This document shows, piece by piece, positions 1 to 62,604 of a DNA stretch of 62,604 bases. The notes beneath the pieces are model-generated. The model worked only from the letters and a program-made list of their open reading frames with translations, did no database searches and had not been told where the DNA came from. Source of the DNA: a virus. Its lineage: Duplodnaviria > Caudoviricetes. The stretch is from the IMG/VR virus record IMGVR_UViG_3300044619_000874, positions 1-62,604 of that record; one strand, given 5' to 3'. The number at the start of each line of letters is the position of its first letter. Position 1 is the first letter of the stretch. The position numbers and the translations under genes were made by a program.

Positions 1-6
1 CCGGAG

Positions 7-132
7 GACAATGGATTCGTAGTACTTCAAAACCCAAAGGTGAAACATGAACGTCTCGTCTCTGCCCTCTGCCAATGAGGGTGCTCTGGTCTGGGTCAAT
101 CAAGCCGGTCGCGTCCGCGTTGACGTGGTTCG
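7..132. repeat. Terminal direct repeat, left copy (circular overlap)
   Basis: 126 bp identical to 62479-62604; positions 1-6 (ccggag) differ at 2 nt from 62473-62478 (ccgggt). Confidence 0.95.
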
Positions 133-928
133 GTCGGTGTTCAACTCGCTCGGGCTGGGCAAGTGCCTGCCCCGCAGGGAGAAGCGATCCATCGCACTGC
201 GGATCGCGATCAAGGCGTGGCTGATCACCCGCTACGGGAAGAAGGACGCCCGCACCATGCGGCTGTACCCTCTCGACCGCCGGGTGCTCGGCTTCGAGGT
301 GAGGAGGAAGGTGGACGGGTCGGAGATGAACGACCACCCCTACGTCTGCACCGTGAAGGCCAACGAGAAGGGTGCGTGGGTCACCTATGCCGGTAGCCCT
401 GCACCGCAGAGCGAGACCGACAACGTCTCTCGTCTCTACCTCGAACGTGTCGAGTGGTACTGCCCGACCACGGTCGGATCGTTGATCAAGAGGGCGGTGG
501 CCTACCACTGGCTGGGCACCAGCCTCAAGTCCAACGGTGGGCTGTACTTCCTGCCGGGTTGCCACCTGCCTGACTATCAGGCACTGGCCGCTGGGCTGGA
601 GCGTAGCACCACCAACCCCGACTCGGAGTTGGTGATGACCGCTGCCACGTTCGACGTTCGTAACAACCCGGGCGTGGCACGGGACGCGATGCTCTCCCTG
701 CGTGCGGAGATCAGGTCTGCCACTGACGAGATCAACAACGACCTCGTCGGTGCTCACGAGATGACCGAGCAGGGGATCGCGTCTCGCAAGGCACGGCTCG
801 ACAACCTGCTCAAGCAGGCGGCTGAGTACGCCGCCCTGTTCGAGACCTCGCTCGATGACATGAAGGCAATGGTCGAGAGCACGAAGGACGCTCTCGCCAT
901 CGCCGAACTCGCAGAGATCAGCGGCTGA
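47..928 (+). CDS. Hypothetical protein (DUF3150/DUF6744-like, upstream partner of AAA-vWA pair)
   Basis: 293 aa ORF, aaggtg upstream, helical C-terminus, GGLYFLP motif; position directly before an AAA ATPase and vWA gene. Confidence 0.6.
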   Translation: MNVSSLPSANEGALVWVNQAGRVRVDVVRSVFNSLGLGKCLPRREKRSIALRIAIKAWLITRYGKKDARTMRLYPLDRRVLGFEVRRKVDGSEMNDHPYVCTVKANEKGAWVTYAGSPAPQSETDNVSRLYLERVEWYCPTTVGSLIKRAVAYHWLGTSLKSNGGLYFLPGCHLPDYQALAAGLERSTTNPDSELVMTAATFDVRNNPGVARDAMLSLRAEIRSATDEINNDLVGAHEMTEQGIASRKARLDNLLKQAAEYAALFETSLDDMKAMVESTKDALAIAELAEISG

Positions 929-937
929 TCACTGCGT

Positions 938-954
938 GCGGCTAGTAGTTCTAG
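938..954 (+). repeat. Dispersed motif GCGGCTAGTAGTTCT(AG), perfect copy
   Basis: Exact 15-mer also at 4326, 58864, 61281 and 62380. Confidence 0.9.
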
Positions 955-990
955 AGGGGGCGGGCAACTTCGCTCGCCCCCTCTTTGTTT
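954..990 (+). terminator. Intrinsic terminator-like hairpin
   Basis: GAGGGGGCGGGC/GCTCGCCCCCTC stem followed by TTTGTTT. Confidence 0.7.
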
Positions 991-1019
991 CCCAACACCT
1001 GTTTCCGGAGGACGATTCA

Positions 1020-2147
1020 ATGTTGACTGGCATCTTCTCACACCCGATGTGGTTCCTGTTCGTTGCAATGCAGGCCGGTATCCCGACGCACGTCGTCGGC
1101 ATGCCGGGCTGTGCCAAGACCGCACTGCACATGGCCTGTGCCAAGGCGATGGGTCGGCGGTTCATCCCGCTGATCGGATCGCAATGCACACCCGAGGACG
1201 TCGGTGGTCTGCCCGTCCCCGACATGGTGGCTCGGCTCTGCCGCATGCTGCCCATGTCGTGGGTCGAGGCGGTGCTCACGCCCGGTGGCTTCCTGTTCTT
1301 CGATGAGTGGGGCAACGTGTCGCCCGCCGTGCATGCCTCGCTGCTCACCGTGGTGCAGGACAAGCGAGTCGGCGACCATCACATCGACATCGACACGATC
1401 ATGGCGGCAGCGTCGAACCCAATCGACATCTGCCCCAATGGCACGCCGCTATCCCTGCCCACCACGAACAGGTTCTTCAACGCCAAGTGGCGGAACGACA
1501 CGCGAGCCTTCCTCAATGGGCTCGTCACCTGCGAGTGGGACGCACCCGAGTTGCCCATCCTGCCGGTGGACTGGAAGTCGTACGTCCCCAAGTGGGGCGG
1601 CATCGTCTCCTCGTTCCTCTCTCGCAACGAGGCGATGATCAACGTGCCACCCAAGGATGACACGACCCCCTCGTATCCAACCGAGCGGACGTGGCGTAAC
1701 GCGGTGATGTGCCTCGCCGCTGCGGACGCAGTCGGTGCGGACATGGATTCGGACACGACCAATGTCCGGCTCATGGTCGAGGGCAACGTGGGTGAGGTGG
1801 CGACCAGCCAGTTCGCACACTTCAAGCAGACGCTCGACCTCGTTGACCCGCTCGACATCGTCGACGGCAAGACGAAGTTCGTGCATCGGGATGACCGCCC
1901 CGACCTGACGATGACCGTGCTCGGTGCCGTGGCTACTGCCGTGTCGAACGCCACGACCTTCACGCCTGATCGATGGGATGCGGCGGCCATCTTCTTCGGG
2001 GAGATCGGTGCGACGGCACACCCCGAGATCGCACTCCGCTACACGCGGGTGCTGCTCGATGCGACGAAGACCTTCAAGCACTCGCCCAGTGCCAAGGTGA
2101 TGAAGCCGCTGATCGCGTTGAACAACTCGCTCAAGGTGAGCGGCTAG
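1020..2147 (+). CDS. MoxR-like AAA+ ATPase
   Basis: Walker A GMPGCAKT, Walker B FLFFDE, sensor AASNP, NRF arginine finger; GGAGG RBS before ATG 1020. Confidence 0.85.
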   Translation: MLTGIFSHPMWFLFVAMQAGIPTHVVGMPGCAKTALHMACAKAMGRRFIPLIGSQCTPEDVGGLPVPDMVARLCRMLPMSWVEAVLTPGGFLFFDEWGNVSPAVHASLLTVVQDKRVGDHHIDIDTIMAAASNPIDICPNGTPLSLPTTNRFFNAKWRNDTRAFLNGLVTCEWDAPELPILPVDWKSYVPKWGGIVSSFLSRNEAMINVPPKDDTTPSYPTERTWRNAVMCLAAADAVGADMDSDTTNVRLMVEGNVGEVATSQFAHFKQTLDLVDPLDIVDGKTKFVHRDDRPDLTMTVLGAVATAVSNATTFTPDRWDAAAIFFGEIGATAHPEIALRYTRVLLDATKTFKHSPSAKVMKPLIALNNSLKVSG

Positions 2148-2187
2148 TTGTTTTAGATACCCCGCTCGGCAACTGGGCCGGGCGGGG
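2140..2187 (+). repeat. Motif variant GCGGCTAGTTGTTTTAG overlapping the ATPase stop codon, plus hairpin
   Basis: 2 mismatches to the 15-mer; stem 2160-2170/2177-2187. Confidence 0.75.
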
Positions 2188-2215
2188 CACGACCATAAGC
2201 ACAAGGGGATATGCG

Positions 2216-3826
2216 ATGGACTCGATCAGACTCAAGGTCGCACAGTTCAGGACGATGGTGAAAGACATCCTGCCCTACTTCACGGGCTATGTGTACGGCA
2301 TGATCGCCACCGAGAAGCGTGGCATCGGCACGATGGCAGTCGATGAGCGGGGTCGTCTCTACTACGACCCGGCCCTCGTCGAGCGGGTCGATCTCAAGGG
2401 CGGTCGGTTCGTGATCTGTCACGAGGCACTGCACGTTGCACTCGGCCACGCCCCGCTGGCACGCCGGTTCCTCGGTGACCGGCCGACCCCGGCCATGCTG
2501 CGGCGATACAACCTCGCCGCCGACTGCGTGGTCAACGGCATCCTCCAGTCGTGGTGGCACGAGGCACCGAGCGAGGAGGTTCTCGGTGGCAAGTTGGTGA
2601 CGCACGTCGCCCTCGGCCTGCCGCCGTCGCTCACCGTGACGCAGTACTACGCCCTGCTCGAACAGCAAGACGATCAGAAGAAGCAGGAGCGTGAGGCTGC
2701 ACGCAAGCAGCAACGAGACAACGACCCGCGCCAGCGTGGCAAGGGCGAGGATGGCGATGGCATGGAGGACGAAGGTGATGAAGACCAAGAAGATGGTTCG
2801 GCTGATCGTGATGACGACGAAGAAGAACGTGGCGGCCAATCGGATCGGGGTGATCACGACTCCGAGGATGGCGAAGACGGTAGCGACGGCGATTCGGAAG
2901 GCGGCGGAGACGAATCGTCCGACGAAGAAGATGGTGTTCCAGATGGGGACGCTGCCGGAGAAGGAGATACCGAGCGCGAAGGGGACGATGACGGTGATAG
3001 CGGTAGCGACGAGGGCAGTGGCGGCTCGGATTCGCAGGCTGGCGATCAAGGCCGGGGCGACGAGGACGATGCCGACGGGGAAGCCGACGGGGGATGGGCT
3101 TGCCGAGGTGGCGGCGGTGCTGACGGCCAGCCTCGCGAGTACGAGGACGAAGGCGAAGGCGGGTGGAAGGATCGCGAGTACTCGATGACCGACCAGTTGG
3201 AGCAGCGGATCGAGGAGGCAGAGCAGTCCTCTCCCGGTTCGGTGCCCGGCTGCCTCAAGGACGCGGTCGGTCTGCGGCTCCGGCCGCAGGCTGACCCGTT
3301 CGACGTGCTGCGTGCCACGGTGGCACGGGCCATCGCCTCGCCGGTCGGTGCCCCCGACTACACGCTGCGGAAGTTCAGCCGCAGGCAGCAGGCCGACGGG
3401 CCTCGGCTGCGTGGCGTGAAGAAGGAGATGCCCAACGTGGTTGTGATCCTCGACACGAGCGGCTCGATGCATGGCGACCGTGTCGCGAAGGCGATGGGCG
3501 TCATCGCCAAGGCAGTGAGCCGACTCAAGTCGGTGAAGGTGGTGTGCTACGACGCCGACCTGCATGGACGCAGGACGGTGACCTCGATGGCTGCCTTCTC
3601 ATGGCAGGGTGGTGGCGGCACCAACATGGGGAAGGCCATCGAGCAGGTCGACAAAGAGGATCGGCCCGACGCCATCGTGCTGGTGACCGACCTCGAAACC
3701 CCGTGGCCGGAGCGTATGCCCCGGGCCCGGGTGGTGGTGGCTGCGGTTGACTCGAAACCCTATTGGCTGGAGCGCGTGCCCGGCTGGGTGAAACTGTGTG
3801 ACGTCTCGAAAGGAGGTGACCGATGA
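2216..3826 (+). CDS. vWA-domain protein with N-terminal HEXXH metallopeptidase-like domain (DUF2201-like)
   Basis: HEALH, long D/E/G-rich linker, MIDAS DTSGS, GGGGT, VLVTD. Confidence 0.85.
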   Translation: MDSIRLKVAQFRTMVKDILPYFTGYVYGMIATEKRGIGTMAVDERGRLYYDPALVERVDLKGGRFVICHEALHVALGHAPLARRFLGDRPTPAMLRRYNLAADCVVNGILQSWWHEAPSEEVLGGKLVTHVALGLPPSLTVTQYYALLEQQDDQKKQEREAARKQQRDNDPRQRGKGEDGDGMEDEGDEDQEDGSADRDDDEEERGGQSDRGDHDSEDGEDGSDGDSEGGGDESSDEEDGVPDGDAAGEGDTEREGDDDGDSGSDEGSGGSDSQAGDQGRGDEDDADGEADGGWACRGGGGADGQPREYEDEGEGGWKDREYSMTDQLEQRIEEAEQSSPGSVPGCLKDAVGLRLRPQADPFDVLRATVARAIASPVGAPDYTLRKFSRRQQADGPRLRGVKKEMPNVVVILDTSGSMHGDRVAKAMGVIAKAVSRLKSVKVVCYDADLHGRRTVTSMAAFSWQGGGGTNMGKAIEQVDKEDRPDAIVLVTDLETPWPERMPRARVVVAAVDSKPYWLERVPGWVKLCDVSKGGDR

Positions 3827-4479
3827 CGTTCGATGAGCAGGTGGCTGCGTTGCGGGGGAAGGTTGAGCCGAAGTACTTCGACGGCCGAAAAGCCGAGGCC
3901 ACGCCGGAGCAGTGGGCCGCAAGGCTGGATCACACCCTGAGGTGGCGATGCGAGAACTGCGAGCGAGACCGCGAATCCACTCGCGAGTCCACCGCTCGCT
4001 GGCGGATGGCAAACCCGGAAAGATCACGGGAGGTGAATCGGAGGTGGGTGTCATCCGGCAGTCGCAACGAGTACCAGCGACGGCTGAGAAAGACGGACGT
4101 CCAGTTCCGGCTTTCGGAGAGTCTTCGGGTTCGACTCGCCCACGCAATGTCTGGCCGCAGTAGGGGGGGCTCTGCCGTGCGTGACCTCGGCTGCTCGGTC
4201 GCTGACCTCAAGGCCCACCTCGAACGGCAGTTCCTGCCGGGCATGACGTGGGACAACTGGGGCGTGGGTCAGGGCAAGTGGCAGATCGACCACATCTACC
4301 CGCTGGCACAGGCTGACCTGACCGTGCGGCTAGTAGTTCTAGCGGTGTGCAACTGGCGGAACCTACAGCCCCTGTGGTTCAAGGACAACAACCGCAAGGG
4401 CGATACCGTCACGCCTGAGGCGCAGCAACTGTTTGACGGTTTGGTTTCAGAGTTCACTGACAACGAAGGAGGTGCATGA
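3823..4479 (+). CDS. HNH endonuclease
   Basis: WQIDHIYPL...NWRNLQPLW...NNRKGD; Arg-rich helical N-terminus; ATGA overlap with upstream gene. Confidence 0.8.
   Translation: MTFDEQVAALRGKVEPKYFDGRKAEATPEQWAARLDHTLRWRCENCERDRESTRESTARWRMANPERSREVNRRWVSSGSRNEYQRRLRKTDVQFRLSESLRVRLAHAMSGRSRGGSAVRDLGCSVADLKAHLERQFLPGMTWDNWGVGQGKWQIDHIYPLAQADLTVRLVVLAVCNWRNLQPLWFKDNNRKGDTVTPEAQQLFDGLVSEFTDNEGGA
4326..4342 (+). repeat. Dispersed motif GCGGCTAGTAGTTCTAG, perfect copy inside HNH gene
   Basis: Exact match, intragenic. Confidence 0.85.
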
Positions 4480-5162
4480 TGATCGCTGAGTCTGACTGGC
4501 TCGAACCCTACTGCCGCCAGTGCTGCACTGTGTGGAACTCCAACTGGAGCACGGTGCCATACGGCAGGGTCGGATGGAAGAAAGCAGCGGAGAAGTACTG
4601 CGGTGCGTACTGGGGCAGGCTCACGCCAGAGCACTGCATGAGGATTCACTACCGCTTCACGCAGATGCGGAAGGAGATCGATGGCCTGTCGGTTGAGTAC
4701 GGCATGATCCGGGGGCCGAACTGGGATGACAAAACCCAGTGGCCCTACGCCGCCGTCGCTCGGTTCGATGATCAAGGCAAGATGCTGACCGGCTACTTGC
4801 TGCACCCCGGGGCTGCGTCTTGCCCGTACTACGTTCGCCACTCGCTGCCAGTGCCGGGCAAAGCAAGGGGCACAACGTATCGATCGCTGCGTACGGTCGA
4901 GGACATGATGCCGGTGATCAAGCCGGTGACCGGCGAGGCGGGCAGCCGCTCCGCCACAGTCACCATCACCCGCGATGACGTTGCCCGTACGGGTGACGTT
5001 CGCAAGGGGGACTGCTACCTGTTCGACCTGACGATGGAGCACTCGCCACGAGTGACCGTCGAAGGTAGGTACATGGGCAGGGCGGTTCAGTTCGGTGCGC
5101 TCGACGAGATCATTGATACCGTGCGGTGTCGGCTCGTGTTCGCTGACCTACCTAGTGCATGA
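4476..5162 (+). CDS. Hypothetical protein
   Basis: 228 aa, GGAGG RBS, ATGA coupling. Confidence 0.65.
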   Translation: MMIAESDWLEPYCRQCCTVWNSNWSTVPYGRVGWKKAAEKYCGAYWGRLTPEHCMRIHYRFTQMRKEIDGLSVEYGMIRGPNWDDKTQWPYAAVARFDDQGKMLTGYLLHPGAASCPYYVRHSLPVPGKARGTTYRSLRTVEDMMPVIKPVTGEAGSRSATVTITRDDVARTGDVRKGDCYLFDLTMEHSPRVTVEGRYMGRAVQFGALDEIIDTVRCRLVFADLPSA

Positions 5163-5170
5163 GGTGTGCG

Positions 5171-5260
5171 ATGGATATCCAGTGGCTGCTGACGGTGATC
5201 GAATCGTGGGCGTTCATCGCCCTTCAGTTCTACGTCTTCTCATTCATCAGGAGAAACTGA
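5171..5260 (+). CDS. Small hydrophobic peptide, 29 aa (MDIQWLLTVIESWAFIALQFYVFSFIRRN)
   Basis: GAGGTG RBS; fills the gap between two genes; translated by hand, below ORF-track cutoff. Confidence 0.55.
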   Translation: MDIQWLLTVIESWAFIALQFYVFSFIRRN

Positions 5261-5262
5261 CC

Positions 5263-6042
5263 ATGAAGATTGCATACGGATACGGGCGGCACAGCACGAG
5301 CAAGCAGGCAGTGACTGCCGAGGTGCAGGAAGCGTCGGTGATGGATCAGTACGAGCGGCTGCTCAAACCCAAGGGCTACTCGTGGGGCGGCTGGTTCTAC
5401 GACGCCGCAGTGTCGGGCAGCAAGGACTTCAGCGACCGACCCGAGGGGGTGCGGGTGTACATGATGGCTGGCGAGGGCGACGCCGTGATCTGCCACAACT
5501 CCGACCGCATGTTCCGGTCGCAGGCTGATGCAGAGAAGACGGTGCTGCTGCTCCAGTCTCGGGGCGTGCAGATCGTGATGCCCGACCTGCCCTCGTTCGA
5601 GAAGGCTGACCCTCGGATGCTGGCTCGCATCCGGTTCGTCATCGCCCAGTGGGAGCGGGAGAAGATCGGCGAGCGCACCTCGTCTGGCATGCAACGCATG
5701 TCAGCCAAGGGCAAGAAGTTCGGTGGCCGTATCCAGTCGGTGCCACTCGGGTGGCGTAACACTGGCGGCGGCATCGCACCATGCCCGGAGGAGCGGGCGA
5801 GGATCGAGGAGATGGCCCGCATGCACGCCGAGGGTGCGTCGTTCGAGCGCATCTCGATGATCGTTTCCTACCCGCCCCACAACTGGCGTCGTCCGCTCGC
5901 CCGCAAGGGTGGCGGCGCATGGTCGAAGCGTTACGTCAGGCTGGCGATCAAGGCTCGGTCTCTGGGGTATCCTCGCTGCTACCTTTATGATCGGCAACAC
6001 AGAGTCGCAGTCTGTCAAGCGCAGCCAGCAGCCTGCCCTTGA
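5263..6042 (+). CDS. Serine recombinase (resolvase catalytic domain plus short recombinase DNA-binding domain)
   Basis: YGRHSTSKQ (catalytic Ser), DAAVSG, SDRMFRS, AQWEREKIGERT, PLGW; AGGAG RBS. Confidence 0.9.
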   Translation: MKIAYGYGRHSTSKQAVTAEVQEASVMDQYERLLKPKGYSWGGWFYDAAVSGSKDFSDRPEGVRVYMMAGEGDAVICHNSDRMFRSQADAEKTVLLLQSRGVQIVMPDLPSFEKADPRMLARIRFVIAQWEREKIGERTSSGMQRMSAKGKKFGGRIQSVPLGWRNTGGGIAPCPEERARIEEMARMHAEGASFERISMIVSYPPHNWRRPLARKGGGAWSKRYVRLAIKARSLGYPRCYLYDRQHRVAVCQAQPAACP

Positions 6043-6505
6043 TCGTACGCCAGTCGCGGTCACGCTCCCGGCCCAGTGACATCAGCGACCGGCCCTCGAT
6101 TACATGGGCCTCGATCAGGGCCCGGTCGTCGGGCGTCATCTCACGCAGGCAGGCGAGGGCCTGCTGCTTCTGGTCGGTGGAGAAGGCTATGCCCAGTGCC
6201 TTGCCCATGTCGATCCGCTCGTTCGCCGCCTCGCGGGAACGCTTCACCCGACGCACCTCCTTGAGCAGGGCGTGGCGAATCGCAGTGCCGTAGTAGGTGG
6301 TGGGCTTCGATTTCGATGGGTCGTAGCAGAACGACGCATCGACCACGGCCATCTCGGCTACGCTGATCATGTCGCAGTGGCGGATCAGCCTCTCGTAGCA
6401 CAGGTGCTTGGCGATGAACGCACGCACGGCGGCTGGCACCAGCGGCAGGGCAGCCTCGGCTCGCTCCTTCTGCTCGTCTGTCAGCCGCCGCTGCTTGCGT
6501 GTCAC
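5948..6505 (-). CDS. Sigma-70 family (ECF-like) RNA polymerase sigma factor
   Basis: Region 2-like YDPSKSKPTTY...IRHALL and region 4-like MTPDDRALI...EGRSLMSLG; GTG start chosen from GTGA overlap. Confidence 0.75.
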   Translation of the reverse strand: MTRKQRRLTDEQKERAEAALPLVPAAVRAFIAKHLCYERLIRHCDMISVAEMAVVDASFCYDPSKSKPTTYYGTAIRHALLKEVRRVKRSREAANERIDMGKALGIAFSTDQKQQALACLREMTPDDRALIEAHVIEGRSLMSLGRERDRDWRTIKGRLLAALDRLRLCVADHKGSSEDTPETEP

Positions 6506-6702
6506 TTCATCTGCCTCGTCCAGACGTCGGCTCGCCACTCCCTTGCACAGGCCCGCTCGTAGCAGAGCAGGCAGAGGTGTGCATCAGTGGGCATGCCGCT
6601 GCTGTTGACCTTCACGGTCGCAGCACGGTGGCCGCAATCGGAGCACGGACTAGCGGTCGCGGAGGCGGCGGAGTACGCCAAGGGAGCGGGCCTTGCCTCC
6701 AC
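6502..6702 (-). CDS. Small zinc-finger protein
   Basis: CSDC...HLCLLC; GAGGAG RBS before GTG 6702. Confidence 0.55.
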   Translation of the reverse strand: MEARPAPLAYSAASATASPCSDCGHRAATVKVNSSGMPTDAHLCLLCYERACAREWRADVWTRQMK

Positions 6703-7027
6703 TCGACGACTCCTCGTACGAGCCGTCGTTGACTTTCGAGAGCGGCTCGTACTCGATCCGGCCTTGCGCTTGACGCAGGGCTTCTTGCGCAGAGCGAGCC
6801 TCTTTGACCCAGCCATAGGCGACGCAGCCTCCTGCTGCGGCCAGCCCCAGCAGCAACGCTAGGGCCAGCACTGCGTAGACCTTCCAGCCGGGGCCTTGCG
6901 ATCCTTCGCTCGGCACCCGGCCGACCGTATCTGACGGGTGAATATCTCCACTCAACGGATGAGTGTACGCTCGTCCAGTATGCACAGCACCCCCCAAGGT
7001 TGGCAACAGTTGTCCGCTCCTTATCAC
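6650..7027 (-). CDS. Single-pass membrane protein
   Basis: VYAVLALALLLGLAAAGGCVAYGW hydrophobic segment followed by a helical segment; coupled to upstream stop. Confidence 0.55.
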   Translation of the reverse strand: MIRSGQLLPTLGGAVHTGRAYTHPLSGDIHPSDTVGRVPSEGSQGPGWKVYAVLALALLLGLAAAGGCVAYGWVKEARSAQEALRQAQGRIEYEPLSKVNDGSYEESSSGGKARSLGVLRRLRDR

Positions 7028-7395
7028 TCTCGCTCGGGGGTTGCAGGATTTATGGGCTTCCTCCTCCGGGGTACGTCATGCCTTCGCCAACGACGGGACA
7101 GGGTCAGGTCGGGATTAGAGGCGAACCTCTCAAGCCCTTCCCGCACCCCGTCCTCCTCCATGTCGAGGGCGTTGCATGCCTCGGCGAACGGGAGTACTGC
7201 GTCTCCGCCGTACATCCAGCCCAGTGCTGCCGCCTTCTGCTTCTTGACCTCGCCCCGGTAGTACATCTGCTGGCTCGTGTCGGCAGTGGGCATCCCCCGC
7301 TCGGCGATAATGAACGCGGAGTGCGCGATCATGCTGGCGCAGAGGCGGCGGTACCCACCCTCGATCTCCTCTCTGGATAGGTGGTCGAGATTCAC
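7024..7395 (-). CDS. Hypothetical protein
   Basis: GTGA-coupled ORF within operon. Confidence 0.55.
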   Translation of the reverse strand: MNLDHLSREEIEGGYRRLCASMIAHSAFIIAERGMPTADTSQQMYYRGEVKKQKAAALGWMYGGDAVLPFAEACNALDMEEDGVREGLERFASNPDLTLSRRWRRHDVPRRRKPINPATPERE

Positions 7396-7781
7396 TCGGT
7401 CACCTCCTGCGCCTTGGCGGCGGGCGGCGGCTTGCACCCGGGCTGACGCAGGTCGTTGTTCAACTCCGGCCAGACCTCCTCACTGTGGCACGCGAACATC
7501 AGATTCCAGCCAGCGTGGGAGAGATGGTCTTCAGATCGATCCCCCTCAAGGTAGGCGTAGATGTGGGACAGGGCGTGGTTCAGGAACACCGAGATGGGCA
7601 GGCCCTTCTCGACATTGAACGACCCGTACTTCTCGGCCCCCTCGTGGCTGGCCTGCGCCATGCGGCGCAGCCCGATTGGCGAGAGCAACTCAAAGCGAAC
7701 GTCCTTCGCCGTGCGCTTGGCACCACGCCCGTACGTTGCGATACCACCATTGACCTTCGGCTTGTCGAACAGTCCCATCAT
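7392..7781 (-). CDS. dATP/dGTP diphosphohydrolase-domain protein (DUF5664-like)
   Basis: RFELLSP...GAEKYG..NVEKG...HALSH...EDHLSHAGWN signature. Confidence 0.8.
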   Translation of the reverse strand: MMGLFDKPKVNGGIATYGRGAKRTAKDVRFELLSPIGLRRMAQASHEGAEKYGSFNVEKGLPISVFLNHALSHIYAYLEGDRSEDHLSHAGWNLMFACHSEEVWPELNNDLRQPGCKPPPAAKAQEVTE

Positions 7782-8260
7782 TACCTCCACTCCTTGGCAT
7801 TGGACATGTCGATGAATGCATTGCAACGCACAATGCTCCCCCCATTGACAGTCCTCTGTGTCTCGGTGCGATCCACCCGGAAGCGAACGCAGTACTGCCC
7901 GCTCTCGTCGGTGATCTTCTGTGTCAGCAGAAGGCCCTCGTCCACGAGGAAGAGGAACCCGTAGAGCGGGACGCACAGGGCTGCGGATGCCGCCTTGGCG
8001 TGCTCGATCTTGTCCATCGTGACCAGCCACTCGTCGCCCCACTTGCCACGCAAGTCCTCGCGGGTCACGCCGTACCGGCACTTGGTCTCGACGACGCCAG
8101 CGATGTGCCCCATCTTGGTGATCACGGCGTCAACCTTGGCGGGCAGGTTGTCGGGCGTCCGGTAGTACTCCAGTCCGGTGCCACGCTCGAAGATCGAGGC
8201 GGCTGCCATCTCGTCCGACAGTGTCTTCTGCCCACGGGGCGTGAGTATGTCGAGGCTCAT
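7781..8260 (-). CDS. PD-(D/E)XK nuclease-family protein
   Basis: KVDAVI...VVETKCR motif. Confidence 0.65.
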   Translation of the reverse strand: MSLDILTPRGQKTLSDEMAAASIFERGTGLEYYRTPDNLPAKVDAVITKMGHIAGVVETKCRYGVTREDLRGKWGDEWLVTMDKIEHAKAASAALCVPLYGFLFLVDEGLLLTQKITDESGQYCVRFRVDRTETQRTVNGGSIVRCNAFIDMSNAKEWR

Positions 8261-8625
8261 CCCGGGTACTCCGCGAAGGCTCTGGTCTTGGTCGACGTAT
8301 GGATCGCATGGGCGAAGGCATGCATGTCTGCCAGCCTGATGGTCACCAGCCACTCGTGCTTCGACCGGCGGTGCATCACGACCGGCAGGTTGCCAGCCTT
8401 GGTGGCGTCACGCACAGCCTGCTCCATCGCCTTGTCAATGTTGATGCGCTCGACCCGCTTCGACTCGATGTGCAGGGTCGGCAACTCGGTGACCACGAGG
8501 TCGCCGTCACCTTCGGCTAGACCGCAGTACTGCTGCGACCTGCGGGCCGACAGGTAACCCATCGAGCGAAGCCGCTCGGCAAGTTCCCGTTCTGCTGCTG
8601 CGCCTTTGGCTCTTGAGTTGGTCAT
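8257..8625 (-). CDS. Holliday junction resolvase (Hjc-like)
   Basis: NSRAKGAAAERE...GDL...IESKR signature. Confidence 0.85.
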   Translation of the reverse strand: MTNSRAKGAAAERELAERLRSMGYLSARRSQQYCGLAEGDGDLVVTELPTLHIESKRVERINIDKAMEQAVRDATKAGNLPVVMHRRSKHEWLVTIRLADMHAFAHAIHTSTKTRAFAEYPG

Positions 8626-8679
8626 CGCGGTGCTCCTGCGGTCAGTGTAAGGAGGTGGTCAAGCGATCCATCAACACAA

Positions 8680-9063
8680 CTATCGCGCCGAGTTACTGCG
8701 CCTCTCGACCTCGACCCACTCGGGCAGCGGCGTCGGGTCGTCCTTCAATCCCTTGCGTCCCATCAGCCCAGCGAGGAACTCGACGTCCACCTCACCATCC
8801 TCTTGCCGCTTTGCTTCGAGGACGTGGCCGAGGGTCAGGCTTCGCTTGCCACCACTATGAAAACCAAAATGACAATCACGGCAAAGGAGAGCGAGATTTC
8901 GTACGTCGTGGCACCGCTCACCACCACGGCGACCGACGATGTGATGCACCTCATGCGTAGACCCCGGCGAGAACTTTCGTAGCCAGCACACGGCACACCG
9001 CTCGCACAGGAAGACGTACTCCCCGATGCGACGCTTCAGTGATTCGGTACGCTTACTCGGCAT
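8680..9063 (-). CDS. HNH endonuclease
   Basis: CAVC...HEVHHI...NLALLCRDCH. Confidence 0.8.
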   Translation of the reverse strand: MPSKRTESLKRRIGEYVFLCERCAVCWLRKFSPGSTHEVHHIVGRRGGERCHDVRNLALLCRDCHFGFHSGGKRSLTLGHVLEAKRQEDGEVDVEFLAGLMGRKGLKDDPTPLPEWVEVERRSNSAR

Positions 9064-9784
9064 CGCCTGCCTCCAGTTGGGCGAGCAGGCCATCGCCAAT
9101 GCCATCAAGCGCAGCGGCGTAGGGCTGGCCGTCGAAGTCCTCGATCACCAGCCGGGCACGGGCGACCAGCAGTTCCAGCAGGTCGCGGAGTTCCTCCTTG
9201 GGATATTCGTCAGACTCCCGCTTGCATATCTCGTCGACCGCGAACCGGGAGTACACCAGTAGTTCAATGCAGAATCGATCGGTCTCTTGCCTGCGATCCC
9301 ACTGCAACTCCGAGCGGGTGATGCAGCCGTTGGTGTAGGCGTCGGCCTCGTCCAGTGGATAGACGGCAATGTCCTGCCACCACTCTTGTGCCTCGATCAG
9401 GTAGGTCTTGTAGGTCTTGCCTCGGTACTTCTTGGGCACCGCCTCGGCGACGTGTGCCAGTTTCGTTTGCTTCGGAATAGGGAGCCGCCACGCCACGCCG
9501 TCGAGCAGGTAGAACCCTCGCTCCTTCGGTGTAGAGCACCGAGAGTTGATGAAGTGAGTGGCCTCGTGAGCCCAAGTGATCGGGCACCCATCCCCCGCTC
9601 GTGCGGCTGCGGCGTCGGACTCCGGCAGCCGGGACACGACATCCATCAGGGTGGGTGGCAGGTTCTTATCCGAACATCTGCGAACCACCGGCACCTGAAC
9701 GTCGTCCGAGAGCAGCAGTGACCCCATCCATAGGATCACGATGCTCGCCACGATCACCCAGCCAAAGTCATAAGCCACCTTCAT
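9053..9784 (-). CDS. Membrane-anchored putative zinc metallopeptidase
   Basis: N-terminal hydrophobic helix; AHEATH; downstream DEADAY as possible third ligand. Confidence 0.6.
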   Translation of the reverse strand: MKVAYDFGWVIVASIVILWMGSLLLSDDVQVPVVRRCSDKNLPPTLMDVVSRLPESDAAAARAGDGCPITWAHEATHFINSRCSTPKERGFYLLDGVAWRLPIPKQTKLAHVAEAVPKKYRGKTYKTYLIEAQEWWQDIAVYPLDEADAYTNGCITRSELQWDRRQETDRFCIELLVYSRFAVDEICKRESDEYPKEELRDLLELLVARARLVIEDFDGQPYAAALDGIGDGLLAQLEAGDAE

Positions 9785-9924
9785 CGCCGCCTCCTTGTGC
9801 GATTGCGCTCCATCTCATCGAGCAGCAAACGGATGCTGCCCGCCATCCAGATCACAGACACGACCGTCAGCGTCAGCATTACCGTCACCAACACGAGCAG
9901 CCCGTCACGCAGCGTCGAATCCAT
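9781..9924 (-). CDS. Small single-TM protein, 47 aa
   Basis: MDSTLRDGLLVLVTVMLTLTVVSVIWMAGSIRLLLDEMERNRTRRRR; GGAGG RBS; ATGA overlap downstream. Confidence 0.6.
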   Translation of the reverse strand: MDSTLRDGLLVLVTVMLTLTVVSVIWMAGSIRLLLDEMERNRTRRRR

Positions 9925-10228
9925 CGAACTCCTCCATGCGTTCCATCGCGATGCTCGCCGCCAGTAGCCACTGCGCTAGTGCCTTGACCTGCTCGGCTGA
10001 GTACAGGATGCAGACGTCCTCTGACTGCACCGTGACGCACGGCTGTGCCACGGGCCACGACGCAGTGCGGAGGTGGCGGGGCACTGCGTGAAACTCCTTC
10101 TCGTTACACACGTCAGTGGCGAGCAGCGACTCGGGCGTGCCGTGCCGAAACCCGAGGGTGAGCATCCAGCCGTTCTCGTTAGCCACCGTGCAGATGGCCT
10201 CGTTCTCTGGCGATGGGTCGCTGTTCAT
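9905..10228 (-). CDS. Hypothetical protein
   Basis: GGAGG RBS; ATGA-coupled to helicase stop. Confidence 0.55.
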   Translation of the reverse strand: MNSDPSPENEAICTVANENGWMLTLGFRHGTPESLLATDVCNEKEFHAVPRHLRTASWPVAQPCVTVQSEDVCILYSAEQVKALAQWLLAASIAMERMEEFDGFDAA

Positions 10229-11751
10229 CCGACCTCCTTCTGAAGTTCTCGTGTGATCGCCTTGACCAACCACTCGTTGCCGGGCGTGCGCTTCATCTTC
10301 TTGAGCGCGCCACGCAGGTAGTCCCGGGGCAGGAGTCGGATCAGTTGTCCGCGATACGGCCCCCACATCATGCGGGCACCCCTTGCCTTGGGCGTCTCGG
10401 CACTCGGCTTCGCGAACGGGTCGACCGACTTCGAGTCGAACGTGATGCCGACCACGAGTTGCCTGCGGCGGTGCTTCTCCGCCTCCATCTCGGCGAGGGC
10501 CCTCTCCTTGTCGAGGCGTTCGAGTTCACGCATCTCGGCAGCCACGTCAGCCAGTTCGACGTCGCCTTCCTCGGTTCTCTTGAGCAACTTCTCCCGGTAC
10601 TTCTGCACCTTCTCCGGCGGCAGCACGACGTCGATGGCCGAGCACACCCGGTGGTGCCGCACGTTGTCCTGATAGTCGTAAATCTTTGCGTGCGGCTTGT
10701 GCCCGTGGGCTATCGCCATCCGCCTCGTGTAGTCCGACGGCTGGGCGTCCACGTTGTCACGCTTGTCCGGCCGCAGGGCGCGCCCCAGTATCTGGAGGTA
10801 GCGCGGCAGGCTGCGGGTCGGGGTCAGCAGGTGCAACTCCTCGACCGGAGCGTCCCACCCCATCGTCAGCACGGCGACGTTGCAGATCAGTGTGGCATCA
10901 CCCGACTCGTACCTCTTCATCTCGTCATGCCGCTCGCTCTCGCTCTGCTTGCTGTGAACGAGGGCGGCACGCACTCCGTACCTCGTCTCGATCAGGTCGC
11001 GGAATGCACGGGCGTGGCTGATGTTCGGGCAGTAGACGGCACCCTTCGTGCGGTGGTTCGATGCAACGAGTGATGCCTGCTCGTGCAGCACCATCTCGTC
11101 GGACATGATCCGCTGCACTTCGGCAGCATCGAACTCACCGACCCCACCCGTCGGCAACTTGTACGACTTGACGATGATGCGGCGGGCGGAGATGGGCACG
11201 AGCCAGCCGTGCTCGATCGCAGGCACCACGCCGTACTGCACCGGCACCCTGCCGTAGTACCGCATGGCAGGCGAGCCGTGAGGGGTCGCCGTCAGCCCAC
11301 AGATCACTGCGCCGTTGGAGCGGTAGTAATCCAGTAGGTCGAGCGTCGGCCCCCCACAGCCATAGTGCGCCTCGTCAACCACGACGAGGTCGGGCGAGTA
11401 CTTCTGGCCCCGGTTCCCGGTGAGCAGGGACTGGAGCGAGGCAACGACAATCGGTGCCTCGGGCCGGGCATACAAATCCCCCTGCTCGATCTCCACATCA
11501 CGCAGCCGGTACGCCTCCACGCCTCTGGCGATCTGCGAGCAGAGCGTGATGCGGGGGTCGATGATCAGCGTGCGGGAGTACCGCTCACTGAGGATCGCCG
11601 CGATCAGCGTCTTGCCCACACCCGTGGCGATTTCACCGAGGGCCTTGCCGTCACTCCGCAGTACTGCGTCGAGCGAGTCGACCGCATGCTGCTGGATCGG
11701 GCGAGGCTTCGGTCGCGGGTCGTGGAACAGCGTCCGTGCTTCGTGCATCAC
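10225..11751 (-). CDS. Superfamily 2 DEAH helicase
   Basis: ATGVGKT, VVDEAH, GLTATP, LTMGWD, QILGRALR; C-terminal MWGPYRG...YL motif. Confidence 0.92.
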   Translation of the reverse strand: MMHEARTLFHDPRPKPRPIQQHAVDSLDAVLRSDGKALGEIATGVGKTLIAAILSERYSRTLIIDPRITLCSQIARGVEAYRLRDVEIEQGDLYARPEAPIVVASLQSLLTGNRGQKYSPDLVVVDEAHYGCGGPTLDLLDYYRSNGAVICGLTATPHGSPAMRYYGRVPVQYGVVPAIEHGWLVPISARRIIVKSYKLPTGGVGEFDAAEVQRIMSDEMVLHEQASLVASNHRTKGAVYCPNISHARAFRDLIETRYGVRAALVHSKQSESERHDEMKRYESGDATLICNVAVLTMGWDAPVEELHLLTPTRSLPRYLQILGRALRPDKRDNVDAQPSDYTRRMAIAHGHKPHAKIYDYQDNVRHHRVCSAIDVVLPPEKVQKYREKLLKRTEEGDVELADVAAEMRELERLDKERALAEMEAEKHRRRQLVVGITFDSKSVDPFAKPSAETPKARGARMMWGPYRGQLIRLLPRDYLRGALKKMKRTPGNEWLVKAITRELQKEVG

Positions 11752-12101
11752 GCCGCCTCCGATGCTCGGTAGGCTCGGCGAAGCGCGCCGTACATCTTCT
11801 CAAGTCGAACGTCGTTTCGACCGCTTGCCACCCACCGCTTCGCCCGCTCCTCCGGCGTCCACGACTGGCGGATCGCCGCTGCCCTCTCCAGAATCTCCTG
11901 CTCGGTCGGATCGTCCTTCGACGTCGACCGGAAGGACTCCGCCACCGGGCGTGTCTTGTTCGCGAACTTCAGCATCCGGTAGAGCGCGTGCCTCGGCACG
12001 TTGTGAATCCTCGCCGCCTCCTTCACCGACGTCCGCTGCGTCAGGTAGTGCTCCATCGCCCTCGACATCTGGGTCGACCGTGATCCCTCTCTCGCTTCCA
12101 T
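11748..12101 (-). CDS. HTH DNA-binding protein
   Basis: SVKEAARIHNVPRHALYR; AAGGAGG RBS before ATG 12101. Confidence 0.65.
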   Translation of the reverse strand: MEAREGSRSTQMSRAMEHYLTQRTSVKEAARIHNVPRHALYRMLKFANKTRPVAESFRSTSKDDPTEQEILERAAAIRQSWTPEERAKRWVASGRNDVRLEKMYGALRRAYRASEAA

Positions 12102-12267
12102 GCGGTATCCCTCCTTGAAGAATGGTTCGGACAAACAAAATCGATTGCAGTGACTTGACCTCCTGCACCAGCGCAGGAAGGTCGACGTGGATGAGGCGTG
12201 GCAGAATCTCTAGCGAGAGGTTCTCCAGCCGGTACTCGATCTCGGTGAGGTCGCGATCACTTAACAC
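11800..12267 (-). CDS. Hypothetical protein (3' part overlaps HTH gene)
   Basis: GGAGG RBS and plausible helical N-terminus; C-terminal part may be off-frame run-on. Confidence 0.4.
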   Translation of the reverse strand: MLSDRDLTEIEYRLENLSLEILPRLIHVDLPALVQEVKSLQSILFVRTILQGGIPHGSERGITVDPDVEGDGALPDAADVGEGGGEDSQRAEARALPDAEVREQDTPGGGVLPVDVEGRSDRAGDSGEGSGDPPVVDAGGAGEAVGGKRSKRRST

Positions 12268-12919
12268 TGGCTGCCTCCCTGAAAGGTTTCATGGCCTCGC
12301 GGTCGGCCTTCAGTGCCATGAGGTCGTCCTCGGTGATGCGACCTGACGCGACCGACATGGCAGCGCGAGCCAGCACCGAGTCACGCTCCTGCTCCGACTT
12401 GGCTGCGACCAGTGCCTGACGGGCGAGGCCGAGGGCCGAGTTGGGCTTGGCCTTCGGGCCTTCGAGCCCCGCACCGTCGAGGTCGCTGTCTGCTGCCACG
12501 CCGCAGAGTTCGGCGTAGTGCTTGCGTCGGAAGTAAGTGGTCTCGCTGAGAACCTTCTGCGGCTGACGCTCGGTCAACTTCGACGACGACCGCTCGAACT
12601 GACCGCTCACATGACGCAGCGTCGAGACCTCCCACTGCTCGTCGCCGATGATGAAAGTCTTCGAGGCGAGGTCGAGCCCGTGGCGGCAGTTGGCCGGGGT
12701 CACTGCATCGAGCACCTCATCGAGCGTGGCGTACATTCCGTACGCGCCCTTGGCGTTCTTCCTGATCGGCTGGTACTCGGCGCGGGCCTTGCACTTCGCC
12801 TCGGCCAACTTGTCGGTGTACTCCGACTCCATCGCTGGCATGAACGAGGTCTGAGGCTTGAGCCTCGGGTCGCGCTGGCACGGGTTGACGCAGGTCGGTT
12901 CTTCTTTCTGATCGCTCAT
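12257..12919 (-). CDS. ERF-family single-strand annealing protein
   Basis: YATLDEVLDAV...TYFRRKHY..LCGVAAD.D.DG; adjacent to exonuclease. Confidence 0.85.
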   Translation of the reverse strand: MSDQKEEPTCVNPCQRDPRLKPQTSFMPAMESEYTDKLAEAKCKARAEYQPIRKNAKGAYGMYATLDEVLDAVTPANCRHGLDLASKTFIIGDEQWEVSTLRHVSGQFERSSSKLTERQPQKVLSETTYFRRKHYAELCGVAADSDLDGAGLEGPKAKPNSALGLARQALVAAKSEQERDSVLARAAMSVASGRITEDDLMALKADREAMKPFREAASVK

Positions 12920-13914
12920 CGACTTACTCCTTTGAAGGCCCACTCTGGAAACTGAAGGACGTTGATCTCGCCGTATCCGCTGGGCAGCCAGTGGCCGCTC
13001 TCTTTGCGGGCCTCGATCTCGTCGAGGTCGTCGGTGATCCACTGCTCGCACATGGCGACGAGCGGCTCGGGGAGTTCGCACACTTGGACTTGGTGCGATG
13101 GCGTCGTGGAGCAAGCCACGAACGTGAGGCGTTGGTCAGAGAGCCCAGCCGCAGCGGCGATCTGGGAGTACCAAGCGGAGGCGTAGTGGTAGCCGTGGTC
13201 GAGGCAGCCCCTCCACCACGATTCGAGTGGGCGGGCGTCGCGGCACGACTTCCAGTCCAGCAGCACGCCGCCGTGAGTGACGGCGTCGTAGCGGCAGCGG
13301 ATCAGGTGGCCGTCGGGTCGGCGATAGAACGCCGAGAGTTCGTGCTTCCAGATATCCTCGTAGAGGTCTCTCGCCATTGCGTTCGAGAAGAACTGCGAGA
13401 GGATCGCCTCGACGATGGCGAGGTTCTCTTCCGACGCGACGATGGCGTCAGGCCCCTGCTCATCACGCCACGCCTTCGCGGCCTTGGAGGAGGAGAGCCC
13501 GCCGCCTGCGGTGCGGAACTCCTCCGGTACCGAGACGAGGTGAGAGCGGTACCGGGTCGGGCCCAGTTCGAGGGCCGCGTGTACAAGTGTTCCGAGGTCG
13601 GTAGCCGCCGACGAGAAGGCCGGGCGGGTGCGAGCGATGTGTCGCTCGTGGAACCAAACCGGCCCGTGGTAGCGGAAGTCCCAGCCGATGGACTTCGAGG
13701 GGCAGGGGAGGGTATGGTAGACGTGGTTCGGCAGGCCCTCCACTAGGAGGGTCTGGCCGGGCTGCAACCCCTCAAGGGCGGCAAGAAGTTCCGCAAGAGT
13801 CGGGGCGACTGGATTCGAACCAGCGACCTCTACGTCCCGAACGTAGCGCGAACCCTCGCCGCCGGTCTCAAGGAGATCGGCCATGTCAGCACTGCTTGCA
13901 TCTGATTCAGTCAT
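12916..13914 (-). CDS. Exonuclease VIII/RecE-like PD-(D/E)XK exonuclease (DUF3799-like)
   Basis: GTLVHAALE, RCRYD, LDWKS, YHYASAWY; start codon uncertain (13914 or 13884). Confidence 0.85.
   Translation of the reverse strand: MTESDASSADMADLLETGGEGSRYVRDVEVAGSNPVAPTLAELLAALEGLQPGQTLLVEGLPNHVYHTLPCPSKSIGWDFRYHGPVWFHERHIARTRPAFSSAATDLGTLVHAALELGPTRYRSHLVSVPEEFRTAGGGLSSSKAAKAWRDEQGPDAIVASEENLAIVEAILSQFFSNAMARDLYEDIWKHELSAFYRRPDGHLIRCRYDAVTHGGVLLDWKSCRDARPLESWWRGCLDHGYHYASAWYSQIAAAAGLSDQRLTFVACSTTPSHQVQVCELPEPLVAMCEQWITDDLDEIEARKESGHWLPSGYGEINVLQFPEWAFKGVSR
13799..13850 (-). other. attP-like core: 3' portion of tRNA-Pro(CGG)
   Basis: CTACG-TT-CGG-GA-CGTAG anticodon arm, AGGTC, GCTGG-TTCGAAT-CCAGT T-arm, CGCCCCGA acceptor strand; no 5' acceptor strand or D-arm; about 120 bp from integrase. 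Confidence 0.85.
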
Positions 13915-13966
13915 TGGTATTCTCGCGACGAAAGGAGCAGTGTACAGAAGTTCAGTGGGGGAGTCA

Positions 13967-14797
13967 ATGATCGGGTTGGCAGAACGCTATCTATTGGGGA
14001 GGGACGTTTCTCGCGGATACGCGGGGAACATCAGAAGGACGGCGGCCAAGATGGATAGGGCGGGGATCACCCCTGCCAATATCAACGGGCCTGCGGTCAG
14101 CATGTGGCTCTCCTCCTTGAAAGCAAACGGTCTGTCGAGCGTGAGTATAGCGAGTGAGCGCCGTAGCGCAATCACAATCTGGAAGTTCGGCATAGAGGAC
14201 GGGTCGATCACTACACCCATCCGCCATGTCCTTCAGCCTCGTGTCACTCGTCGTGTCACTCGTGCCTTCGGACGCGATGATCTTACTGGTGCTGTCAAGC
14301 GTCTCAAAGAATTGATCCTGCCCGCGTTTCAGAGCGGTTGCTGTCGAAAGCAGTGGATCGAGGCTTGGATTTTCTACGTCTACGAAACCGGAGCGCGGTT
14401 CACCGACGCATACGAACTCCGTTCCGAAGCACTCGTTCCCGGCGGGGTTGGCTGGACTGCGAGCAAGACGGGACGGCCGGTCATCAAACGCCTGTCAGCG
14501 AGTACTTCAGATCGGCTGGCAGCACTAGCATCCCTGTCCCCCGACGGCACGGTGTTCAAGTGGGCCGTGTCGCGGCGGCATGCGTTCGCTGCGATCAGAG
14601 CGGTGTTCAAGCAGATCGGGCTGGATGGCGGAAGGACGCAATGGCTGCGCCGCAGCGGGGCAACGCACGCCGAGATGATCAAGAAAGGTGCGGCACGCGA
14701 GTACCTGTGCCACGCCACGCAGGGGCTGGCCGAATCCAACTACATAGATTTTACGCAGTTGCTACCCGAGTTGCCAGTTCCGCCCGGGATTGAGTGA
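13967..14797 (+). CDS. int: Tyrosine recombinase/integrase
   Basis: ETGARF (R1), SKTG (K), QWLRRSGAT (R2), YLCH, NYID (Tyr); SAM-like N-terminal domain. Confidence 0.85.
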   Translation: MIGLAERYLLGRDVSRGYAGNIRRTAAKMDRAGITPANINGPAVSMWLSSLKANGLSSVSIASERRSAITIWKFGIEDGSITTPIRHVLQPRVTRRVTRAFGRDDLTGAVKRLKELILPAFQSGCCRKQWIEAWIFYVYETGARFTDAYELRSEALVPGGVGWTASKTGRPVIKRLSASTSDRLAALASLSPDGTVFKWAVSRRHAFAAIRAVFKQIGLDGGRTQWLRRSGATHAEMIKKGAAREYLCHATQGLAESNYIDFTQLLPELPVPPGIE

Positions 14798-14814
14798 GGT
14801 CGAGCGACACTCCA

Positions 14815-14845
14815 TTGACGAACGCGGGAGTGACCGCGCTATAGT
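14815..14845 (+). promoter_or_regulatory. Sigma70-like promoter candidate
   Basis: TTGACG-N19-TATAGT; spacer is long. Confidence 0.4.
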
Positions 14846-14877
14846 GGCTCTGGCGGTTCATTCACTCGCAGCACCCG

Positions 14878-15065
14878 CCCCGACTAATCAAAAGCGCGAG
14901 CCTAAATAACAGCGGCCAGTCCGCAACGCAAACCTGCACACGAAGTCCGGTCGCTCTCCCCGACGGCCCGGCAAACTGAAGGTAGACCAATAAGGTGCAG
15001 AGAGGCGGGAGTGAGAGTTGGGAGGAGGCCCCTCCCACCTTCTCATATTAGTCGGGGTCTGCACC
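14878..15065 (+). ncRNA. Candidate structured RNA or origin element
   Basis: CCCCGACTAAT (14878)/ATTAGTCGGGG (15047); GGTGCAGA (14994)/TCTGCACC (15058); inner hairpin 15012-15045. Confidence 0.35.
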
Positions 15066-15083
15066 CACCAAGGAGAACCAGAG

Positions 15084-15569
15084 ATGATCGCGATCAATCC
15101 GGCAATGCGATTCGGTAAGCACAAGGGGACTCTCGTCAGCGAGGTGCCGACCCAATACCTGACGTGGGTCATGGAGACATTCCCGCGACCGCCTGATTAC
15201 GTCGTGGCCGAAGTTGTGCGCCGTGGCTCTACGCAGTTCGGCGGGGATGCGATCCTCTGTCAGGCTGCTATCTCGGACAGGGCGTTCGATTCAGCAAGGG
15301 GTGGCCGGAAGAAGTGGCGGCGAAAGCCGCCGAGGGGGGCGAGTAACCCAAGGAGGGCTGCGAAGCGAGCAGCCCGGGGAGAGGTCGCACGACAGAAGGC
15401 GAAGGAGTCAGAGTCCCGAATGGCGAAGGGCGTCTGGATTGTCGGTGAGAACTTCGAGCGGCTCCGCCACGAGTTCATTGCAAGCGGCGGCGATGTGGAC
15501 TCCTGCCCGTTCGAGGCACCAGACAACGCTGACTTCCTCGATCACCTCTACAGCATCACCCACTCCTAG
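15084..15569 (+). CDS. DUF3820-like domain protein with basic tail
   Basis: MRFGKHKG...VPTQYLTW; AAGGAG RBS. Confidence 0.75.
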   Translation: MIAINPAMRFGKHKGTLVSEVPTQYLTWVMETFPRPPDYVVAEVVRRGSTQFGGDAILCQAAISDRAFDSARGGRKKWRRKPPRGASNPRRAAKRAARGEVARQKAKESESRMAKGVWIVGENFERLRHEFIASGGDVDSCPFEAPDNADFLDHLYSITHS

Positions 15570-18500
15570 CCTTCCGCTCCGACCGGGTAGCCCGGAACTT
15601 GGCAGCGCGCCTCTCGGTCGTGCTCTCTGCCTTCGAGGCGGCACGCGACTCCTTGTCCAAAACCTTCTTCCTTGCGAGCAGGGCTTGGAACTGCGGTGGC
15701 AGGCCCTCGGCGACCTCCTCGGGGATCGAGGTGGTAGAGAACGTGCGACGGCCCGGCACGCGCTGGAGCATCTCGTCGATGGCAGCCCGCTCGTCCCGGG
15801 TTCGCTGCTCGTCGCTGACGTAGTAGTGCCGGACGGGAGCCACGGAGTTCCACACAGCCCCGAGCGCACCGCTGGCCCGGTCTACGTTGGGGTCGAGGGC
15901 TGTGCCCACGAAGCCCGTGATGCGTGACGCACCGGGGATCAGGAGGTCGGCCGCCCACTTCACCGGCTCCTTCAGCCTGAAGGATTTGCCGTCGCCGCCA
16001 GCGAGATTGATCACTCCGCCGATCGCCTTGTCCCACTGCGACTGCGAGTACCCAACGTCCCGTCTGGTGAAGGCGTCCTTGCCGGTCGCCATCTCGGTGA
16101 ACACCCGCAGTGGTGGTGCAGCCTGTGCCGAGAAGTTCCGCAGCGTGGCACCCGCGCTTGCGGCAGCCGAGTCGAGGGCACCGTTGGCCGACGGCTTGTA
16201 GGCGAACGAGTCGAGGAACGACGCACCCGGGATATCGATCCCGCCGAGCACAGTGGACATGCCCTCGGGTGCGAGGCCGATGTTCATCGCGTCGGGCACG
16301 CCGAGCGACCGGAGTGTCTCGGGGTTGACGGTGAAGCCGCCCTTCTCCCGATAAGACTGCGGCAGGTACTGCGCGTTCTCGTCGGAGTTCTGCAACCGCT
16401 CGCGAGTCTGGAGAGCGTGGCGATATGCACCGCCGGGGTTCATCAACTCCTCGATGGCGAACTGGCCCGACCTTGCGTTGTACGAGTAGAACGGGGCCCA
16501 CAGGTTGCGGATGCCCTTCTCGAAGTCGGTGAGCGATTCGTAGTCAACGTGGATTCGCTTCAGCCTGCGGGCTGCTTCGCGAGGTGCAACACCTTCGGCG
16601 AGCAGGGCGTTGTAGCCCGAGAGCCGAGCGTGAGCGTCCGACCACTCCGATGCCTGCTCTGCCTTGCGGAAGAATGGATTGTTCGTGACCTTCCGAACTG
16701 GACGCTGGACGTTCGAGCCGGAGCCTACAGGGTCGGCGACCCAGTCCTTGCCGAACTGCGTCCACGACCGCTGCCTGTTCCCAAACGACACGCCCTTGAT
16801 TCCGTACCAGTCGAGCGAGTTCTTGTCTGTGACGATGTCCTTGACGGTCTGTGCGTTCGGGATCGGCAGCGGCATCGGCGTCGAGCCGGGCAGCACTTCG
16901 AGCAGCGACTTGCCAGTCCTGTCTCCGATCTCCCGCTCGACCATGCCCATCCCCTTGAGCGTGCCGGACTCGGCAAGGTCATTGAGGTAGGCTTGCAGGA
17001 TTTCTTCGTCACCCTTTCCGCCGGTCGCCATCTGTGCGTAGGCGGGCAGGGACTTGATGTACGGCAGGGCCTCGTCGTAACTGCCGTTGAGCAGCGACTG
17101 CGTGTGGTACATGCTCTTCGAGAGAGCGACCGGGTCTTTGACGGTGAGGAAGTTGCCGATCGTGCCCGACGCCCAGTCGCGCGTCACGCGGCTCGGCCAC
17201 GCCAAGACCTGTGACTTGAACGCCCGCATGTGCTCGGCGAGGAACTTGCCCGCTGCGCCCTGCGCCGCTGGGGACTTGACGAGGTTCTCCGCGTCGGTCA
17301 GCCGATCGATGAAGGACTGCGGAACGGAGTACCCGGAAAGGTCATTGACTCCGAGTTTCGCAAGAGCGCGAGCCTGCGCCCCCACGGCCCCGGCATTCAC
17401 GAGCGGGGTTTTTGCCTTGCCGGACTTCAGCCCGACCATCGAAAGTGCCTTGGCAAGCGGCACCATCTTCTCGCCCTTCGCAGCCCCAGCCACCTGCCTC
17501 ACGGCCCGGCTGGTGATGGCGTCTCCGAGTGCCTCGCCCGTAGCGATGGCGGCATACCGCCCGGTCGTGTACCGAGCGATGGCCTCGGCTGGGTGATTGC
17601 CAAACGCCACAGGATCAGCGGGGTCGAGGTCGCCGAGGAAGTCGGCGAGTGCTGCGGCCCGACGCTGCCCATACTTCGGGGTGCCCTTCGTCTTGGCGGC
17701 AAGTTCGATTGCGGTCTGGTGAGCCTTCGATCCCTGCACCGTCTGGTAGTACGCGCTATTTGGATCGTTGATCTCTTTGAACAGTTGGGCCGCCACCTCG
17801 TCACGCGACCAAAGTTTTCCGGCTGCGTCCTTGCGTCCCATCAGGAACTCGGGACGCTTGGCATAGAACCGCAGTTGGTCGATCGCGCCCGGCAGTTGCA
17901 GCGACTTCTTTCTGGCGATCTGGTCGCCAGTGATCAGGTCGAAGTACGCCCCCGCAGGGTTGCCGTTCTTGTTCAGCACTGTGCGATCAAGTGCCGTCGT
18001 GAGCGAGTATGGGCGATACTCGGCCCCGTACCTGTGCTTGAGCAGGTGGGCATTGATGCCAGCGTCCTTACTCTCCTGAAGGATGCTGACCTTGTTGCGA
18101 GCCCAGTCGTCGGCGATGGCCTTCAACTTCGGCGTGTTCTCGATCAGGTCGACGTCCTTGGCCGTAACCGCCACGCCCTCGATGTAGCGGTCGAGTGCCT
18201 CCTGAACGCGAACGTCCTTGGGGTCACTGAGCCCAGTGCGCCGCGCTACGTCGTCCGGTATCTTGGCGAACTGTAGTTGTTGAGCAACTTCACCTGCCGC
18301 TCGACCGCCGCGAGCAACACCATCCTGTCCGGCGTTGTTGATCTGCGTGACCGTCGATTGGCCGATCGGCTCGTAGAGTTTTCCGACCGCCTTGTTGGCG
18401 AACTGGTGGGCGGCAAGGCCGACCGGAGACCATCGGACTGTCTCTGGGATTCGATCGAGGACGCGAGCCGCAACATCCCCCGCAGCAGCACCAAGCGGAT

Positions 18501-19200
18501 CACCGACAAGCGATCCGAGTCCAAGCGATCGAGATAGCGGCGTGCTCTTGATGTCATCGTAGGACAGGTTGTTCGTGTTGAGGAAGCCGTCGAGGTGCCG
18601 CTGTTGGTCAGCACCCCACTTCCCTTGGGCGGTGCGGTTCTGGATGAGGTCTTCGAGGTTCGTGGCACGCTGCGCGGCACGAGTTCCCACAAGCGGGTCG
18701 GCTGCGTGCTCGGCGTAGTCGTCCACGCCTCGGCCCAGTCGGCGAAGTGCGCGGCCAGCCCGGCCGGTGACGTCCTCGGTCTTCGTACCGGCGGCGATGA
18801 GTCTCTGCTGGAGCGACTTGCTCGCCACCTCGGCAGCGTCATCGATCAGGCCGGTGGCCGCAGCCGCTCGGCCGCCCGGTGTCAGAGCCTTGAGCGGGCC
18901 GGAGAGGTACGTCAGCGGGTCAAGGGCAACGCTCGCCACCGTGCCCAGTGCGAACCTGCCGACAGGGTTGGTAATCCCCGTGGACTTCTCCACGAGATCG
19001 TCAGCCGAGTGTCGAGTGGCGGGGTCGAACGGATTCTCGAACGTCCCGTCCATGCCGTAGTCAACGGCGTTCCGCACGATGGCGGCCGGGGTGTCGAGAT
19101 ACCACAGCGCATTACTGACGCCACGAAGCGTGCGCGTCAGCGGGCTGGCGGAGGAGCCGTCTGGCGCGGCGGGAGTGGATGGCTCTGCGAAGTAGGCCAT
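15556..19200 (-). CDS. Large internal virion (ejection-type) protein
   Basis: 1214 aa, Ala/Gly-rich, last gene of virion operon; DYESLT.FEK.IR..WAPFYS motif; function inferred from position. Confidence 0.65.
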   Translation of the reverse strand: MAYFAEPSTPAAPDGSSASPLTRTLRGVSNALWYLDTPAAIVRNAVDYGMDGTFENPFDPATRHSADDLVEKSTGITNPVGRFALGTVASVALDPLTYLSGPLKALTPGGRAAAATGLIDDAAEVASKSLQQRLIAAGTKTEDVTGRAGRALRRLGRGVDDYAEHAADPLVGTRAAQRATNLEDLIQNRTAQGKWGADQQRHLDGFLNTNNLSYDDIKSTPLSRSLGLGSLVGDPLGAAAGDVAARVLDRIPETVRWSPVGLAAHQFANKAVGKLYEPIGQSTVTQINNAGQDGVARGGRAAGEVAQQLQFAKIPDDVARRTGLSDPKDVRVQEALDRYIEGVAVTAKDVDLIENTPKLKAIADDWARNKVSILQESKDAGINAHLLKHRYGAEYRPYSLTTALDRTVLNKNGNPAGAYFDLITGDQIARKKSLQLPGAIDQLRFYAKRPEFLMGRKDAAGKLWSRDEVAAQLFKEINDPNSAYYQTVQGSKAHQTAIELAAKTKGTPKYGQRRAAALADFLGDLDPADPVAFGNHPAEAIARYTTGRYAAIATGEALGDAITSRAVRQVAGAAKGEKMVPLAKALSMVGLKSGKAKTPLVNAGAVGAQARALAKLGVNDLSGYSVPQSFIDRLTDAENLVKSPAAQGAAGKFLAEHMRAFKSQVLAWPSRVTRDWASGTIGNFLTVKDPVALSKSMYHTQSLLNGSYDEALPYIKSLPAYAQMATGGKGDEEILQAYLNDLAESGTLKGMGMVEREIGDRTGKSLLEVLPGSTPMPLPIPNAQTVKDIVTDKNSLDWYGIKGVSFGNRQRSWTQFGKDWVADPVGSGSNVQRPVRKVTNNPFFRKAEQASEWSDAHARLSGYNALLAEGVAPREAARRLKRIHVDYESLTDFEKGIRNLWAPFYSYNARSGQFAIEELMNPGGAYRHALQTRERLQNSDENAQYLPQSYREKGGFTVNPETLRSLGVPDAMNIGLAPEGMSTVLGGIDIPGASFLDSFAYKPSANGALDSAAASAGATLRNFSAQAAPPLRVFTEMATGKDAFTRRDVGYSQSQWDKAIGGVINLAGGDGKSFRLKEPVKWAADLLIPGASRITGFVGTALDPNVDRASGALGAVWNSVAPVRHYYVSDEQRTRDERAAIDEMLQRVPGRRTFSTTSIPEEVAEGLPPQFQALLARKKVLDKESRAASKAESTTERRAAKFRATRSERKARSG

Positions 19201-19203
19201 TGA

Positions 19204-21762
19204 TCACTCCACCCGGGAACTGTCATCCATGCCGATCCGGGTAGTGCCCGCCTGCTGCGGAACGAACCGACGCCACATGGCACCAGCCACGTTGCGCGGG
19301 ATGCCAGCATTGGCGTAGGCGGCGGCCTCAAACTCGGCCTGACTCATCGGCTTCTGCCCCTGCACCGGCTGGCCGTTCTCGTCGAGGCGGTTCGCGAGGC
19401 GGTGCAGCCATCCGTACGCCATCGTGCCGGGGCCAGCCGACTGAGCCGCAAGCCAAGCGCGCCGCTGAACCACGCGGCCAGCCGTGCGCATAGCCTCTTC
19501 TCGGGTGCTCGTCTTGTCGCGCTGCATGATGGCATGAGCACCAGCCTCGGTCTGCTCCTCGATCGTTGCGCCCTCGGGCATCGCGTTCAGGGCGTTGTCG
19601 ACGATCTGCGGCAACTCCGGCGTGGCTTCCCTGCCGTCACCCTTGGCGGCGGGATCGGGGAGGGCCCCGGCCACTCCCTCTTGCGCCTTGCCCCGGATGA
19701 TGTCGCGGGCGGCATCTTCCTGACCAAGCGCGATCAGTGCCGCCGCCTTCTGGTCAGGCGTAGCATTGGGGTCAGTGAGTGTTCGGTTGGCAGCAGCCTG
19801 CTTGGCCTGCGGGGTCATCTGCGACTCTTGCCAGTTGTTGCGAGCGTTCTTGGTTCGAGTGTCCACCGAACGCTTGTCGTTCGCTGCTGTCTGTGCGCCG
19901 TCTCGTGCTTCCAGTGGCACGTTGCTAGAGAAGCCAGCACCATGTATCTGGTCGGCATAGTCCTCCAGCGTGATGCCCTTCTCCTGTAGTTGCGGGTTGG
20001 CCCGATACGAACGCACGGCCTCGAACCACTTCTTTCGCACGTCTGCGTTCGGCACTGCCGAGCGTTTCTTGGGCTGACTGTTCTGAGCGTCGACCATGTC
20101 ACGCATCTGGGCGCGATCCTTGGCGTCAGCCTCACCACGGCGGGACATGATCTCGTCGGTCAGCCCGTTGTCTACGAGCGGGCCTTGCTGCTCGACGTTC
20201 GCGAAGCCCTGCCCGGATCGCAGGCGGGACTGCGTGTCGGCGCGACTCATGGCGGCATTGCGATCGAACTGCTCTTGGTCATCCACTGCGGCACCGGGCT
20301 CACGCTTGGGCAGGCCGGGCCGACCGCCCGCTGCCTGCTGACCCGGCGGCGTGGCAACCACACCCTCGGCCACCTTGCGAGCGGCTGGCGGCGCGTCGGC
20401 GACCGGGCCCTGCTCTGGCGTGGCAGCGTCGGCACCGAACCTCGCACCGGGAGGAATGAGTACTGATCGACCGTTGCCGGTGTGGACTACTGCGCCCTGC
20501 CGGAACCTGTGCGAGCCGGGGCCGTGCTCTTTCTCGTACGCCTTCTTCTCGTTGTCGAACTGGACGCGCTCGGCGTGCTCGTTCACCCGCGAGTCGTAGT
20601 GCGCCCGAGAGGCTTCGTCGAGGGAGTCGACGTCGATGGACACAACGCGACCATCGGGCCTGCGGACGTTGACCGTCCGGGTCGACGGGTCGTGTCCCGT
20701 GATCTGGCCGTCGACCTGCTGGCCGTCAGTGAGCCGGAACCTCTGATCGCCGGGGCGGAGTTGTGGCTGCAAAGCCTTAGCCCGATCAGCCGGGGCGGGG
20801 GAGTGCGGGAGGTTCAGGCCACGAACGTAGTTCATGGTGCCCTCACCCAACCGGCTCGTGTGTACATGCCTCGGTCGGCCGTCGGCGCCAACGATCGTGA
20901 CCACGTTGTTCTCGTGGTCGTGGCCGACGACGTTGCCTTCAAAACTGTACTTGCCAGTGTTGTCGGTGAGGCGAACAGGAGTGGGTGCCTGTACGGCAGC
21001 GGGCCGAGGGGCGGGCTCTTGGGGCTTCGGGAGTTGCGGCGGCAGCGTCCCGCCGTGGGCCTGATCCGGCGCGTTGTTGTCGAACGTCGGGGCCGTCTTC
21101 GGTGGCGGGAAGAACGGCTTTGGTTGTGCCGCCTGCGGGCGCGGTGCCTGTGGCTTCGGCTGGGCGGCTGCCTCTCGCTGCTGCTTGAGGGTAGCGCGCT
21201 TCGAGGTGATCTGATTCCGGTCTCGCTCGTCGGCGACGTAGCGCGGTGCGTTGAATGCAGCCGCGTGCGTCTCGTCGTCTACCTCTTCGTGCGGCACGGC
21301 GATGGTCGAGCCATCCTGTCGCCGCATCAGGATAGAGCCAGCGTTGTTGTCGTACCCGGCGATCTCGCCGGTCATGGTGTAACCACCACGACTGGTGACC
21401 GTGCGAGGATTCCACGGGGCTGCGGGCTTCGGTTGAGCGGCAGGAGGTGGTGCAGCCGGGTTCTGCTGAACCTCACGAACGGGGCCCGGGGCAGGTCGAG
21501 GCTCTTCCCGAGTGACCCGAGGAGTGAACGTCGGAACGTCCACCTTCATGGAGTCAAGGAACTGCTGGTTCGTTCCGGTGTTGATCGCCCGACCGGCATT
21601 CTCCATTGCGCCGCGCTGCGCAAGGACTGCGGGGCTACCGCCCATCTCGTCAGCCATAGGAGGGGCGGCCTGCGGCATGGCAGCCACGCCGGGCCGGGCA
21701 GCCTGCTGCGCCTGACGCTCGGCGGTCATTCGTCGGACGCGGTCTTCAAGTGTCTCTGCCAC
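19204..21762 (-). CDS. Internal virion protein with three SHD1-like domains
   Basis: 852 aa, Pro/Gln/Ala-rich linkers; three repeats of R.T..G....G.i.G.D.....v.....DG....v....l. Confidence 0.65.
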   Translation of the reverse strand: MAETLEDRVRRMTAERQAQQAARPGVAAMPQAAPPMADEMGGSPAVLAQRGAMENAGRAINTGTNQQFLDSMKVDVPTFTPRVTREEPRPAPGPVREVQQNPAAPPPAAQPKPAAPWNPRTVTSRGGYTMTGEIAGYDNNAGSILMRRQDGSTIAVPHEEVDDETHAAAFNAPRYVADERDRNQITSKRATLKQQREAAAQPKPQAPRPQAAQPKPFFPPPKTAPTFDNNAPDQAHGGTLPPQLPKPQEPAPRPAAVQAPTPVRLTDNTGKYSFEGNVVGHDHENNVVTIVGADGRPRHVHTSRLGEGTMNYVRGLNLPHSPAPADRAKALQPQLRPGDQRFRLTDGQQVDGQITGHDPSTRTVNVRRPDGRVVSIDVDSLDEASRAHYDSRVNEHAERVQFDNEKKAYEKEHGPGSHRFRQGAVVHTGNGRSVLIPPGARFGADAATPEQGPVADAPPAARKVAEGVVATPPGQQAAGGRPGLPKREPGAAVDDQEQFDRNAAMSRADTQSRLRSGQGFANVEQQGPLVDNGLTDEIMSRRGEADAKDRAQMRDMVDAQNSQPKKRSAVPNADVRKKWFEAVRSYRANPQLQEKGITLEDYADQIHGAGFSSNVPLEARDGAQTAANDKRSVDTRTKNARNNWQESQMTPQAKQAAANRTLTDPNATPDQKAAALIALGQEDAARDIIRGKAQEGVAGALPDPAAKGDGREATPELPQIVDNALNAMPEGATIEEQTEAGAHAIMQRDKTSTREEAMRTAGRVVQRRAWLAAQSAGPGTMAYGWLHRLANRLDENGQPVQGQKPMSQAEFEAAAYANAGIPRNVAGAMWRRFVPQQAGTTRIGMDDSSRVE

Positions 21763-21773
21763 GGCGAACCCCG

Positions 21774-24700
21774 CTAGTCTTGGTACATGGTGCCGGGGTA
21801 GCCGATCCTGCTCGCGCCGCCCGCTGGCCGACGCATTTCGCGTAGCCGCATCTCTCTTATGGACTGAAGGAGGGCCGCCTCGTCACCCGGCATGGGGGCG
21901 GAAACGGGCATAGGCTCGCTCGGATCGTCGCCAAAATCAGGCACTCCAACGGGCGGGGCTGGCGGCCAGATGGCGTTCGAGGCGTGCCTGTATCCAACAA
22001 GGGCGGCTGCGGCTGCGGCTGGTACACGCACATAGTTGCTGCCAGCCGCCTGACGAACGCGTCCGAGGGTCGCATCGATAGCCCGCCGGGTGGCCGTTGG
22101 CGGAGGGTCGAGGCTCTGCGGAGTCTTCCCGCGATACTCGGCACGCATTCCCGCCGTGCTGGCCCACGGGTTCTGAGGGCGAACGCCCGGGGCGGCGGCA
22201 ACATCATCCACGATGTCGGCACCATCGAGGCCGGAGCCCGGGGTGTCGTCGATTGGAACGTAGAACGGATTGTCCGCGTCAGCGAAGTCCGATGGGTCAA
22301 TGTCACCTTGCGGTGCATCAGGCACGGCATTGCCGCTTGGGGTAGGCAGCGGGCCTTCGCGGAACGGAGGGGCCTCGAACGTGGTTCCCCAGCCAGTGTC
22401 GTGCCCACGAGCACCAGACCGACGTCGTTGCTGTGCAGCGCGGATCGCGGCAGTCGGGTCGCCATGCACCCGAAGGTCGTGCATGTCCGGCCGTGCCTCG
22501 GGACTGCCTTCATTGACGCGGGTCACGCTCCCGGCGTGCGGGGCGTCAATGGCATCGGCCTGCCATTGTTCGATGGGTCGTGTTGATGTCGCAGCCGCCT
22601 GCGCCCTGCGTCGGGCTGACGCTGCGCCAACGTCAACCACCTGCGGAGGTGGCTGCGAGGGACGGGTGGCTGTGGTGCGAGGAGCGGTCGCTGCCACAGT
22701 GCTCGTCGGCGGAGCAGTGGGTGGCGGGGCGGAGCCAGTGCCGCCTTCGTTCACAACCGTGTCGCTTGCAACTGGCCTTCGCGCCTTAGTGGCCGCAGTC
22801 TCTGCACGCTCTGCCTCGATGGCTTGGAGTTCTGCGTCCGTAGGCTGGCCTGTGGAGTAGTCAGACAGATCGTCCGCAAGTTCGGACGCAGCGACGTTGG
22901 GGTCAACCTTGCGCGCGGCTCGTTCTTCTGCCGACCATCCTGCTCGAACTGCCGCACGGCGAGAAGCCTCGTCGCCCTCGCCACTAGCCGCCTTACGCTG
23001 ACGGCCGGGCATGCCTGCTGCGAGTTCGGTTTCGCTCACTTCGGCCAGATCGTCGCCGACTGTGGGTGCAGCGGTCGTTGGCGGTGCGGCCTTCTTCCCG
23101 CCACGCCGAGCACCCCGGCCTTGGATCGGGAGAGCATCCTCGTCGCCGAGTGCCCAAGTGGGCTGGAGGTCTTTAAGGCCACGGTCGACCTTGGTGTCTG
23201 GCGTGAGAGGATCGCTGACGCGACGCAGGCTGGGGTTGACCTCTGGCTTCTTTTGATCGAAAGCGCGAACAGGCCCAACGTCCGCACCGCTACCCCAGTC
23301 CTTGAAGTCTCGGGTCGTAGCCTCACGCTCGCGAATGACGTCTGCGATGGCGTCGTAGCCCGGGTCGCCCTTTGCGAGCGTGCCAGCATCGTAGTCGGCG
23401 ATCAGTTGATCAACTGACTTGCCACCAACCGTGCCACGGTACTCCTTCTGCGGAGCGCGAGTGACGTCTTTCGGCTCACTGAGAACGATGCCGTCGTCCT
23501 TGCCCGGCGCACCAGCCTTCGGGAGGTCGGGGTAGGCGTCTGGCTTGAATGGCCGAGCGCGTGCATTGCCCCGGAGGAACGTCCGCGTGTCACTCGGGGC
23601 AGCAACGAAGCCCTCTTCAGCCTCACTCCACCGAGTCTCGGAGCCGGGGCGCGCAGGCGGCCTGCTGCCAAGCCCGGGGCGGGCGGCAGAGTCTGCAATG
23701 GCGGCGGCGTCGCGGGCCTGCACAGACGCAGGAAGGTTGGTCGGCATCGGGCGGCCAGCGTCAGCCATGAGAGCGGCTGCGTATCCGTGAATGGAGTCGC
23801 TGTCCATGACGGCGGAGACGCGCTCGCCCGGCACGGCAGACTTCATCGCCGACTCGGCGGTGCGGTAGGCGAGCGAGTAGGCGAATCGGCCGTCCTTGTC
23901 TGCCTTGATGGAGTCGATGACCCGCTTGTACTCGTCGATGCCGAACTCTTTGATGACGCTGTTGCGCACCTGATCGATTCGCGCAGTTGCGGGCTGGGTT
24001 GGTCGGCCCTCCATGCGCGTGATGTTGGCCTTTGCAACCTCGGACGCCTCGATCTCGTCGCGGTCGAGCCGGGCACCTACCTCGGGCTGAACCGGATCAA
24101 CACCAGATGCACCGATGGCGGCGGCCTTGCGAGCATCTGCGTCAGTCAGGTCATCCTTCGGCCCGGCATTGCGGTACTTCGTCTTGCCAACGAAGTTCTC
24201 GAACAACTTCGGGTCGTTGCTCATCAAGTGGCGGATGCCGGTGTTGTCGAGTTCGTCGCCCTTCTTGACGGGCACCTGCTTCGTGACGGTCTTCTTGCCT
24301 TCCTTCACGTTGATCGTGTAGGTGAAGTCGTACGGGGCGGAGTACTTACTATTGCGCAGTTGGCCGACGATGTCGGTGACCATCTTGTTGAGGTACGGCG
24401 AGGCAGATGTGCCGCCGACGCTCGTGACTGCGCGCTGGTTTCGCGACCGCCGCTCCATCGAACCCGGCGTGATAGTGCTGCCGTCGGGCATGCGCACCGG
24501 GATTTGCTGGCGAGTGGACTTCTTGCCGCTGTTCGGATCGATCTCCGGCTCACGGTCAACCACCTCGCGCTTGGTCTGCGGGGCCTCTGCGGCCCGCTGC
24601 GCCACCGGGAGCGGCTTGCTGCCGTCGCCGCCACCGGCAACGACTTCGCTGCCAGCGGGCTCGCTGCGGCTGCGCCATGCAGTGGCTCCGCGCTCAAGCA

Positions 24701-25319
24701 CCGGGCCAATGTCCTCCGCCTCGGCCTCTTCCGTGCCGGGGTTGCGGCGGTCGCGTCGATTGGTGGACTCGCCAAGCGGAGTCTCGGCCCGGCGTCGCCC
24801 TGCCGTCACGCCCTCCAGAGAGGTGCGGGTGCGGCTGATGTCCTCGCGCTGCCCACTCTTCGCCTCGAACTCGGCCTTGTCTGCGAGAGCGCGCTTGGCT
24901 TCGTCCGGCCGGTCATAGAGGGAGTTGCCGCCGACCCGGTCGGGGCCTTCCTCGCGGGCAGGGGAGGGCAGGGCGTCACGCTTGGGGTCAAACCCCTTGG
25001 CCGCCTCGGGCGTCTCGACCTTGCCGAACACCATCTGCTCGTACTGGGCCTGCCACAGACGGTTCTGCTTTCCGAGCAACTCGGAGTTCTTCTGATGAAC
25101 GCCCGGCTTGACAGTGTCTGACGTCAAGGAACGCTGACCGCGAGGGGTCAGCATGAACTCGCGCAGTTCTGGCGCGGTCATGTTTCCCGGTCTCACGACG
25201 CGGGTCTTCGGGGCAGGGGCCCGGCCAGCACCCTTGGCCGTCGCTGCTACGGCGTCAGGAAGTTTGGCTTCGAGGAACTGCGCGATCGTGCGGGCTGCGC
25301 CCTTGCTTCCACCGGCCAT
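21774..25319 (-). CDS. Large low-complexity virion-region protein
   Basis: 1181 aa, Pro/Ala/Arg-rich, with a hydrophobic patch near the C-terminus. Confidence 0.6.
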   Translation of the reverse strand: MAGGSKGAARTIAQFLEAKLPDAVAATAKGAGRAPAPKTRVVRPGNMTAPELREFMLTPRGQRSLTSDTVKPGVHQKNSELLGKQNRLWQAQYEQMVFGKVETPEAAKGFDPKRDALPSPAREEGPDRVGGNSLYDRPDEAKRALADKAEFEAKSGQREDISRTRTSLEGVTAGRRRAETPLGESTNRRDRRNPGTEEAEAEDIGPVLERGATAWRSRSEPAGSEVVAGGGDGSKPLPVAQRAAEAPQTKREVVDREPEIDPNSGKKSTRQQIPVRMPDGSTITPGSMERRSRNQRAVTSVGGTSASPYLNKMVTDIVGQLRNSKYSAPYDFTYTINVKEGKKTVTKQVPVKKGDELDNTGIRHLMSNDPKLFENFVGKTKYRNAGPKDDLTDADARKAAAIGASGVDPVQPEVGARLDRDEIEASEVAKANITRMEGRPTQPATARIDQVRNSVIKEFGIDEYKRVIDSIKADKDGRFAYSLAYRTAESAMKSAVPGERVSAVMDSDSIHGYAAALMADAGRPMPTNLPASVQARDAAAIADSAARPGLGSRPPARPGSETRWSEAEEGFVAAPSDTRTFLRGNARARPFKPDAYPDLPKAGAPGKDDGIVLSEPKDVTRAPQKEYRGTVGGKSVDQLIADYDAGTLAKGDPGYDAIADVIREREATTRDFKDWGSGADVGPVRAFDQKKPEVNPSLRRVSDPLTPDTKVDRGLKDLQPTWALGDEDALPIQGRGARRGGKKAAPPTTAAPTVGDDLAEVSETELAAGMPGRQRKAASGEGDEASRRAAVRAGWSAEERAARKVDPNVAASELADDLSDYSTGQPTDAELQAIEAERAETAATKARRPVASDTVVNEGGTGSAPPPTAPPTSTVAATAPRTTATRPSQPPPQVVDVGAASARRRAQAAATSTRPIEQWQADAIDAPHAGSVTRVNEGSPEARPDMHDLRVHGDPTAAIRAAQQRRRSGARGHDTGWGTTFEAPPFREGPLPTPSGNAVPDAPQGDIDPSDFADADNPFYVPIDDTPGSGLDGADIVDDVAAAPGVRPQNPWASTAGMRAEYRGKTPQSLDPPPTATRRAIDATLGRVRQAAGSNYVRVPAAAAAALVGYRHASNAIWPPAPPVGVPDFGDDPSEPMPVSAPMPGDEAALLQSIREMRLREMRRPAGGASRIGYPGTMYQD

Positions 25320-25322
25320 GCG

Positions 25323-25670
25323 TCAGCCCTTCTTCTTTTGGAACGGGAACGAGTTCTTCTTCTTCTTGAAGGGGAACTTCTTGTTCTTCTTCTTCGCGTC
25401 GTCGATAGGCGACTTGTCGTCGTCCTCTTTGTCCTCGTCGTCATCGATGGCGACCTTGCGCACCTCGACCGGAATGTCGTCGCTCTCGACCTTTGGGGCC
25501 TTGGAGTCGCCCTTGCCCTCGCTGTGCAGGTCGGCGAGGTCTTCCTGCTCTTTGTCAGCGTCGTCGTCCGACGCCTTCTTCTTCTCGTCGGACTTGTGGT
25601 TCTTGAGCAGGGCAGCCTTCAGCATTCGCTTGAGTGCGGTCGGCTTGATGTCGTCGATGTCGAAATCCAC
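25323..25670 (-). CDS. Highly charged small protein with Lys-rich FPF tail
   Basis: D/E/K-rich; KKKNKKFPFKKKKNSFPFQKKKG; AAGGAG RBS. Confidence 0.65.
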   Translation of the reverse strand: MDFDIDDIKPTALKRMLKAALLKNHKSDEKKKASDDDADKEQEDLADLHSEGKGDSKAPKVESDDIPVEVRKVAIDDDEDKEDDDKSPIDDAKKKNKKFPFKKKKNSFPFQKKKG

Positions 25671-25681
25671 GGGGGAACTCC

Positions 25682-26251
25682 TTATCCAAGTAGTCGTCGA
25701 AGGGCGTCGAGGTATGCCTTCTGCTGCGCGGCGTTGACGGTGGCGGCGGCTTGTTGACCGGCGAACCCGCGCGACCAGTCGGCCTGTGACATGGCATGAC
25801 GAACCATCGCCAACGCCTGCGCCTCACTCTCGCTGCCGTACTGGTAGGCGAGCCGAGACTTGGCGTTGTTCAACTGGTCTTGCGCGTCGATGCCAGCGGC
25901 GTCAGCGCGACCGGCCGAGAGTGCTTGCTGCTGGCCGACCTGCGCGAAGTAGTCAGTGCCCCGAGAAGAACTGACTCCGTTGCGAGCCATCTGCTTCTGG
26001 AAGACGCGAGGGTCGCCCATCATCTGAGCCTGACCCATGCGGTTGTTGATCGCGGACTGGGTAGAGGCGTCAGAGATGTAGTTGGGCTGCTGCCATGTGG
26101 ACTGGCCCGAGTAGTTACCTGCCTGCGCGGGGGCGGCAGGAGCCGGGAACGGCATGGCCTTTGGCGCGCTCGGTGCGCTCGGTGCGTTGGGCCCAGTGCT
26201 GCCGGGTGCCAGAAGGATGGGCGAACCAGACCCAAGTGGTGCAGAGATCAT
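25682..26251 (-). CDS. Gln/Ala-rich putative internal virion protein
   Basis: ATGA-coupled; QAAA-rich composition. Confidence 0.55.
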   Translation of the reverse strand: MISAPLGSGSPILLAPGSTGPNAPSAPSAPKAMPFPAPAAPAQAGNYSGQSTWQQPNYISDASTQSAINNRMGQAQMMGDPRVFQKQMARNGVSSSRGTDYFAQVGQQQALSAGRADAAGIDAQDQLNNAKSRLAYQYGSESEAQALAMVRHAMSQADWSRGFAGQQAAATVNAAQQKAYLDALRRLLG

Positions 26252-26790
26252 CGCATGCCCCCTCGCAAGGCCGACCAAGGATTGAACGCGCTCTGCACGC
26301 CACCAGCGAAGCCGATGTTGTTGGCCGCGATCTGCGCCGCGAGGCCGACCTGACTGTTGGATCGCTCGGCGTAGTCGCCGTAAATCTTCGAGAGGTTTGT
26401 CGCGCCGGAGGTTGTCAACTCCGAACGCTTCGCCTGCTGCTCCATCTGGAGTTGCTGGTTCTGGGCGTCGATGCCGCGACCTATCTGCGAGGCGTCATTC
26501 CACGCCGCGCCGCGCGCGAGAGCGGAGACGTTCGGGTTCGGCTGGTTGCCAGTGCTGAGTAGCCCGGAGAGGACTCCCTGCCTTCCGATGCCGCCGCCGA
26601 CGTTAACGCTGGAGCGGTAGTTCTGTGCTGCGGGCTGCGGCTGCGAGCCAGTGGAGGCGATACCGACGGGCGCAGAGGTGGCTGCGTTGCCGACTTTCCC
26701 GCGAGTGTTTCTGTCCTTCCAGTGAGTCCACCCATCCGGGGCGGCGTCGCCGTTTCGGAATACCGCCTGCTGTGGTGTCATGCCTGCCAT
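26248..26790 (-). CDS. Putative internal virion protein
   Basis: 180 aa, Gly/Gln/Asn/Ala-rich. Confidence 0.55.
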   Translation of the reverse strand: MAGMTPQQAVFRNGDAAPDGWTHWKDRNTRGKVGNAATSAPVGIASTGSQPQPAAQNYRSSVNVGGGIGRQGVLSGLLSTGNQPNPNVSALARGAAWNDASQIGRGIDAQNQQLQMEQQAKRSELTTSGATNLSKIYGDYAERSNSQVGLAAQIAANNIGFAGGVQSAFNPWSALRGGMR

Positions 26791-26829
26791 CTGCTGTCTC
26801 CACCCGGTTTATGGGGCGGGGACGAGCGA

Positions 26830-27285
26830 TCACGGCACGGCTTCAGGCCAACTTGCCGCCTGCCGGATAGCCAGCCGGATCAGCGTTTTCCCGGCCAACT
26901 CGACGTACGGCAGTTTCCGCTTGGTTGCCTCCTCGTTCAGCCAAGTGGAGATCAGTTCCACGTTGTCCCGGCACCACTGGAGGCCCTTCAAATCCATCTC
27001 TCGGGCTCTGGCGTTGCACTTACAGGTGGGGGACGAGGTGATCCCGATCCGCTTCAGCATTCCCTTCATCGCCGTCCCTGCGCCACGAGGAGGCGGAGGC
27101 TTGGGCGGGCCGTAGACTTCCGGCTTGGCAGCCTTCGCCGGGCGGGGCTTCGGGTAGGCCGGGTGCTTCTCGTCAATCGTCCACTCGTCCCCCCGCTTGG
27201 AGACGACGCAGGGCATGACGTCGGAGACTTTGTACCCGCGCTCGGCACAGCGGGCGAACAAGTGCTTCTTGTGACAGGTGATCAT
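26830..27285 (-). CDS. Hypothetical Cys-containing protein
   Basis: ATGA overlap with Cys-rich gene stop; GAGTAMK...CKCNARAREMD. Confidence 0.6.
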   Translation of the reverse strand: MITCHKKHLFARCAERGYKVSDVMPCVVSKRGDEWTIDEKHPAYPKPRPAKAAKPEVYGPPKPPPPRGAGTAMKGMLKRIGITSSPTCKCNARAREMDLKGLQWCRDNVELISTWLNEEATKRKLPYVELAGKTLIRLAIRQAASWPEAVP

Positions 27286-29519
27286 GGGAGGGGGTTCTCT
27301 TCTCGGCCACCAGCGCAACGAGGCTTGGCTCTCCGGGTATTTGCTTCCGGCACTGGAGGAACGGGTGCGGGGTAGGGGCCGCAAAACGCGCCAGCGGGGG
27401 TGGAGGAGCCGCTTGTGTCAAACACGGACAGTACGTTCGGGGCCGTCTCCCATGTCTTTGTGCGGCAGTTGTAAACGTAGGTGAGGTACTCGTACTTCGT
27501 GGAGGTACTGCACGCGGTGCAGCATACGTCACTCGCCTCGCAGTTTGCGGTAGCGACTACCTCCACGAGCCCGATGATGATCGCGTTCTTTTCGCGGAGT
27601 TCGTCGAACACTGAGCAATCCGCGCCGGGAAAGCAGTACGGCTGAAGGTCGTAGAAGTGAGACTCGGTTGTCGGGAAGTAGTTGGTCAGGAAACCGGATT
27701 CGGGGCTCGGCCCGCAGGTCACCATGTCGGCCTCTTCTACAGTCGCGGGCGGGGCGACGGGCGAGCAGTTACAGTCGCAGTCGATCACCGCGCCCGGCTC
27801 GTAGAAGGTTCCGCCCCACTCCTTGCATTTGTCCCGCGAGACGTACGAGAGCCCGTACTCGGTGCAGCATCCGCCGACAAAGTCGCCCCCGCATTGTTTG
27901 CCGCATGTCGGCTCGTCGTACGGGCCGTTGTCGTCGGGCTCGCACACGCCGTTCACGCAGGCGTACTTCTGCTTTGTGCAAGCCCCGTCGCAGTTCGGGT
28001 CGTCGTACCCGCCGTTGTCGTCGGGCACGCACTGGTCGTCAACGCAGGAGTACTTCTTGGGCTTGTTGCAGTTGCCGCCGCAGTCGTCTGTGTCGTACTC
28101 GCCGTCGGGGTCTTGGACGCAGGTCTTCGTGCCGTCCCCGTTGTCTTGGCAGGTGTACGCCTCCTTGCAATCTTCGGGGGCACCATCGAGGCAGGCGTCT
28201 TCGCTGTCGTACGGGCCAGAGTCGCCCGACGCGCACGCATCAGGGGCGGTGCAGTACCAGTACACCTTCGCGCACGCCGCCTCCTTGCACGCCACATCGT
28301 CGTCGTACGGCCCGCCCTTCTCCTCCGTGCCAGCAGGGCAGTTGCCCTTGTAGCAGTTGCGTTCGCCGTTGCTGTCCTCGCAGCAGTAGTACTTCTCGCA
28401 CTCGGGCTCGCAATCGTAGAGCGTGTCGTATGGCCCGCTGACCGCGTTCTCGCCGTAGTACTCGCACTCATCATCGCGGCATGTCTTGTTGCCGTCGCTG
28501 TCTTCGCAGCAGTAGTACTTGACGCCGCATTCGGACGAGCACTCGCGCGGCGTGGAGTACGGCCCGCCGTCCTCTGTCTGGTCGGGAGGGCACCCGTACT
28601 TGTAGCAGTCCTTGACGCCAGCATCGTCCTTGCAGCAGAAGTACACCGGGTCAGGCGGGCACTCGCCGTCGCAGTCGGGAGTGTCGTACTGATTGACGAT
28701 CACCGACGGGTCGATGGCGTCACTGAACGCCACGCACTCATAGCCGTCTACCGGGTACGGAGTCTTCTGGGCACAGACGTAGTAGACGGGGCACTTGTCG
28801 TTGCATTCAGTTTCGTCTGTGTACACGCCAACCGTCGTGGTGCCTGAAGGGCATTCGTCCGGGTGGCACGACCGAGTGCCGGTCGAGTCTTGGCAGCAGT
28901 AGTAGAGAGGCTTGCAGTTCGCATCGCATTCGTCGAAGTCAACGTACGGCCCGCCGACCTCGCTCATGCCTATCGGGCAGCCGCCAAGATGACACTCCTT
29001 CGGCCCGCCCGGAGACTGGCAGCAGTAGTACTGCGAGTCTTTGCAGTTGTCCTTGCAAACCTGCAAGTCGGTGTACGGCCCGGCCGGGTCTTCGGTGCAG
29101 TCGTAGGTGTCGGTGTTGCATTTGTAATGCGTCACCTTGCACTTGTCTTCACACTCCTCTGGCGTGTCGTAAACACCGTAAGAGTTGAATCCGAAGTACT
29201 CGCACTCCTGCGTGTAGCAGGCCCGGTCGTCTGGCGAGGGGCCGCAGCAGTAGTGCTTCTCTGGCTGGCAATATGCTTGGCACTCGATGAGTTCGGCGTA
29301 CGGGCCAGATACTTCAGGGAAGCAGGTGTACGAGTCGGTGTTGCAGGCGTATTGCTGGCACGCCTCTTCGCACTCGGTCTGTGAGGCGTATGTCCCGGCC
29401 GGGTCTTCGGTACAGGTGTGGGTGGAGGTGTCGCACTTCCACTTCTTGCAGCACAGGCACGAGGCGATGAACCCGGCAGCCCGGCGCAGCAGCCCACTGG
29501 CGTTGCGTGCAAGGGGCAT
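27282..29519 (-). CDS. Cysteine-rich tandem-repeat protein (virion operon)
   Basis: About 14 modules with 4 or 6 Cys, most carrying G(P/V)Y and ending CxxxC, plus a GGCC module. Confidence 0.8.
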   Translation of the reverse strand: MPLARNASGLLRRAAGFIASCLCCKKWKCDTSTHTCTEDPAGTYASQTECEEACQQYACNTDSYTCFPEVSGPYAELIECQAYCQPEKHYCCGPSPDDRACYTQECEYFGFNSYGVYDTPEECEDKCKVTHYKCNTDTYDCTEDPAGPYTDLQVCKDNCKDSQYYCCQSPGGPKECHLGGCPIGMSEVGGPYVDFDECDANCKPLYYCCQDSTGTRSCHPDECPSGTTTVGVYTDETECNDKCPVYYVCAQKTPYPVDGYECVAFSDAIDPSVIVNQYDTPDCDGECPPDPVYFCCKDDAGVKDCYKYGCPPDQTEDGGPYSTPRECSSECGVKYYCCEDSDGNKTCRDDECEYYGENAVSGPYDTLYDCEPECEKYYCCEDSNGERNCYKGNCPAGTEEKGGPYDDDVACKEAACAKVYWYCTAPDACASGDSGPYDSEDACLDGAPEDCKEAYTCQDNGDGTKTCVQDPDGEYDTDDCGGNCNKPKKYSCVDDQCVPDDNGGYDDPNCDGACTKQKYACVNGVCEPDDNGPYDEPTCGKQCGGDFVGGCCTEYGLSYVSRDKCKEWGGTFYEPGAVIDCDCNCSPVAPPATVEEADMVTCGPSPESGFLTNYFPTTESHFYDLQPYCFPGADCSVFDELREKNAIIIGLVEVVATANCEASDVCCTACSTSTKYEYLTYVYNCRTKTWETAPNVLSVFDTSGSSTPAGAFCGPYPAPVPPVPEANTRRAKPRCAGGREENPLP

Positions 29520-29521
29520 GG

Positions 29522-30319
29522 CTACACCGTGCAGTCGGTTACGGGGATGTCAATCGGCCCGGCAGATTCTGCGGGCGAGCCAAGCACATAGCGGCTCTCC
29601 CGCTTGAAGGTGAGCGCGCCGCTGCTGTCTATGACGTCGTAGACGTACTCCATCTGCTCAAGCGGAATCGAATCATCGACCTCTGCGTCTGCGCCGAATC
29701 CGAATATCGTGCGCTTGCGAAGCGCAAGCCGCTCTCCCTCGATAGATATGCCGGTGATGACCTCGATGGTTTCGCCCTTCGGCTTGATGGTGAACTCAAG
29801 ACCGTTCCGATCCACCCCAAAGACCTTCTCGTTGCTGCTCTTGACGTTGAGCCTGCGGCCTCGAAGGGTATTGCTCTCGAACGTGGCAACCTCGCCGTTG
29901 CCCCCGCTGCCGTTGAGCGAGACTCGCGGGCCATCGACTCGAATGAACGGGCCAGCCGAAATGGAAAAGGAGTTGCGGTAGACGTTGGTGTTCGTCGGCT
30001 GGAAGGGCTCGCGGAGGGGGCGATCCTCTGTCTCTGGCGCGGGAGGTCGGCGGTCGTCCTCTGCACGCTTCTCCTCCTGTGGCGGCCGGATGCGTGGCAT
30101 CTCGCCGCTGATCTGCTCTAGGTTGGGGAAGCGGTACTTGCGGAGTTCCGGCGTGACGAACTTGAAGTCGGGAGGAGTCGCGTCAACAGACACGGGGCCG
30201 CGATGGATAAGGGCTTGCGAGCAGTTACCAATCGCTGACATGGCACTGTTGGCCGCCAGCGGATTGATCCCGCCGTCGATAAGTGCCTGCTCTAGGCGAA
30301 CCGCCTGCTTGGTAAGCAT
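29522..30319 (-). CDS. Putative tail protein
   Basis: 265 aa between nozzle-like gene and Cys-rich gene; beta-rich C-terminus. Confidence 0.5.
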   Translation of the reverse strand: MLTKQAVRLEQALIDGGINPLAANSAMSAIGNCSQALIHRGPVSVDATPPDFKFVTPELRKYRFPNLEQISGEMPRIRPPQEEKRAEDDRRPPAPETEDRPLREPFQPTNTNVYRNSFSISAGPFIRVDGPRVSLNGSGGNGEVATFESNTLRGRRLNVKSSNEKVFGVDRNGLEFTIKPKGETIEVITGISIEGERLALRKRTIFGFGADAEVDDSIPLEQMEYVYDVIDSSGALTFKRESRYVLGSPAESAGPIDIPVTDCTV

Positions 30320-30320
30320 G

Positions 30321-33300
30321 TCAGGCTCCCGGCGTTCCGAAGACGTCTACCGAGTGAATCTCGATGGGCCCGGTCGTAGAACGCTCTGCCGACAGTTCGA
30401 TGGCTACATGGCGGTCGTTGCCCTGTATGTCATCGACGGTGTGCGAAGAGAACAGAGCACGACACACGCCGGTAGAGATGCGGTCGGGCAGCAGGCCAGC
30501 GTCCATGTCGAGCGTGACGCACGGCTCTTGCGTCTGGTACACGACGCCCGTCCCGCGATCTCTCGCCGCTACATTGACTCGCGGGTGAGGCGAGTTGTTG
30601 TAGTACATGCGGAGTTTCATCAGGCTCGGGCCAGCGGTGGGGGTGAACAGCAGGCCGACGTTGCGGTTCTTGTCTGCCATCTCCACAGGCAAGGAGTCGT
30701 GCGGGTACTCCATGTTCCCTGACTTGAACCAGCACGGGATCGGGGCGGAGTTATTGTCCCCAACCGTGCAGGTGGCCGTTGCCCGTACGCCACCAGCGGG
30801 CGGAGGGTCAATGCTTACGCTTGCCGTCGTATAGCCGTAGCCGCCGTACCGCAGGTACACGCCAAGCAGCGTGCCGTCGCCAGAGATGGCGGCTTCGGCC
30901 ACAGCCCCATCGCCGTTGCCAGAGATAGTCACCTGTGGCGTCTTGGTGTAGCCCTTGCCGGGATTCGTGAGGGTGATGGTTTGGATCGAGTCGCACTCGA
31001 CGTCTTTGTCGCCAGAGTTGACCTCGTACAACTTCCCTTCCGGCCCGCCGTAGATGCAGCGGCTCACGCCAGCCGCGTCCCGAACTGTGGCGGAGCCCAC
31101 GAGAGCGGCTGGGTACCGCTCCTCCCACCACCCCTGCGCGTCGAACGAGAAGCAGAGCATCCGGGTGGGGTACTTGCCGGGCCCATCCCCCTTGAACCGC
31201 ACAGCCACGCGGAGGCAACGTGTCTTGCGGTCGGCCGTCACGGAGAACCAATCGTCCTGTGCGAAGTCGATCTTGTCGTCGAACAGGCTGCGGATACCGA
31301 GCGAGAGCGGCTGTACTTGCCCGCTTGCGTCCATCGCGTACACCCCTTGCGTGTCCATGCAGTAGACGAGACCCTCGAACTCATCCCAGCACCGCTGATT
31401 CAAGCACCCGCGATACGCTGCGATCTGGACGTTGGCGTCGATGATGGGCTGCGAGACGTAGGACAGGCGGTAAGAATGCCGCGTCTGCATCACCCCCAGT
31501 GAGGAGCCGTACGGAATCAGTGCCGTGATGTGGTCGTGACCCTTGACGTTCGTCTGGATGTTGATCTGGTTGATGTCAGGGCAGGACTCGGGCTCGTTGT
31601 ACTCTGAGAACTTGAGCCGGTTCGGACTGTTGCCGCCCGTGTCTACAGCCATCCACAGGCGGTCTTGAAACATCACCGCCACCGTCTTGTTCTTCGGCGG
31701 CACGCCAAAGCGATTCGCGTTGAGTTCGCCGTTCGGCAGCAGCACCGGCATGGCGGCGTAACCGGCGCGGTCGTAGTCAGTGAGTTGCTGGTCGGAGAGT
31801 TTGTCGGTGAATGAGGTTACGCCGCTGGCTACGCGATAGACCGTGTACGCCTGATCGCTCGTTGTGCGCCAGAGTTCGACCCTGAGTGGTCGTTGCGTGG
31901 CACTCGCTGGTGGCGGTGCCGCCACGACCCATGTCAACTGCTCGGCCCCCTCTCCAGTGTCGATGGTCGTTACGGGGGAGAGGCTGGAGCAGATAGGCCC
32001 GCCGCGATCTTCTGGGGTGTCGTCAACGTAGCGGTAGTAGCAGTCGTACTTACCTCGAATGTGAGGTCGGATAATGGCGACCGCTTTCGCGCCGCCGACG
32101 GGCACGCTGAGTTTCGGGGGGGAAGTGTACGAGCCACCCTTGAGGACGTTGACGGCCGTGATCTTGCCGTCCTTTACTGTGGTTTCGAGCACCGCTCCGT
32201 AGCCGTCGGAGTCGTCTACCTGAATGAAGGGCGGAACAGTGAACCCAGTGCCACCATCGTCTACCTTGACGCTCTTGATCGCGTAGGTTGAAGCAGCAGT
32301 GTCATCCCCCGCTCCGATAGTTGACTCGTGGGAGTAGAAGGCGATCCGCAGCGCAGAGGAGCCGCCACACTCGCCGGGCTTGTCGCCCACACCCAGCCTG
32401 CCCGAAGCGTGTATCTCGTACGCGACGTCCTTGTCGTACGGGCCGCCGCCGTTGGTGCCCTGTATGCCGCCGTTGCCGGGAGCGTAGCCCGGAATGTATA
32501 TGGTGCGGCCGCTAGTAAGAATCTCGACGCTGATCGGCGATCCTGCGGGGTAAAGCGCCGTGACGCTGGGCGGGAAACCCTCTGGGCCCGTTATGAGTCG
32601 CGTGCCGAAGGTGAGCAGCACCACCGCAGCGGTAGTGCTACCTGCAACCTTTACGACAAACTGGATTTCAGCCCCCCGATACCCAGCGTAGTACCAGACA
32701 CTCCCGTTCATGTCGGCGTAGTCCACCCAACTGCTTTGGATGATGTTCCCCATGCCGGGAACGAGCAGTTGCGGTGCGCCACCGCCCCCGCTAGTGATCA
32801 CCGCAGGCAGGCAGATGTACGGGGATGGCCTCGACACGACGCGGTACTTGCCGATGGCCTTCGGGTTGGAGACTGGGGTGGTCGGGCCGGTCGGGTCAGG
32901 CGTGTCGCCGTCCAGTGTGGCCGTGAGGGCCCCGAACTTGGAGTGCTGGTCTCCCAGTATCACGGTCGGCGTGGACTCATAGCCCTCGCCGTACTCCAGC
33001 ATGGAGAAGTCGCCCACCGCGTTGCCGGTGAGGAAGGCGCGGGCCTTCGCAACCTTGTCGGGACTGCCGCCGTCTATCGTCACCTTCGGGGCAGAGGTGT
33101 AGTAGTTGCCGCCCTCGATAACGTCGATGCGGGCGACGTAACTTTTCGGCGTTCCAGACGGCGTGACCGACGGCTTCGAGTTTGGGGCGTCGATGCCCAT
33201 GTCAACCGCCTCCGCATTCGTCAGATCAATGCGTGACGGGCGGATGCCGTTGCCCTGAAACAGGTAGCCGTATTTGTTCGGGCCTACCGCCAGCGTGGCC

Positions 33301-33332
33301 GGAGTGCTCTTTGCGATGGTACGGAGAAGCAT
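30321..33332 (-). CDS. Tail nozzle/stabilization-like protein with inserted beta repeats
   Basis: FQDRLW, KFSE.NEPE, ITALIPYGSSL, GCLNQRC; repeated GxGYTxxPxVT modules. Confidence 0.65.
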   Translation of the reverse strand: MLLRTIAKSTPATLAVGPNKYGYLFQGNGIRPSRIDLTNAEAVDMGIDAPNSKPSVTPSGTPKSYVARIDVIEGGNYYTSAPKVTIDGGSPDKVAKARAFLTGNAVGDFSMLEYGEGYESTPTVILGDQHSKFGALTATLDGDTPDPTGPTTPVSNPKAIGKYRVVSRPSPYICLPAVITSGGGGAPQLLVPGMGNIIQSSWVDYADMNGSVWYYAGYRGAEIQFVVKVAGSTTAAVVLLTFGTRLITGPEGFPPSVTALYPAGSPISVEILTSGRTIYIPGYAPGNGGIQGTNGGGPYDKDVAYEIHASGRLGVGDKPGECGGSSALRIAFYSHESTIGAGDDTAASTYAIKSVKVDDGGTGFTVPPFIQVDDSDGYGAVLETTVKDGKITAVNVLKGGSYTSPPKLSVPVGGAKAVAIIRPHIRGKYDCYYRYVDDTPEDRGGPICSSLSPVTTIDTGEGAEQLTWVVAAPPPASATQRPLRVELWRTTSDQAYTVYRVASGVTSFTDKLSDQQLTDYDRAGYAAMPVLLPNGELNANRFGVPPKNKTVAVMFQDRLWMAVDTGGNSPNRLKFSEYNEPESCPDINQINIQTNVKGHDHITALIPYGSSLGVMQTRHSYRLSYVSQPIIDANVQIAAYRGCLNQRCWDEFEGLVYCMDTQGVYAMDASGQVQPLSLGIRSLFDDKIDFAQDDWFSVTADRKTRCLRVAVRFKGDGPGKYPTRMLCFSFDAQGWWEERYPAALVGSATVRDAAGVSRCIYGGPEGKLYEVNSGDKDVECDSIQTITLTNPGKGYTKTPQVTISGNGDGAVAEAAISGDGTLLGVYLRYGGYGYTTASVSIDPPPAGGVRATATCTVGDNNSAPIPCWFKSGNMEYPHDSLPVEMADKNRNVGLLFTPTAGPSLMKLRMYYNNSPHPRVNVAARDRGTGVVYQTQEPCVTLDMDAGLLPDRISTGVCRALFSSHTVDDIQGNDRHVAIELSAERSTTGPIEIHSVDVFGTPGA

Positions 33333-33342
33333 CGCATCCTCG

Positions 33343-33618
33343 CTACGCTACGGCCGGAATGAGGTACAGATTGCCTCTGACGTCCAGCGTCAGGACGGTG
33401 TCGGGCTTCCCGACGCCGCCAGAGATCACCCACATCTGCTCGACCAAGTCGCTGCCGCCAGCGTTGTTGGGATCGCCCATCAGCCGCATGCCGCCGCGAC
33501 TGGTGAGTTGGCCGGGCTTCGACAACATGAAGTTGCACTGCTGCGTGGCCCCGCCCGGAGGCACGGCATAGGGCGAGGCTTGGGTTACAAGCCCTCCCCA
33601 CTTCTGAATCCGCTGCAT
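33343..33618 (-). CDS. Small tail protein resembling a nozzle N-terminal segment
   Basis: WGGLVT..SP..VP.G....N....PGQL..RGG. Confidence 0.5.
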   Translation of the reverse strand: MQRIQKWGGLVTQASPYAVPPGGATQQCNFMLSKPGQLTSRGGMRLMGDPNNAGGSDLVEQMWVISGGVGKPDTVLTLDVRGNLYLIPAVA

Positions 33619-33621
33619 GGC

Positions 33622-34578
33622 TTACGCCCCCTGATCGGGGCCGAGCGGTGCGTAGGTTCCGGCGTACTGCGTGGTCACAGCGTCGGGCGTCCGGTCGTAC
33701 GGGGCTCGGCGACCCGAGATCGGAGCGATCACATCACCTTCCATCGCGAGTTTCAGATCGCGCTGGTACAGGCCAACGGCGGCGTTGATGTCCTTGCCCA
33801 TCATGCGGGCCATCCAGAGTTCGGAGCCCGTGAGGATGGCGGAGAACATGCCCGGCGACACATCGAGGTAGTCGCTGATGACGTACCGGCACTGTTCGGT
33901 GAACGCGCCAATGTTGGAGTCCAACAGCAGCGAAGTAGAGGAGGCGCGCGTCGTGATGCGGGCCTGTGCCTGATACGGGTAGAACCCGGAGAGCGGCTCC
34001 GGGTAGTTGCCCGGCGTGCCGATACGGAAGATCGAGCCTACGCAGCGGGCCGGGAAGTTCGTGCTGATGCCCGTGACGGTCGTGCCGTTGGAAGTGACAA
34101 ACCCCGTCCGCACCTGCGTCTCGTACCCCATCAGCGTCAGCGGCTTCGGGGCGCGGCGGTAGGTGTACTGGATGGCTGTGTTCGTGGCGAACTTGCCGCC
34201 GATGCACAGTTCCCATCGGTCGAAGAAGGCGGGGTCAGTGCTCTTGCGCACCGTCCAGTAAACGGCCTCGCCCAACGTGAGTTGGCTCTGTTCAAGCCGT
34301 AGCCACTCGGCCGGGCTGATGTACGAGGTCACCGTCGTGCGGTCGGGGAGCACGATGGCATCGACGTTCTTGCAGTCCTCCGGCAGCGGGTAGGTGTTGT
34401 CGGTCGGGGTTACGTTGATCGTGCCCGTCGTGACATGCCACAGCCAGTCTTTGGCGTTGCACACATCCCGGTAGGAGTGATGAACAGAGGCGCGGATGAC
34501 GCGGTGCTCCTGATCCTGCGATCCGCCACCAGCGGACTGCATGAGGTATTCGATTGCGTCGTGGGCACAGTAGTGCAT
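33622..34578 (-). CDS. Head-tail adaptor / tail tubular protein A-like
   Basis: DWLW...TYPLPED...YTYRRAP; position before nozzle genes. Confidence 0.65.
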   Translation of the reverse strand: MHYCAHDAIEYLMQSAGGGSQDQEHRVIRASVHHSYRDVCNAKDWLWHVTTGTINVTPTDNTYPLPEDCKNVDAIVLPDRTTVTSYISPAEWLRLEQSQLTLGEAVYWTVRKSTDPAFFDRWELCIGGKFATNTAIQYTYRRAPKPLTLMGYETQVRTGFVTSNGTTVTGISTNFPARCVGSIFRIGTPGNYPEPLSGFYPYQAQARITTRASSTSLLLDSNIGAFTEQCRYVISDYLDVSPGMFSAILTGSELWMARMMGKDINAAVGLYQRDLKLAMEGDVIAPISGRRAPYDRTPDAVTTQYAGTYAPLGPDQGA

Positions 34579-34606
34579 GGTCGTCTCCTAGAGTCTGGTC
34601 TGTGTG

Positions 34607-34807
34607 TTACTTGTGCTTTACGCCAGCGATCTTGTCCTTCGCAAACTGGATCACCTCTGGCGTCCAGTGCTGGGCAGCCATGTCCTTGACCGCTTGCGGG
34701 GCGTTATCGGGCAGCGGGCGAGCAGGCGAGTAGGTGCAGGCCCACAGGGTTCCGTTGCGGTTCTCGATGTAACTGATGACGCCGTGCTTTCCGATAGTCG
34801 TTCGCAT
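34607..34807 (-). CDS. Small fibre-associated protein
   Basis: 66 aa, HWTPEVI; follows fibre gene with TGATG overlap. Confidence 0.5.
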   Translation of the reverse strand: MRTTIGKHGVISYIENRNGTLWACTYSPARPLPDNAPQAVKDMAAQHWTPEVIQFAKDKIAGVKHK

Positions 34808-35334
34808 CAGAGGCTCCCCCGCAGCGGCGGATCGTCGGTCAAGTATGTGAAAGAGACAGAGAAGCCGCTCCCGGCGTCTTCACCGTCCTCAATCACCATC
34901 ACGGGGGCTTCTGCGTCAGCGTATGCGAGACTCCCGATGATCTTGCCTGCGGACGAGATCACCACTCCGGCGTAAGGATTCCGCGAGGTTTGCCCACTGG
35001 TCATGGTTTCCTTTATTGAAAACGGAAGCCCAAGCAGGGTGCTGTCGGGTCGCACGTCTGCGGCTTCAGCACTTGAAACGCCGATGAACAGGGTGACGAG
35101 TTGACCACTGCGAACCCAGTATCCTGCGCACGACGTGTCGATGGTCGCGTCATTACCGGGCGCAAGAAACTGCGGCTGCCACTCGCCGCTGAACTGCGTT
35201 TCGCCCTCCACGAGCAAGAAGCCATCGCTGCCCAGTGTGAGAGCGTTCCCAGCGTCAGCACTGACCGTAGACGGGCCGGGAGGCCCCTTGAGGGACTGCC
35301 ACCCGGCACCGTCGTATACCTTGACGTCCTTCAA
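34807..35334 (-). CDS. Tail fibre tip protein
   Basis: VKVYDGAGW start, GPPGP, VSADAGNALTLGSDG, GYWVRSGQLVTL...GLPF. Confidence 0.7.
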   Translation of the reverse strand: MKDVKVYDGAGWQSLKGPPGPSTVSADAGNALTLGSDGFLLVEGETQFSGEWQPQFLAPGNDATIDTSCAGYWVRSGQLVTLFIGVSSAEAADVRPDSTLLGLPFSIKETMTSGQTSRNPYAGVVISSAGKIIGSLAYADAEAPVMVIEDGEDAGSGFSVSFTYLTDDPPLRGSL

Positions 35335-35338
35335 TGGA

Positions 35339-36223
35339 CTACTCCTCGATCCAGAAGTCGCCGATGGCTGCGGTGGCGGGCTGCGTCGGGCTCTTGGTCA
35401 CAGCGACCGAGCGGCCATCAGCACCGTCTGCGCCCGGAGCACCATCGGCACCGGCGTCGCCCTTGTCGCCCTTTTCGCCAGCCGCAGCGGCGGCACCGTC
35501 AGCACCCTTTGAGGCGATGAGTTGCCACGATGCGGGCTCGGCGTCGGGCGTGACGCCCGTGCTACTCGGGTTGGCGATCTGGACGTAGGACGATCCGAGA
35601 TACGTCACGACGTCGTAGTTGTCGTAGTCGGGGCCAGCGACGAACTCGCCCTTGTAGGTGAACCCTTGACCGTCGGCACCGGGAGCCCCGTCAGCACCCG
35701 CCGCACCGTCAGCACCCTTCGTGGCGAGGGGAGCCCACGCAGTCGTGTCGGTGATGTCCTCGTCGCCGAACCCAGCGATCATGATGTAGGTGGTGCCTTG
35801 ATAGGTCACCACATCGTTGACGGCATATGCACTGCCGTCCCACTCACCCCGAAAGGTGAAGCCAACGCCATCGGCACCCGGAGCCCCGTCAGCACCAGCC
35901 TGACCGTCTTGGCCCGGAGCACCATCGGCACCGTCCGCACCGTCCTTGCCCGCCGGGCCGCGAATGCTGCCGACGTTCACCCACGAGGTGCCGTCCCACA
36001 CGAGGCCCTCGCCGGGATTCGTGCCAGCAGGGAAGCCAGCCGGAACCGGATCGGCAACGATCCACATGTCGCCAACGTCAGGGGTAGCGGACGGTGGGTA
36101 GACAGAGGCAGTGCCCTTGATGTCTACGCCGGAGCCGTCCTTGCCGTCCTTGCCGTCCGCGCCCGGAGGCCCGACGATGGAGACCCACGCTGTGCCGTCA
36201 AAGATGCTGACGTTCTTTGCCAT
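35339..36223 (-). CDS. Collagen-like tail fibre protein
   Basis: Gly-X-Y runs (GADGAPG); two G(E)W/F...Y...DVVTY.G modules. Confidence 0.8.
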   Translation of the reverse strand: MAKNVSIFDGTAWVSIVGPPGADGKDGKDGSGVDIKGTASVYPPSATPDVGDMWIVADPVPAGFPAGTNPGEGLVWDGTSWVNVGSIRGPAGKDGADGADGAPGQDGQAGADGAPGADGVGFTFRGEWDGSAYAVNDVVTYQGTTYIMIAGFGDEDITDTTAWAPLATKGADGAAGADGAPGADGQGFTYKGEFVAGPDYDNYDVVTYLGSSYVQIANPSSTGVTPDAEPASWQLIASKGADGAAAAAGEKGDKGDAGADGAPGADGADGRSVAVTKSPTQPATAAIGDFWIEE

Positions 36224-36235
36224 TGCTATCTGCCT

Positions 36236-36439
36236 CTAGGTGTTACTGATCCACACGGTTCCCGGCTTCGCACTTGCGGGCTGGGTGTTCTGCACTAGGA
36301 CTTCCACTGACTCGCCAGCGTCGCCCTTATCGCCTTTGTCGCCCTTGTCGCCTTTGGGGCCGGGCGTGCCTCCACCGCTCCCAGTGGTTATGGGCTTCCA
36401 CGAGTCGGTATCGACGTCGAAGTAGTAAATGACTGCCAT
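36236..36439 (-). CDS. Short collagen-like fibre connector
   Basis: GPKGDKGDKGDKGDAG; C-terminal QP....GTVW. Confidence 0.7.
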   Translation of the reverse strand: MAVIYYFDVDTDSWKPITTGSGGGTPGPKGDKGDKGDKGDAGESVEVLVQNTQPASAKPGTVWISNT

Positions 36440-36440
36440 G

Positions 36441-37829
36441 TCAGTACGCCGCCTTCCAGCGGATGCCCGAGAATGTCGCCTCGCTTGATCGTGCGCCGGG
36501 ACTAACTTTGATGTCACGATTGTTCTGATGAATCGTGCAGAACCCGTAGGTGACAGCAGTGCCAACAAGCCGCATGGCGAGGGGGAACTTCGATTCAAGT
36601 TCTGCAAGCGGGAACTGTGGCGGCAGTCGCAGCGGCACCCACTCGCCGATGCCCGCACCAAACGACAGAGTCCCCTTGAGTTCGATGAAGCCCCCAATCA
36701 TCCTCGCCTGAATCTCGGTAGAAACAGACTCCTTCGCCCCATCCATGCGCACCATCCATGTCCAATCAATGTCGGGCGGAGGAGGCTTCGTGCCACCGAC
36801 GAGCATTAACTTCACCGCGTCAAGGACGGACTTCTTGAAGTCGGCCAACGCTGGATCGTTGATCGTCGGCGAGCCAAGCGGACTGATCGCGGTCAGTTTG
36901 TCATCGACCTGCTTGCGCGAGTACAGCATCAACGCCATCTGGTTGTCGAAGTCGGCCTTGCTGAACGCTTGGTCGATCCGCATGAAGCGGTCGTCGGTCT
37001 GCTTCTGCGTGTATACGTCGGTCTTGAGGGGGTAGCGGAAGTCCGCTTCAGCCCGCGTGTAGATCGAATCAAAGATTGTCTGTACTTGGTTACGGAGAAG
37101 GTCGAGGGCTTCGAGCCTGCCGTACCGGGTGTCGGCGGTTGCGAGCGTGACGTACGGGGCGAGGTCAATGACCGGAGCGGCCTTGCTCTCCAGCGTCTCG
37201 ATGCGTGGCAGGAGGGCGTTTAGCGGTTCGAGGTCGGACTTGTAGACGAGGAACTCGTTGTTGAGTCCGACGTTCAGAACGAGCCGGGCTCCGTAGCCCT
37301 CGCCCGTGTCCGTGTACCCGAGAGCGACAGGTGGCAGCAACGTGTCGCCAAACCCGTAAGCCTGCGACACGACGGTCTTAGCGAGGAACGGCTGCTGATT
37401 GTCCTGCTTGGCGGCGTATCGGTCATCTGACTCGACCCGCGTGTAGATCGAGTCGAACACCGCCTGCAACTGCGTCGTGATCAGCGTCGTGGTCGAGAGC
37501 GGGGCGAACTTCCCGTCTACTTCCACCTTCGTGTAGGTGACGGCTTGGTCGGCCTTGAGGTCGATCTTCACCTGCAACTGCCGTGCGGTCTCGGTGACGG
37601 CGAACAGGACTTGGTTCTGCACGGCATCGAGGTCGAGGGCACCCTCATCACGGCACACCTTGATCGCGGCGTCAGTCTCTGGCTTGGTGTAGTACACCGA
37701 CAGGTCTGTGGCCGGGATGGCCGCAATGGCGGCATCGACGTACTCGGTCTTGGCGTAGTCCTCAAGACCAGCCGGTGACGCGACTATCTCTTCCCACTTC
37801 CCGTTGTTGTAGACGTTGAGAGTTTTCAT
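36441..37829 (-). CDS. Tail fibre / receptor-binding protein
   Basis: YTK/YTR repeats; C-terminal PDIDWT...LRLP head domain. Confidence 0.75.
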   Translation of the reverse strand: MKTLNVYNNGKWEEIVASPAGLEDYAKTEYVDAAIAAIPATDLSVYYTKPETDAAIKVCRDEGALDLDAVQNQVLFAVTETARQLQVKIDLKADQAVTYTKVEVDGKFAPLSTTTLITTQLQAVFDSIYTRVESDDRYAAKQDNQQPFLAKTVVSQAYGFGDTLLPPVALGYTDTGEGYGARLVLNVGLNNEFLVYKSDLEPLNALLPRIETLESKAAPVIDLAPYVTLATADTRYGRLEALDLLRNQVQTIFDSIYTRAEADFRYPLKTDVYTQKQTDDRFMRIDQAFSKADFDNQMALMLYSRKQVDDKLTAISPLGSPTINDPALADFKKSVLDAVKLMLVGGTKPPPPDIDWTWMVRMDGAKESVSTEIQARMIGGFIELKGTLSFGAGIGEWVPLRLPPQFPLAELESKFPLAMRLVGTAVTYGFCTIHQNNRDIKVSPGARSSEATFSGIRWKAAY

Positions 37830-37830
37830 G

Positions 37831-38913
37831 CTAATAGGCGTAGGCTTGAGCCCCCGTCAGTTCGGTACCGGTGATCTTGCCGTCCCCGACCACGCCGACG
37901 CCGCCGTCCGCGTAGAACCGAACGAACACGCGGCGGTAAGACACGCCAGTGTCGTAGCCGAATGCCACGACGGTTTGGTCGCGGGGTGGCTTCGGGAAGT
38001 TCGCGGGCAGTCGCTGCGCTACCGTGAACGTGCCTGTGGCGGTGACGGTGAGGGTCAGTTCTCCACGCAGTTGGATCATTCCGTTCAGGACACGGGCCTC
38101 GATCAGGCCAGAGCCCGCGACCTTCACGCATGGAGTCCAGTCGATGTCGGCCGGTACGGTCTTGCCGCCAGCCATCACATTGCGAACCTCGTCAATGACG
38201 CTCTTCCGCATCGCGGCGAGGGAGTCGTCGGAAAGGCGGAGCGTGGAGAGTTGGCGGGTCGTGAGGTTGACTGTTGCAGGTGACAACCACAGGTCGCCGT
38301 CCTTGAGGTCGCCAGCCGGAGCGGTGGGGCTCTCGTATACGGCAGGTCGCTCGCCGCCTGCACCAGTGGGAATGTTGAACAGGTCAACCATTCCGACAGG
38401 GGCGAAGGGCTTGTCGAGTTCATCGGATGCAAGCCGCATCAGCCGACCGCCGTCGTCCTGCGTCAGCGTCGATGGGTTCTGTGGCGTCGGCAGGCCAGCC
38501 TCTGACTTGACGATCTTCGTGACCGAGCGGACTGGGCCGTTCATCACGATGGTGGTCTGGTACTCCTGTCGCTTGATGGCGACGAGGGCACCGGAAGCGT
38601 CGAAGTAGTGCAGGCCGTCGGCGTAGTCCTTGAAGGCGTCTTCGAGGGCGGAGGGCGTTGCGGCAGTCGGCTGTGGCGTCGCGCCCGCATGGCCGGTGAT
38701 CGGCTGTGTCGGGAACAGGTCGGTCACATCGGCAAGGGCCGTATCGACGTACTCGGTCGTGGCGTACGCCGACAGGTCAACGTCACCTGTTGCAGCGTTT
38801 GCAACAAGTGCATCGACCTCCAAGTCGGTGTAGTACCCGACCAGCCCCTTCGTGTAGGCCCACGAGGAGGTGGAGTCAGTCCGCGTCGGTAGTGCGCGAT
38901 CAGGTGCTGGCAT
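37831..38913 (-). CDS. Tail fibre / receptor-binding protein
   Basis: DLSAYATTEYVD; GDLW motif; paralogous C-terminal head domain. Confidence 0.7.
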   Translation of the reverse strand: MPAPDRALPTRTDSTSSWAYTKGLVGYYTDLEVDALVANAATGDVDLSAYATTEYVDTALADVTDLFPTQPITGHAGATPQPTAATPSALEDAFKDYADGLHYFDASGALVAIKRQEYQTTIVMNGPVRSVTKIVKSEAGLPTPQNPSTLTQDDGGRLMRLASDELDKPFAPVGMVDLFNIPTGAGGERPAVYESPTAPAGDLKDGDLWLSPATVNLTTRQLSTLRLSDDSLAAMRKSVIDEVRNVMAGGKTVPADIDWTPCVKVAGSGLIEARVLNGMIQLRGELTLTVTATGTFTVAQRLPANFPKPPRDQTVVAFGYDTGVSYRRVFVRFYADGGVGVVGDGKITGTELTGAQAYAY

Positions 38914-39269
38914 CAGACGTCACAGATGGGAATGAGGTACTTCTTGCCACCAATCACAACCGGGATGGCCCCAGTGATGAGAGGCTGATGGAAGGTCTGG
39001 CCGTCAGCAGACAGGCCAATGGGAGTGCCGTCGGCTTGCTCAATGATCGGGTCTTCCACGACGGTGATCGGGCTGGAAGCGGTGAACTCGCTGGTGCCAG
39101 TTCCAGTCCCGGTGGAGTCCCCAGTGGGGTCAATCCAGATGGCATCCACGCCGGGAGGGGCGGGCGCAACATCCGACACGAAGACCTGCGGCTCCGACGA
39201 ACCGCCGACGCCCGCAAGGGGAGCCCATGCGGTGCCGTTCCAAACGCGGAGTTCAACTGCGTCAGCCAT
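38913..39269 (-). CDS. Fibre connector protein
   Basis: LRVWNGTAW start; VSDVAP...AIWID; TGATG overlaps at both ends. Confidence 0.65.
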   Translation of the reverse strand: MADAVELRVWNGTAWAPLAGVGGSSEPQVFVSDVAPAPPGVDAIWIDPTGDSTGTGTGTSEFTASSPITVVEDPIIEQADGTPIGLSADGQTFHQPLITGAIPVVIGGKKYLIPICDV

Positions 39270-40354
39270 CAGGTAATCCTCACTGACGCACCGTCGAAGT
39301 ACACCGTGTCGCAGCCGCCGCACGCGACACTGAGCCAGCCGTTCGTCCGCACGTTCACCGTGCCGAGTACTGGGACTGTCGCGGTCGGGGAAGTGCGGCC
39401 AGTGATGAACGCCCGAGTGCCCACGCTCGGACGAGCGAAGGCGGGGGGGAGTTGGAGGTAGGCAAGTCCACCCTGCGAAGCCTGCGTGGTCTGGCCCGCC
39501 GCCATCTCGAAGGAGCCCCTGAGGTAGAGGACGCCATTCAACTGAATGGCCTCGACTGTCGAGGTCTGGGGGCCGGGCTGGATGGCGGCAATGATCGGAC
39601 AGGGCGTCCAAGTCGTGATGTCCGGTGGCGGAACCACCCCACCGTTCAGCGTCTTGCGAATGTCGGGGAGAATGGCCGCTGCAATGGCCGCAGTGTCAAC
39701 GGCCTCGCCAGCGGGGAGTGCTGCGAGTTTGGCGTCGATCTCTGACTGCACTTGAGCGAGCGTGATCCCCTTGCTGGCCGGAGCACTGGCCGCATCAACA
39801 GGCTTGGCCCAGATGGTCGGCAGGGCGGGGTCGCCCGGAGGGGAGGGCGGCTGCGTGTCGGATACCACTACGGGCTCGGCGAAGTACCAGCCACTCGCAG
39901 GGTCTAGGTCTGCCCGAAGGTAGCCCTGCTGAGTCGGCGTCGGAAGTTCGTAGCCGGGAGCACCGCCAGCACGAATCGGGCCACCGGAGCCGTAGAGCAG
40001 CGTCCCGAAGACGGCGGAGGTCGAACTCAACCAACCCGCACCGCCGCCGAAGTCGCCAAGATCGCCGGGCCCCGTAATGTCCACGCGAGTGAACAGAACC
40101 GGCTGGGACTGGAACGCAGCCTTGAGAGCCATCTCCTCCGACCACTGCTGGATCGGAAGGTTGGGCGAGGCAGTGAGGCCGGTGATCGGGCCAGTGGCAG
40201 TCGTGTCAACCGTGCCGCTTGGCATCGAGGCAGTGGCGAGATCGACAATGCTCTTGACGGTGACGCGCTGCGTGGTGGTGCCGTTCACGACCGGCACGAT
40301 GCTGGTCGCTGTGGCTACCCCGGTCGGCAGTGCTGTGATCTTGACGTCGGCCAT
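39269..40354 (-). CDS. Tail fibre / receptor-binding protein
   Basis: MADVKITALP...TQRVT anchor-type start; paralogous head domain. Confidence 0.75.
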   Translation of the reverse strand: MADVKITALPTGVATATSIVPVVNGTTTQRVTVKSIVDLATASMPSGTVDTTATGPITGLTASPNLPIQQWSEEMALKAAFQSQPVLFTRVDITGPGDLGDFGGGAGWLSSTSAVFGTLLYGSGGPIRAGGAPGYELPTPTQQGYLRADLDPASGWYFAEPVVVSDTQPPSPPGDPALPTIWAKPVDAASAPASKGITLAQVQSEIDAKLAALPAGEAVDTAAIAAAILPDIRKTLNGGVVPPPDITTWTPCPIIAAIQPGPQTSTVEAIQLNGVLYLRGSFEMAAGQTTQASQGGLAYLQLPPAFARPSVGTRAFITGRTSPTATVPVLGTVNVRTNGWLSVACGGCDTVYFDGASVRIT

Positions 40355-40509
40355 TACTGCTGCTGTTCAGTTCGGAGTTTGTCGCCCCGCTCGGTGTTCA
40401 GTACTTCGCCGGTCTCGGCGAGGATTCGATAGGTGACGATGTCCGGGGGTGGAGGCGGGACGTACCCACCCTTGGTTCGGTCTTGGCATGGGGCAAGGAA
40501 GCGATCCAC
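40354..40509 (-). CDS. Small tail-associated protein, 51 aa
   Basis: ILAETGEVLNTERGDKLRTE; TAATG overlap; translated by hand. Confidence 0.55.
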   Translation of the reverse strand: MDRFLAPCQDRTKGGYVPPPPPDIVTYRILAETGEVLNTERGDKLRTEQQQ

Positions 40510-40512
40510 GGC

Positions 40513-40827
40513 TCACCCCTTGACCATCAGAGTTCCCTTGACGTCGGCACCCCGGACTACGATGTACGTTGCGGCGTAGATGGCGTGGGGCAACTCGTAA
40601 GCCTTACCGTCAGCCACCGCGAGAGTTGCGGGCTGGGCCTCCTGATTGAGCAGGGGGGCGGGCTCGTCGCCGGGCTTGGCGACACAGCACAGTTCGAGCG
40701 TGCCAGCACCTTCCTCGACGAGCAGGATGGCACCAGAGCAGGCGGAGAACTGCACGAGCGTGCCGGAGCCGTCGGCCTTGAAGTCGACGGGGTACGATCC
40801 GCCTCCGCGCTCAACCTTACCGGGCAT
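40513..40827 (-). CDS. Hypothetical virion protein
   Basis: 104 aa, beta-rich, AGGAG RBS. Confidence 0.55.
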   Translation of the reverse strand: MPGKVERGGGSYPVDFKADGSGTLVQFSACSGAILLVEEGAGTLELCCVAKPGDEPAPLLNQEAQPATLAVADGKAYELPHAIYAATYIVVRGADVKGTLMVKG

Positions 40828-40880
40828 GGGACTTCTCCTGCTTGTGTGCAGGTGTTATGGCCCCGGCTGCGGCGGTCGCG

Positions 40881-41435
40881 TCAGGACTTCTTATTCCAGT
40901 GCGGGGTGTGGGTTTCCCTGATCCGACGCTCTGCCGCCCGTAGGGTGGTGCCCGGATTTTCACGCACCTCCTTCTTGGCAAGTTCCCTGACCAGCCGTGG
41001 GTTCAGCCCGTTTGCCCGCTTGGGCGGCGCGACGCCCTCGGGAGGCTCGTAGTTCACTTGCCCGCGAAGTTCGAGTTTCCGCTCCTTGGCGACGCGGAGC
41101 ACGTCTTCCCTGTCGGAGACCCACGCCTTCGGGTCGAGGTGGCACTTCTTGTTCGCCAGCCCCGACATGTAGTACTTGCCCTCGGTGCTGATCCCGGCGG
41201 CCTTAGCCTCCTTGAGCATCCACTTGGCCTGCTTGGTCGGCAGCCCATCGAGCCACTCGCCGTTCTTCCGGCCCTTCATCCACGAGTCGTTCGTGCCGTG
41301 GACTGCCGGTGCGGCTTGGAGCGCGCACATCTCCGCCCAGCGGGGCGTCTGGCCGTCAGAGATCATCTTCCGGTAGTGCCGCTGCACTTCCGCACTAGCG
41401 TTCGAGATGTCGGGCGGAAGATCGATGTCAACCAT
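40881..41435 (-). CDS. Hypothetical protein downstream of portal
   Basis: 184 aa, overlaps portal stop. Confidence 0.6.
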   Translation of the reverse strand: MVDIDLPPDISNASAEVQRHYRKMISDGQTPRWAEMCALQAAPAVHGTNDSWMKGRKNGEWLDGLPTKQAKWMLKEAKAAGISTEGKYYMSGLANKKCHLDPKAWVSDREDVLRVAKERKLELRGQVNYEPPEGVAPPKRANGLNPRLVRELAKKEVRENPGTTLRAAERRIRETHTPHWNKKS

Positions 41436-43536
41436 TCGGGACTCCTTCAGGCGAGGCCACCCCCGCGCCGCTGCCTTCTTCTTGAGAAGCGTTACCCCCG
41501 GCGGGGGGAGGGAGACCCGGTTCTCCGGGGGGAGGCATTGGCGGCGGCGGGGGTGGCGGTGGAAGTAGGAACGGAGTGGGATCGAGGTCGTTTGCCTTCG
41601 CCCATTCGGTGAGCAAGGCGTTCATGGGGCCGACTACGCCAGCAGCGACAAGGGGCTGGAGCAGCGGGGCGAGCGTCTGGAACGCCATGCCCATGCGGTC
41701 TTGCGAAGCCTGCTTGTCTAGCCGCCGAGCCGAGCCGCTCTCGATGGAGTACTCGAACTCGCGCGTGATGGCGGAGAAGTCCATGCCGTCCTTGGGGGAC
41801 ATGTGCATGGCCCACGCCTCTGCCCCAAGCGGGCCGAGCACCGGGGCGACGTCCTTGGGTTGCAGGAGCCACCGGGAGGCCATCGCCTCCTTGCGCGCAA
41901 CGAGCGACATGAAGTGCTCGAAGTTCGAGGCCATGTCGTCTGGCCGAATAGAGAGGTTCGACTGCTTGATCGACGCCTCGCTGGCCGATCGCATTTGATT
42001 CCGCGAGGAGCCGTACACGAGTTCCGTGAGGCCGACGCGCTTGTCGAACTGCTCCCCGACGGCAGCCAAAATTTCCCACATGTCCCGAGTCACGCCCGGC
42101 GTCTGGAACACGGAGATGATGTCGTTCACTGATCGGCCAAGCGACTCGCTGACCTCGATCAGTTTGAAGCCGTTCTCGGATGGGGCGAGTATCTGATCCT
42201 TGAGGTCTGTATCCGCCGCCTTCGAGACGCCGATCATCGTCTCGCACGAGACGGCAATGCGGGTCATCAGGAAACTCATTCCCCAATTCAGGAAGCGAAG
42301 TTCTCCGATGCCCGGCCGGATGTGAGACACGGGCCAGAGCGAGTTTGGCTTGCGGTGAGGAGCCCACATCGTGAACGGCCACCCGCCATTGTCGGCCCAC
42401 AGCGGGATGGGCCATGACGCCCGGACTCGCAGCGACTGCGGCAGGCCGTCCTGATCCAGTTCCTCGTCCATCACGGACGGCGGTACGTTGAGCGGGAAGT
42501 CCACGCCCTCTGCCACAACGATGTATGCGTTGTCGCCGAGCGGGTCGAACGTGCCACGGTCTTCCTTCTTGGCGTCCTTCAGCCGGTCGCCGAACCCGCA
42601 CTTGCTCCAAATCTTCCAGAACTGCACGAGGTCGTTGGTCTTGCCGGTTCGCTTCTTGCCCGGCCGCCCGTCACCGTAGCGATCGTCGGTGTGCTTGGAG
42701 GTGGACTCGTACGATTCGAGGTTCGGCTTGAGGTCGGCGCGCGAGAGGGCAAACATGCGGCAGACCTGATCAATCGGGAGCGTGCATCGCTTGGCGCACC
42801 AGTTGATCTCCTCGATGACCTGCGCATCCGGATCGAGCAGGAGGTTGTCGATCGAGTCGAAGAATGAGCCGATGACGAGCGTGGGCTCTGCGGGCGGCAC
42901 GTTGGGCTGCTCGACCGCCTCTGTCCACAGGACGCCGCCGCCCTTGATGATCCCCTCGTCGACAACCTGCCTGCCATGCGAGATGAGGTTGTTCTCGACG
43001 GGCGTCCAGTTGAGGTAGGTCTCAAGGAGTTCGGCCTGCATCTCCTTGGCTTGGTCAGCCATGCCGATGGCCTGCGACGCCTGCATGAAACGCATCACGC
43101 CTTCGTCGGGCATCGGCTGCCCGGTCATTGGGTCAACCTGATAGGCGTTCGGATCGACTCCCACCATCTCTGGCGGGATCACCGGGAACTTCCGGGGCGT
43201 GACCGTGCGCACTGGGTTGCGGTTGTAGATCACCGCGCCAATGAGTTTCACGGCCTCCCACACCCGGTTCACCGTGAGGCGAAACGCGGGCGCGGGAGTT
43301 GGCCGTGACATGAGGTTCTGACCCTTGACGCTGTTCTCGAAGAACCAGCGGGGCCCGCCGTCGAAGAAGTGCATGGCCTCGCGGGCGTCCGAGTCGAACG
43401 CGGACTTGGCCCGCTTGGCCGCACTGATCTTCTTCAGCCACGCCTGCGCGATGGGCCGGAGTGGGGAGTTGGGGTTGAGCGAGGTCTGCTTCATGTCCTC
43501 GCCGTCGCCCTTGTCCTCCATTAAGTCTTCCGCCAT
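41428..43536 (-). CDS. Portal protein
   Basis: 702 aa after terminase; LTVNRVW, RSASEA, Pro-rich C-terminal tail. Confidence 0.8.
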   Translation of the reverse strand: MAEDLMEDKGDGEDMKQTSLNPNSPLRPIAQAWLKKISAAKRAKSAFDSDAREAMHFFDGGPRWFFENSVKGQNLMSRPTPAPAFRLTVNRVWEAVKLIGAVIYNRNPVRTVTPRKFPVIPPEMVGVDPNAYQVDPMTGQPMPDEGVMRFMQASQAIGMADQAKEMQAELLETYLNWTPVENNLISHGRQVVDEGIIKGGGVLWTEAVEQPNVPPAEPTLVIGSFFDSIDNLLLDPDAQVIEEINWCAKRCTLPIDQVCRMFALSRADLKPNLESYESTSKHTDDRYGDGRPGKKRTGKTNDLVQFWKIWSKCGFGDRLKDAKKEDRGTFDPLGDNAYIVVAEGVDFPLNVPPSVMDEELDQDGLPQSLRVRASWPIPLWADNGGWPFTMWAPHRKPNSLWPVSHIRPGIGELRFLNWGMSFLMTRIAVSCETMIGVSKAADTDLKDQILAPSENGFKLIEVSESLGRSVNDIISVFQTPGVTRDMWEILAAVGEQFDKRVGLTELVYGSSRNQMRSASEASIKQSNLSIRPDDMASNFEHFMSLVARKEAMASRWLLQPKDVAPVLGPLGAEAWAMHMSPKDGMDFSAITREFEYSIESGSARRLDKQASQDRMGMAFQTLAPLLQPLVAAGVVGPMNALLTEWAKANDLDPTPFLLPPPPPPPPMPPPGEPGLPPPAGGNASQEEGSGAGVASPEGVPNG

Positions 43537-43565
43537 CGCGAGCCTCCTGTACGCCTGTTATGGCG

Positions 43566-43910
43566 TCAGTCCCCCTTCTTGCTGCTTCGGGCCAGAACCT
43601 GAACAACCTGCGGCATAAGCGTGTTCAGACGCTTGAGAGCCTCGGTTGCCGGGTGGAACCGCCAGCAGCCCCACTGCCGCCATGCCGTGTTGTCGAGGAG
43701 GCCCGGGTCGTCGGCGTGCCGGACGCTGGGCTTCTCCACGAACCCGGTGTCGGGCGAGAAGGTCAGGATGTAGACCGTGTTCACTCCCGGCCTGCGGGAA
43801 ACCCAGCCGACGCACGGGTCAGATGGGTTCTGCGGGTTGTCGTAGAACAGAACCATGTCACCCAGTTCAACAGTCTGGGTTGGGAATTCACTGCCATTCG
43901 AGGCTGCCAA
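43566..43910 (-). CDS. Hypothetical protein
   Basis: 114 aa between terminase large subunit and portal. Confidence 0.6.
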   Translation of the reverse strand: MAASNGSEFPTQTVELGDMVLFYDNPQNPSDPCVGWVSRRPGVNTVYILTFSPDTGFVEKPSVRHADDPGLLDNTAWRQWGCWRFHPATEALKRLNTLMPQVVQVLARSSKKGD

Positions 43911-45588
43911 CGTAGTCCTCCTTGCTGGTAAGGCTCTCGGATTCCGGCCCTAGATACACGCAGGACGCAGGCCGGTTCTTATTGCGTCGCGCGAGGTAGT
44001 CAATTATCCACTTGGGTGTCGTGTCTGTCTCGTCCTTTTTCACCGGGAGGTGGTACCTCGGATTGGACGCGACGATGTACTCAAGGCACTGGCATGCATG
44101 CACTTCACCGCGAGTGTTCGGCTCGTCGCTGACAATGGACAAACCGTTCACGAAGTGCGTCTTCTTGCGGTACCGGCGCAACTCCTTCTCAAGGTTCGGG
44201 CACGCGCCCCGTAGCACTCGCAGCCTCGGAGTGCCGTCCGTGCGAATGTGCAGTGCGGTGCGAACCGCCGACGTTCGGGCCTGAATGTCGTCGCACCCAG
44301 CCAAGAACCCGGCCCCGGTAGTGCGGGAGCGCAGGTTGTAGTTCCGAAGTTGCTCCATGTACTGCTCCACCACCGCCCGGCCAGAGCCGATGTCGGTGAT
44401 CCGGCCGCCGTGCATGTCGATGATCCACTGGTAGAACGACTGCCCCTCGCACGCCTTGGCGAACCTCTCCCCGAAGATCGAGGCAGAGCACTGCCGGATA
44501 TACAGTTCGTCGTAGATCAGGATCATGGAGTTGTCGGGCGGGACGGCCGCAAACAGGGCGGCGGTCACGGCGTGCCCCGGGTCAACGGCGACGTAGCGCG
44601 TCCAGTCCTCCGGTATGGTCGCGCCATTCGGGAGTGCGCTCCGTTCTAGCCCGTGAATGGACATGGCGAAGTTGGGGTACACCATCACCGAGTCAGTGAT
44701 GAACTCGCCTTCGGCGCGCATTCGCAGGACGTCTTCGCCCTGTGCTGCCCACCGCTCGATCATCTTCGACTTCTCTTCTCCATCGATCCAAGCGTTATCG
44801 AGAAAGCGCAGCGTGAACTTCTTGATGCTGGGATTGGGGTCTCCCGCCTCTGCCGCCCTGTCGGCGCGCTCGGAGAGGCTCATCAGAGACTCCGACCGGG
44901 AGTGCGGCATGGCCGACCAGCACAGGCGGCCCTTGCGGTCAGCGAGACGAGCCTGCGCTTCGGCAAGGATGCTGTCGTTCCCGACGTCCTCGTCTAGGTG
45001 CAAGCGATCGCAAGAATAGCCCTGCGCAGGCTCGCCTTCAGCGGAGAAGAACTGAATCTTCCAGCCGTTGTGAAGTTCGATGTGGTTGCAGTAGTTGGCA
45101 GCCTTGAGCACCCACGAGATGCTCTTGATCATCCGGGGAGGGATCAGCGGTGGCGCAGGCTTGGCGAGGTGCTTCCGCGCGCTGTCCCGTGAGGGGTCAT
45201 AGGCCCGCCACTTATTCGTCTGCTCGTCCCGAATGATCTTAAACGCCCCTGCCTTCAGGAGGTACGGCACACACACCAGACCGATGTGCGTCCAGTTCCT
45301 CCCGATGATGACCAGCATGCCGTCCTTCTCGGGGTACTTGCCGTACGGGTCTTGACCTGTTGCGGCGCGAGCGTCCTCGACGAATGTGCAGAGAGACTTC
45401 CCCGATCTGTTGCCGCCGATCACGAGCACTTCCGAGGTGGTGCATGCGTGAACCTCCTCCTGCAACGCCGACGGCGTGTAGAGTTTGAGGGCCTCGATCC
45501 GCCGCTCGTTGATCTCCGACTGTAGTTCGCGGAGACGGTCTTGGGCGAACTTACTCGGCTTGGGAGTTGGCCGGGGCAACGGCTGCAT
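43888..45588 (-). CDS. terL: Terminase large subunit
   Basis: GGNRSGKS (Walker A), LHLDED (Walker B), VAVDPG and HACQCLEY nuclease motifs. Confidence 0.92.
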   Translation of the reverse strand: MQPLPRPTPKPSKFAQDRLRELQSEINERRIEALKLYTPSALQEEVHACTTSEVLVIGGNRSGKSLCTFVEDARAATGQDPYGKYPEKDGMLVIIGRNWTHIGLVCVPYLLKAGAFKIIRDEQTNKWRAYDPSRDSARKHLAKPAPPLIPPRMIKSISWVLKAANYCNHIELHNGWKIQFFSAEGEPAQGYSCDRLHLDEDVGNDSILAEAQARLADRKGRLCWSAMPHSRSESLMSLSERADRAAEAGDPNPSIKKFTLRFLDNAWIDGEEKSKMIERWAAQGEDVLRMRAEGEFITDSVMVYPNFAMSIHGLERSALPNGATIPEDWTRYVAVDPGHAVTAALFAAVPPDNSMILIYDELYIRQCSASIFGERFAKACEGQSFYQWIIDMHGGRITDIGSGRAVVEQYMEQLRNYNLRSRTTGAGFLAGCDDIQARTSAVRTALHIRTDGTPRLRVLRGACPNLEKELRRYRKKTHFVNGLSIVSDEPNTRGEVHACQCLEYIVASNPRYHLPVKKDETDTTPKWIIDYLARRNKNRPASCVYLGPESESLTSKEDYVGSLEWQ

Positions 45589-46102
45589 GTTCCACCTCCA
45601 ATGCTGGCCGTGCCGGGAATGACACGCTGGCCGCAGCCTCCACGAGCCTCTGCTCGATCTCGGCGTTGAGTTCTTCCTCCGACCAGAAGGTCAGGGGCTT
45701 CTTCGAGCCGCCCTGCTCGGCGTTGGTGGTCACGAGGCGAGTGATGAGTTCGAGCATCTTGGTGCGAGTGGCACTGCCCGGCTTCGCGTCAAAATAGTTC
45801 TTCAGCATCATGGAGGAGAATCCGGCGGTGCCGCCGAAGTACTCCATGAGGTTCTCAAGCAACTCGGCCGAGTGCGGCACGGTTGCTCCACCTTGGCGGG
45901 CTTGAGAGATCAGCGTGTCAACCGCCTTGCTCTCGATCTTGCCCATCTTGCGGGCGCGGTACTCTTCCTTCTGAAGAGCCGCCATCTTCCGCCGCTTGGC
46001 GACGCAAGCCAAGCACCGCGTGTACTGTTTCTGGTACAGCGGAAAGTGGATCGCATCATCGGGGCGTGTGTCCCCGCACTCACTGCAAACCTTGTCGCTC
46101 AT
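45551..46102 (-). CDS. Probable terminase small subunit
   Basis: Immediately upstream of and overlapping terL; CxxC...CxxC N-terminus; WSEEEL. Confidence 0.55.
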   Translation of the reverse strand: MSDKVCSECGDTRPDDAIHFPLYQKQYTRCLACVAKRRKMAALQKEEYRARKMGKIESKAVDTLISQARQGGATVPHSAELLENLMEYFGGTAGFSSMMLKNYFDAKPGSATRTKMLELITRLVTTNAEQGGSKKPLTFWSEEELNAEIEQRLVEAAASVSFPARPALEVEHAAVAPANSQAE

Positions 46103-46113
46103 TCTTCCCTCCA

Positions 46114-46150
46114 GAAGAAACTCACGCAGCAGGCGTCCCCGCTGCGTGAG
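46114..46150 (-). terminator. Intrinsic terminator
   Basis: CTCACGCAGC/GCTGCGTGAG stem followed by TTTCTT on - strand. Confidence 0.7.
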
Positions 46151-46176
46151 CCCCGAGCGTCCGGTAACAACCGGAC

Positions 46177-46728
46177 TTAGTTGAGAAGGCTCTGTAGCGG
46201 ACTCTGTGGTCTGCCAGAGCCACCGATCCGCTGACCGCCTGCGCCGTACAGGTCGATCCCCGGCGCGGATTGCTGAACTCCACCGCCGCCGCTGAACATG
46301 TTGCCCATCTGGGACGACATGTTGTTCAGCGCACCGACATGCCCCATCTGGGCCTTGAGTTGGTTGTCCGAGTCATGGCGGGCGGTCTCCGCCTGATACC
46401 GGCCGGTCTCGGAGTCGTACTGACGCCGGGCCGCCTCGTGCTTCATCAGGTTGCTTTCACGAGCCGCAATCTGCGCCCGGGCGGCGTAAGCAGAGTCACC
46501 AGAAGCCTGATTGGAGTTGAAGTTGGCGCGATCGGCGTAGCGTTGCGATTCAACCGCCGCAGGCGCGTGGTTCATAGAGTTGTGCAGGAAGCCGCTGTAG
46601 CCGACGTACGAGTTGGCGGCGGCGGCGGAACGGTTGGCCTGCTGCTGCGCCTCGAACGCCTGCTGCTGCATGGCACGCTCGCGATCACGCAGCGTCCAGT
46701 CGATGCCTTCGTTGTCGAGGTAGCCCAT
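46177..46728 (-). CDS. Hypothetical Gln/Ala/Asn-rich protein
   Basis: 183 aa, AGGAG RBS. Confidence 0.6.
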   Translation of the reverse strand: MGYLDNEGIDWTLRDRERAMQQQAFEAQQQANRSAAAANSYVGYSGFLHNSMNHAPAAVESQRYADRANFNSNQASGDSAYAARAQIAARESNLMKHEAARRQYDSETGRYQAETARHDSDNQLKAQMGHVGALNNMSSQMGNMFSGGGGVQQSAPGIDLYGAGGQRIGGSGRPQSPLQSLLN

Positions 46729-46740
46729 TACGATCTCTCC

Positions 46741-47169
46741 TTAGTCGAGTTGAAGTACTCGCCCACCGTGCGCCTGCGACCCGCCGCTCGGGCTGCTGAA
46801 CGAGTTCGATGACGACCGGCTGGTCAGCCGCACCTTGGGCACGACCTCCCCGAACACGCCGTCGTATGCTCCGCCAGCACCGCCGCTGGACGTGTATGCG
46901 TTGATGTATGCAGTCAGGTCGGCAATGCGCCTGCCGGTGGCAAGAGCCGTCTCTATGTCGCCCTTCGCCAAGGCAGCGGCGCGGGCTGCGCTCGTCTGCG
47001 AGAGGTCGTCACCGATCTTGTAGAGGAGGTCTTGCCCGCTGTAGTCGTACGAACTAGACGAGGAGGCACTGGTGCTGCCGCCGCCGGGGTACGAAACAGA
47101 CCACGAAGGGTCGTGCTGCTTTCGGCCCTGCTCTTCCGGCATCAGGTCGTTCAGGTCTGGCTGTGCCAT
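46741..47169 (-). CDS. Hypothetical Ser/Gly-rich protein
   Basis: ORF in operon orientation. Confidence 0.5.
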   Translation of the reverse strand: MAQPDLNDLMPEEQGRKQHDPSWSVSYPGGGSTSASSSSSYDYSGQDLLYKIGDDLSQTSAARAAALAKGDIETALATGRRIADLTAYINAYTSSGGAGGAYDGVFGEVVPKVRLTSRSSSNSFSSPSGGSQAHGGRVLQLD

Positions 47170-47183
47170 TTCGTCACTCAATG

Positions 47184-47223
47184 AAACGGGCGGCGGGGCG
47201 GCCTCCTGCCATCCCGCCGCCCG
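47184..47223 (-). terminator. Terminator-like hairpin after capsid cluster
   Basis: CGGGCGGCGGG/CCCGCCGCCCG stem followed by TTT on - strand. Confidence 0.55.
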
Positions 47224-47255
47224 CAAGGTCAGTCAGTACTAGTCCTGACTGAAGA

Positions 47256-47471
47256 TCACTTCTTGCCGTCTTCGCCCCGGAGGGCAGCGGCACGGGTCTC
47301 CAACTTCTTCGCGTGGAAGCGGGCCCGGGCGGCCAGCCGCTTCTCACGACTCTCTTTGTTCACCTGACGAATCTGGTGCTTCATCTCCGGGCGGTCGACC
47401 GCATCGGTGGTGTCTTCAGCAAACGCCACCGGGGCCACAGCGAGGATCAGAGCAACGAGAGCGAAACGCAT
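47256..47471 (-). CDS. Small secreted protein
   Basis: MRFALVALILAVAPVAFA signal peptide, then a basic helix. Confidence 0.6.
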   Translation of the reverse strand: MRFALVALILAVAPVAFAEDTTDAVDRPEMKHQIRQVNKESREKRLAARARFHAKKLETRAAALRGEDGKK

Positions 47472-47485
47472 CGAGGGTCTCCTGA

Positions 47486-47986
47486 TCACGGAACGGTGGG
47501 GGTGGTCGGGGTCGTGGTGGTCGTGTCGGCGTCTTCGGTGCCAACGCGAACGGCGGGCATGTTCTCGGCATCCTCTGGCACTTCATCGCCGTCCACGTTG
47601 ATGAACAGACGCGGCGTCGAGGTGCCGGAGACGAGATACGAGACGCGGGTGTTGAGGGGTTTCTGGGTCGGGCCGTCGATGACCAGCCAGAAGACCTCGT
47701 TCGCCACAACCGGCTTGGCGAGGTACTCGTCCACGACGCCCTTGTAGCCACGCAGCGTGACTTCGGTGCCGGGGGCGAGGTCTGCTCCGGTCGTGTTCTT
47801 CAGGGCCACGCAGGTCACGATCTCGTTCGAGAGCACCGCGCCAGTCTTGGCGTGGACGTCCGTGAACTGCTTCTTCGTGTTGGTCTGCGACTGGCCGGTG
47901 AGGGTGTCGGTCTTCTCAATGGGGTGAACCCACAGGGTGCCGAGAACCTGACCGCGACCGAAACCGGGATCGAGAACGTAACTCAT
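47486..47986 (-). CDS. Capsid decoration/cement protein
   Basis: Follows major capsid gene; GVVDEYL...FWLVIDGP. Confidence 0.6.
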   Translation of the reverse strand: MSYVLDPGFGRGQVLGTLWVHPIEKTDTLTGQSQTNTKKQFTDVHAKTGAVLSNEIVTCVALKNTTGADLAPGTEVTLRGYKGVVDEYLAKPVVANEVFWLVIDGPTQKPLNTRVSYLVSGTSTPRLFINVDGDEVPEDAENMPAVRVGTEDADTTTTTPTTPTVP

Positions 47987-48022
47987 CGTCGAATATCTCC
48001 TGCTGAGAGAGAGGTGTGTGGA

Positions 48023-49150
48023 TCAGGTGCCCTTGGCGTCGACCAACTTAAAGAAGTTGCGCGGACTTGCGAAACGCATGTTTGCCAAAACGCTGGCGAC
48101 GTATCGGTAACTCTGGTTCGTTTCCGAATAGTAAGGGCCCTCGGCCGTGATAAGTTGCCCTTCCATGCAGTGGAGGTACATGTTGGCGATCGAGAGACCG
48201 TAGCCGCAGCCCGTGGGAACGGCATACTCGGTCGAAATTTCACAGCCGTCCTGCTCGAATACGTCACTGAAGCCGTAAGACTTGAGGCCGTTCGTCTTCG
48301 TGACGATCGTGCGCTCCTTCGAGTCGAGCCTGTTCATATAGTCAATAAACATGCGTCGATCGAGCATCACGAGATCAATAGCACTGGCCTTTGAATCATT
48401 GCGCTTGGCCTGATGGATGCCTTCGCGCACAGCCTCGACGCACTGATCCTTCCACGTCGGGGTCGTGCCCTTGAAGAAGGACGACGTGTAGTTCACGATG
48501 ATCGGGGTGTAGTAGTCGTACTCCGGGTCGCACGCGACGTTGGGCCACGAGCCCTTCTCCAACTGCGAGCCAGCCTCGGCACCGAGTTCGGTGGAGAGAC
48601 CGGCGTAGTTGTCCTTGGCCCAGCAGAACGGGTCTTCCGCACGAGCAGTTGCCTCGCGAGCACCCGTGTCCACGTTGACCGTGCCGTTGAACCCGAATAG
48701 GGTGTCAAGCCCTTGGAATCGCAGTTCGTTACCGACGGCGTCGCCGTCAACGTATACCTCACGACTGAGGTGTTGCTCCATCGACTCCTGAAGACGCGAG
48801 GCCATCTTGCCCGCGACGTTGATGAGAGCCTGCTGACCACGGTTCTCAAGCATCTCACGACGGAAGATCGCGTCGGTGACTTGGTAGCCCCGGTAATCGA
48901 GTTTGGCGGTCTTCCAGAGGTTCTGGCGGCTGAAGGTACGCGGAGTCTCTCCGTTGTTACCGGAGACAGGCTGGTTGCGGAAACGAACTTCCCACGAGAA
49001 GCCCCTGCCGCTCTGATTGGTCAGCACGTTGCCGCTGCCTTCGAGCGAGGCGAAGACGCGGAACTTCCGAAGTACGTTGACCTCTTCCTCACGAAGGTAG
49101 TTCGTGATGGTCGTACCAATAGCGCGTGCCCAATCAGTCGCCGACGCCAT
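48023..49150 (-). CDS. Major capsid protein
   Basis: 375 aa following scaffold; strong codon bias; YVDGD...FQGL; size and position typical. Confidence 0.85.
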   Translation of the reverse strand: MASATDWARAIGTTITNYLREEEVNVLRKFRVFASLEGSGNVLTNQSGRGFSWEVRFRNQPVSGNNGETPRTFSRQNLWKTAKLDYRGYQVTDAIFRREMLENRGQQALINVAGKMASRLQESMEQHLSREVYVDGDAVGNELRFQGLDTLFGFNGTVNVDTGAREATARAEDPFCWAKDNYAGLSTELGAEAGSQLEKGSWPNVACDPEYDYYTPIIVNYTSSFFKGTTPTWKDQCVEAVREGIHQAKRNDSKASAIDLVMLDRRMFIDYMNRLDSKERTIVTKTNGLKSYGFSDVFEQDGCEISTEYAVPTGCGYGLSIANMYLHCMEGQLITAEGPYYSETNQSYRYVASVLANMRFASPRNFFKLVDAKGT

Positions 49151-49172
49151 GCCGTGTCTCCTTGTTGAGGGC

Positions 49173-50258
49173 TTAGATCAGCCCGTCGCCTTCGAGTGTC
49201 TGTCGCAGTTGTTCTTCAAAACTCATCCCACGGCGTCCGGCCGAGGGACTGTTGGTCGTCACACCGGCCCTGTTGGCCGTTCGAGATGCAGCGCGCCGCA
49301 GGTATTCCATGTTGGCTTCCGCAGGAGACTGCCTCGGCGTCGGCGCGGTGGCCGGTGGTGCCGAGTACTGCTGCTGCGGGAGTTGGCTTTGGAACGCCTG
49401 CTGCTGTGCTGCACTCGCGTCTGCGCTGCGAGCCTGATGCAGTAGGTCGCGCTCGACCATCTGCAAGGCGAAGTTCCATCGGGCCTCCGGTGAGGAGATG
49501 CCGAGGCTCTTTGCCTGCTCGATGTAGTTTTTGGCCGCCTCACCTTCCGGTGAGACATTTCCGTTTTTGTCGTACAGCCAATCGCGGTTCTTTTCTTCGA
49601 GGGTCGCGACGTACTGATGTCGCTGAACCTCGGCAAATTGCCGCTGAATCATCTCTTGGGCCTGCTGCTGGGCAAGCCGCGAAACCATCGGGGCGAGGGC
49701 CTCTTCCGGGTTGGTCAGAAACTTCTCGGCGAAGTTCTGGCGGTACTGGAAGTAGTCGGTGATGGCTTCCTTGGCGTGCAGTGGGGCGTCGGGGTGGATG
49801 GCATCCCGGCCCTGATCGTCCTTGACGATGTACCGCTTGTAGCCGTCCTTGAGTTCGGGCGGCGACCACCACGACTTTTGCTCCGGCTGATGCGGGGCAG
49901 GAGCCTGCTGCGGTGCGACCTGCGGATTGTTCCGCGACGTCAGCCACTGCTCATAGTCCGGGCGATTCTTCAAGTACTCCTGCGTGTAGGGCAGGTACTG
50001 CTGGTACTGGGCCAGCGCATGGCTGGCCTGCTTCTCGCGCTCCAGTGCTTGGTAGAGCCGGGTTGCGATCTCCCGGTCATCGTCCACGCCTTGGAAGTCG
50101 GGGAGGGTGCGGAACGCGCTCCAGATCGACTGTTCGGGGTTCGCCTGCGGCTCCGGCTCGGAGTCGGCCTCCGGCTGCTCGACGTCCGGGGCTTCCTGCT
50201 CCGGGGAGTCGTCCACCTCGGGGGCGTCGTCCAGCATCTCTTCGTCTTCGAGGGCCAT
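49173..50258 (-). CDS. Scaffolding protein
   Basis: Acidic N-terminus, coiled coil, SFEEQL C-terminus; directly before capsid gene. Confidence 0.75.
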   Translation of the reverse strand: MALEDEEMLDDAPEVDDSPEQEAPDVEQPEADSEPEPQANPEQSIWSAFRTLPDFQGVDDDREIATRLYQALEREKQASHALAQYQQYLPYTQEYLKNRPDYEQWLTSRNNPQVAPQQAPAPHQPEQKSWWSPPELKDGYKRYIVKDDQGRDAIHPDAPLHAKEAITDYFQYRQNFAEKFLTNPEEALAPMVSRLAQQQAQEMIQRQFAEVQRHQYVATLEEKNRDWLYDKNGNVSPEGEAAKNYIEQAKSLGISSPEARWNFALQMVERDLLHQARSADASAAQQQAFQSQLPQQQYSAPPATAPTPRQSPAEANMEYLRRAASRTANRAGVTTNSPSAGRRGMSFEEQLRQTLEGDGLI

Positions 50259-50277
50259 GTTCTTCCTTCGCTCGGGG

Positions 50278-50718
50278 TTACTTGAAACTCTGCGTCCAAT
50301 AGATGGATCGCCCGTTCTGCACAGCCCCCACGCCGATCTCGGAGTAGGAGGGGCTGAGAATGTTCCTGCGATGACCGGGGCTATTCATCCAGTCCCGCAT
50401 CACCACGTCAGGCGTCGGCTGGCCGTAGGCGACGTTCTCGCCGAAGCCGTTATTGCTGTGGTACATGCGACGCTGCCGGGCTTGGACGCCCGACCAGCCG
50501 CGTGCCACGGTCATCAACTTCTCGCTGATCTTCAGTGGTCGTAGGCCACGAGCGCGACGCTCGGCGTTGACCTTGGCTACGACTTCGTTCTCGTAGGCTG
50601 ACCCGACATACACGCGACGACACACGCCGCCGTCGCACTCGGTCTTGATGAGCCTGTTCTCTGCCGCCGCTGTTCCGCAGAGTGCGAAAGCGGCAAGCAC
50701 CAATACGGTGCGCCTCAT
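50278..50718 (-). CDS. Secreted CAP/SCP-domain protein
   Basis: Signal peptide; VNAERRARGLRPL, GENVAYG, WMNSPGHRRNIL, IGVG, YWTQ. Confidence 0.9.
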   Translation of the reverse strand: MRRTVLVLAAFALCGTAAAENRLIKTECDGGVCRRVYVGSAYENEVVAKVNAERRARGLRPLKISEKLMTVARGWSGVQARQRRMYHSNNGFGENVAYGQPTPDVVMRDWMNSPGHRRNILSPSYSEIGVGAVQNGRSIYWTQSFK

Positions 50719-50778
50719 TGGGCCTCCTTGCTCGTTAGGGGCTGACATGCTTATGGAGCAGGGAGCCATAACACCGAC

Positions 50779-52092
50779 ATGGGAAATCCGAACGACGCAT
50801 GGATGCAGGAAGGCGCAGCGCACGCCCGGCGCGGGCTCGTCGACATGATTGGGCGACACATGCCCGATCACGACCCGGAGGAGTTGGCTGATATCCTGAT
50901 CTCTCGCTCCGGCGAGCCGATGTACTGGGACGTCGTTGAGGCCCTTGACGGCGAGATCGCGCAGTCCGCCCAAGGCCACCCGCGCGGGATCACCGCCGAC
51001 GAGCGGGATGCGCTGGGCGGCAATCGTTTCATGCCGGACTACCTGCTCGGGCCGGGCGACCAGAAGGCTTACGCCGCCCTGCGGGACTCCAACCTCCTGA
51101 ATGCAGCGGTCGGCAGGCGGCCGGTCGCAAGCATCGACGACCTGATCGGCGGGGCGAACTACCGCGAGGGCGAGGAGGCCAAACCTCTTGAACAGTTCAG
51201 CCACGGGTCTGCGCCGCCGGGGTTTGAGCGCGACTGGAACCTCGCAAACGCTGGGCACGACTACAACACCGCCTCACAGATGCCCACGCGGCACTCGACG
51301 TTCTTCGGGGGCTCGCCCTACCCGCAGCACCAGTGGATCGGCCAGCCGTCCACGCTGCTCAACTCGTGGAACAACAACCGCGACGGCGTGCTCGGTCAGG
51401 CGATGGGCGCGTTCGATAAGTGGGGCAGGGCGGCTAAGGCTGCTGGCAGGACTCCCGGTGCGTGGGGTGGCGAGACGCACGGCATCGACGGGACGGTCGG
51501 CGCGGTAGCGAAGTGGGGCGCAAACTTCCCGCCGCAACTAGAGAAAGCGGAGCAGGCGGAGTGGGGCGGTAATGCAGTCGGTCGAGGCAGCCCGCTCGTG
51601 CCGAACGGACTGCGAGATCCGCAACTCCGGCAGGACTCAATCGACAATCTAAAACACTTCACCGCCCAAGCATCAGAGACGCCCGACGTCTTCACCTACG
51701 GCAAGTCGGTGGGTCGTGGCTACTCGCCTGCTCTCGGGTGGGCTTTTGATATGGGCACCGAAATCGCCGACCCGCTTACGGCCGCCTCGCTCGGTGCATC
51801 GTTCGCCCCGAAGGTCATGTTCAATGTGGCGTCCGGTGGGATTGGACGAGGCGTGCTGCGGTCACTTGCCGACGACGCCCCGAGGTTCCTCGCAAAGGAG
51901 GCGGGACAGGAGGCGGCCTCGCCGATCACTTGGGGGGTCGGGGCACTCACGTTCCCGAAGATGGCTGGAGCACTCACTGGCGAGAACGTCACGCCAGCCG
52001 ATCAGGCCAAGGCTGCCGCCGAGATCGAGGCGCAGCACAGGCAGGCGAATGCTGCCGTGCAGAACATTCGCCAGATGAAGAAAGATTATTAG
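50779..52092 (+). CDS. Hypothetical protein in inverted orientation
   Basis: 437 aa, GGAG upstream, phage-like codon usage. Confidence 0.65.
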   Translation: MGNPNDAWMQEGAAHARRGLVDMIGRHMPDHDPEELADILISRSGEPMYWDVVEALDGEIAQSAQGHPRGITADERDALGGNRFMPDYLLGPGDQKAYAALRDSNLLNAAVGRRPVASIDDLIGGANYREGEEAKPLEQFSHGSAPPGFERDWNLANAGHDYNTASQMPTRHSTFFGGSPYPQHQWIGQPSTLLNSWNNNRDGVLGQAMGAFDKWGRAAKAAGRTPGAWGGETHGIDGTVGAVAKWGANFPPQLEKAEQAEWGGNAVGRGSPLVPNGLRDPQLRQDSIDNLKHFTAQASETPDVFTYGKSVGRGYSPALGWAFDMGTEIADPLTAASLGASFAPKVMFNVASGGIGRGVLRSLADDAPRFLAKEAGQEAASPITWGVGALTFPKMAGALTGENVTPADQAKAAAEIEAQHRQANAAVQNIRQMKKDY

Positions 52093-52346
52093 TCCTCGGA
52101 CTTGCCGAACCGGCTCCTGATGCTGGCAGCGTAGAGTTCAGCCCGCACGTCCGCAGCGGTCTTGCGCCACTCGTAGGCTTCGCCCTCAATGAGGTCGACC
52201 CGGGCCTTCTCGTACCGGAGCAGGGCGCGGAGTTTCAGTACTTCGGTACGCAGGGACTCGATCTCGGCTGCGGCGTCGAGTTGCGTCTGGTACAGGTTAG
52301 GCGTGTAGACCCACGACTTGATGCGTTCGAGGATGTCCCCAGTCAT
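52089..52346 (-). CDS. Hypothetical coiled-coil protein
   Basis: DILERIK...AAAEIESLR. Confidence 0.55.
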   Translation of the reverse strand: MTGDILERIKSWVYTPNLYQTQLDAAAEIESLRTEVLKLRALLRYEKARVDLIEGEAYEWRKTAADVRAELYAASIRSRFGKSED

Positions 52347-52460
52347 ACGTCAATTTGCTCCATTTTAGTAGTTTTGTGCATACGTTCGGGGCGTCTGTGA
52401 GGATGTCTGCTTTATCTGGCGTCCCGCGCGTATGCCTCCGGTATATCGGTCGCTACGAAA

Positions 52461-52706
52461 TCAAAGTCGCTCCAGCAGGGAGCGAAGCGTGGCGGCTTGC
52501 TTGTCGCTCCAATCGTCGCCAATCCTGACAGAGGCATAGATGCAGTTCTCAATCGCCTCACGCTCCTCGTCGGTGAGCGCGGGCTGCGGTGGATGAACCA
52601 GCGGGCCTCCTGCACCGCCTGACAAGGACGCCCGCAATGACTCTCGCTGCTCGTCTGTGAGCGTCACGTTTATTTGCGACGGAACTTGACATTGTGTTTT
52701 AGTCAC
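52461..52706 (-). CDS. LTDEER-family small protein
   Basis: LTDEEREA...TLRSLLERL. Confidence 0.6.
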   Translation of the reverse strand: MTKTQCQVPSQINVTLTDEQRESLRASLSGGAGGPLVHPPQPALTDEEREAIENCIYASVRIGDDWSDKQAATLRSLLERL

Positions 52707-53032
52707 TTCGTTCTCTCCAGTAGGTTGCGAAGCGTGTCAACGCGATCAAACTCTTCGCAGTTTCCAGCGAGTTCTTCCGCCCACTCCACCGCCTCCCGCT
52801 CCTCGTCGGTGAGCGTGGGCTGAAAAATCCTCGCAATCCTCCGCGCCGCAAGCCTCGCCCTGTCTTCGGCGTAACTGTTGCCGCCCTGCCACTTCTTTGT
52901 GGTGCCATCGCGATACCACCGCATGGCGCAGTGGACGATTTCGGCAACCCGCTCCAGTTGGGATTCCCCGTGAGAACCAGCGGATGCAGGAGGCATCGCT
53001 GCGGCGTCCTGCGGTGTAGTTTCGTCTGTCAT
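52703..53032 (-). CDS. LTDEER-family small protein
   Basis: LTDEEREA...TLRNLLERT. Confidence 0.6.
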   Translation of the reverse strand: MTDETTPQDAAAMPPASAGSHGESQLERVAEIVHCAMRWYRDGTTKKWQGGNSYAEDRARLAARRIARIFQPTLTDEEREAVEWAEELAGNCEEFDRVDTLRNLLERTK

Positions 53033-53057
53033 GCGATGCTCCTGATCCTGCGTGTTC

Positions 53058-53513
53058 TCAGCCTAGCCGTTCCAGCAACGCGCGGAGCGTCCTCGCTGCG
53101 GCATCGTCTCTGCGGCACGCACCATCCGATACGTCCTCCACGCCGTACAAAGCGTCGATTCCGCGATTCAACGCCTTCCGTTCCTCGTCGGTGAGCGTGA
53201 GCGGCGTGAGGGAGCAGTACTGCGTTGTGGTGCCTACGACATGCGGACACTGCACCGTTTCGCGGCTCTCTGCTGCACCAAATCGCACGGTGGGGTGCTC
53301 CATCATCGCGACCCGAAGCGTGGCGAGGTGCTCGTCAAACGCCCTTGCGGTGCGCATCCAGTAGTCACGTTCCTTCACCAAGGACTTCAGTTGCTCGGGC
53401 CATTCGGCTCGGATGCTCTCGATCTCGTAGGCAGCCTCTTCCATGAGGTCGGAGGCCGGGCTGGCGGCTGGCATGATCGACCAGTTGCGAAGCCGGGTGA
53501 CGATGTCGCTCAT
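53058..53513 (-). CDS. LTDEER-family protein
   Basis: MSDIVTRLR...LTDEERKA...TLRALLERL. Confidence 0.6.
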   Translation of the reverse strand: MSDIVTRLRNWSIMPAASPASDLMEEAAYEIESIRAEWPEQLKSLVKERDYWMRTARAFDEHLATLRVAMMEHPTVRFGAAESRETVQCPHVVGTTTQYCSLTPLTLTDEERKALNRGIDALYGVEDVSDGACRRDDAAARTLRALLERLG

Positions 53514-53767
53514 CGCTGGAACCTCACGGTAATGAACGTCCCAAGGAAGGCCCCGCAGACGAGCGGAACCAAGTACTTCGGATTGCGGCTGAAGGAGATC
53601 GTCCCGTACGCGAGCATGGCGTAGAGGAAGCACGAGATCACCGCAGCCCGGAAGGCCCGACGCTTGGCTACCTCGGCGATGTACCGGGCGTACATGATGT
53701 CCACGACGAAGTAGGTCGCGAACACCAGCCACGCAGTCATCCACTGGAACTCGTCGGTGTGCATCAC
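53510..53767 (-). CDS. Small multi-pass membrane protein
   Basis: Three hydrophobic segments. Confidence 0.65.
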   Translation of the reverse strand: MMHTDEFQWMTAWLVFATYFVVDIMYARYIAEVAKRRAFRAAVISCFLYAMLAYGTISFSRNPKYLVPLVCGAFLGTFITVRFQR

Positions 53768-54354
53768 TTCTCCATCGAGCGGAACAGGGCTGCGTCGGCC
53801 GACTCCAGACGACGCTCAAGGGCCTCGACCTGCTTTGCCAAGGACTTGCGTTCCTTGTATGCGAGCACGCACTGGCGGAGTTGCTTGATCACCCGGGCAG
53901 CCCGGTCGCAGATGGCCCGCATCTGGTTGGCGTCGAACTCGTGGCAGTACTTCTCCAGCACCTCGACGATGTCGAACCGATCCTGCGGGATCGCCTCTCG
54001 GTACTCGCTGGTCAGGGGAGCGGCCAGCCCGCCTTGATAAGGCAGTCCTTCAACCGCTCGATCTCCAGCCGGAGTTTCTGGTTCTGCTGCCGCAACGAGT
54101 CCAGTTGCTCGGACGTAGACGGGGGTGTGCTTTCCGACGTAGGCCCCGGTGATATTGAAGGCTGCATACTCTTCTGCGTCGTCGTAAGACATGCCGTCCC
54201 TCTCGACCATGATCTGGACGATCTTGTCGATGGAGTACACGGCGGAGATGGGGCGTAGGTGGTTGTCGGTGAGCCCGATGAAGGCTTCGTCCCAACCGTC
54301 AGCGAGGAGCACGTCCTCGTCGATCTCGGCTATCGCTTCACGGTCGATTGGCAT
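53764..54354 (-). CDS. Conserved phage hypothetical protein
   Basis: ADGWDEAFIG...EEYAAFNITGAYVG.HTP. Confidence 0.65.
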   Translation of the reverse strand: MPIDREAIAEIDEDVLLADGWDEAFIGLTDNHLRPISAVYSIDKIVQIMVERDGMSYDDAEEYAAFNITGAYVGKHTPVYVRATGLVAAAEPETPAGDRAVEGLPYQGGLAAPLTSEYREAIPQDRFDIVEVLEKYCHEFDANQMRAICDRAARVIKQLRQCVLAYKERKSLAKQVEALERRLESADAALFRSMEK

Positions 54355-54785
54355 GCCTTGGTCTCCTCGGCGGCAATGGCTTCGGCTCGGGCTCGCTCAT
54401 ACACGGCAGATGCTTCTTCGGGGGTGTCGTATGAACCGAGGCATCGATTGCAGTGCATCGCCATGAACTTCTCGCCCCTCCCGTAGACGCCGGTCGGCAG
54501 GTCTCGGTATCGGTGGCGAATGTTCAGCGACTGACCCCGGAGCGTCGTGGCCCGGAGGTTCGAGATTCGGTTGTCCCACGGCACGCCGTTCTTGTGGTCG
54601 ATGGTGCCGGGCGTCGGCCAGTAACCGTGAGCCAGAAACCAAACATGGTCGTGCTGCCGAATCCTCTTGGCCCCATCTGAACGATGGATGTAGCCACTCT
54701 TGGTCTTGCACCAGAGCATCGGGCACACCTGCTCGGCGTACTCGGGATCGACGACGTACTTCCAAGTGCTGCGATTCCGGGGCAT
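54330..54785 (-). CDS. HNH homing endonuclease (HNH plus AP2-like domain)
   Basis: IDHKNG...DNRISNLR; GVY...LGSYDTPEEA. Confidence 0.85.
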   Translation of the reverse strand: MPRNRSTWKYVVDPEYAEQVCPMLWCKTKSGYIHRSDGAKRIRQHDHVWFLAHGYWPTPGTIDHKNGVPWDNRISNLRATTLRGQSLNIRHRYRDLPTGVYGRGEKFMAMHCNRCLGSYDTPEEASAVYERARAEAIAAEETKACQSTVKR

Positions 54786-54816
54786 GGCGATACTCCGTTC
54801 GGGATTCGCGAACTGG

Positions 54817-54855
54817 AAACGCGGCCCGCAGGTCTTGGGCTTCCTGCGGGCCGCG
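54817..54855 (-). terminator. Hairpin after ssb
   Basis: GCGGCCCGCAGG/CCTGCGGGCCGC stem followed by TTT on - strand. Confidence 0.55.
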
Positions 54856-54879
54856 CCCCAACACCTGCGTCCTTGCAGG

Positions 54880-55251
54880 CTAAAATCCATGCCACGAGTC
54901 ATCCGACTCGGACTTCGGGCCACCGGCACCGGGCTGACGCTTCGGCCACTTCAGCGAGATGCCGACGTCATCAGCCATGACGGTCACCGAGGTTCGCTCG
55001 ACGCCGTCCTTCTCGTACTTCTCGACTTCGAGCCGCCCGGTCACCATGACCCGGTCGCCCTTGCCGACCTTCTCGGCGACGAGAGCGGCCATCTCGTCGA
55101 AGCACAGGACGTTGACCCATGAAGTTACGGGGTCACGACCCTCGATCTTCTTGGTAGAGGCCACGCTGAAGCGGCACATGTCTTTGCCGCCCTTGGTCTG
55201 CTTGAGTTCAGGGGCCTGACCGACATTGCCGAACACTTCTGCCTTGATCAT
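54880..55251 (-). CDS. ssb: Single-stranded DNA-binding protein
   Basis: GNVGQAPEL, FSVA, KGDRVMVTGRL, acidic C-terminus ending in F. Confidence 0.92.
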   Translation of the reverse strand: MIKAEVFGNVGQAPELKQTKGGKDMCRFSVASTKKIEGRDPVTSWVNVLCFDEMAALVAEKVGKGDRVMVTGRLEVEKYEKDGVERTSVTVMADDVGISLKWPKRQPGAGGPKSESDDSWHGF

Positions 55252-55294
55252 CTGAATCATCTCCTTGGTGTTGGGGACTGACCTAACGTGGCCC

Positions 55295-55321
55295 ATCATA
55301 GCGCGGTGGTCAAGCGTTCAG
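55295..55321 (-). promoter_or_regulatory. Promoter-like element CTGAACGCTTGACCACCG-N3-TATGAT upstream of ssb
   Basis: 18-mer identical to 62458-62475 on the opposite strand; -10-like hexamer follows. Confidence 0.6.
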
Positions 55322-55420
55322 TCGGACGCAATATCCCCGCGCAAAACGCATGTTCGTGATGTTTGCGATCGGGCCATAAGCCTTGCACCGAGCACCTTCC
55401 CCCCAACACTGAGGTGCTGC

Positions 55421-56215
55421 ATGCTTCGATCAATCGCGTTCGCTCTCGCGCTGGCCGGTGCCGCAGTACTCGGTCTCGCCTTCTCGCTGTTCGGTGCTGG
55501 CATGGCACTCGCTGGCACGATCACCGGCACTGCCCAGACGTTCGACTCCGAGATTCGGCAGCGGCTGAGTGAGTACGAGGATTGGGGTGTCTGGAATGCA
55601 GGCACCCTGCAAGCCAACGTCACCAGCGGGGCAGGGCGGATCAACTACTCCCTGACGGCCTCGGCACCGGCTACGCCACTGGCTCGTGATCCCGGCGTGG
55701 CGATCTTCAACACGGGGAACGGGTACTACGTCGGCGGGCTCTCCTACGTCACCAACAGTGCCGAGGGGAAGGGCTTCACCTTGACCGTGCCATATCAGTA
55801 CGCCAATGGGAACCGGCTCGACCTGTGGCTGATGACCAATGGGCCTGTCTCGGCAGACATCACCGCCTCTGAACTCTTGGGGTCAGGGACTACGGTGAGC
55901 CTTTCTCCGTACCAGAACTACATCGTGTCGTTCATCTCGACGGGGCTGACCGAAGACCTGACCGTGAGCATGGTGGGCCGGGGCAACTTCAACAGCGCAC
56001 AGGGGCAGATGTCATTCGGTGCCGCAGCACTTTCCCCTGTGGTGGTGCCCGAGCCGGAGTACTGGCTGGCGTTCCTGCTGCTCATCGGCGGCTTCGTGGC
56101 ATACCGGGTGGTCGAGACGATCTGGTGGTTCTACGACACGGTGCGGACGCTGGAAGACGACTTCGAGGGACGAAAACTCCCCGAGGGTGACTTGGAAGAC
56201 CGCTGGCTGCCGTAG
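55421..56215 (+). CDS. Secreted PEP-CTERM-type protein
   Basis: Signal peptide, Thr/Ser/Gly-rich body, VPEPEY followed by TM helix and a cytoplasmic tail. Confidence 0.75.
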   Translation: MLRSIAFALALAGAAVLGLAFSLFGAGMALAGTITGTAQTFDSEIRQRLSEYEDWGVWNAGTLQANVTSGAGRINYSLTASAPATPLARDPGVAIFNTGNGYYVGGLSYVTNSAEGKGFTLTVPYQYANGNRLDLWLMTNGPVSADITASELLGSGTTVSLSPYQNYIVSFISTGLTEDLTVSMVGRGNFNSAQGQMSFGAAALSPVVVPEPEYWLAFLLLIGGFVAYRVVETIWWFYDTVRTLEDDFEGRKLPEGDLEDRWLP

Positions 56216-56336
56216 CACTTCGGATCGAGAGGGTAGCCACCGACCGCCAGTGGCGTGATTCACTCCCTCCGATCTGTGGCCGACGCCTGACGCAGCCTGA
56301 CAACGGCCGGGCGCAGGGGCGGAGTTGGCCTGCGGC

Positions 56337-56429
56337 TCACACAGCCGGGCCGTCAATGAACTGCATCGGGAGGAACTCGTCCTCCTCGGCTTCCCACTCG
56401 TCCTCGTCGCAGATGTGCCACCCAGCCAT
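56337..56429 (-). CDS. Acidic micro-protein, 30 aa
   Basis: MAGWHICDEDEWEAEEDEFLPMQFIDGPAV; GGAGG RBS; translated by hand. Confidence 0.5.
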   Translation of the reverse strand: MAGWHICDEDEWEAEEDEFLPMQFIDGPAV

Positions 56430-56572
56430 GCTCGCCTCCAGTGAGAGGCTTATGGCTCGACCGGCCTAAGTCGGGAAATCGATTCTGAGGGCCCTAGCGT
56501 GCGTTCTGGCGGGTTCGGCCACCCGGTGTACCTGCGTACACCAATCGGGCTTCTGGGGCGATCCTAGCGCGC

Positions 56573-57112
56573 CTACGGGCCATCTACGATCGGCAGGCAC
56601 ATCTGGCCCGGCAGAAACTTGGAAGGCTCGGGCTGGAGGGGCTCCGGGGCAACCACGGGCACCTCGTAGTTCTTCCGGGCCTCCGCGTAGATGTGGCCGA
56701 TGTGGTTGTCGTACCACGGCCTGCCCGTCCGGCTCCTGCTCCCCCAGCGGTTCAGTGCGCTGGCAATCTTCCCAAACGACCAGCACTCGTCGTCGCGGAG
56801 CATTCGGACGACCCGGCGAACCGCCTGCTCTAAGGGGTTCTCGATCAGCCTGCTATCGCGGGTGACCTCGTACCCGTAGGGCGGTCGGCCGATGCGGCGG
56901 TTCTCATCGCGAGCCCGCTCTTGACCCTCGCGGACGAGAGTGGCGACGCCGTCAGTGCGGTTACGACGAAGGTCGTGCGTCTTGTCGTGGCATGTCGGGC
57001 ACAGCGGCACAGTGCGAGTCCCGCCGCGCGACTGCGGGATGACGTGATGCTGCTCCTCGGCCGGGGAGCCGCACTCAAAGCAGCGATCGGGGTGTATGAC
57101 CAGCGCATCCAT
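56573..57112 (-). CDS. HNH-like domain fused to serine-recombinase DNA-binding (recombinase) domain
   Basis: CFEC...HHVIP.SRGG...LCPTCH, then GRPPYGY...SFGKIASALN..G.RSRTGRPW. Confidence 0.75.
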   Translation of the reverse strand: MDALVIHPDRCFECGSPAEEQHHVIPQSRGGTRTVPLCPTCHDKTHDLRRNRTDGVATLVREGQERARDENRRIGRPPYGYEVTRDSRLIENPLEQAVRRVVRMLRDDECWSFGKIASALNRWGSRSRTGRPWYDNHIGHIYAEARKNYEVPVVAPEPLQPEPSKFLPGQMCLPIVDGP

Positions 57113-57228
57113 GCGCTATGGGTTTCGCGCAGCGTGTCAAGTTTGGCAACAGGTTTAGCGCGCTACAGGGGGCGAGATATTTTGAGCGTCAACTCGTGGT
57201 GGCATGTATGTATGGGCCAGCCGCCGCC

Positions 57229-57260
57229 GGGGGGCTCGGGGCGGGGCGGGGCGGGGCGGG
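57229..57260 (+). repeat. G-run tract (GGGGC)n, potential G-quadruplex
   Basis: GGGGGG-CTC-GGGG-C-GGGG-C-GGGG-C-GGGG-C-GGG. Confidence 0.7.
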
Positions 57261-57471
57261 CAGCGGCGTGGCGGGCCTGTTTTTCCGCAGCGAACGCGGG
57301 GCACCGTGGGAACCTTCGGTGCCCCAAGGGCGTACCGCGATCCCAGATTGTGGCATTCCCGCCCGCATTACTTATGGCGCGACATTCGCACCGCACTACA
57401 TTCCGCCGTCGGATTTCTTCGCACGCCCCACGTTCGCGGGCACCGCTCGATTCCCCGCGAGTTATCGCCGT

Positions 57472-57488
57472 GCGGCTAGGTGTTTTGG
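57472..57488 (+). repeat. Motif variant GCGGCTAGGTGTTTTGG
   Basis: 3 mismatches to the 15-mer; precedes first early gene. Confidence 0.55.
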
Positions 57489-57521
57489 ATCGATGCAACA
57501 CCCCCAACGGAGACGACGACG

Positions 57522-57755
57522 ATGATCCACAACCGACTGACAGTGAGCCTCGACCGGGACGACGTCACCATGATCGTGGCCGCCCTCGCAACGATGCGAG
57601 TGGACGCCGAAACCAACGCGGCCAACATGGCGGCCGTCGATGATGACATGCGAGACGATGACGCCATCGCCGATGCCCGGGCAGTGGTCGCCGACTTGCA
57701 ACGGCTGAGCGACCGACTCGTGTCCGCTGCGGTCTACGCCGCGAGATACCGCTGA
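57522..57755 (+). CDS. Hypothetical acidic helical protein
   Basis: GGAG RBS, 77 aa. Confidence 0.6.
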   Translation: MIHNRLTVSLDRDDVTMIVAALATMRVDAETNAANMAAVDDDMRDDDAIADARAVVADLQRLSDRLVSAAVYAARYR

Positions 57756-57830
57756 GCGGCTAGTCGTTCTGCCCCCCCTCAACACCTTGACGCGATGCGG
57801 CCCGTAGCAGGGCGTTCCTGCTGCGGGCCG
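57756..57830 (+). repeat. Motif GCGGCTAGTCGTTCT plus hairpin
   Basis: 1 mismatch; stem 57798-57811/57817-57830. Confidence 0.8.
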
Positions 57831-57851
57831 TTCGCATTTGGAGACTCTTCG

Positions 57852-58853
57852 ATGATCGCTCTCAACACCGTGATGCCACGCCTGCCCAAGATGGGCAAGC
57901 CTCCCCGGGCTCGTACTGCCAAGGCCAAGGGGCCGATCTTCCCGCGTCGTGCTGCGATGGAACTGGCACAGTTCGTGATGGATGCCCCGTCTGCCGCCGC
58001 CATCGCCGCGAAGTGTCGATGGATGATCGAAGACATGGTCGCCCGGTTTCCCGGCCGTGGGCCGCACGTTTCGGGCTCGTGGGAATGGATGCTCGCACGC
58101 ATCGCCGACGCCATCGACAACGGCACCGATGCCTTCACGCTCATCAGCATGGACGGCAACACGAAGTTGCCCTTCGCGTCGTGGTCATGCCTGCCTGTCG
58201 TGACGTGCCCGGGCATGGGTGCGTGCGGGAAGTTCTGCTACAGCCTGCGGGCATGGCGGAACCCATCGGCCTACGGTCGCCAACTGTGGGCGACCATCGT
58301 GCTGCGGTTCTATCGCCGCCGCATCATCGATGCGTGGAAGGCCCTCCCCGCTGGCATCGTCGTGCGGCTGTACGTTGACGGTGACTTCGACTCGGCCGAG
58401 ACGCTGCGGTTCTGGTTCAACCTGATCGCCCAACGGCCCGACCTGCGGGTCTACGGGTACTCGAAATCGTGGCACCTGCTGATCGATTGGCACCGTGCGG
58501 GACATACGTTCCCGGCCAACTACTACGTCAACGTGTCGAGCGGGTCGAAGTACGACAACGACCCTGCGATGCGGCAGGCCATGCTCGACCTGCCCGTGGC
58601 TCGCGGCGAGTTCATCGTCGTGAAGGTCAAGGGTGAGGGCACGCTCTGGCCGAAGGGTTTCCAGCGGTACCAGTCCAAGGCATACCACGAGGCGGTCTAC
58701 GCCGAGGCCAAGCGTCTCGGCATCAAGGGCGTGTCGTGCGGCGGTGACTGCGGTGCGTGCGGCAACGGCACCCACTGGTGCGGTGCGATCCAGCCCAACG
58801 GCACCGTGAAGCAGTCGCTGATCGGCCTGCCCATCCTTATCGGTGCCCACTGA
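57852..58853 (+). CDS. gp88-like Cys-cluster (radical-SAM-like) protein
   Basis: GNTKL, TCPGMGACGKFCY, RLYVDGDF, YGYSK, CGGDCGAC. Confidence 0.75.
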   Translation: MIALNTVMPRLPKMGKPPRARTAKAKGPIFPRRAAMELAQFVMDAPSAAAIAAKCRWMIEDMVARFPGRGPHVSGSWEWMLARIADAIDNGTDAFTLISMDGNTKLPFASWSCLPVVTCPGMGACGKFCYSLRAWRNPSAYGRQLWATIVLRFYRRRIIDAWKALPAGIVVRLYVDGDFDSAETLRFWFNLIAQRPDLRVYGYSKSWHLLIDWHRAGHTFPANYYVNVSSGSKYDNDPAMRQAMLDLPVARGEFIVVKVKGEGTLWPKGFQRYQSKAYHEAVYAEAKRLGIKGVSCGGDCGACGNGTHWCGAIQPNGTVKQSLIGLPILIGAH

Positions 58854-58863
58854 AACGGGCACT

Positions 58864-58879
58864 GCGGCTAGTAGTTCTG
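58864..58879 (+). repeat. Dispersed motif, perfect copy
   Basis: GCGGCTAGTAGTTCTG. Confidence 0.9.
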
Positions 58880-58912
58880 AACCCCAGCACCCTCTCGAAA
58901 GGACGATGACGC

Positions 58913-59089
58913 ATGGCTTCCTACGACGTCTTCATCAACTCCGGCGTGAACGTGACCATCCCCGACAGCGTTGACCCATCGACGCCCGAGGGGCACCGCA
59001 TCCTCCGCGATGCCACGCTCGCCCGCCTTCGCACGCTCCTCGACGAGGGCGGCGAGATCGACCTCGACTACGAACGATACGACGGCTGA
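58913..59089 (+). CDS. Small hypothetical protein, 58 aa
   Basis: MASYDVFINSGVNVTIPD...DYERYDG; AAGGA RBS; translated by hand. Confidence 0.6.
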   Translation: MASYDVFINSGVNVTIPDSVDPSTPEGHRILRDATLARLRTLLDEGGEIDLDYERYDG

Positions 59090-59097
59090 CAGTTCTG

Positions 59098-59121
59098 AAC
59101 CCTCACCCTCAACAGGAGATT
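59098..59121 (+). repeat. 24-bp leader repeat, copy 1
   Basis: AACCCTCACCCTCAACAGGAGATT, identical at 59387-59410. Confidence 0.9.
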
Positions 59122-59127
59122 GCGACC

Positions 59128-59388
59128 ATGCCATGCGGATACCACTTTCGCATCTGCAAATGCTGCGACCACCCGGGCCACGAGCGTGGCATACCCGGGT
59201 GCAAGCACAGCGGCCAGCCCGGATACCACCTCCTCGTGACACTGCCGGGTTCGACCGGCCACGTTGCGACCGAGGATCGCGTGATGCTCGACCGCACGCT
59301 GTTCAGTAGTTGGCCCATCGCCCGCATTCACAAGCAGTACAGCAAGGCGTACCCGCACTGCGAAGTCGAAGTGACCCGGCTCCCTTAA
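59128..59388 (+). CDS. Small Cys/His-rich protein
   Basis: AGGAG RBS, 86 aa. Confidence 0.6.
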   Translation: MPCGYHFRICKCCDHPGHERGIPGCKHSGQPGYHLLVTLPGSTGHVATEDRVMLDRTLFSSWPIARIHKQYSKAYPHCEVEVTRLP

Positions 59389-59410
59389 CCCTCACCCTCA
59401 ACAGGAGATT
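59387..59410 (+). repeat. 24-bp leader repeat, copy 2
   Basis: Identical to 59098-59121. Confidence 0.9.
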
Positions 59411-59415
59411 CGACC

Positions 59416-59685
59416 GTGAACGTCCACCTGAATGCTGACCTGCCCGCCGTGAACGATGTGCCGACGCTACACGCCTTCGACTACATCACGCTGCTGGAGT
59501 ACTGCCGATTGGCACGGCTCGACCACGCCAAGACTCTCGAACGACTGACCGACTCGACGATCACGTTCGGCGGCGGATGCGGCGAGATGACGTTCATCGC
59601 CGCCCATCACCTGTCGGAAGAACTCGGCGTCGAAAACCCAGCCAGCCTCACGGCACGGTGCTGGACGCCCGTCTGGCTCGGCTGA
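59416..59685 (+). CDS. Hypothetical protein
   Basis: AGGAG RBS, GTG start. Confidence 0.6.
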   Translation: MNVHLNADLPAVNDVPTLHAFDYITLLEYCRLARLDHAKTLERLTDSTITFGGGCGEMTFIAAHHLSEELGVENPASLTARCWTPVWLG

Positions 59686-59768
59686 CCAACCAACCCACAA
59701 CCCAGTACTGCGGCCCCGGCGGGAGCGTTTCCCGTGCGGGGTCGCAGCGTTTCCAGAGGAGAGTTCCC

Positions 59769-60176
59769 GTGTACTACGTTCGCTTCCACCTTGCCAAAGG
59801 CCAGCACTTCAAGCACTGGCAGATCACTGCCCCCGATGGATCGAAGACCTTCCACGATCCCAACGATGTGCAGATCAAGATGTTCGGCTGCACCCTGCAC
59901 AACCAGCCGGGTACCGCTGCCCGCATTAACGCGGGCGAGATCGACAAGACCGTCTGTGCTGGCGTCGAGTGCGAGCATCTCGTCGTGAAGCAACTGCGGT
60001 GCTGGCACCTGCCCGCACCGGGTGAGCGTGTCTTCTACAACCCGCGAGTCACCCCGTTCTGGCGTGACTGTGAGGGCGTGAACATCGACGGCTCGGGGTG
60101 GGAGCAGATCACCACCATGAGCAGCGGCCTGTTCGCGACCGGCCGCGTGGCCGAGCACGTTCTCTCCCTCGGCTGA
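59769..60176 (+). CDS. Hypothetical protein
   Basis: GAGGAG RBS before GTG; RFHLAKG.HFKHWQI...YNPR. Confidence 0.65.
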   Translation: MYYVRFHLAKGQHFKHWQITAPDGSKTFHDPNDVQIKMFGCTLHNQPGTAARINAGEIDKTVCAGVECEHLVVKQLRCWHLPAPGERVFYNPRVTPFWRDCEGVNIDGSGWEQITTMSSGLFATGRVAEHVLSLG

Positions 60177-60213
60177 TTGATTCTGTGACCCCAACCCCCA
60201 ACACGAAAGGACG

Positions 60214-60648
60214 ATGACGATGCATGGGCTCTTTGTTCAGCGGCCGTTCGCCAGTTCGCTGGTGCATGGCACGAAGATGATCGAGACGCGGTCGTACCCG
60301 CTGCCCGAGTCTCTGCTCGGGAAGAGGGTGTTCATCATCGAGACGCCACGCACCGGGCAACGCCGGTCGGGTGATCGCGGGGAGATCGTCGGCACCGTGC
60401 GGTTCGGTGGCTGGAAGTTGTACCTCGACAAGGAAGAGTGGCTCTCCGATGCCCTGCTGCATCGCGTCGAGGACGGCGACCTGCTGTACGGGTGGCGTGA
60501 CGACAAGAAGAAGTACGGCTGGGAGGTGACCGAGTACGAGCCGTGGACTGTGTGCAACTACCGAGGCACAGGGTACGGCAGGGTCTGGGTCACAGGCTGC
60601 GAGCCCGCCGCCCTCATCCCCGACGTTCAGCGTGCGGTTCGTTCGTGA
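60214..60648 (+). CDS. ASCH-domain protein
   Basis: LFVQRPFASSLVHGTKMIETRS...GEIVGTV. Confidence 0.85.
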   Translation: MTMHGLFVQRPFASSLVHGTKMIETRSYPLPESLLGKRVFIIETPRTGQRRSGDRGEIVGTVRFGGWKLYLDKEEWLSDALLHRVEDGDLLYGWRDDKKKYGWEVTEYEPWTVCNYRGTGYGRVWVTGCEPAALIPDVQRAVRS

Positions 60649-60733
60649 ACCCCGGCCCGTGATCGGCAGCCCTCCGCAGGGCGGGCTGCCATTCGTGGAT
60701 CGTGGATCGATGACCAATCTGGAGTACTGAATC

Positions 60734-61276
60734 ATGGCTGATCAACTGAAGATCGTGTGCCGCCCGTCCTTCGACGAGATGTATGTCGAGAGCGAGAGCG
60801 GCTACATGCTGGCGAACCTGTACCGCTCCGCCAAGATGGCGGACGGCGACGTCGAGGTTATTGTCGGGGACGACTGCTGTTCGCTTGCCGCCCACAACGT
60901 CACCACCGAGGAGCAGTGGCGTGGCATCTGCGATCTGTTCGCTGCCGCACCGGAGATGCTCGCGGTGCTGCGTGACCTGCGTGCCACGCTGGAGGTGTTG
61001 ACTGGGTGGCGTGAACTCGACGGCACGCAGATCGACCAACTCATCGCCAGCGATGGGCTGCACTACCTCGACAAGGTCATCGCCAAGGCCGAGCCACCCC
61101 GCAAGGTGAAGAAGCGTCTGCTCGTCTCGGTCGAGGTCGAGGTCGAGGCCGACTCCGACGCCACGCTCGACGTGTTCAAGACCCGTGCCCTCGACAGCGT
61201 CTACACCGGGGGCGGTGTGTGCGTGTCGTTCAAGGGCAAGACGGTGACCACGCTCGGCGAACTCTACGAGGAGTGA
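60734..61276 (+). CDS. Hypothetical protein
   Basis: AAAPEMLAVL motif common in small phage proteins; GGAG RBS. Confidence 0.65.
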   Translation: MADQLKIVCRPSFDEMYVESESGYMLANLYRSAKMADGDVEVIVGDDCCSLAAHNVTTEEQWRGICDLFAAAPEMLAVLRDLRATLEVLTGWRELDGTQIDQLIASDGLHYLDKVIAKAEPPRKVKKRLLVSVEVEVEADSDATLDVFKTRALDSVYTGGGVCVSFKGKTVTTLGELYEE

Positions 61277-61280
61277 GTGA

Positions 61281-61347
61281 GCGGCTAGTAGTTCTAGACA
61301 CACAGTTCCACGACCCCGGCAGGTGCGTTGCCTGACCGGGGTCGTGG
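61281..61347 (+). repeat. Perfect motif plus bulged hairpin
   Basis: GCGGCTAGTAGTTCTAG; stem 61308-61323/61331-61347. Confidence 0.9.
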
Positions 61348-61366
61348 TGTTTCAAGAGGTGATGCG

Positions 61367-61735
61367 ATGGGTGCGATGAAGCGTGCGGCCTACGAGGTGA
61401 GCGGAGCAATGCTCGACCGCTTCGTGGCTTGGTCGAAGACCGAGGAGTTCAGGGAGGGCGGCGTCTACCACAAGGCCGACGCCATCGTGAAGTGGATGCG
61501 GGAGGAGGGGTTCGTGGGCAGCCGCCCGCTGTTCGCCCTGCTGCGTGAACTGCACGAGGAGACGAAGCCGGGCACCAATGACGGCGGTGCGTCGTGGCGT
61601 TGGTGGCTGGTCGAGCGGGTGACCGAGTGCATCGAGCGGAAGTACGAGCGGGAGTACGAGGTGGCCGAGGCCGCTCGCACCCTGCTGCGTTCGATGACCG
61701 ACGAGGTGGACGCCATCGTGAAAGGAGATGCGTGA
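61367..61735 (+). CDS. Hypothetical protein
   Basis: GAGGTG RBS. Confidence 0.6.
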   Translation: MGAMKRAAYEVSGAMLDRFVAWSKTEEFREGGVYHKADAIVKWMREEGFVGSRPLFALLRELHEETKPGTNDGGASWRWWLVERVTECIERKYEREYEVAEAARTLLRSMTDEVDAIVKGDA

Positions 61736-62034
61736 TGCGATTCCGCAAGGCCAAGGACGGCACGATCTCGTACCACGCCAAGGTCGGGCGAGGCGTGGAC
61801 TATCAGGTGCAGTACTACCCGAAGACAGGGTGGAAGGCACAGCGTCGTGAGTTCTACGAGGTCGGTGTTCGCTTTGGAGGCGGGCACATTCACGACTCGC
61901 TCACTGATGCCAAGGCGTGGTGCGTCAAGGACTACCTCGCGTTCGCAGTCCAGCGTGATGCGTTCGATTCCATCATGGAGGAGAGGAGGTTGGTGCGTGA
62001 AGACGGTGACCGAGCAGGAGTACCGGGTGAGTGA
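61735..62034 (+). CDS. Hypothetical protein
   Basis: TGATG coupling, AGGAG RBS. Confidence 0.55.
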   Translation: MRFRKAKDGTISYHAKVGRGVDYQVQYYPKTGWKAQRREFYEVGVRFGGGHIHDSLTDAKAWCVKDYLAFAVQRDAFDSIMEERRLVREDGDRAGVPGE

Positions 62035-62308
62035 GCGTGTCGTGCTCCGCCCGGGTGTGAAGTTCAGGGCAGGCGGAGGGCCGTACTACCGCATGCCCGA
62101 CGGGACACGAGTGAGCCTCGCTGCGGCGGGGCCGTTCACCTTCCACGCATACCACAGGCGTGGCAAGGCAGGGTGGATCGAGGCAACCGACAAGCACGGC
62201 TGCTTCGCCCCGCTCCATGTGGCAGGTAGGCGGCGTCGTGTGACGCCGTCGTTGGTACCCCGACCGTACATCGTGCGGTCAACCGTCCGGAGGAAGAAGG
62301 ATGAGTAA
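61997..62308 (+). CDS. Hypothetical basic protein
   Basis: GGAGG RBS before GTG. Confidence 0.55.
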   Translation: MKTVTEQEYRVSERVVLRPGVKFRAGGGPYYRMPDGTRVSLAAAGPFTFHAYHRRGKAGWIEATDKHGCFAPLHVAGRRRRVTPSLVPRPYIVRSTVRRKKDE

Positions 62309-62378
62309 TGCGGAATGGATTCCGCTGGTGATCGAGGTGATCAGGCTGATCGCTGAGATCGTGCGGCAAGGAGGCTGA
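62301..62378 (+). CDS. Micro-peptide, 25 aa (MSNAEWIPLVIEVIRLIAEIVRQGG)
   Basis: Purine-rich RBS; ends 1 nt before the motif; translated by hand. Confidence 0.5.
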   Translation: MSNAEWIPLVIEVIRLIAEIVRQGG

Positions 62379-62379
62379 T

Positions 62380-62446
62380 GCGGCTAGTAGTTCTGGACAG
62401 CACGGCGGGCCACGGGAGATCGGTTCTCTCGTGGCCCCCGTGCTTT
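62380..62446 (+). repeat. Perfect motif plus bulged hairpin with TTT
   Basis: GCGGCTAGTAGTTCTGG; stem 62399-62444. Confidence 0.9.
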
Positions 62447-62457
62447 ACCGGGGTCGG

Positions 62458-62484
62458 CTGAACGCTTGACCACCGGGTGACAAT
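62458..62484 (+). promoter_or_regulatory. Promoter-like element CTGAACGCTTGACCACCG-N3-GACAAT upstream of ORF 47-928
   Basis: 18-mer identical to the inverted copy at 55304-55321. Confidence 0.55.
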
Positions 62485-62604
62485 GGATTCGTAGTACTTC
62501 AAAACCCAAAGGTGAAACATGAACGTCTCGTCTCTGCCCTCTGCCAATGAGGGTGCTCTGGTCTGGGTCAATCAAGCCGGTCGCGTCCGCGTTGACGTGG
62601 TTCG
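62479..62604. repeat. Terminal direct repeat, right copy
   Basis: Identical to 7-132. Confidence 0.95.

What the first reader, a model, noticed from the sequence alone, without database searches (positions are those of the whole stretch)
12916..14797. attP (half tRNA-Pro) inside the first gene of the DNA metabolism operon: candidate integration-driven lysogeny switch
Seen: the 3' part of tRNA-Pro(CGG) at 13799-13850 is read in frame (RYVRDVEVAGSNPVAPT) within the RecE-like ORF. Both candidate ATGs (13914, 13884) lie on the integrase side, and I see no SD-supported start or terminator downstream of the core. Established: tRNA 3' ends are common attP cores, and some mycobacteriophages place attP inside the repressor gene. 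Inference: integration would separate promoter and start codon from the recE-erf-helicase-resolvase-sigma operon and put it behind the host tRNA. Excision would rebuild the gene. That could be a repressor-independent switch, consistent with no CI being recognised.
Basis: partly seen in the sequence, partly recalled or inferred. Interest (0 to 1): 0.85.

Follow-up and report, generated by a model that had tools for sequence, protein, structure and literature searches.

The report
Phage attachment site inside exonuclease gene
In this lake phage the site used to insert into a host proline-tRNA gene lies inside the translated start of its first recombination gene, so insertion should cut that gene and its operon off from their promoter and start codon.

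Summary
Window 13849-13800 (minus strand) is the 3' part of tRNA-Pro(CGG). It matches host tRNA genes exactly, mostly Planctomycetota, and runs to 13795 in two Pirellulales MAGs. It lies in frame in the RecE-like gene 12916-13914(-), 118 nt from a divergent small tyrosine integrase (13967-14797).

Translation through the core is well supported:
- There is no in-frame ATG/GTG/TTG between ATG 13884 and TTG 13767.
- The conserved helix just after the core is confidently folded.
- Relatives L104/L105 read the same tRNA piece in another frame, with phase shifts on the two sides that cancel (2/0 against 0/2).
- L110 places a different tRNA piece behind an SD-backed ATG.
- L106 and L108 carry the 5' half of the tRNA instead.
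- The relative with no matching integrase (L107) has no tRNA piece.

The only strong consensus promoter (TTGACT-17-TACACT, 13967-13939) is on the integrase side. Integration should therefore separate promoter and start from the exo-erf-helicase operon.

Not shown: any attL/attR junction, any transcript, or independence from a repressor.

Verdict: a real feature and a new variant of known kinds (attP inside a gene; expression that depends on the circular junction). The "switch" role remains a hypothesis.

The parts
13795..13849 (-). attP common core: 3' part of tRNA-Pro(CGG), from the 3' strand of the D stem through the anticodon arm and T arm to discriminator A at 13800, plus up to 5 nt of trailer. 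It encodes residues 22(3rd base)-39 of the exonuclease.
   Evidence: exact identity 13849-13800 to host tRNA genes; to 13795 in L006 and L032; translation
13850..13914 (-). Translated leader of the exonuclease gene (ATG 13914, second ATG 13884) on the integrase side of the core
   Evidence: Indels against L104/L105 are 12 and 3 nt, and the phase shift is compensated. AF2 pLDDT is below 50 for residues 1-35.
12916..13798 (-). Body of the RecE-like PD-(D/E)XK exonuclease. The conserved helix 40-48 starts directly after the core.
   Evidence: Pfam DUF3799 and PDDEXK_1, both below their cut-offs. Family profile against RecE nuclease domain PDB 3H4R, E 3e-11. AF2 mean pLDDT 85.
13939..13967 (-). 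Candidate promoter P_exo: TTGACT (13967-13962), 17 nt, TACACT (13944-13939). The -35 overlaps the integrase ATG by one base.
   Evidence: 3 sites found against 0.6 expected in shuffles. The same TTGACC-17-TACACT is invariant in L104/L105. Consensus match only; no transcript data.
13896..13923 (+). Candidate integrase promoter TTGCAT-16-TATTCT, facing P_exo. Its -10 lies just upstream (exo sense) of the exonuclease ATG 13914, on the opposite strand.
   Evidence: Read by eye. Similar hexamers are seen in L104 (TTGTGT-16-TATGCT) and L105 (TTGAGT-16-TATTCT). It is below the threshold of the scan.
13967..14797 (+). Small tyrosine integrase (276 aa) with core-binding and catalytic domains and no arm-binding domain
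   Evidence: phrog_1, E 1.9e-9. 49 homologues, many carrying PF00589. Invariant R144, K167, R228/R229, Y259. AF2 pLDDT 94. Foldseek top hits are lambda Int(75-356), XerH, XerA and Cre.
12257..12919 (-). Erf-like single-strand annealing protein. Its start overlaps the exonuclease stop.
   Evidence: phrog_2324, E 1.4e-20; PF04404; coordinates
11748..12134 (-). Small HTH_psq-domain protein in the same operon
   Evidence: PF05225, 27.6 bits
10225..11751 (-). Superfamily-2 helicase of the same operon
   Evidence: phrog_16, E 2.7e-55; ResIII and Helicase_C
8680..9108 (-). HNH endonuclease further down the same strand

Best explanation
The window is a complete temperate phage genome from lake water, and its host is most likely a planctomycete (Pirellulales). 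Its attP is the anticodon-arm-to-3'-end part of tRNA-Pro(CGG). This attP lies inside the coding sequence of the first gene of the leftward recombination/replication operon (RecE-like exonuclease, Erf, HTH, helicase and others). Translation starts at ATG 13914 or 13884 and runs through a short disordered leader. It then crosses the tRNA-derived 17 codons and enters the nuclease, whose first conserved helix begins right after the core. The operon's consensus promoter and the start codon sit between the core and the divergent two-domain integrase. Recombination with the host tRNA gene, inferred to occur in the anticodon loop, would rebuild the tRNA at attL. It would place the exonuclease body and the operon directly behind the tRNA with no promoter and no start codon of their own. 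P_exo, the leader and int would stay at attR. Full-length exonuclease, and P_exo-driven expression of the operon, is therefore possible only from the excised or circular genome. Shown here: the anatomy, the coding status of the core, and the conservation of the arrangement. Inferred: that integration occurs, where the crossover lies, that the promoter is active, and that the uncoupling is used for regulation.
For: (1) Core identity to host tRNA genes: 47 nt exact in 102 loci, and 50-55 nt with flanks.
(2) The T-arm variant carried by relative L104 is exact in whole tRNA-Pro(CGG) genes of 2 of 401 Planctomycetota genomes, so attP follows host tRNA variants.
(3) Three other host loci (L034, L058, L102) carry a second, 3'-half-only copy of the core, so this tRNA is used as an integration site.
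(4) The integrase is a genuine tyrosine recombinase.
(5) Coding through the core:
- No in-frame start lies between 13884 and TTG 13767.
- Residues 40-48, just after the core, form a confident helix (block 41-50 pLDDT 93).
- The linker after the core differs mostly at third codon positions: window against L104 4/20, 3/21, 13/21; window against L105 5/19, 4/20, 14/20.
- Phase from ATG2 to the core is 2 in the window and 0 in L104/L105. Phase from the core to the CCGAAC codons is 0 against 2. The total is 0 in all three.
(6) Among 17 family proteins with an N-terminus, 13 carry tRNA-Pro-derived peptides: 7 in frame A, 3 in frame B, 2 with the 5' half, 1 with the anticodon arm only.
(7) L110 (exonuclease 30% identical) has a CAT-anticodon tRNA piece behind GGGAGG-N6-ATG.
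(8) L106 has no usable start other than the ATG upstream of its tRNA piece.
(9) L107, which has no integrase of this family nearby, has no tRNA piece.
(10) P_exo is the only consensus-like promoter on the minus strand between 13967 and 7006.
(11) In a computed attL with 6 of 11 host loci, the exonuclease frame meets a stop 74-86 nt upstream of the core with no start in between.
Against: No integrated form was found.
- None of the 103 core copies in the species-representative genomes is followed by the exonuclease body, apart from L028, a binned copy of the free phage.
- The exonuclease was found in 0 of 401 Planctomycetota genomes.
- The integrase was found in 1 of 381 Phycisphaerae-class genomes, and that one is the same phage contig.
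- The L105 core variant was found in 0 of 401 genomes.

The promoter calls are consensus matches in a phylum whose promoters are poorly known.

The leader upstream of the core shows only a weak codon-position signal (3/21, 7/22, 8/20).

L104/L105 have an in-frame ATG just after the core (METLAAG). It could give a leaderless-length enzyme from attL, and P0009 starts at that position.

In 5 of 11 host loci the computed attL has an in-frame GTG or TTG upstream of the core.

No terminator was seen after the core, so the host tRNA promoter could still transcribe erf and the genes behind it. Erf has its own AAGGAG-N8-ATG.
Confidence: 0.68

Rival explanations
1. Integration itself is the main, repressor-independent lysis/lysogeny switch. 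Physical uncoupling of P_exo and the start codon from the operon, perhaps together with the face-to-face P_exo/P_int pair, replaces a CI-type repressor.
For: All the anatomy above. No repressor-like family was recognised among 40 ORFs scanned against Pfam and/or PHROGs. The integrase lacks an arm-binding domain, as in phages with integration-dependent immunity (PMC9262239, passages read). int and attP flank the promoter and start in six related loci (four distinct lineages, two pairs being near-identical) and in L110.
Against: Most early ORFs have no hit at all, so a repressor could easily be missed. An HTH_psq protein sits in the operon. The structural genes and other early genes lie far from attP and need their own control. 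There are no expression or lysogen data.
Confidence: 0.15
2. An architectural by-product. attP must sit next to int, and the only room is the 5' end of the neighbouring gene. The frame is kept open merely because the start lies upstream. Lysogeny is governed elsewhere, and splitting the exonuclease has no regulatory role.
For: The leader is disordered and dispensable for the fold. Relatives without it exist (L107, P0009, P0018). L104/L105 have an ATG right after the core.
Against: The same placement recurs with a different tRNA (L110) and with the opposite tRNA half (L106, L108). Frames are re-compensated each time, and no lineage has simply evolved a start and promoter downstream.
Confidence: 0.3
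3. Rewiring rather than silencing. At attL the host tRNA-Pro promoter reads through into erf, the helicase and the genes behind them, so the operon minus the exonuclease is expressed in lysogens.
For: The tRNA and the operon are co-oriented. No terminator-like site follows the core. The host terminator region would move to attR. Erf has its own SD and ATG.
Against: No data on transcripts. Rho-dependent or other termination cannot be scored with these tools.
Confidence: 0.25
4. The exonuclease really starts at TTG 13767 or GTG 13743, and the tRNA piece lies in a 5' UTR. The long ORF is chance.
For: Two of the three frames of the tRNA piece are open. GAGGGG precedes the TTG.
Against: GAGGGG abuts the TTG with no spacer. 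Such a start would remove the conserved, confidently folded helix 40-48. It does not explain the third-position bias of the linker or the compensating phases.
Confidence: 0.06
5. The tRNA piece is not an active attP. It is a relic or an RNA element.
For: No junctions were found. L104 folds as a 69-nt pseudo-tRNA in ARAGORN.
Against: Exact 50-55 nt identity to living host tRNAs, variants that follow the host, and an intact, conserved integrase 118 nt away.
Confidence: 0.06

Closest known systems
Integration-dependent immunity of cluster G/N/P mycobacteriophages (BPs, Brujita and others; Broussard et al. 2013, as described in PMC9262239, passages read)
   Same: attP, a tRNA 3'-end common core, lies inside a phage protein-coding gene and is translated. 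Integration changes what that gene can make. The integrase works without arm-type sites. attB is a tRNA gene. The Brujita integrase structure 5vfz is among the fold matches.
   Different: There the split gene is the repressor. attP is near its 3' end, so integration removes a degradation tag and activates it. rep and int are co-transcribed. Here the split gene is a RecE-like nuclease. attP is at its 5' end, so integration removes promoter and start. int is divergent. The integrase ends in ...PPGIE with no ssrA-like tag.
SSV-type 'suicidal' integrases of archaeal viruses and plasmids (PMC8371274, passages read)
   Same: A tRNA-derived att site is embedded in frame in an ORF, and the ORF is partitioned on integration.
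   Different: There the ORF is the integrase itself, and the review calls the type exclusively archaeal. Here the integrase stays intact and another gene is split, in a bacterial tailed phage.
Expression dependent on the circular junction in Tn916-family elements and IS circles (recalled; no paper read here)
   Same: Promoter on one side of the joint and genes on the other, so expression needs the excised circular form.
   Different: Those are transposons or ICEs, the joint is not a tRNA-derived coding segment, and no translation crosses it.
tRNA-dependent lysogeny (Guerrero-Bustamante and Hatfull 2024, PMC10865867, abstract read)
   Same: Integration at a tRNA gene by a tyrosine integrase where restoring the tRNA is the issue. 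This is relevant to relatives L106, L108 and P0013, which lack the 3' half.
   Different: Those phages carry a separate whole tRNA gene. Here the window's attP restores the tRNA in the ordinary way, and the L106 type would restore it from a phage-borne 5' half.
RecE/RecT-type and Erf-type phage recombination modules
   Same: A PD-(D/E)XK exonuclease is followed by a single-strand annealing protein.
   Different: I know of no described module whose exonuclease gene carries attP.

Membership tests
tRNA-gene attP of a tyrosine integrase | Adjacent tyrosine recombinase gene | tested here: met
   Int at 13967-14797: phrog_1, conserved R-K-R-Y positions, lambda Int/Xer/Cre fold
tRNA-gene attP of a tyrosine integrase | Block of identity with a host tRNA gene running to its 3' end | tested here: met
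   50-55 nt exact. The L104 variant is exact in 2 of 401 genomes.
tRNA-gene attP of a tyrosine integrase | attL/attR junctions observed in a host genome | tested here: not met
   None among the 103 core copies. Exonuclease in 0 of 401 genomes. Integrase in 1 of 381, and that is the free-phage contig. MAGs often lack prophages, so this is only 'not found'.
tRNA-gene attP of a tyrosine integrase | Crossover position inside the core | not testable with these tools
   An anticodon-loop crossover is inferred. The only segment shared by the 3'-half, 5'-half and arm-only variants is the anticodon arm.
Integration-dependent immunity system | attP inside the repressor gene, with rep and int co-transcribed | tested here: not met
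   The gene is RecE-like and divergent from int
Integration-dependent immunity system | C-terminal ssrA-like tags on Int and on the split protein | tested here: not met
   Int ends ...LPVPPGIE and the exonuclease ends ...AFKGVSR
Integration-dependent immunity system | Integrase without an arm-binding domain | tested here: met
   The 276-aa model aligns with lambda Int residues 75-356, TM 0.70-0.74
SSV-type suicidal integrase | att site inside the integrase ORF | tested here: not met
   The core is 118 nt upstream of the int ATG, inside the gene on the other strand
RecE-like PD-(D/E)XK exonuclease (DUF3799) | Sequence match to the family or to the solved nuclease domain | tested here: met
   Profile A1 against 3H4R, E 3e-11, covering profile positions 54-316. 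Pfam DUF3799 gives 24.8 bits, just under the 26-bit cut-off.
Junction-dependent (circular-form) expression | Promoter on one side of the joint and the genes it drives on the other, shown by transcripts | tested here: inconclusive
   The consensus promoter is placed correctly and conserved. No RNA run holds the phage (0 RNA rows).

The most novel reading that the evidence does not exclude
A lineage of planctomycete phages uses site-specific integration itself as the on/off device for its early recombination/replication operon. The promoter and start codon lie on the integrase side of attP and the genes on the other side. The tRNA-derived core is translated as part of the first protein. A face-to-face P_exo/P_int pair makes integrase and operon transcription mutually exclusive. 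Sister lineages achieve the same split with the 5' half of the tRNA plus their own tRNA promoter, so that the prophage expresses the rebuilt host tRNA.
Probability: 0.2. Interest if true: 0.8.

Novelty: new variant of a known kind. Interest (0 to 1): 0.6.

Why it matters
If integration really is what turns the RecE/Erf/helicase operon off and excision what turns it on, this would be a second kind of integration-coupled control. The known one, in mycobacteriophages, works by truncating the repressor. This one would be in an unrelated, uncultivated phage group of Planctomycetota, a phylum with almost no phage genetics.

It also gives a clean natural example of one tRNA sequence serving three roles at once: recombination site, tRNA 3' half and protein-coding segment. 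Related phages read it in two different frames. The 5'-half variants raise a testable question about which half of a tRNA gene an element may replace.

In practice, the small arm-less integrases with defined tRNA-Pro targets could be tools for Planctomycetota.

Tried and rejected
The DNA behind P0004-P0016 and P0019 was therefore not seen, and their tRNA pieces are inferred from peptides only.

2. Search for integrated forms:
- No core copy is flanked by the exonuclease body.
- Exonuclease in 0 of 401 Planctomycetota genomes.
- Integrase in 1 of 381 class-level genomes, and that is the phage contig itself.
- tblastn of 49 integrase homologues against the 102 host loci hit only L028.
- Logan contigs of four lake runs were laid on 13400-14250. 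In X1 one contig spans the attP form. In X3, X12 and X13 the phage contigs break inside the core with equal depth on both sides. The loose ends there belong to other tRNA genes or other elements. No attL/attR was seen. Contigs drop rare forms, so this shows nothing about absence.

3. GenBank phages have no relative; the only hit is a 42-nt tRNA match.

4. The metagenome scan added only a near-identical copy (L142), L107-like loci and distant nucleases.

5. Host from binning was rejected. The Phycisphaerales bin that holds the phage contig (G003) has no tRNA within 3 mismatches of the core other than the phage's own copy. I therefore prefer the Pirellulales genomes G001 and G002.

6. I considered that L106 and L108 might be prophage ends or chimeras. 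I rejected this because the large upstream ORF is homologous to window 15556-19200 and a matching integrase lies between it and the exonuclease.

7. Earlier notes of this scan contained nothing on this locus.

8. Paper searches listed no paper describing an attP inside an exonuclease gene or any planctomycete phage att site. That covers only the held library and those search terms. Supplements were not consulted.
Full report
What the window is. The window is one complete IMG/VR virus record of 62,604 bp, rated 100% complete by CheckV, with about 63% G+C. GenBank phages hold no relative. Twenty lake-water sequencing runs hold the 1-kb stretch around the finding.

The observation. The Rfam tRNA model hits 13803-13863 on the minus strand at 29.3 bits. 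ARAGORN finds no whole tRNA. A 47-nt stretch (13846-13800) is exact in 102 loci of species-representative genomes. Their record titles are mostly Planctomycetota (Pirellulales, Planctomycetaceae, Kuenenia), with some Lentisphaeria/Victivallales, Eremiobacterota and Puniceicoccales/Opitutales.

Extending the match shows identity to host tRNA-Pro(CGG) from 13849, the 3' strand of the D stem, to the discriminator at 13800. In two Pirellulales lake MAGs (L006, L032) it runs 5 nt further into the trailer, to 13795. The ORF 12916-13914(-) reads straight through it.

The neighbours.
- The ORF is a RecE-like PD-(D/E)XK nuclease. The Pfam hits are just under their cut-offs. A profile of 20 family members hits the RecE nuclease domain 3H4R at E 3e-11, from profile position 54 onward.
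- It is followed on the same strand by an Erf-type annealing protein whose ATG overlaps the exonuclease stop, then a small HTH_psq protein, an SF2 helicase and an HNH endonuclease.
- Upstream and divergent is a 276-aa tyrosine integrase starting at 13967. The evidence is phrog_1; 49 homologues, many carrying PF00589; invariant R144, K167, R228/R229 and Y259; an AF2 model with pLDDT 94; and best fold matches to lambda Int residues 75-356, XerH, XerA and Cre. It has no arm-binding domain.

Is the core translated? Five lines of evidence say yes.
- After ATG 13914 and ATG 13884 the next in-frame ATG/GTG/TTG is TTG 13767. None lies within the core or between it and residue 50.
- The segment right after the core (residues 40-48, LAELLAALE) is conserved as DLPAA-type sequence across the family. 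It is a confident helix in the model, while residues 1-35 have pLDDT below 50. The folded protein therefore begins where the core ends, and a start at TTG 13767 would delete that helix.
- Differences between the window and its relatives L104 and L105 in this linker fall mostly on third codon positions: 13/21 against 4/20 and 3/21, and 14/20 against 5/19 and 4/20.
- L104 and L105 carry the same tRNA-Pro piece with other T arms, but read it in the other open frame (EALRSGRRGR.F.S...). The distance from the shared ATGGCCGA to the core is 35 nt in the window and 36 nt in the relatives (phase 2 against 0). The distance from the core to the conserved CCGAAC codons is 66 nt against 65 and 62 nt (phase 0 against 2). 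The whole stays in frame in all three. All other indels in the leader are 3 or 12 nt.
- The leader itself evolves fast and shows little codon-position bias (3/21, 7/22, 8/20). Which ATG is used is therefore open.

How general is it? Eight related loci were found in IMG/VR. Two pairs are near-identical, so they represent six lineages. All eight share a homologue of the large upstream ORF (window 15556-19200), and seven have a divergent integrase between it and the exonuclease (for L110, by ORF position only).
- L104 and L105/L109 carry the 3' part of tRNA-Pro(CGG).
- L106 and L108/L111 carry the 5' part instead, tRNA positions 1 to about 49 or 43. It is again in frame, and in L106 the only usable start is the ATG upstream of the piece.
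- L110, whose nuclease is only 30% identical, carries the 3' part of a CAT-anticodon tRNA (22.1 bits, below the gathering score) behind GGGAGG-N6-ATG.
- L107 has no integrase of this family nearby, has no tRNA piece, and its gene starts about 20 codons before the domain.
- Among the 20 proteins of the family alignment, 3 lack their N-terminus. Of the other 17, 13 carry tRNA-Pro-derived peptides, 2 (P0006, P0019) carry other D-arm-like peptides that I could not resolve without DNA, and 2 (P0009, P0018) carry none.
- In IMG/VR, 27 stretches hold the tRNA-Pro(CGG) anticodon-arm 20-mer. The seven that belong to this phage family are the only clear internal fragments; the others I read as whole or contig-end-cut tRNA genes.

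Is it an attP? No junction was seen, but four things support it. The identity block has the classical extent. The L104 variant is exact in whole tRNA-Pro(CGG) genes of 2 of 401 sampled Planctomycetota genomes; the L105 variant was found in 0 of 401. Three host loci carry an extra 3'-half-only copy of the window's core, belonging to other elements. The only segment common to all family variants is the anticodon arm, which fits a crossover in the anticodon loop; that last point is an inference.

Consequences of integration. The consensus scan finds TTGACT-17-TACACT at 13967-13939 on the minus strand. It is invariant as TTGACC-17-TACACT in L104/L105, and its -35 overlaps the integrase ATG. No other consensus-like minus-strand promoter occurs until 7006, and no terminator-like site follows the core.

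By eye, a weaker promoter-like pair on the plus strand (TTGCAT-16-TATTCT, 13896-13923) faces P_exo, with the two inferred start points a few bases apart. This pair is conserved in type in L104 and L105.

Because the tRNA piece and the operon are co-oriented, recombination gives this attL: host promoter, whole tRNA, exonuclease body, erf and the rest. It gives this attR: int, P_int/P_exo, leader, core, host trailer. In a computed attL with 11 host loci, the exonuclease frame meets a stop 74-86 nt upstream of the core with no start in 6 of them, and has an in-frame GTG or TTG in 5.

Full-length exonuclease and P_exo-driven operon transcription are thus restricted to the excised form. Whether the host tRNA promoter reads into erf in lysogens cannot be decided here.

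What is not shown. I found no attL/attR. No RNA run holds the phage. There is no evidence for or against a repressor: of the 40 ORFs scanned, many have no family. The "switch" therefore remains a hypothesis. I put the structural reading at about 0.7, a selected regulatory role at roughly 0.35, and a repressor-independent switch at 0.15-0.2.

Comparison with what is known. Three systems resemble it.
- The integration-dependent immunity systems of mycobacteriophages have attP in the repressor gene (PMC9262239, passages read).
- The archaeal SSV-type integrases have the att site in the int gene, and the review calls them exclusively archaeal (PMC8371274, passages read).
- Tn916-family elements and IS circles express genes only across the circular junction (recalled, not read).

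It is a member of none of these. The split gene is a nuclease, the cut is at the 5' end so promoter and start are lost rather than a C-terminal tag, int is divergent and stays whole, and there are no ssrA-like tails. My three paper searches listed nothing describing this arrangement. I class it as a new variant of a known kind.

Noticed in passing
L106:5945-5996 and L108:5945-5990 (also L111): Sister phages carry the 5' part of tRNA-Pro(CGG) (position 1 to about 49 or 43) in frame in the exonuclease leader, in place of the 3' part. Integration would then rebuild the tRNA at attR from a phage 5' half and a host 3' half, and would fuse the host tRNA promoter and 5' half to the exonuclease body. 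Both phages share TTGCGG-16-CATAAT about 12-15 nt upstream of the tRNA 5' end (seen by eye). This could be the promoter for the rebuilt tRNA.
   Followed up: partly
window 13896-13967: P_exo (minus strand) and a weaker promoter-like pair for int (plus strand) lie face to face, with inferred start points 2-3 nt apart. The P_exo -35 overlaps the int ATG. The layout would make the two transcriptions mutually exclusive. The same layout is present in L104 and L105.
   Followed up: partly
L028 (contig of a Phycisphaerales MAG), 5.3 kb: A binned MAG contig is identical to the free (attP) form of this phage over 4.5 kb. That genome has no matching tRNA-Pro of its own within 3 mismatches, so the binning is probably not a host signal.
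   Followed up: yes
L034:933-979, L058:555-601, L102:6683-6729: Three host genomes (Kuenenia, Pirellulaceae, Pirellulales) carry a copy of the same core that consists of the tRNA-Pro(CGG) 3' half only, with a non-tRNA left flank. These are attR-like ends of other integrated elements whose integrases are unrelated to this one.
   Followed up: partly
L104:6049-6117: ARAGORN folds the leader plus core of L104 as a 69-nt pseudo tRNA-Pro with a shortened D arm and 5 of 7 acceptor pairs. The conserved GGCGGCGAGG upstream of the core may be a remnant of a once complete tRNA copy.
   Followed up: no
window 5095-6042 (+): A second recombinase is present: a 315-aa small serine recombinase (PF00239 resolvase domain; phrog_95 and phrog_125). 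It lies on the plus-strand block opposite the exonuclease operon.
   Followed up: no
window 14810-14850 (+): TTGACG-19-TATAGT lies just downstream of the int stop, pointing at ORF 15018-15569 (a weak PF12843 hit).
   Followed up: no
host loci L002, L032, L048, L073, L099 and others, about 20-45 nt upstream of tRNA-Pro(CGG): Many Planctomycetota tRNA-Pro(CGG) genes share a conserved upstream box TCTCTCCCGCGTGCGGC followed by an inverted repeat ending CGCACC just before the tRNA 5' end. L108 keeps GCACCCA at the matching place.
   Followed up: no

Follow-up and report, generated by a model that had tools for sequence, protein, structure and literature searches.

Seven tightly packed fibre genes on the minus strand of a 62.6-kb podovirus-like phage (positions 34807-40354 of the window, i.e., of the whole analysed stretch of 62,604 bases) raise the question of why gene borders repeatedly separate the two halves of a motif that also occurs uncut in the same cluster, and whether the halves meet again in the assembled fibre. 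We call the first half C1, or socket, and the second half N2, or plug, and the motif that they form the node. Our best reading, to which sequence comparison leads us to give a probability of roughly 55%, is that the fibre subunits are joined head to tail through a node re-formed in trans.

An earlier note on this DNA had described the motif as intact once and halved elsewhere, and this was confirmed, with N2 in five proteins (within residues 4-18 of gp118, gp462, gp67, gp294 and gp175), C1 in five, and the single intact motif in gp294. When the six frames of the 62,604 bases were searched with the strict N2 pattern ([LIVMFYW][WYF][DN][GNSAVD]..W), all five matches fell inside the cluster (four N-termini and the intact motif); a looser pattern, the only one to find the gp67 version, gave eight matches, six of them in the cluster. 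The C1 core pattern (G[DT].W and a hydrophobic residue) matched ten times, four times elsewhere and six times in the cluster (four true first halves and two overlapping second halves), and missed the degenerate C1 of gp118 (..DAIW) and gp361 (..PTIW).

All features that follow lie on the minus strand and are given in gene order. The fibre protein gp361 (39269-40354) consists of an N-terminal virion-anchor part (residues 1 to about 160), its degenerate C1 (residues 162-183, 39806-39871), a neck and a C-terminal domain. Its stop overlaps by 1 nt the start of gp118 (38913-39269, ATG at 39269), in which N2 (residues 7-18, 39216-39251) is followed by a Gly-rich linker of 10 residues, the degenerate C1 (residues 29-47, 39129-39185) and, at the C-terminus, a small knob. 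A second anchor-type protein, gp360 (37831-38913), has an internal C1 (residues 191-210, 38284-38343) ahead of a neck and a C-terminal domain, and gp462 (36441-37829) is a long fibre protein starting with N2 (residues 4-15, 37785-37820). The connector gp67 (36236-36439) has N2 at residues 4-17 and C1 at its other end (residues 45-64, 36248-36307), three residues before the stop; the Gly linker between them includes about seven G-X-Y triplets. N2 of gp294 (35339-36223; N2 at residues 5-16) is followed by collagen, the intact node (residues 33-84, 35972-36127), further collagen that includes two CBM_5_12-like units, and finally C1 (residues 273-292, 35348-35407), two residues before the stop. 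The putative distal subunit gp175 (34807-35334) has N2 at residues 4-15, a conserved N-terminal module of 41 residues (35212-35331) and a variable C-terminal domain.

The genes are packed as in an operon, with gaps of -1 to 12 nt in which no promoter-like site was found, and they are translated separately. A Shine-Dalgarno-like GAGGAG or AGAGG lies upstream of two of them, and gp175 starts with TTG 4 nt past the end of gp294, its GAGGAG lying 7 nt ahead of that codon. The flanking gene at 33622-34578 scores 23.1 bits against the SU10-type tail adaptor (PF24175; E 1.2e-4), below the cut-off of 27, and matches phrog_6013 'tail protein' at E 3e-4, scores that we take as a lead towards a podovirus-like tail and not as family membership. 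The window's portal had no tblastn match among 50,697 phage records.

In four cases the second half begins the very next gene, as the earlier note had stated (gp361 to gp118, gp360 to gp462, gp67 to gp294 and gp294 to gp175), with C1 at the extreme C-terminus only in gp67 and gp294, two of the five proteins that carry it. C1 lies 178 residues before the stop in gp361 and 150 in gp360, and in both a neck and a C-terminal domain of the same protein come after it. With gp118, three of the five first halves are thus internal, each continued by a domain of the same chain, and a symmetric trimeric joint is difficult to envisage at such sites. Because N2 also precedes non-collagen shafts (gp462 and gp118) and C1 also follows non-collagen parts (gp360 and gp361), the halves are not simply collagen caps.

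The uncut node is found in other phages as well. Thirteen cis instances were found in long fibre ORFs of other loci, between collagen segments, with a Pro-rich loop of 6 to 23 residues, and the gp175 N-terminal module is likewise embedded, downstream of collagen, in ORFs of 322-1434 aa from eight loci. Against a profile of the cis node, the C-termini of gp67 and gp294 align with positions 4-17 and gp360 residues 198-216 with positions 5-23, the N-termini of gp294, gp175 and gp118 fall on positions 28-52 (gp118 residues 3-22 on positions 28-47), and the degenerate C1 of gp361 is not picked up (i-E 3.6). The half-matches are individually weak (i-E 0.001-0.09 against 13 sequences), and they occupy complementary, non-overlapping parts of the profile. 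In the AlphaFold2 monomer of gp294, pLDDT is 85-93 over residues 31-80, including the node loop, which is predicted to be ordered (pLDDT 93), and 78 over residues 81-90; this model argues for the node as one compact unit.

The split at the motif is conserved across many contigs and several divergent lineages. Among 93 loci gathered by homology, many of whose junctions share common ancestry, 36 distinct ORFs with a collagen context end in C1, and for 30 of these a gene that starts with N2 lies no more than 150 nt downstream; the six exceptions are two inserted ORFs (one of 245 aa in L010 and one of at least 129 aa in L093, each separating the two partners), three locus ends and one junk frame. 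The lineage of L107 adds a further two of two, and divergent junction types were seen in L012, L024/26/27/30, L077 (twice), L009/L095 and L107. The position of the cut is nearly fixed: the chain ends 2-4 residues after the W-hydrophobic pair in 74/74 proteins and begins 5-6 residues ahead of the N2 turn in 105/107. Flanks specific to a junction type are kept together with the gene order, e.g., ..VWISN.. followed by MAKNVSIFDG.., and ..GDFWIEE followed by MKD.K.YDG..WQSLKGPPGPS.

Related proteins show how the halves are combined with other parts. The knob of gp118 is fused directly to a gp361-type anchor in L003, L005, L007 and L010, and the body of gp462 is fused to gp360-type N-terminal parts in L009 and L024, where both the gp462 N2 and the gp360 C1 are absent; N2 thus behaves as an attachment module interchangeable with covalent fusion to an anchor. 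The N-terminal part of gp361 is common to 310-aa proteins of relatives, which run from C1 into gp118-type knobs and part ways with gp361 right after C1. The cassette of C1, neck and C-terminal domain in gp361 is homologous to gp360 196-309 (27% identity, E 2e-6), and the C-terminal domain of gp360 to that of gp462 (41% identity, E 7e-12); neither gp361 nor gp360 matched any Pfam or PHROG family. The gp67 family counts 32 sequences (31 besides gp67) of 52-70 aa, all built as N2, short collagen and C1 with no other part; gp67 itself, with its few triplets, had no Pfam match. The shaft-like gp294 belongs to Collagen (PF01391; 43.4 bits, gathering score 27.2, E 2.9e-11) and CBM_5_12 (PF02839; 37.1 bits against 26.2, E 3.2e-9, in two stretches). 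Eight of the 37 homologues of gp175 share only its first ~41-50 residues, at 67-86% identity, and the 16 invariant columns of the family all lie within residues 2-37, so that the N-terminal 41 residues are conserved on unrelated distal domains.

We hypothesize that the cluster encodes subunits of multi-protein, probably trimeric, fibres, and that the node is a four-stranded beta unit of about 50 residues made of the C1 hairpin (a strand, S/T-x-P, a loop and GDxW-hydrophobic), a Pro-rich loop and the N2 hairpin (hydrophobic-x-hydrophobic-aromatic-D-G-x-x-W). Because the gene borders of this phage fall in the loop, proteins start with the plug and end with, or contain, the socket. C1 of a proximal subunit and N2 of the next would then combine by beta-sheet complementation in trans into non-covalent head-to-tail joints, and the order of subunits would likely be that of the genes. 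In such a fibre gp361 and gp360 may be anchor proteins binding the tail, with gp118 plugged into the internal socket of gp361 and gp462 into that of gp360, and the bare connector gp67 may lead to the collagen/CBM shaft gp294 and on to gp175 with its exchangeable distal binding domain. The physical contact between C1 and N2, the pairing of plug to socket and the stoichiometry are what we infer in this scheme.

The earlier note had proposed plug-and-socket joints that build a long or branched fibre with exchangeable parts. The exchangeable joints fit the comparative evidence, i.e., the conserved split, the cis versions, the complementarity on the profile, the gp67 family, the gp175 module and the anchor fusions. 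Branching would depend on the internal first halves, with the difficulty of geometry described above. The one-to-one count of orphan sockets and plugs, which holds in the window (5:5), in L005, L007, L010 and L089 (4:4) and in L009 (3:3), is broken in L026/L030 (6:5).

The same observations can be read in other ways. The halves could be independent end modules, N2 being an attachment or trimerisation hairpin that docks elsewhere on the virion (on another fibre domain, an adaptor or the nozzle) and C1 simply the element with which the preceding module ends; the Pro-rich loop would then be a natural domain border. The variable length and Pro content of the cis loop, the three internal first halves with their own downstream domains and the unequal counts in L026/L030 agree with this, and the anchor fusions mark N2 as an attachment module only, leaving its target unspecified. 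Moreover, hairpins like N2 occur as repeats in large, unrelated cellular proteins, so the hairpin is not specific to fibres. Independent modules would, however, leave the gp67-type proteins without a function, and they account neither for the N2-start gene behind 30 of the 36 C1-terminal ones, with the rest explained, nor for the fixed termini, nor for a loop predicted to be ordered; we consider this reading unlikely. Complementation could also be homotypic or intramolecular, with gp67, gp294 and gp118 polymerising with themselves head to tail or folding back so that N2 pairs with the C1 of the same chain in a circularly permuted node, without cognate heterotypic joints. In gp118 and in the 550-571-aa proteins of L026/L030, N2 and C1 are only ~10-20 residues apart in permuted order, and the pLDDT of the termini of the gp294 monomer (84-85 for the N-terminal and 89-93 for the C-terminal end, with 40-55 in the collagen between) is what self-pairing would be expected to give, although confident prediction of each hairpin by itself would explain it just as well. 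Against self-pairing, gp175, gp462 and their relatives have N2 only and need a foreign socket, the type-specific flanks are conserved with gene order, and a folded collagen rod would hold the ends of gp294 apart, which makes this improbable.

Two further explanations concern the genes more than the proteins. The motif could serve mainly as a linker at which cassettes are swapped by homologous recombination, the gene borders having no structural meaning. Mosaic break points do lie at the first half, as between gp361 and the 310-aa proteins, and the gp175-type N-terminal module is joined to many distal domains; conservation, however, is at the protein level across lineages that differ in codon and sequence make-up, and nothing about a recombination linker calls for stop and start codons to keep a constant position within the motif. 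Such exchange is compatible with the node re-formed in trans and does not replace it, and as the main explanation we hold it to be still more improbable than self-pairing. Finally, the cluster could be a single long fibre gene, whose pieces are either connected through read-through or frameshifting or are the product of decay or sequencing error. In the window 12 nt separate the TAG stop of gp67 from the ATG of gp294, which is in the same frame, and in relatives the gp175 frame is open for ~20 codons upstream of the start. Recoding is nevertheless excluded because the gaps at equivalent junctions, of 2 to 64 nt, fall in frames 0, 1 and 2; each gene has its own start codon, two of them with the ribosome-binding-like sites described above, whole ORFs are inserted between partners in L010 and L093, and the split is retained in dozens of independent contigs, which leaves a single broken gene with hardly any probability.

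Two analogies are of the idea only. In chaperone-usher pili, donor-strand complementation fills the fold of one subunit with a strand of the next; these are monomer chains of Ig-like subunits. In the T4 fibritin foldon, three small beta-hairpins form a trimer that sets the register of a fibrous trimer, as a C-terminal domain in cis. The sole foldon-containing PDB match, 1nay (E 0.046), aligned to the collagen/CBM-like part of gp294 and not to the halves. Both DUF2793 and DUF2510 have similar short motifs (LP..G..GD.Y-hydrophobic ... Y.Y.G.AW) and match the cis node and N2-profile proteins weakly. For DUF2793 (PF10983), gp294 residues 43-82 score 10.4 bits against a threshold of 27, and three of the 13 cis nodes match, at best with E 0.023, while the match to 8rk3 has E 0.29; DUF2510 turns up in other proteins, and there only close to its cut-off. 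DUF2793 has been solved in 8rk3, a chain of a JBD30 virion protein (PMC11445458).

In the anchor-branch receptor-binding proteins (RBPs) of Klebsiella podophages KP32, K11 and KP34, RBP1 has a branching domain and RBP2 a conserved docking peptide (PMC13352976; PMC6872550). As in the scheme proposed for the window, a tail-anchored first fibre protein receives a second one by a short conserved N-terminal peptide, the distal domains are exchangeable and the genes are adjacent. The N-terminal parts of gp361 and gp360 are conserved and common to relatives, and the gp175 family, with its short conserved N-terminal peptide on variable distal domains, resembles a secondary RBP by functional analogy only. 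The Klebsiella socket is a dedicated branching domain, whereas no Pfam domain was found in gp361 or gp360, and the plug and socket of the window resemble two parts of a single small fold which also occurs in uncut form. The window system is moreover serial, with as many as three consecutive joints, and includes collagen-like shafts and bare connectors. In the long tail fibre of T4, gp34, gp35, gp36 and gp37 are similarly products of neighbouring genes joined end to end in gene order (PMC5537660). None of the seven window proteins matched a Pfam family of T4 fibres, including Phage_T4_gp36, which gave a sub-threshold match in one relative's protein (19.9 against 26 bits). To our knowledge, T4 fibre joints have not been described as two parts of one fold that occurs without interruption in other settings.

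In the chain-like fibres of podophages A1002, GP4 and VP1, one tail protein offers multiple sites to which several small units bind by beta-sheet augmentation; the units are dimers of ~140-170 aa carried on a nozzle-rope protein (PMC13730344). The anchor of L026/L030, with three socket-like first halves, likewise offers multiple docking sites, while the fibres of these podophages have no collagen, trimeric head-to-tail chain or motif in common with the window. The EHEC prophage proteins EPclA-D also have collagen triple helices flanked or interrupted by small globular trimerisation modules; in the material drawn on here they are single polypeptides with PfN, PCoil, Pf2 and PfC domains, and no split between genes is described for them (PMC3368898). 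These four Pfam families had no match in the window proteins.

The cluster is a new variant of the known modular or branched phage fibres. More tentatively, and with the odds somewhat against it, the node may be a general split trimeric fold which self-assembles in trans and acts as a universal snap-fastener for phages of several morphotypes, with collagen cassettes (55-300 aa, starting with a plug and ending with a socket) chained to set the length of the fibre and multi-socket hubs displaying several receptor-binding tips. If this is true, exchange of the last small gene alone would retarget the phage, and the naturally orthogonal plug and socket types would be usable for designed protein fibres.

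The fibre motif is halved between genes much as the earlier note described, its second half (N2, the plug) starting five genes, its first half (C1, the socket) occurring in five, and one intact motif lying in gp294. The seven fibre genes are all on the minus strand in the order gp361 (39269-40354), gp118 (38913-39269, its ATG sharing one base with the gp361 stop), gp360 (37831-38913), gp462 (36441-37829), gp67 (36236-36439), gp294 (35339-36223) and gp175 (34807-35334, starting with TTG), and are separated by -1, -1, 1, 1, 12 and 4 nt, respectively. No promoter-like site was found in the cluster, and terminator-like sites occurred there at chance level only. N2 stands at the start of gp118, gp462, gp67, gp294 and gp175. 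A strict N2 pattern gave five matches in six frames of the whole window, all of them in the fibre cluster, four N-terminal and one in the intact motif of gp294; the N2 of gp67 was caught only with a looser pattern. First halves lie at the gene end in gp67 and gp294, where the stop codon follows three and two residues on; C1 is internal in gp118 and gp360 and, with a degenerate sequence, in gp361, and is thus C-terminal in only two of five.

The window, 62,604 bases making up an entire virus record, has a G+C content of ~63%. Genes for the major head protein, large terminase and portal, recognised by weak PHROG matches on the minus strand, are followed by three small genes and the fibre cluster, beyond which come a 66-aa gene, a gene with a below-threshold match to the SU10 adaptor and the gene for a 1003-aa protein. 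Because of the head, terminase, portal, adaptor-like and tail- or baseplate-like genes around the cluster, the virion is probably podovirus-like. The 66-aa gene (34607-34807, minus strand), right after gp175, keeps its place in all close relatives (contigs L001, L005, L089, L095 and L096); no Pfam or PHROG match was found for it, and its product could be a fibre assembly factor. The 1003-aa protein (30321-33332, minus strand), for which no Pfam family was found, carries two or three copies of a ~70-residue tail- or baseplate-like unit whose PHROG matches (best E 5.6e-24) are labelled head closure, baseplate wedge or virion structural protein. The C-terminus of the portal protein (41428-43536, minus strand) is a proline-rich tail, with eight consecutive prolines at one point, that relatives L003 and L006 share.

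The whole motif, or node, occurs uninterrupted between collagen segments of long fibre ORFs of other phages (13 instances, e.g., in ORFs of 979 and 1434 aa), and in eight loci the post-N2 module of gp175 is embedded in ORFs of 322-1434 aa, behind collagen. In the gp175-family proteins P0003, P0022 and P0030, this module (..PS.DAGN....GSDGLL..) appears twice, the second copy lying ~100 residues further on and ahead of the distal domain. Against a profile of the uncut node, the C-termini of gp67 and gp294 matched positions 4-17 and the N-termini of gp294, gp175 and gp118 positions 28-52, all with weak individual scores, and the variable loop is the sole stretch that C1 and N2 matches leave uncovered. 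This loop is mostly 19 residues long in uncut nodes (range 6-23); in the split forms, 2-4 residues follow the W-hydrophobic pair of C1 in all 74 proteins and 5-6 precede the N2 turn in 105 of 107. An AF2 monomer model of gp294, built on a 40-sequence alignment, predicts four strands in the node (34-39, 52-56, 72-76 and 81-86), with pLDDT of 85-93 over residues 31-80, loop included, and 78 over 81-90; both terminal hairpins reach 84-93 and the collagen parts 40-55. The high values across the node and its loop favour one compact unit in the predicted structure.

The split is conserved. A gp67-like, gp294-like, gp175-like chain with unchanged borders was found in a relative whose portal is 82% identical and in five more viral contigs, and further metagenome and genome contigs keep it likewise. 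Among 93 loci there were 36 distinct C1-ending ORFs in a collagen context, 30 of which were followed by an N2-start ORF within 150 nt; since the loci were gathered by homology, this count reflects conservation and not 30 independent events. The six exceptions comprise two with an inserted ORF (L010 and L093), three locus ends, where the locus stops 106-214 nt past the stop codon of the C1 ORF, and one junk frame. In the lineage of L107, both further C1-ending ORFs were followed by an N2-start ORF. Junction types are divergent in sequence among lineages, e.g., ..GALWIVK / MATVKIWTGAAW in L012, ..GAIWFQIP / MADPNPHIFDGTKW in L024/L030 and, at two places in the siphovirus-like L077, ..GDFWIVP. 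The extra ORFs of the two unrelated contigs (L010:5267-6004 and L093:4215-4601) sit exactly between the C1-terminal gene and its N2 partner, which in L010 starts 738 nt downstream. The one in L010 is similar to an ORF that precedes the anchor gene in L005 (715-1341) and L007 (1014-1640). HNH-like motifs were seen in the inserted ORFs by eye; Pfam gave no match for the L010 and L007 ORFs and, for the cut L093 ORF, HTH matches only. The inserted ORFs could be mobile genes of the homing-endonuclease type that target fibre-gene junctions. Amid the fibre genes of L026 (2907-3083) and L030 (2845-3021) lies a 58-aa ORF with a hydrophobic stretch resembling a membrane helix.

The halves also recur as termini across protein families. 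With the C-terminal 59 residues of gp294 as query, 61 proteins were retrieved, in which pattern scoring found 40 N2 starts and 36 C1 ends, with additional ones recognised by eye. The gp67 family has 31 further proteins of 52-70 aa, made of N2, a glycine linker, 5-7 G-X-Y triplets and C1, with no other part. Residues 1-41 of gp175 recur at 67-86% identity in eight proteins otherwise unrelated in sequence, and every one of the 16 invariant columns in the alignment of the family falls within residues 2-37. In relatives, the gp118 knob is joined directly to a gp361-type anchor (the virion-anchor part) at the first half, and in L009 and L024 the gp462 body continues from gp360-type N-terminal parts, with the fusion point differing between the two, both fusions lacking the N2 of gp462 and the C1 of gp360. 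The L026/L030 anchor protein (Mtd_N match, E 1e-7), which has three C1-like sites, stops just past a C1, and the next gene opens with N2. Shafts without collagen come after N2 and domains without collagen before C1, so neither half is a mere collagen cap.

We propose that the node is re-formed in trans from C1 of one protein and N2 of another. Such joints would link the anchor, gp67, gp294 and gp175 into a chain, with gp118 and gp462 seated on internal sockets of gp361 and gp360. The plug-and-socket joints proposed in the earlier note are supported in part: the conserved split, the uncut forms and the use of N2 as an attachment module speak for them, whereas sockets and plugs are unequal in L026/L030. 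Orphan sockets and plugs were counted by eye, because an automated census was too noisy, and numbered 5:5 in the window, 4:4 in L005, L007, L010 and L089, 3:3 in L009 and 6:5 in L026/L030; with adjacent N2-C1 pairs such as gp118 taken as self-satisfied, the window has 4:4 and L026/L030 5:4. Complementation could instead be homotypic or intramolecular, which we consider improbable.

The strongest rival, though still unlikely, is that the halves are independent end modules and N2 docks elsewhere. The fusion variants show N2 as a substitute for covalent attachment and do not by themselves establish C1 as its partner. The N2 hairpin as such is not fibre-specific, because large cellular repeat proteins also match: an N2-start profile matched 279 representative proteins (E <= 0.001) out of 1.84 billion, and of the 150 matches listed 58 were N-terminal, including other mini-connectors of 55-68 aa, the remainder being large repeat proteins of cells. 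Four of them (P0132, P0139, P0144 and P0150) are non-phage-looking and very large, reaching 3646 aa and as many as 26 N2-like hairpins; signal-peptide-like starts and Calx-beta domains occur in some. As a C1-like element often precedes the hairpin there, the whole node may also be a tandem repeat unit of cellular surface proteins. That the motif is a pure recombination linker is slightly less probable again than homotypic or intramolecular pairing. Recoding or artefact is the least credible reading. Junction gaps of 2 to 64 nt in all three frames exclude read-through and frameshifting and, with the inserted ORFs, rule out recoding or fusion of the genes, while recurrence in independent contigs and protein clusters rules out assembly artefact and pseudogenes.

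No close cultured phage was found: tblastn with the portal and gp175 had no match in 50,697 phage records, nor did the L077 distal protein match cultured phages. In blastn of the cluster against cultured phages only collagen-coding stretches of 45-66 nt matched. The gp294 protein matched jumbo Pseudomonas phage fibres in their CBM-like part alone. Sequence searches of the PDB gave nothing significant for gp294 (best E 0.046, a collagen-foldon chimera) or the uncut-node profile (best E 0.093, an unrelated amidase-like protein). The ESM Atlas held only 'collagen-like' or unnamed clusters without models, and Pfam has no family for the node, DUF2793 being far under the cut-off. The 97.7-kb contig L096, from a Crocinitomicaceae MAG bin, carries the complete fibre chain, its gp175 being 92% identical; downstream, in place of the adaptor-like gene, it has two large proteins (1013 and 623 aa) with an Mtd_N-like QRIQ.RRDTAA.W start. 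Either the bin hints at the host or a phage contig was mis-binned; Crocinitomicaceae is not trusted as the host.

The closest described system is the anchor-branch receptor-binding proteins of Klebsiella podophages, with their conserved docking peptide (PMC13352976), followed by the T4 long fibre, built of four proteins (PMC5537660), and by A1002, GP4 and VP1, whose fibre dimers dock by beta-augmentation (PMC13730344); prophage fibres that are collagen-like and have globular interruptions are related as well (PMC3368898). In the open-access literature, supplements aside, no account was found of a fibre fold divided between consecutive genes. With the putative C1-N2 joints, the cluster would be a variant of modular multi-protein phage fibres. 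Multi-protein and branched phage fibres are known, and subunit recognition is understood in few systems. If the joints are one small fold across two polypeptides, fibre architecture would be readable from gene order in uncultured phages, many tiny collagen-like ORFs of viral metagenomes would be explained, and the two halves, of about 15 and 20 residues, could serve as compact connectors in modular fibre or host-range engineering.

Follow-up and report, generated by a model that had tools for sequence, protein, structure and literature searches.

Which function belongs to a phage protein that joins an HNH-like domain to part of a serine recombinase? The question is raised by a gene on the minus strand at positions 56573..57112 of the window, by which we mean the whole stretch of DNA analyzed, an entire IMG/VR virus record of 62,604 bp that is classed as linear and has a CheckV completeness of 100. 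The gene, which we call HNH-Rec together with its relatives, begins with ATG and encodes 179 amino acids followed by a stop codon. An earlier note, made from the sequence alone, had taken its product for a site-specific nickase or DNA binder. The general idea fits the evidence described below, whereas the specific proposals attached to it (a repeated 15-mer as target, a part in packaging, and control of the directionality of a serine recombinase) are unsupported.

HNH-Rec is the first gene of a leftward operon and is divergent from the plus-strand early genes, which continue across the record ends as far as a small serine recombinase gene at 5263..6042. On its 3′ side lie a small acidic ORF of 30 aa (56337..56429, minus strand), which follows directly and is conserved in the near-identical phage L011, then a plus-strand ORF, an SSB gene, and a second HNH gene, with head and terminase genes further on. 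A similar acidic ORF was also seen in L094, a more distant, syntenic phage. A regex scan of the divergent intergenic region located a G4-type G-tract on the plus strand at 57229..57260, and a near-identical tract occupies the equivalent place in L011, with the same GGGGC repeats and a different 5′ end. Both the divergent orientation and the nearby G-tract had been pointed out in the earlier note. The window also encodes Erf, a PD-(D/E)XK nuclease, and a helicase, and no DNA polymerase gene was seen in it. Neither sigma-70 promoters nor intrinsic terminators were found in 56200-57600, and the one Rfam match in 55000-58500, to BjrC68, was sub-threshold (23.9 bits against a gathering score of 39) and was taken as chance. 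A by-eye reading of 55265-56215 as a PEP-CTERM protein was dropped because it had no Pfam support. A search of GenBank found no near-identical phages.

Domain architecture of HNH-Rec

The N-terminal head of the protein, an HNH or His-Me finger at residues 9-47 (56972..57088, minus strand), was delimited by Pfam, alignments to PDB entries, conservation, and an AlphaFold2 model. The Pfam HNH profile PF01844 matches residues 11-47 with an E value of 5.7e-5 and 23.6 bits, above the curated cut-off of 21.4. The head is laid out as C11xxC14, H22 H23, G30 G31 T R T34 V P L C38xxC41 H42...H46, in which GGTRTVPLC forms residues 30-38. In a phmmer search of the PDB, residues 9-48 aligned to the HNH domains of IscB and McrA with a 4-residue gap at their Asn; because the gap coincides with that Asn, the earlier description of GGTRTVPLC as lacking the residue is correct. 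The AlphaFold2 model, built from a 61-sequence alignment with a mean pLDDT of 85.8, places β strands at residues 20-23 and 34-37 and a helix at 39-45, giving a β-β-α finger, and the family conserves H22, H23, and H46 strictly and H42 almost strictly, as is expected of a β-β-α-metal nuclease. The middle Asn of the H-N-H triad is missing from HNH-Rec. This Asn is structural and varies across the His-Me superfamily. Its absence therefore lowers the claim to a canonical HNH domain and leaves the claim to a His-Me nuclease as it was, and we class the head as an atypical His-Me finger for this reason. A defence-system search returned nothing but a weak match of the HNH motif to a model of type IV restriction enzymes (E 6e-4), and membership in a defence system was rejected.

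The remainder of the protein resembles the DNA-binding part of serine recombinases. Residues 96-141 match positions 5-48 of the 102-position Pfam Recombinase profile PF07508 (E 3.5e-4, 21.2 bits, cut-off 21.1), so that Pfam HNH and Recombinase domains both lie above cut-off in one 179-aa ORF. In PHROGs, residues 61-141 match positions 227-307 of 651 in phrog_95, annotated ‘integrase’ and belonging to the serine-integrase family, with an E value of 4.4e-9. A helix-E remnant and linker occupy residues 56-80 (56873..56947, minus strand) and end in GRPPYG; the remnant is a helix at 56-69 in the model, aligns to the ‘ER..I..RT..GL...G..GG.P.G’ stretch of small serine recombinases, and is entered by the phrog_95 match from residue 61. 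Aligned with these recombinases, HNH-Rec becomes homologous within the C-terminal half of helix E (‘ER..I..T..GL’) and remains so across the GRPPYG linker and into the HTH. The PPYGY motif lies at residues 77-81, and the recombinase-type HTH subdomain, equivalent to the N-terminal half of PF07508, at residues 81-149 (56666..56872, minus strand), where the model has a hairpin at 81-91 and helices at 93-107, 113-122, and 135-149. The best Foldseek matches in the PDB were DNA-bound large serine recombinases, namely 9y66 (E 3.9e-4), Bxb1 9iu8 (rmsd 2.2 Å over 86 columns), and 4kis. The helix-E-like segment, PPYGY, and the recombinase-type HTH, all three recognized by eye in the earlier note, are thus borne out by Pfam, PHROGs, Foldseek, and the alignment.

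No match to PF00239, and hence no resolvase catalytic domain with its Ser nucleophile, was found in HNH-Rec, and the HNH stands in its place; the replacement of the catalytic domain by an Asn-less zinc HNH, as originally proposed, is confirmed by Pfam and by the alignment gap. A full recombinase domain, zinc-ribbon, and coiled coil are likewise absent, and a Pro-rich tail ends the protein. Having neither catalytic domain nor zinc-ribbon and only the first part of the recombinase domain, HNH-Rec is not a serine recombinase. Its Zn-stabilised HNH head is followed by the C-terminal half of helix E, by the minor-groove linker, and by the first recombinase HTH subdomain.

The module is followed by a Pro-rich linker at residues 150-165 (56618..56665, minus strand; pLDDT 62-70), which is variable in the alignment, and by a C-terminal tail, FLPGQMCLPIVDGP, at residues 166-179 (56576..56617, minus strand), which resembles a β-clamp-binding motif through QMCLPI at residues 170-175. 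Bacterial clamp-binding motifs are given as QL[S/D]LF or QxxLF, and that of Hda as QLSLPL (PMC12309361). The tail is conserved as (F)LPGQ(K/M)(T/C)LPI at the C-terminus of nine of the 162 proteins fetched, all from the window subclade, and it is absent from the L011 allele and hence not needed at the locus. Modelled with the Escherichia coli β clamp as a stand-in, the tail reached a score of 0.67, with 0.00 for the best of three controls and a partner pLDDT of 46-48. By a rough benchmark that used our own alignment, this score is reached by 58 of 80 solved complexes and by two of 110 mismatched pairs. Between model runs, at least 53% of contacts recur, and tail residues 167-177 are in contact with clamp residues 152, 155, 172, 174-177, 242-247, 278, 320, 344, 346, and 360-366. 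As clamp-peptide complexes have been solved and the clamp is a stand-in, the score shows likeness only and may reflect memory of those complexes. The QMCLPI-type tail may tether HNH-Rec to the host sliding clamp in the window clade, as the modelled contacts suggest. Such a tail on a site-specific nuclease would be unusual, and our literature search found no paper that brings together homing endonuclease, sliding clamp, and clamp-binding.

A viral family with exchanged alleles

How often this architecture occurs was examined with HMMER, run exhaustively over 1.84 billion representative proteins. At E ≤ 1e-3 the search returned 1361 representatives, of which 526 also reach E ≤ 1e-10; the majority are 135-170 aa long and span query residues 10-140, and the fusion is therefore recurrent rather than a one-off. 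Among 61 aligned members, C11, E13, H22, H23, G30, G31, C38, and H46 never vary, and C14, C41, H42, and T34 rarely do. The full CxxC...HH...GG-x6-CxxCH...H motif is present in 143 of the 150 best representatives and the core HH...GG-x6-CxxCH...H in 145, two of the five misses being N-terminally truncated. The loop from GG to Cys has six residues in all 145 and contains an Asn anywhere in only five, and the short, Asn-less loop is therefore a family trait. Judged by this conservation, the predicted catalytic and metal-binding histidines of the family are under selection. Some members (P0006, P0005, P0026) carry two to four repeats of the recombinase HTH.

In IMG/VR, 310 loci encode an HNH-Rec relative, with a G+C content of 0.32-0.70 among the 80 that were fetched. 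A degenerate DNA pattern of the HNH core occurs at 71 places in IMG/VR, whereas 596 Gb of bacterial and archaeal sequence contain seven occurrences, each in a MAG. A search of cellular genomes for relatives of the window protein found none, and the atlas clusters are 94-100% viral and annotated as ‘hypothetical protein’; the relatives likewise bear that name, or none, in their sources. A tblastn search with four family members against 50,697 GenBank phage records gave no match covering 80% of the query; what it matched were integrase DNA-binding domains or HNH genes, separately. HNH-Rec is thus a large, virus-restricted family, found almost only in uncultured phages. Its neighbours are diverse over 42 non-redundant loci, where the PHROGs most often assigned among 123 neighbour ORFs were NinG (nine), NinB (eight), the serine integrase phrog_95 (five), and DNA invertase (four).

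The phages closest to the window show how the gene behaves over short distances. L002 and L003 are syntenic and carry, at the same place, alleles 48-50% identical to HNH-Rec of the window. In L011, neighbouring proteins are mostly 88-99% identical to those of the window, and the HNH-Rec allele has 37% amino acid identity. Nucleotide identity between the two phages is 94.9% at 57178-57544, 72.3% at 57113-57177, 53.1% in the ORF, 53.1% at 56504-56575, and 92.8% at 56337-56503. The difference is a clean cassette exchange at 56504..57177 that comprises the ORF, some 65 bp before it, and some 70 bp after it, and leaves the G-tract outside. L094 has no HNH-Rec copy between its homologues of GP88 and SSB. 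With three alleles in four phages and none in a fifth, the gene is accessory in the clade.

Sporadic presence (L094) and allele exchange among close relatives with boundaries at the gene (L011) are, by analogy, the behaviour of free-standing homing endonuclease genes, and nuclease genes have been reported to mark exchange boundaries in phages (PMC10448857). An empty site was not seen in any near-identical genome, and L094 is too distant to define one. HNH-Rec sits at one fixed position in four of the five clade members, a pattern that a resident, fast-evolving gene also fits.

Target and function

We give a probability of about 0.55 to the reading that HNH-Rec is a mobile, free-standing, modular, homing-type putative site-specific HNH endonuclease with a targeting module from serine recombinases. 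The recombinase-type module would read a specific DNA site, and the helix-E remnant and linker would set the HNH head about where the recombinase catalytic domain sits, beside that site, where the head would nick or cut. Since HNH-Rec lacks the N-terminal half of helix E, which forms the dimer, it is probably monomeric and therefore more likely a nickase or sequential cutter. Repair of the cut from a gene-carrying genome would then spread or swap the cassette, and in the window clade the QMCLPI-type tail may meanwhile tether the enzyme to the host sliding clamp.

A bolder form of this reading concerns the origin of the module and can be approached through the serine recombinases encoded near HNH-Rec. 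Recombinases of 220-280 aa are found within two genes of it in L004, in L020, where the two ORFs are 2 nt apart, and in the group L021/L022/L025/L028/L041/L050, and these neighbours have a matching helix-E/linker/HTH C-terminus. The HNH-Rec module and that of the adjoining recombinase align with 106 bits and 56% identity in L004, with 103 bits and 61% identity in L020, and with 45-75 bits in the L021 group. When 230 modules were compared, those of L004 and L020 each resembled the module of the recombinase encoded beside them more closely than any other, HNH-Rec modules included. In a tree of 95 DNA-binding modules, made by a quick method and leaving out H_L020, recombinase modules fall in six places among the nuclease modules with weak support, and the starred branches force only one origin; repeated capture of the module is suggested by this tree. 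The module likeness seen in L004, in L020, and across the L021 group suggests capture of the module or its co-evolution with the neighbouring recombinase.

It is accordingly conceivable, though we think it improbable, that the whole family is directed to recombinase sites, with a module copied from a recombinase, a cut at or near the crossover, alleles that act as specificity cassettes, and, in the window clade, a β-clamp-binding tail that would couple cutting to replicating DNA. If the module keeps recombinase site specificity, HNH-Rec proteins would cut at recombination sites, and the adjacent pairs of L004 and L020, with their 56-61% identical modules, offer a direct test of shared specificity. 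Were this true, it would matter for the way in which homing nucleases acquire new targets, for the conflicts of phages with other mobile elements, and for the mosaic boundaries of phage genomes. Recombinase-site direction would be a new route to targets for selfish or anti-rival nucleases and a natural model on which to build nickases whose aim comes from recombinase DNA-binding domains.

A phage could also turn such specificity against a competitor. ICP1 Odn (Gp88) is described as a chimeric nuclease of the HEG type whose DNA-binding domain is 42% identical to that of the satellite RepA_N and which cuts the satellite origin (PMC8263062); since it carries a copied DNA-binding domain, it cuts where the donor protein binds (PMC8263062). 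Domain swapping between HEGs and satellite genes has been reported as well (PMC10448857). By the same logic, HNH-Rec would mimic the serine-recombinase module of a rival element and cut the rival at its recombination site, and the alleles exchanged between near-identical phages would be specificity switches in an arms race. As the window module is unmatched by the recombinase of its own phage, any recombinase-type target would be foreign. However, no rival element or matching recombinase was identified for the window, and the matching recombinases that exist, in L004, L020, and the L021 group, are encoded next door in the same record rather than in a rival. We therefore regard a weapon of this kind as unlikely.

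We are equally doubtful that HNH-Rec is a DNA-binding regulator that does not cut, such as one that represses its own gene or switches between early and late expression at the divergent promoter region, with the HNH serving only as a zinc knuckle. Its place at the head of a leftward operon divergent from the early genes would suit such a part, as would the exchange of about 65 bp upstream along with the ORF, which is expected if the protein binds its own promoter; I-TevI, moreover, is both nuclease and repressor (PMC10448857). Yet His22, His23, His42, His46, and the zinc cysteines are conserved in 143-145 of 150 relatives, the syntenic L094 manages without HNH-Rec, and a search of 56400-57300 for operator-like repeats turned up nothing convincing.

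The tail and the gene neighbourhood bear on a further idea, that a clamp-tethered nickase starts or redirects phage replication or recombination together with SSB, Erf, exonuclease, helicase, and the host polymerase. The clamp-binding-like tail is conserved in the subclade, the operon is shared with SSB, and the window has Erf, the PD-(D/E)XK nuclease, and the helicase in addition to the want of a visible polymerase. Against these stand the L011 allele, which lacks the tail, the empty place in L094, and most family members, which are about 140 aa long and have no tail, and we consider this role quite improbable.

The earlier note had also made HNH-Rec a directionality factor or inhibitor of the serine recombinase at the other end of the early region, and a partner or competitor acting at the sites of that enzyme may be added. 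This recombinase (5263..6042, plus strand, 259 aa; Pfam Resolvase E 2.9e-22, with matches to phrog_95 and phrog_125) has a resolvase domain, helix E, and a recombinase-type HTH, and is without zinc-ribbon or coiled coil. The architecture of the HNH-Rec module matches that of such small serine recombinases, the L004, L020, and L021-group loci have both genes adjacent with a common module, and a resolvase gene is present in six of the 14 HNH-Rec records that are at least 90% complete, a count with no baseline and so with no enrichment claimed. In the window, however, the two modules are of the same fold type with no detectable sequence similarity, BLAST gave no match between the HNH-Rec module and the recombinase of the same phage in the window, L002, or L003, and the two genes of the window lie about 10.7 kb apart. 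Moreover, 36 of the 46 HNH-Rec records searched have no resolvase gene; the resolvase domain found in the other ten again lacks a baseline and makes no case for enrichment. A functional bond with this recombinase is, in our judgement, very improbable, and the proposal of a directionality factor is unsupported.

The remaining proposals concerned a repeated 15-mer and packaging. The 15-mer, of the GCGGCTAGTAGTTCTG type, has eight plus-strand copies in the early region with up to three mismatches; they stand directly behind stop codons, and behind four of them come a GC hairpin and a T run. A variant is present in L002. Across the 80 HNH-Rec loci, L002 alone has core-motif matches clearly above chance (five), and another 15 loci total about 20 versus about 17 expected by our own estimate over all 80, so that co-occurrence outside L002 is at about chance level. 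HNH proteins that assist terminases exist. HNH-Rec adjoins neither the terminase nor a genome end, the large terminase TerL being at 43888-45588. That HNH-Rec binds or nicks the 15-mer, or helps in cos/terminase packaging, is accordingly the least probable reading, since the first 15-mer copy does lie about 360 bp from HNH-Rec (at 57472) but the motif is clade-limited and its first copy is identical in L011 despite the 37%-identical allele, while TerL lies about 11 kb away and accounts for only two of the 123 neighbour ORFs in the 42 non-redundant loci.

Comparison with known systems

Modular, free-standing phage HNH homing endonucleases of the I-HmuI type have a small HNH head, a linker, and a separate sequence-reading module. 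HNH-Rec is likewise phage-borne and sporadic, with exchange boundaries at the gene. It differs in reading DNA, by prediction, through a serine-recombinase helix-E/linker/HTH unit in place of NUMOD/IENR-type modules and in having a shortened loop without Asn. IscB and McrA, the best matches among PDB sequences, share the CxxC...HH...CxxCH...H zinc-HNH signature; in them, however, the loop is four residues longer and includes the Asn, and the partner domains are others.

The order of parts recalls I-TevI as well, for HEGs are described as modular ‘beads on a string’ (PMC10448857), and HNH-Rec, with its nuclease, linker, and HTH, has that build; I-TevI, unlike HNH-Rec, has a GIY-YIG head and is intron-encoded. 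Odn is a parallel for a borrowed reading module, in that the L004 and L020 HNH-Rec modules are 56-61% identical to the neighbouring recombinase. It differs in its T5orf172 head, replication-initiator module, and satellite donor (PMC8263062), and further in that the donor-like gene adjoins HNH-Rec in the same record, while the window copy has no identified donor.

With large serine recombinases (Bxb1, LI integrase 4kis, and 9y66), HNH-Rec shares the C-terminus of helix E, the linker, and the first subdomain of the recombinase domain, and in contrast to them it has no resolvase domain, Ser nucleophile, zinc-ribbon, or coiled coil, covering PF07508 positions 5-48 only. Small phage serine recombinases of about 220-280 aa, such as those of the window, L004, L020, and L021, have the same C-terminal architecture from the middle of helix E onward; where their N-terminal resolvase domain sits, HNH-Rec has the HNH. 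The papers searched describe no reading module derived from serine recombinases in phage nucleases, and supplementary files may list such architectures. Modular phage nucleases are already known, and in this large family, which bears no functional name in the sources examined, the reading module is of the serine-recombinase type.

The repeated motif and the G-tract of the early region

The 15-mer repeated in the early region, of the type GCGGCTAGTAGTTCTG, occurs on the plus strand at positions 57472, 57756, 58864, 59082, 61281, 62380, 938, 2140, and 4326. The strand is always the same, and the copies are directly preceded by early-gene stop codons; four of them are followed on the 3' side by a GC-rich hairpin and then a T run. 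In the syntenic relative L002, the motif takes the form CGGCTTGTAGTTCTG. The motif is a candidate signal: it may act in antitermination, mark a processing site, or work as a promoter.

The divergent intergenic region holds a G-tract of the G4 type (57229-57260, plus strand), consisting of a G6 run followed by four G4 runs with 1-nt loops. A near-identical counterpart is kept in the near-identical phage L011, the tract at the equivalent place in L002 is shorter, and a search for a counterpart in L094, a more distant syntenic relative, found none. Also in the early region of this phage (936-3826, plus strand), a gene for a MoxR-type AAA ATPase precedes one for a DUF2201 metallopeptidase/VWA protein.

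Genes in and around the minus-strand operon

A second free-standing HNH gene (54330-54929, minus strand; Pfam HNH_3, phrog_99) is placed between the SSB gene and the next gene. Because the corresponding interval measures 547 bp in the window but 138 bp in the near-identical phage L011, the gene is an insertion in the window.

Within the same minus-strand operon lies an ORF on the plus strand (55265-56215), whose product has a signal-like N terminus and a C terminus made up of 'VPEP' and a hydrophobic segment, and whose conservation in L011 is 91-98%. By eye, these features gave the impression of a PEP-CTERM protein, a reading that is unsupported because searches against Pfam and PHROG returned no match. 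Elsewhere on the minus strand, the gene at 50278-51258 encodes a protein with a C-terminal CAP/cysteine-rich secretory domain (Pfam E 4.3e-16), for which the PHROG label is 'sporulation protein'.

Recombinases and HNH fusions

The serine recombinase of the window (5263-6042, plus strand) is only 259 aa long and has a recombinase-type HTH without a zinc ribbon or coiled coil; L002 and L003, both syntenic relatives, keep it. A tyrosine-integrase-like ORF (13883-14797) matched phrog_1 (E 2.4e-9), and a Pfam search of it gave no hit.

Relatives of HNH-Rec, the HNH head joined to a serine-recombinase helix E, linker, and HTH, were seen in other viral records. One contig carries a tandem pair of paralogues (L017:4120-5184). 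In the 15,858-bp record L020, which has direct terminal repeats at its ends, an HNH-Rec gene lies 2 nt downstream of a serine recombinase gene, and a ParA-like ATPase is encoded close by; the record has the look of a plasmid-like or satellite-like element, not of a complete phage. A viral cluster at ESM Atlas rank 13 combines an HNH domain with a resolvase HTH_7 domain (score 0.78) and, as a lead only, may represent a parallel fusion of HNH to the DNA-binding domain of a small serine recombinase.
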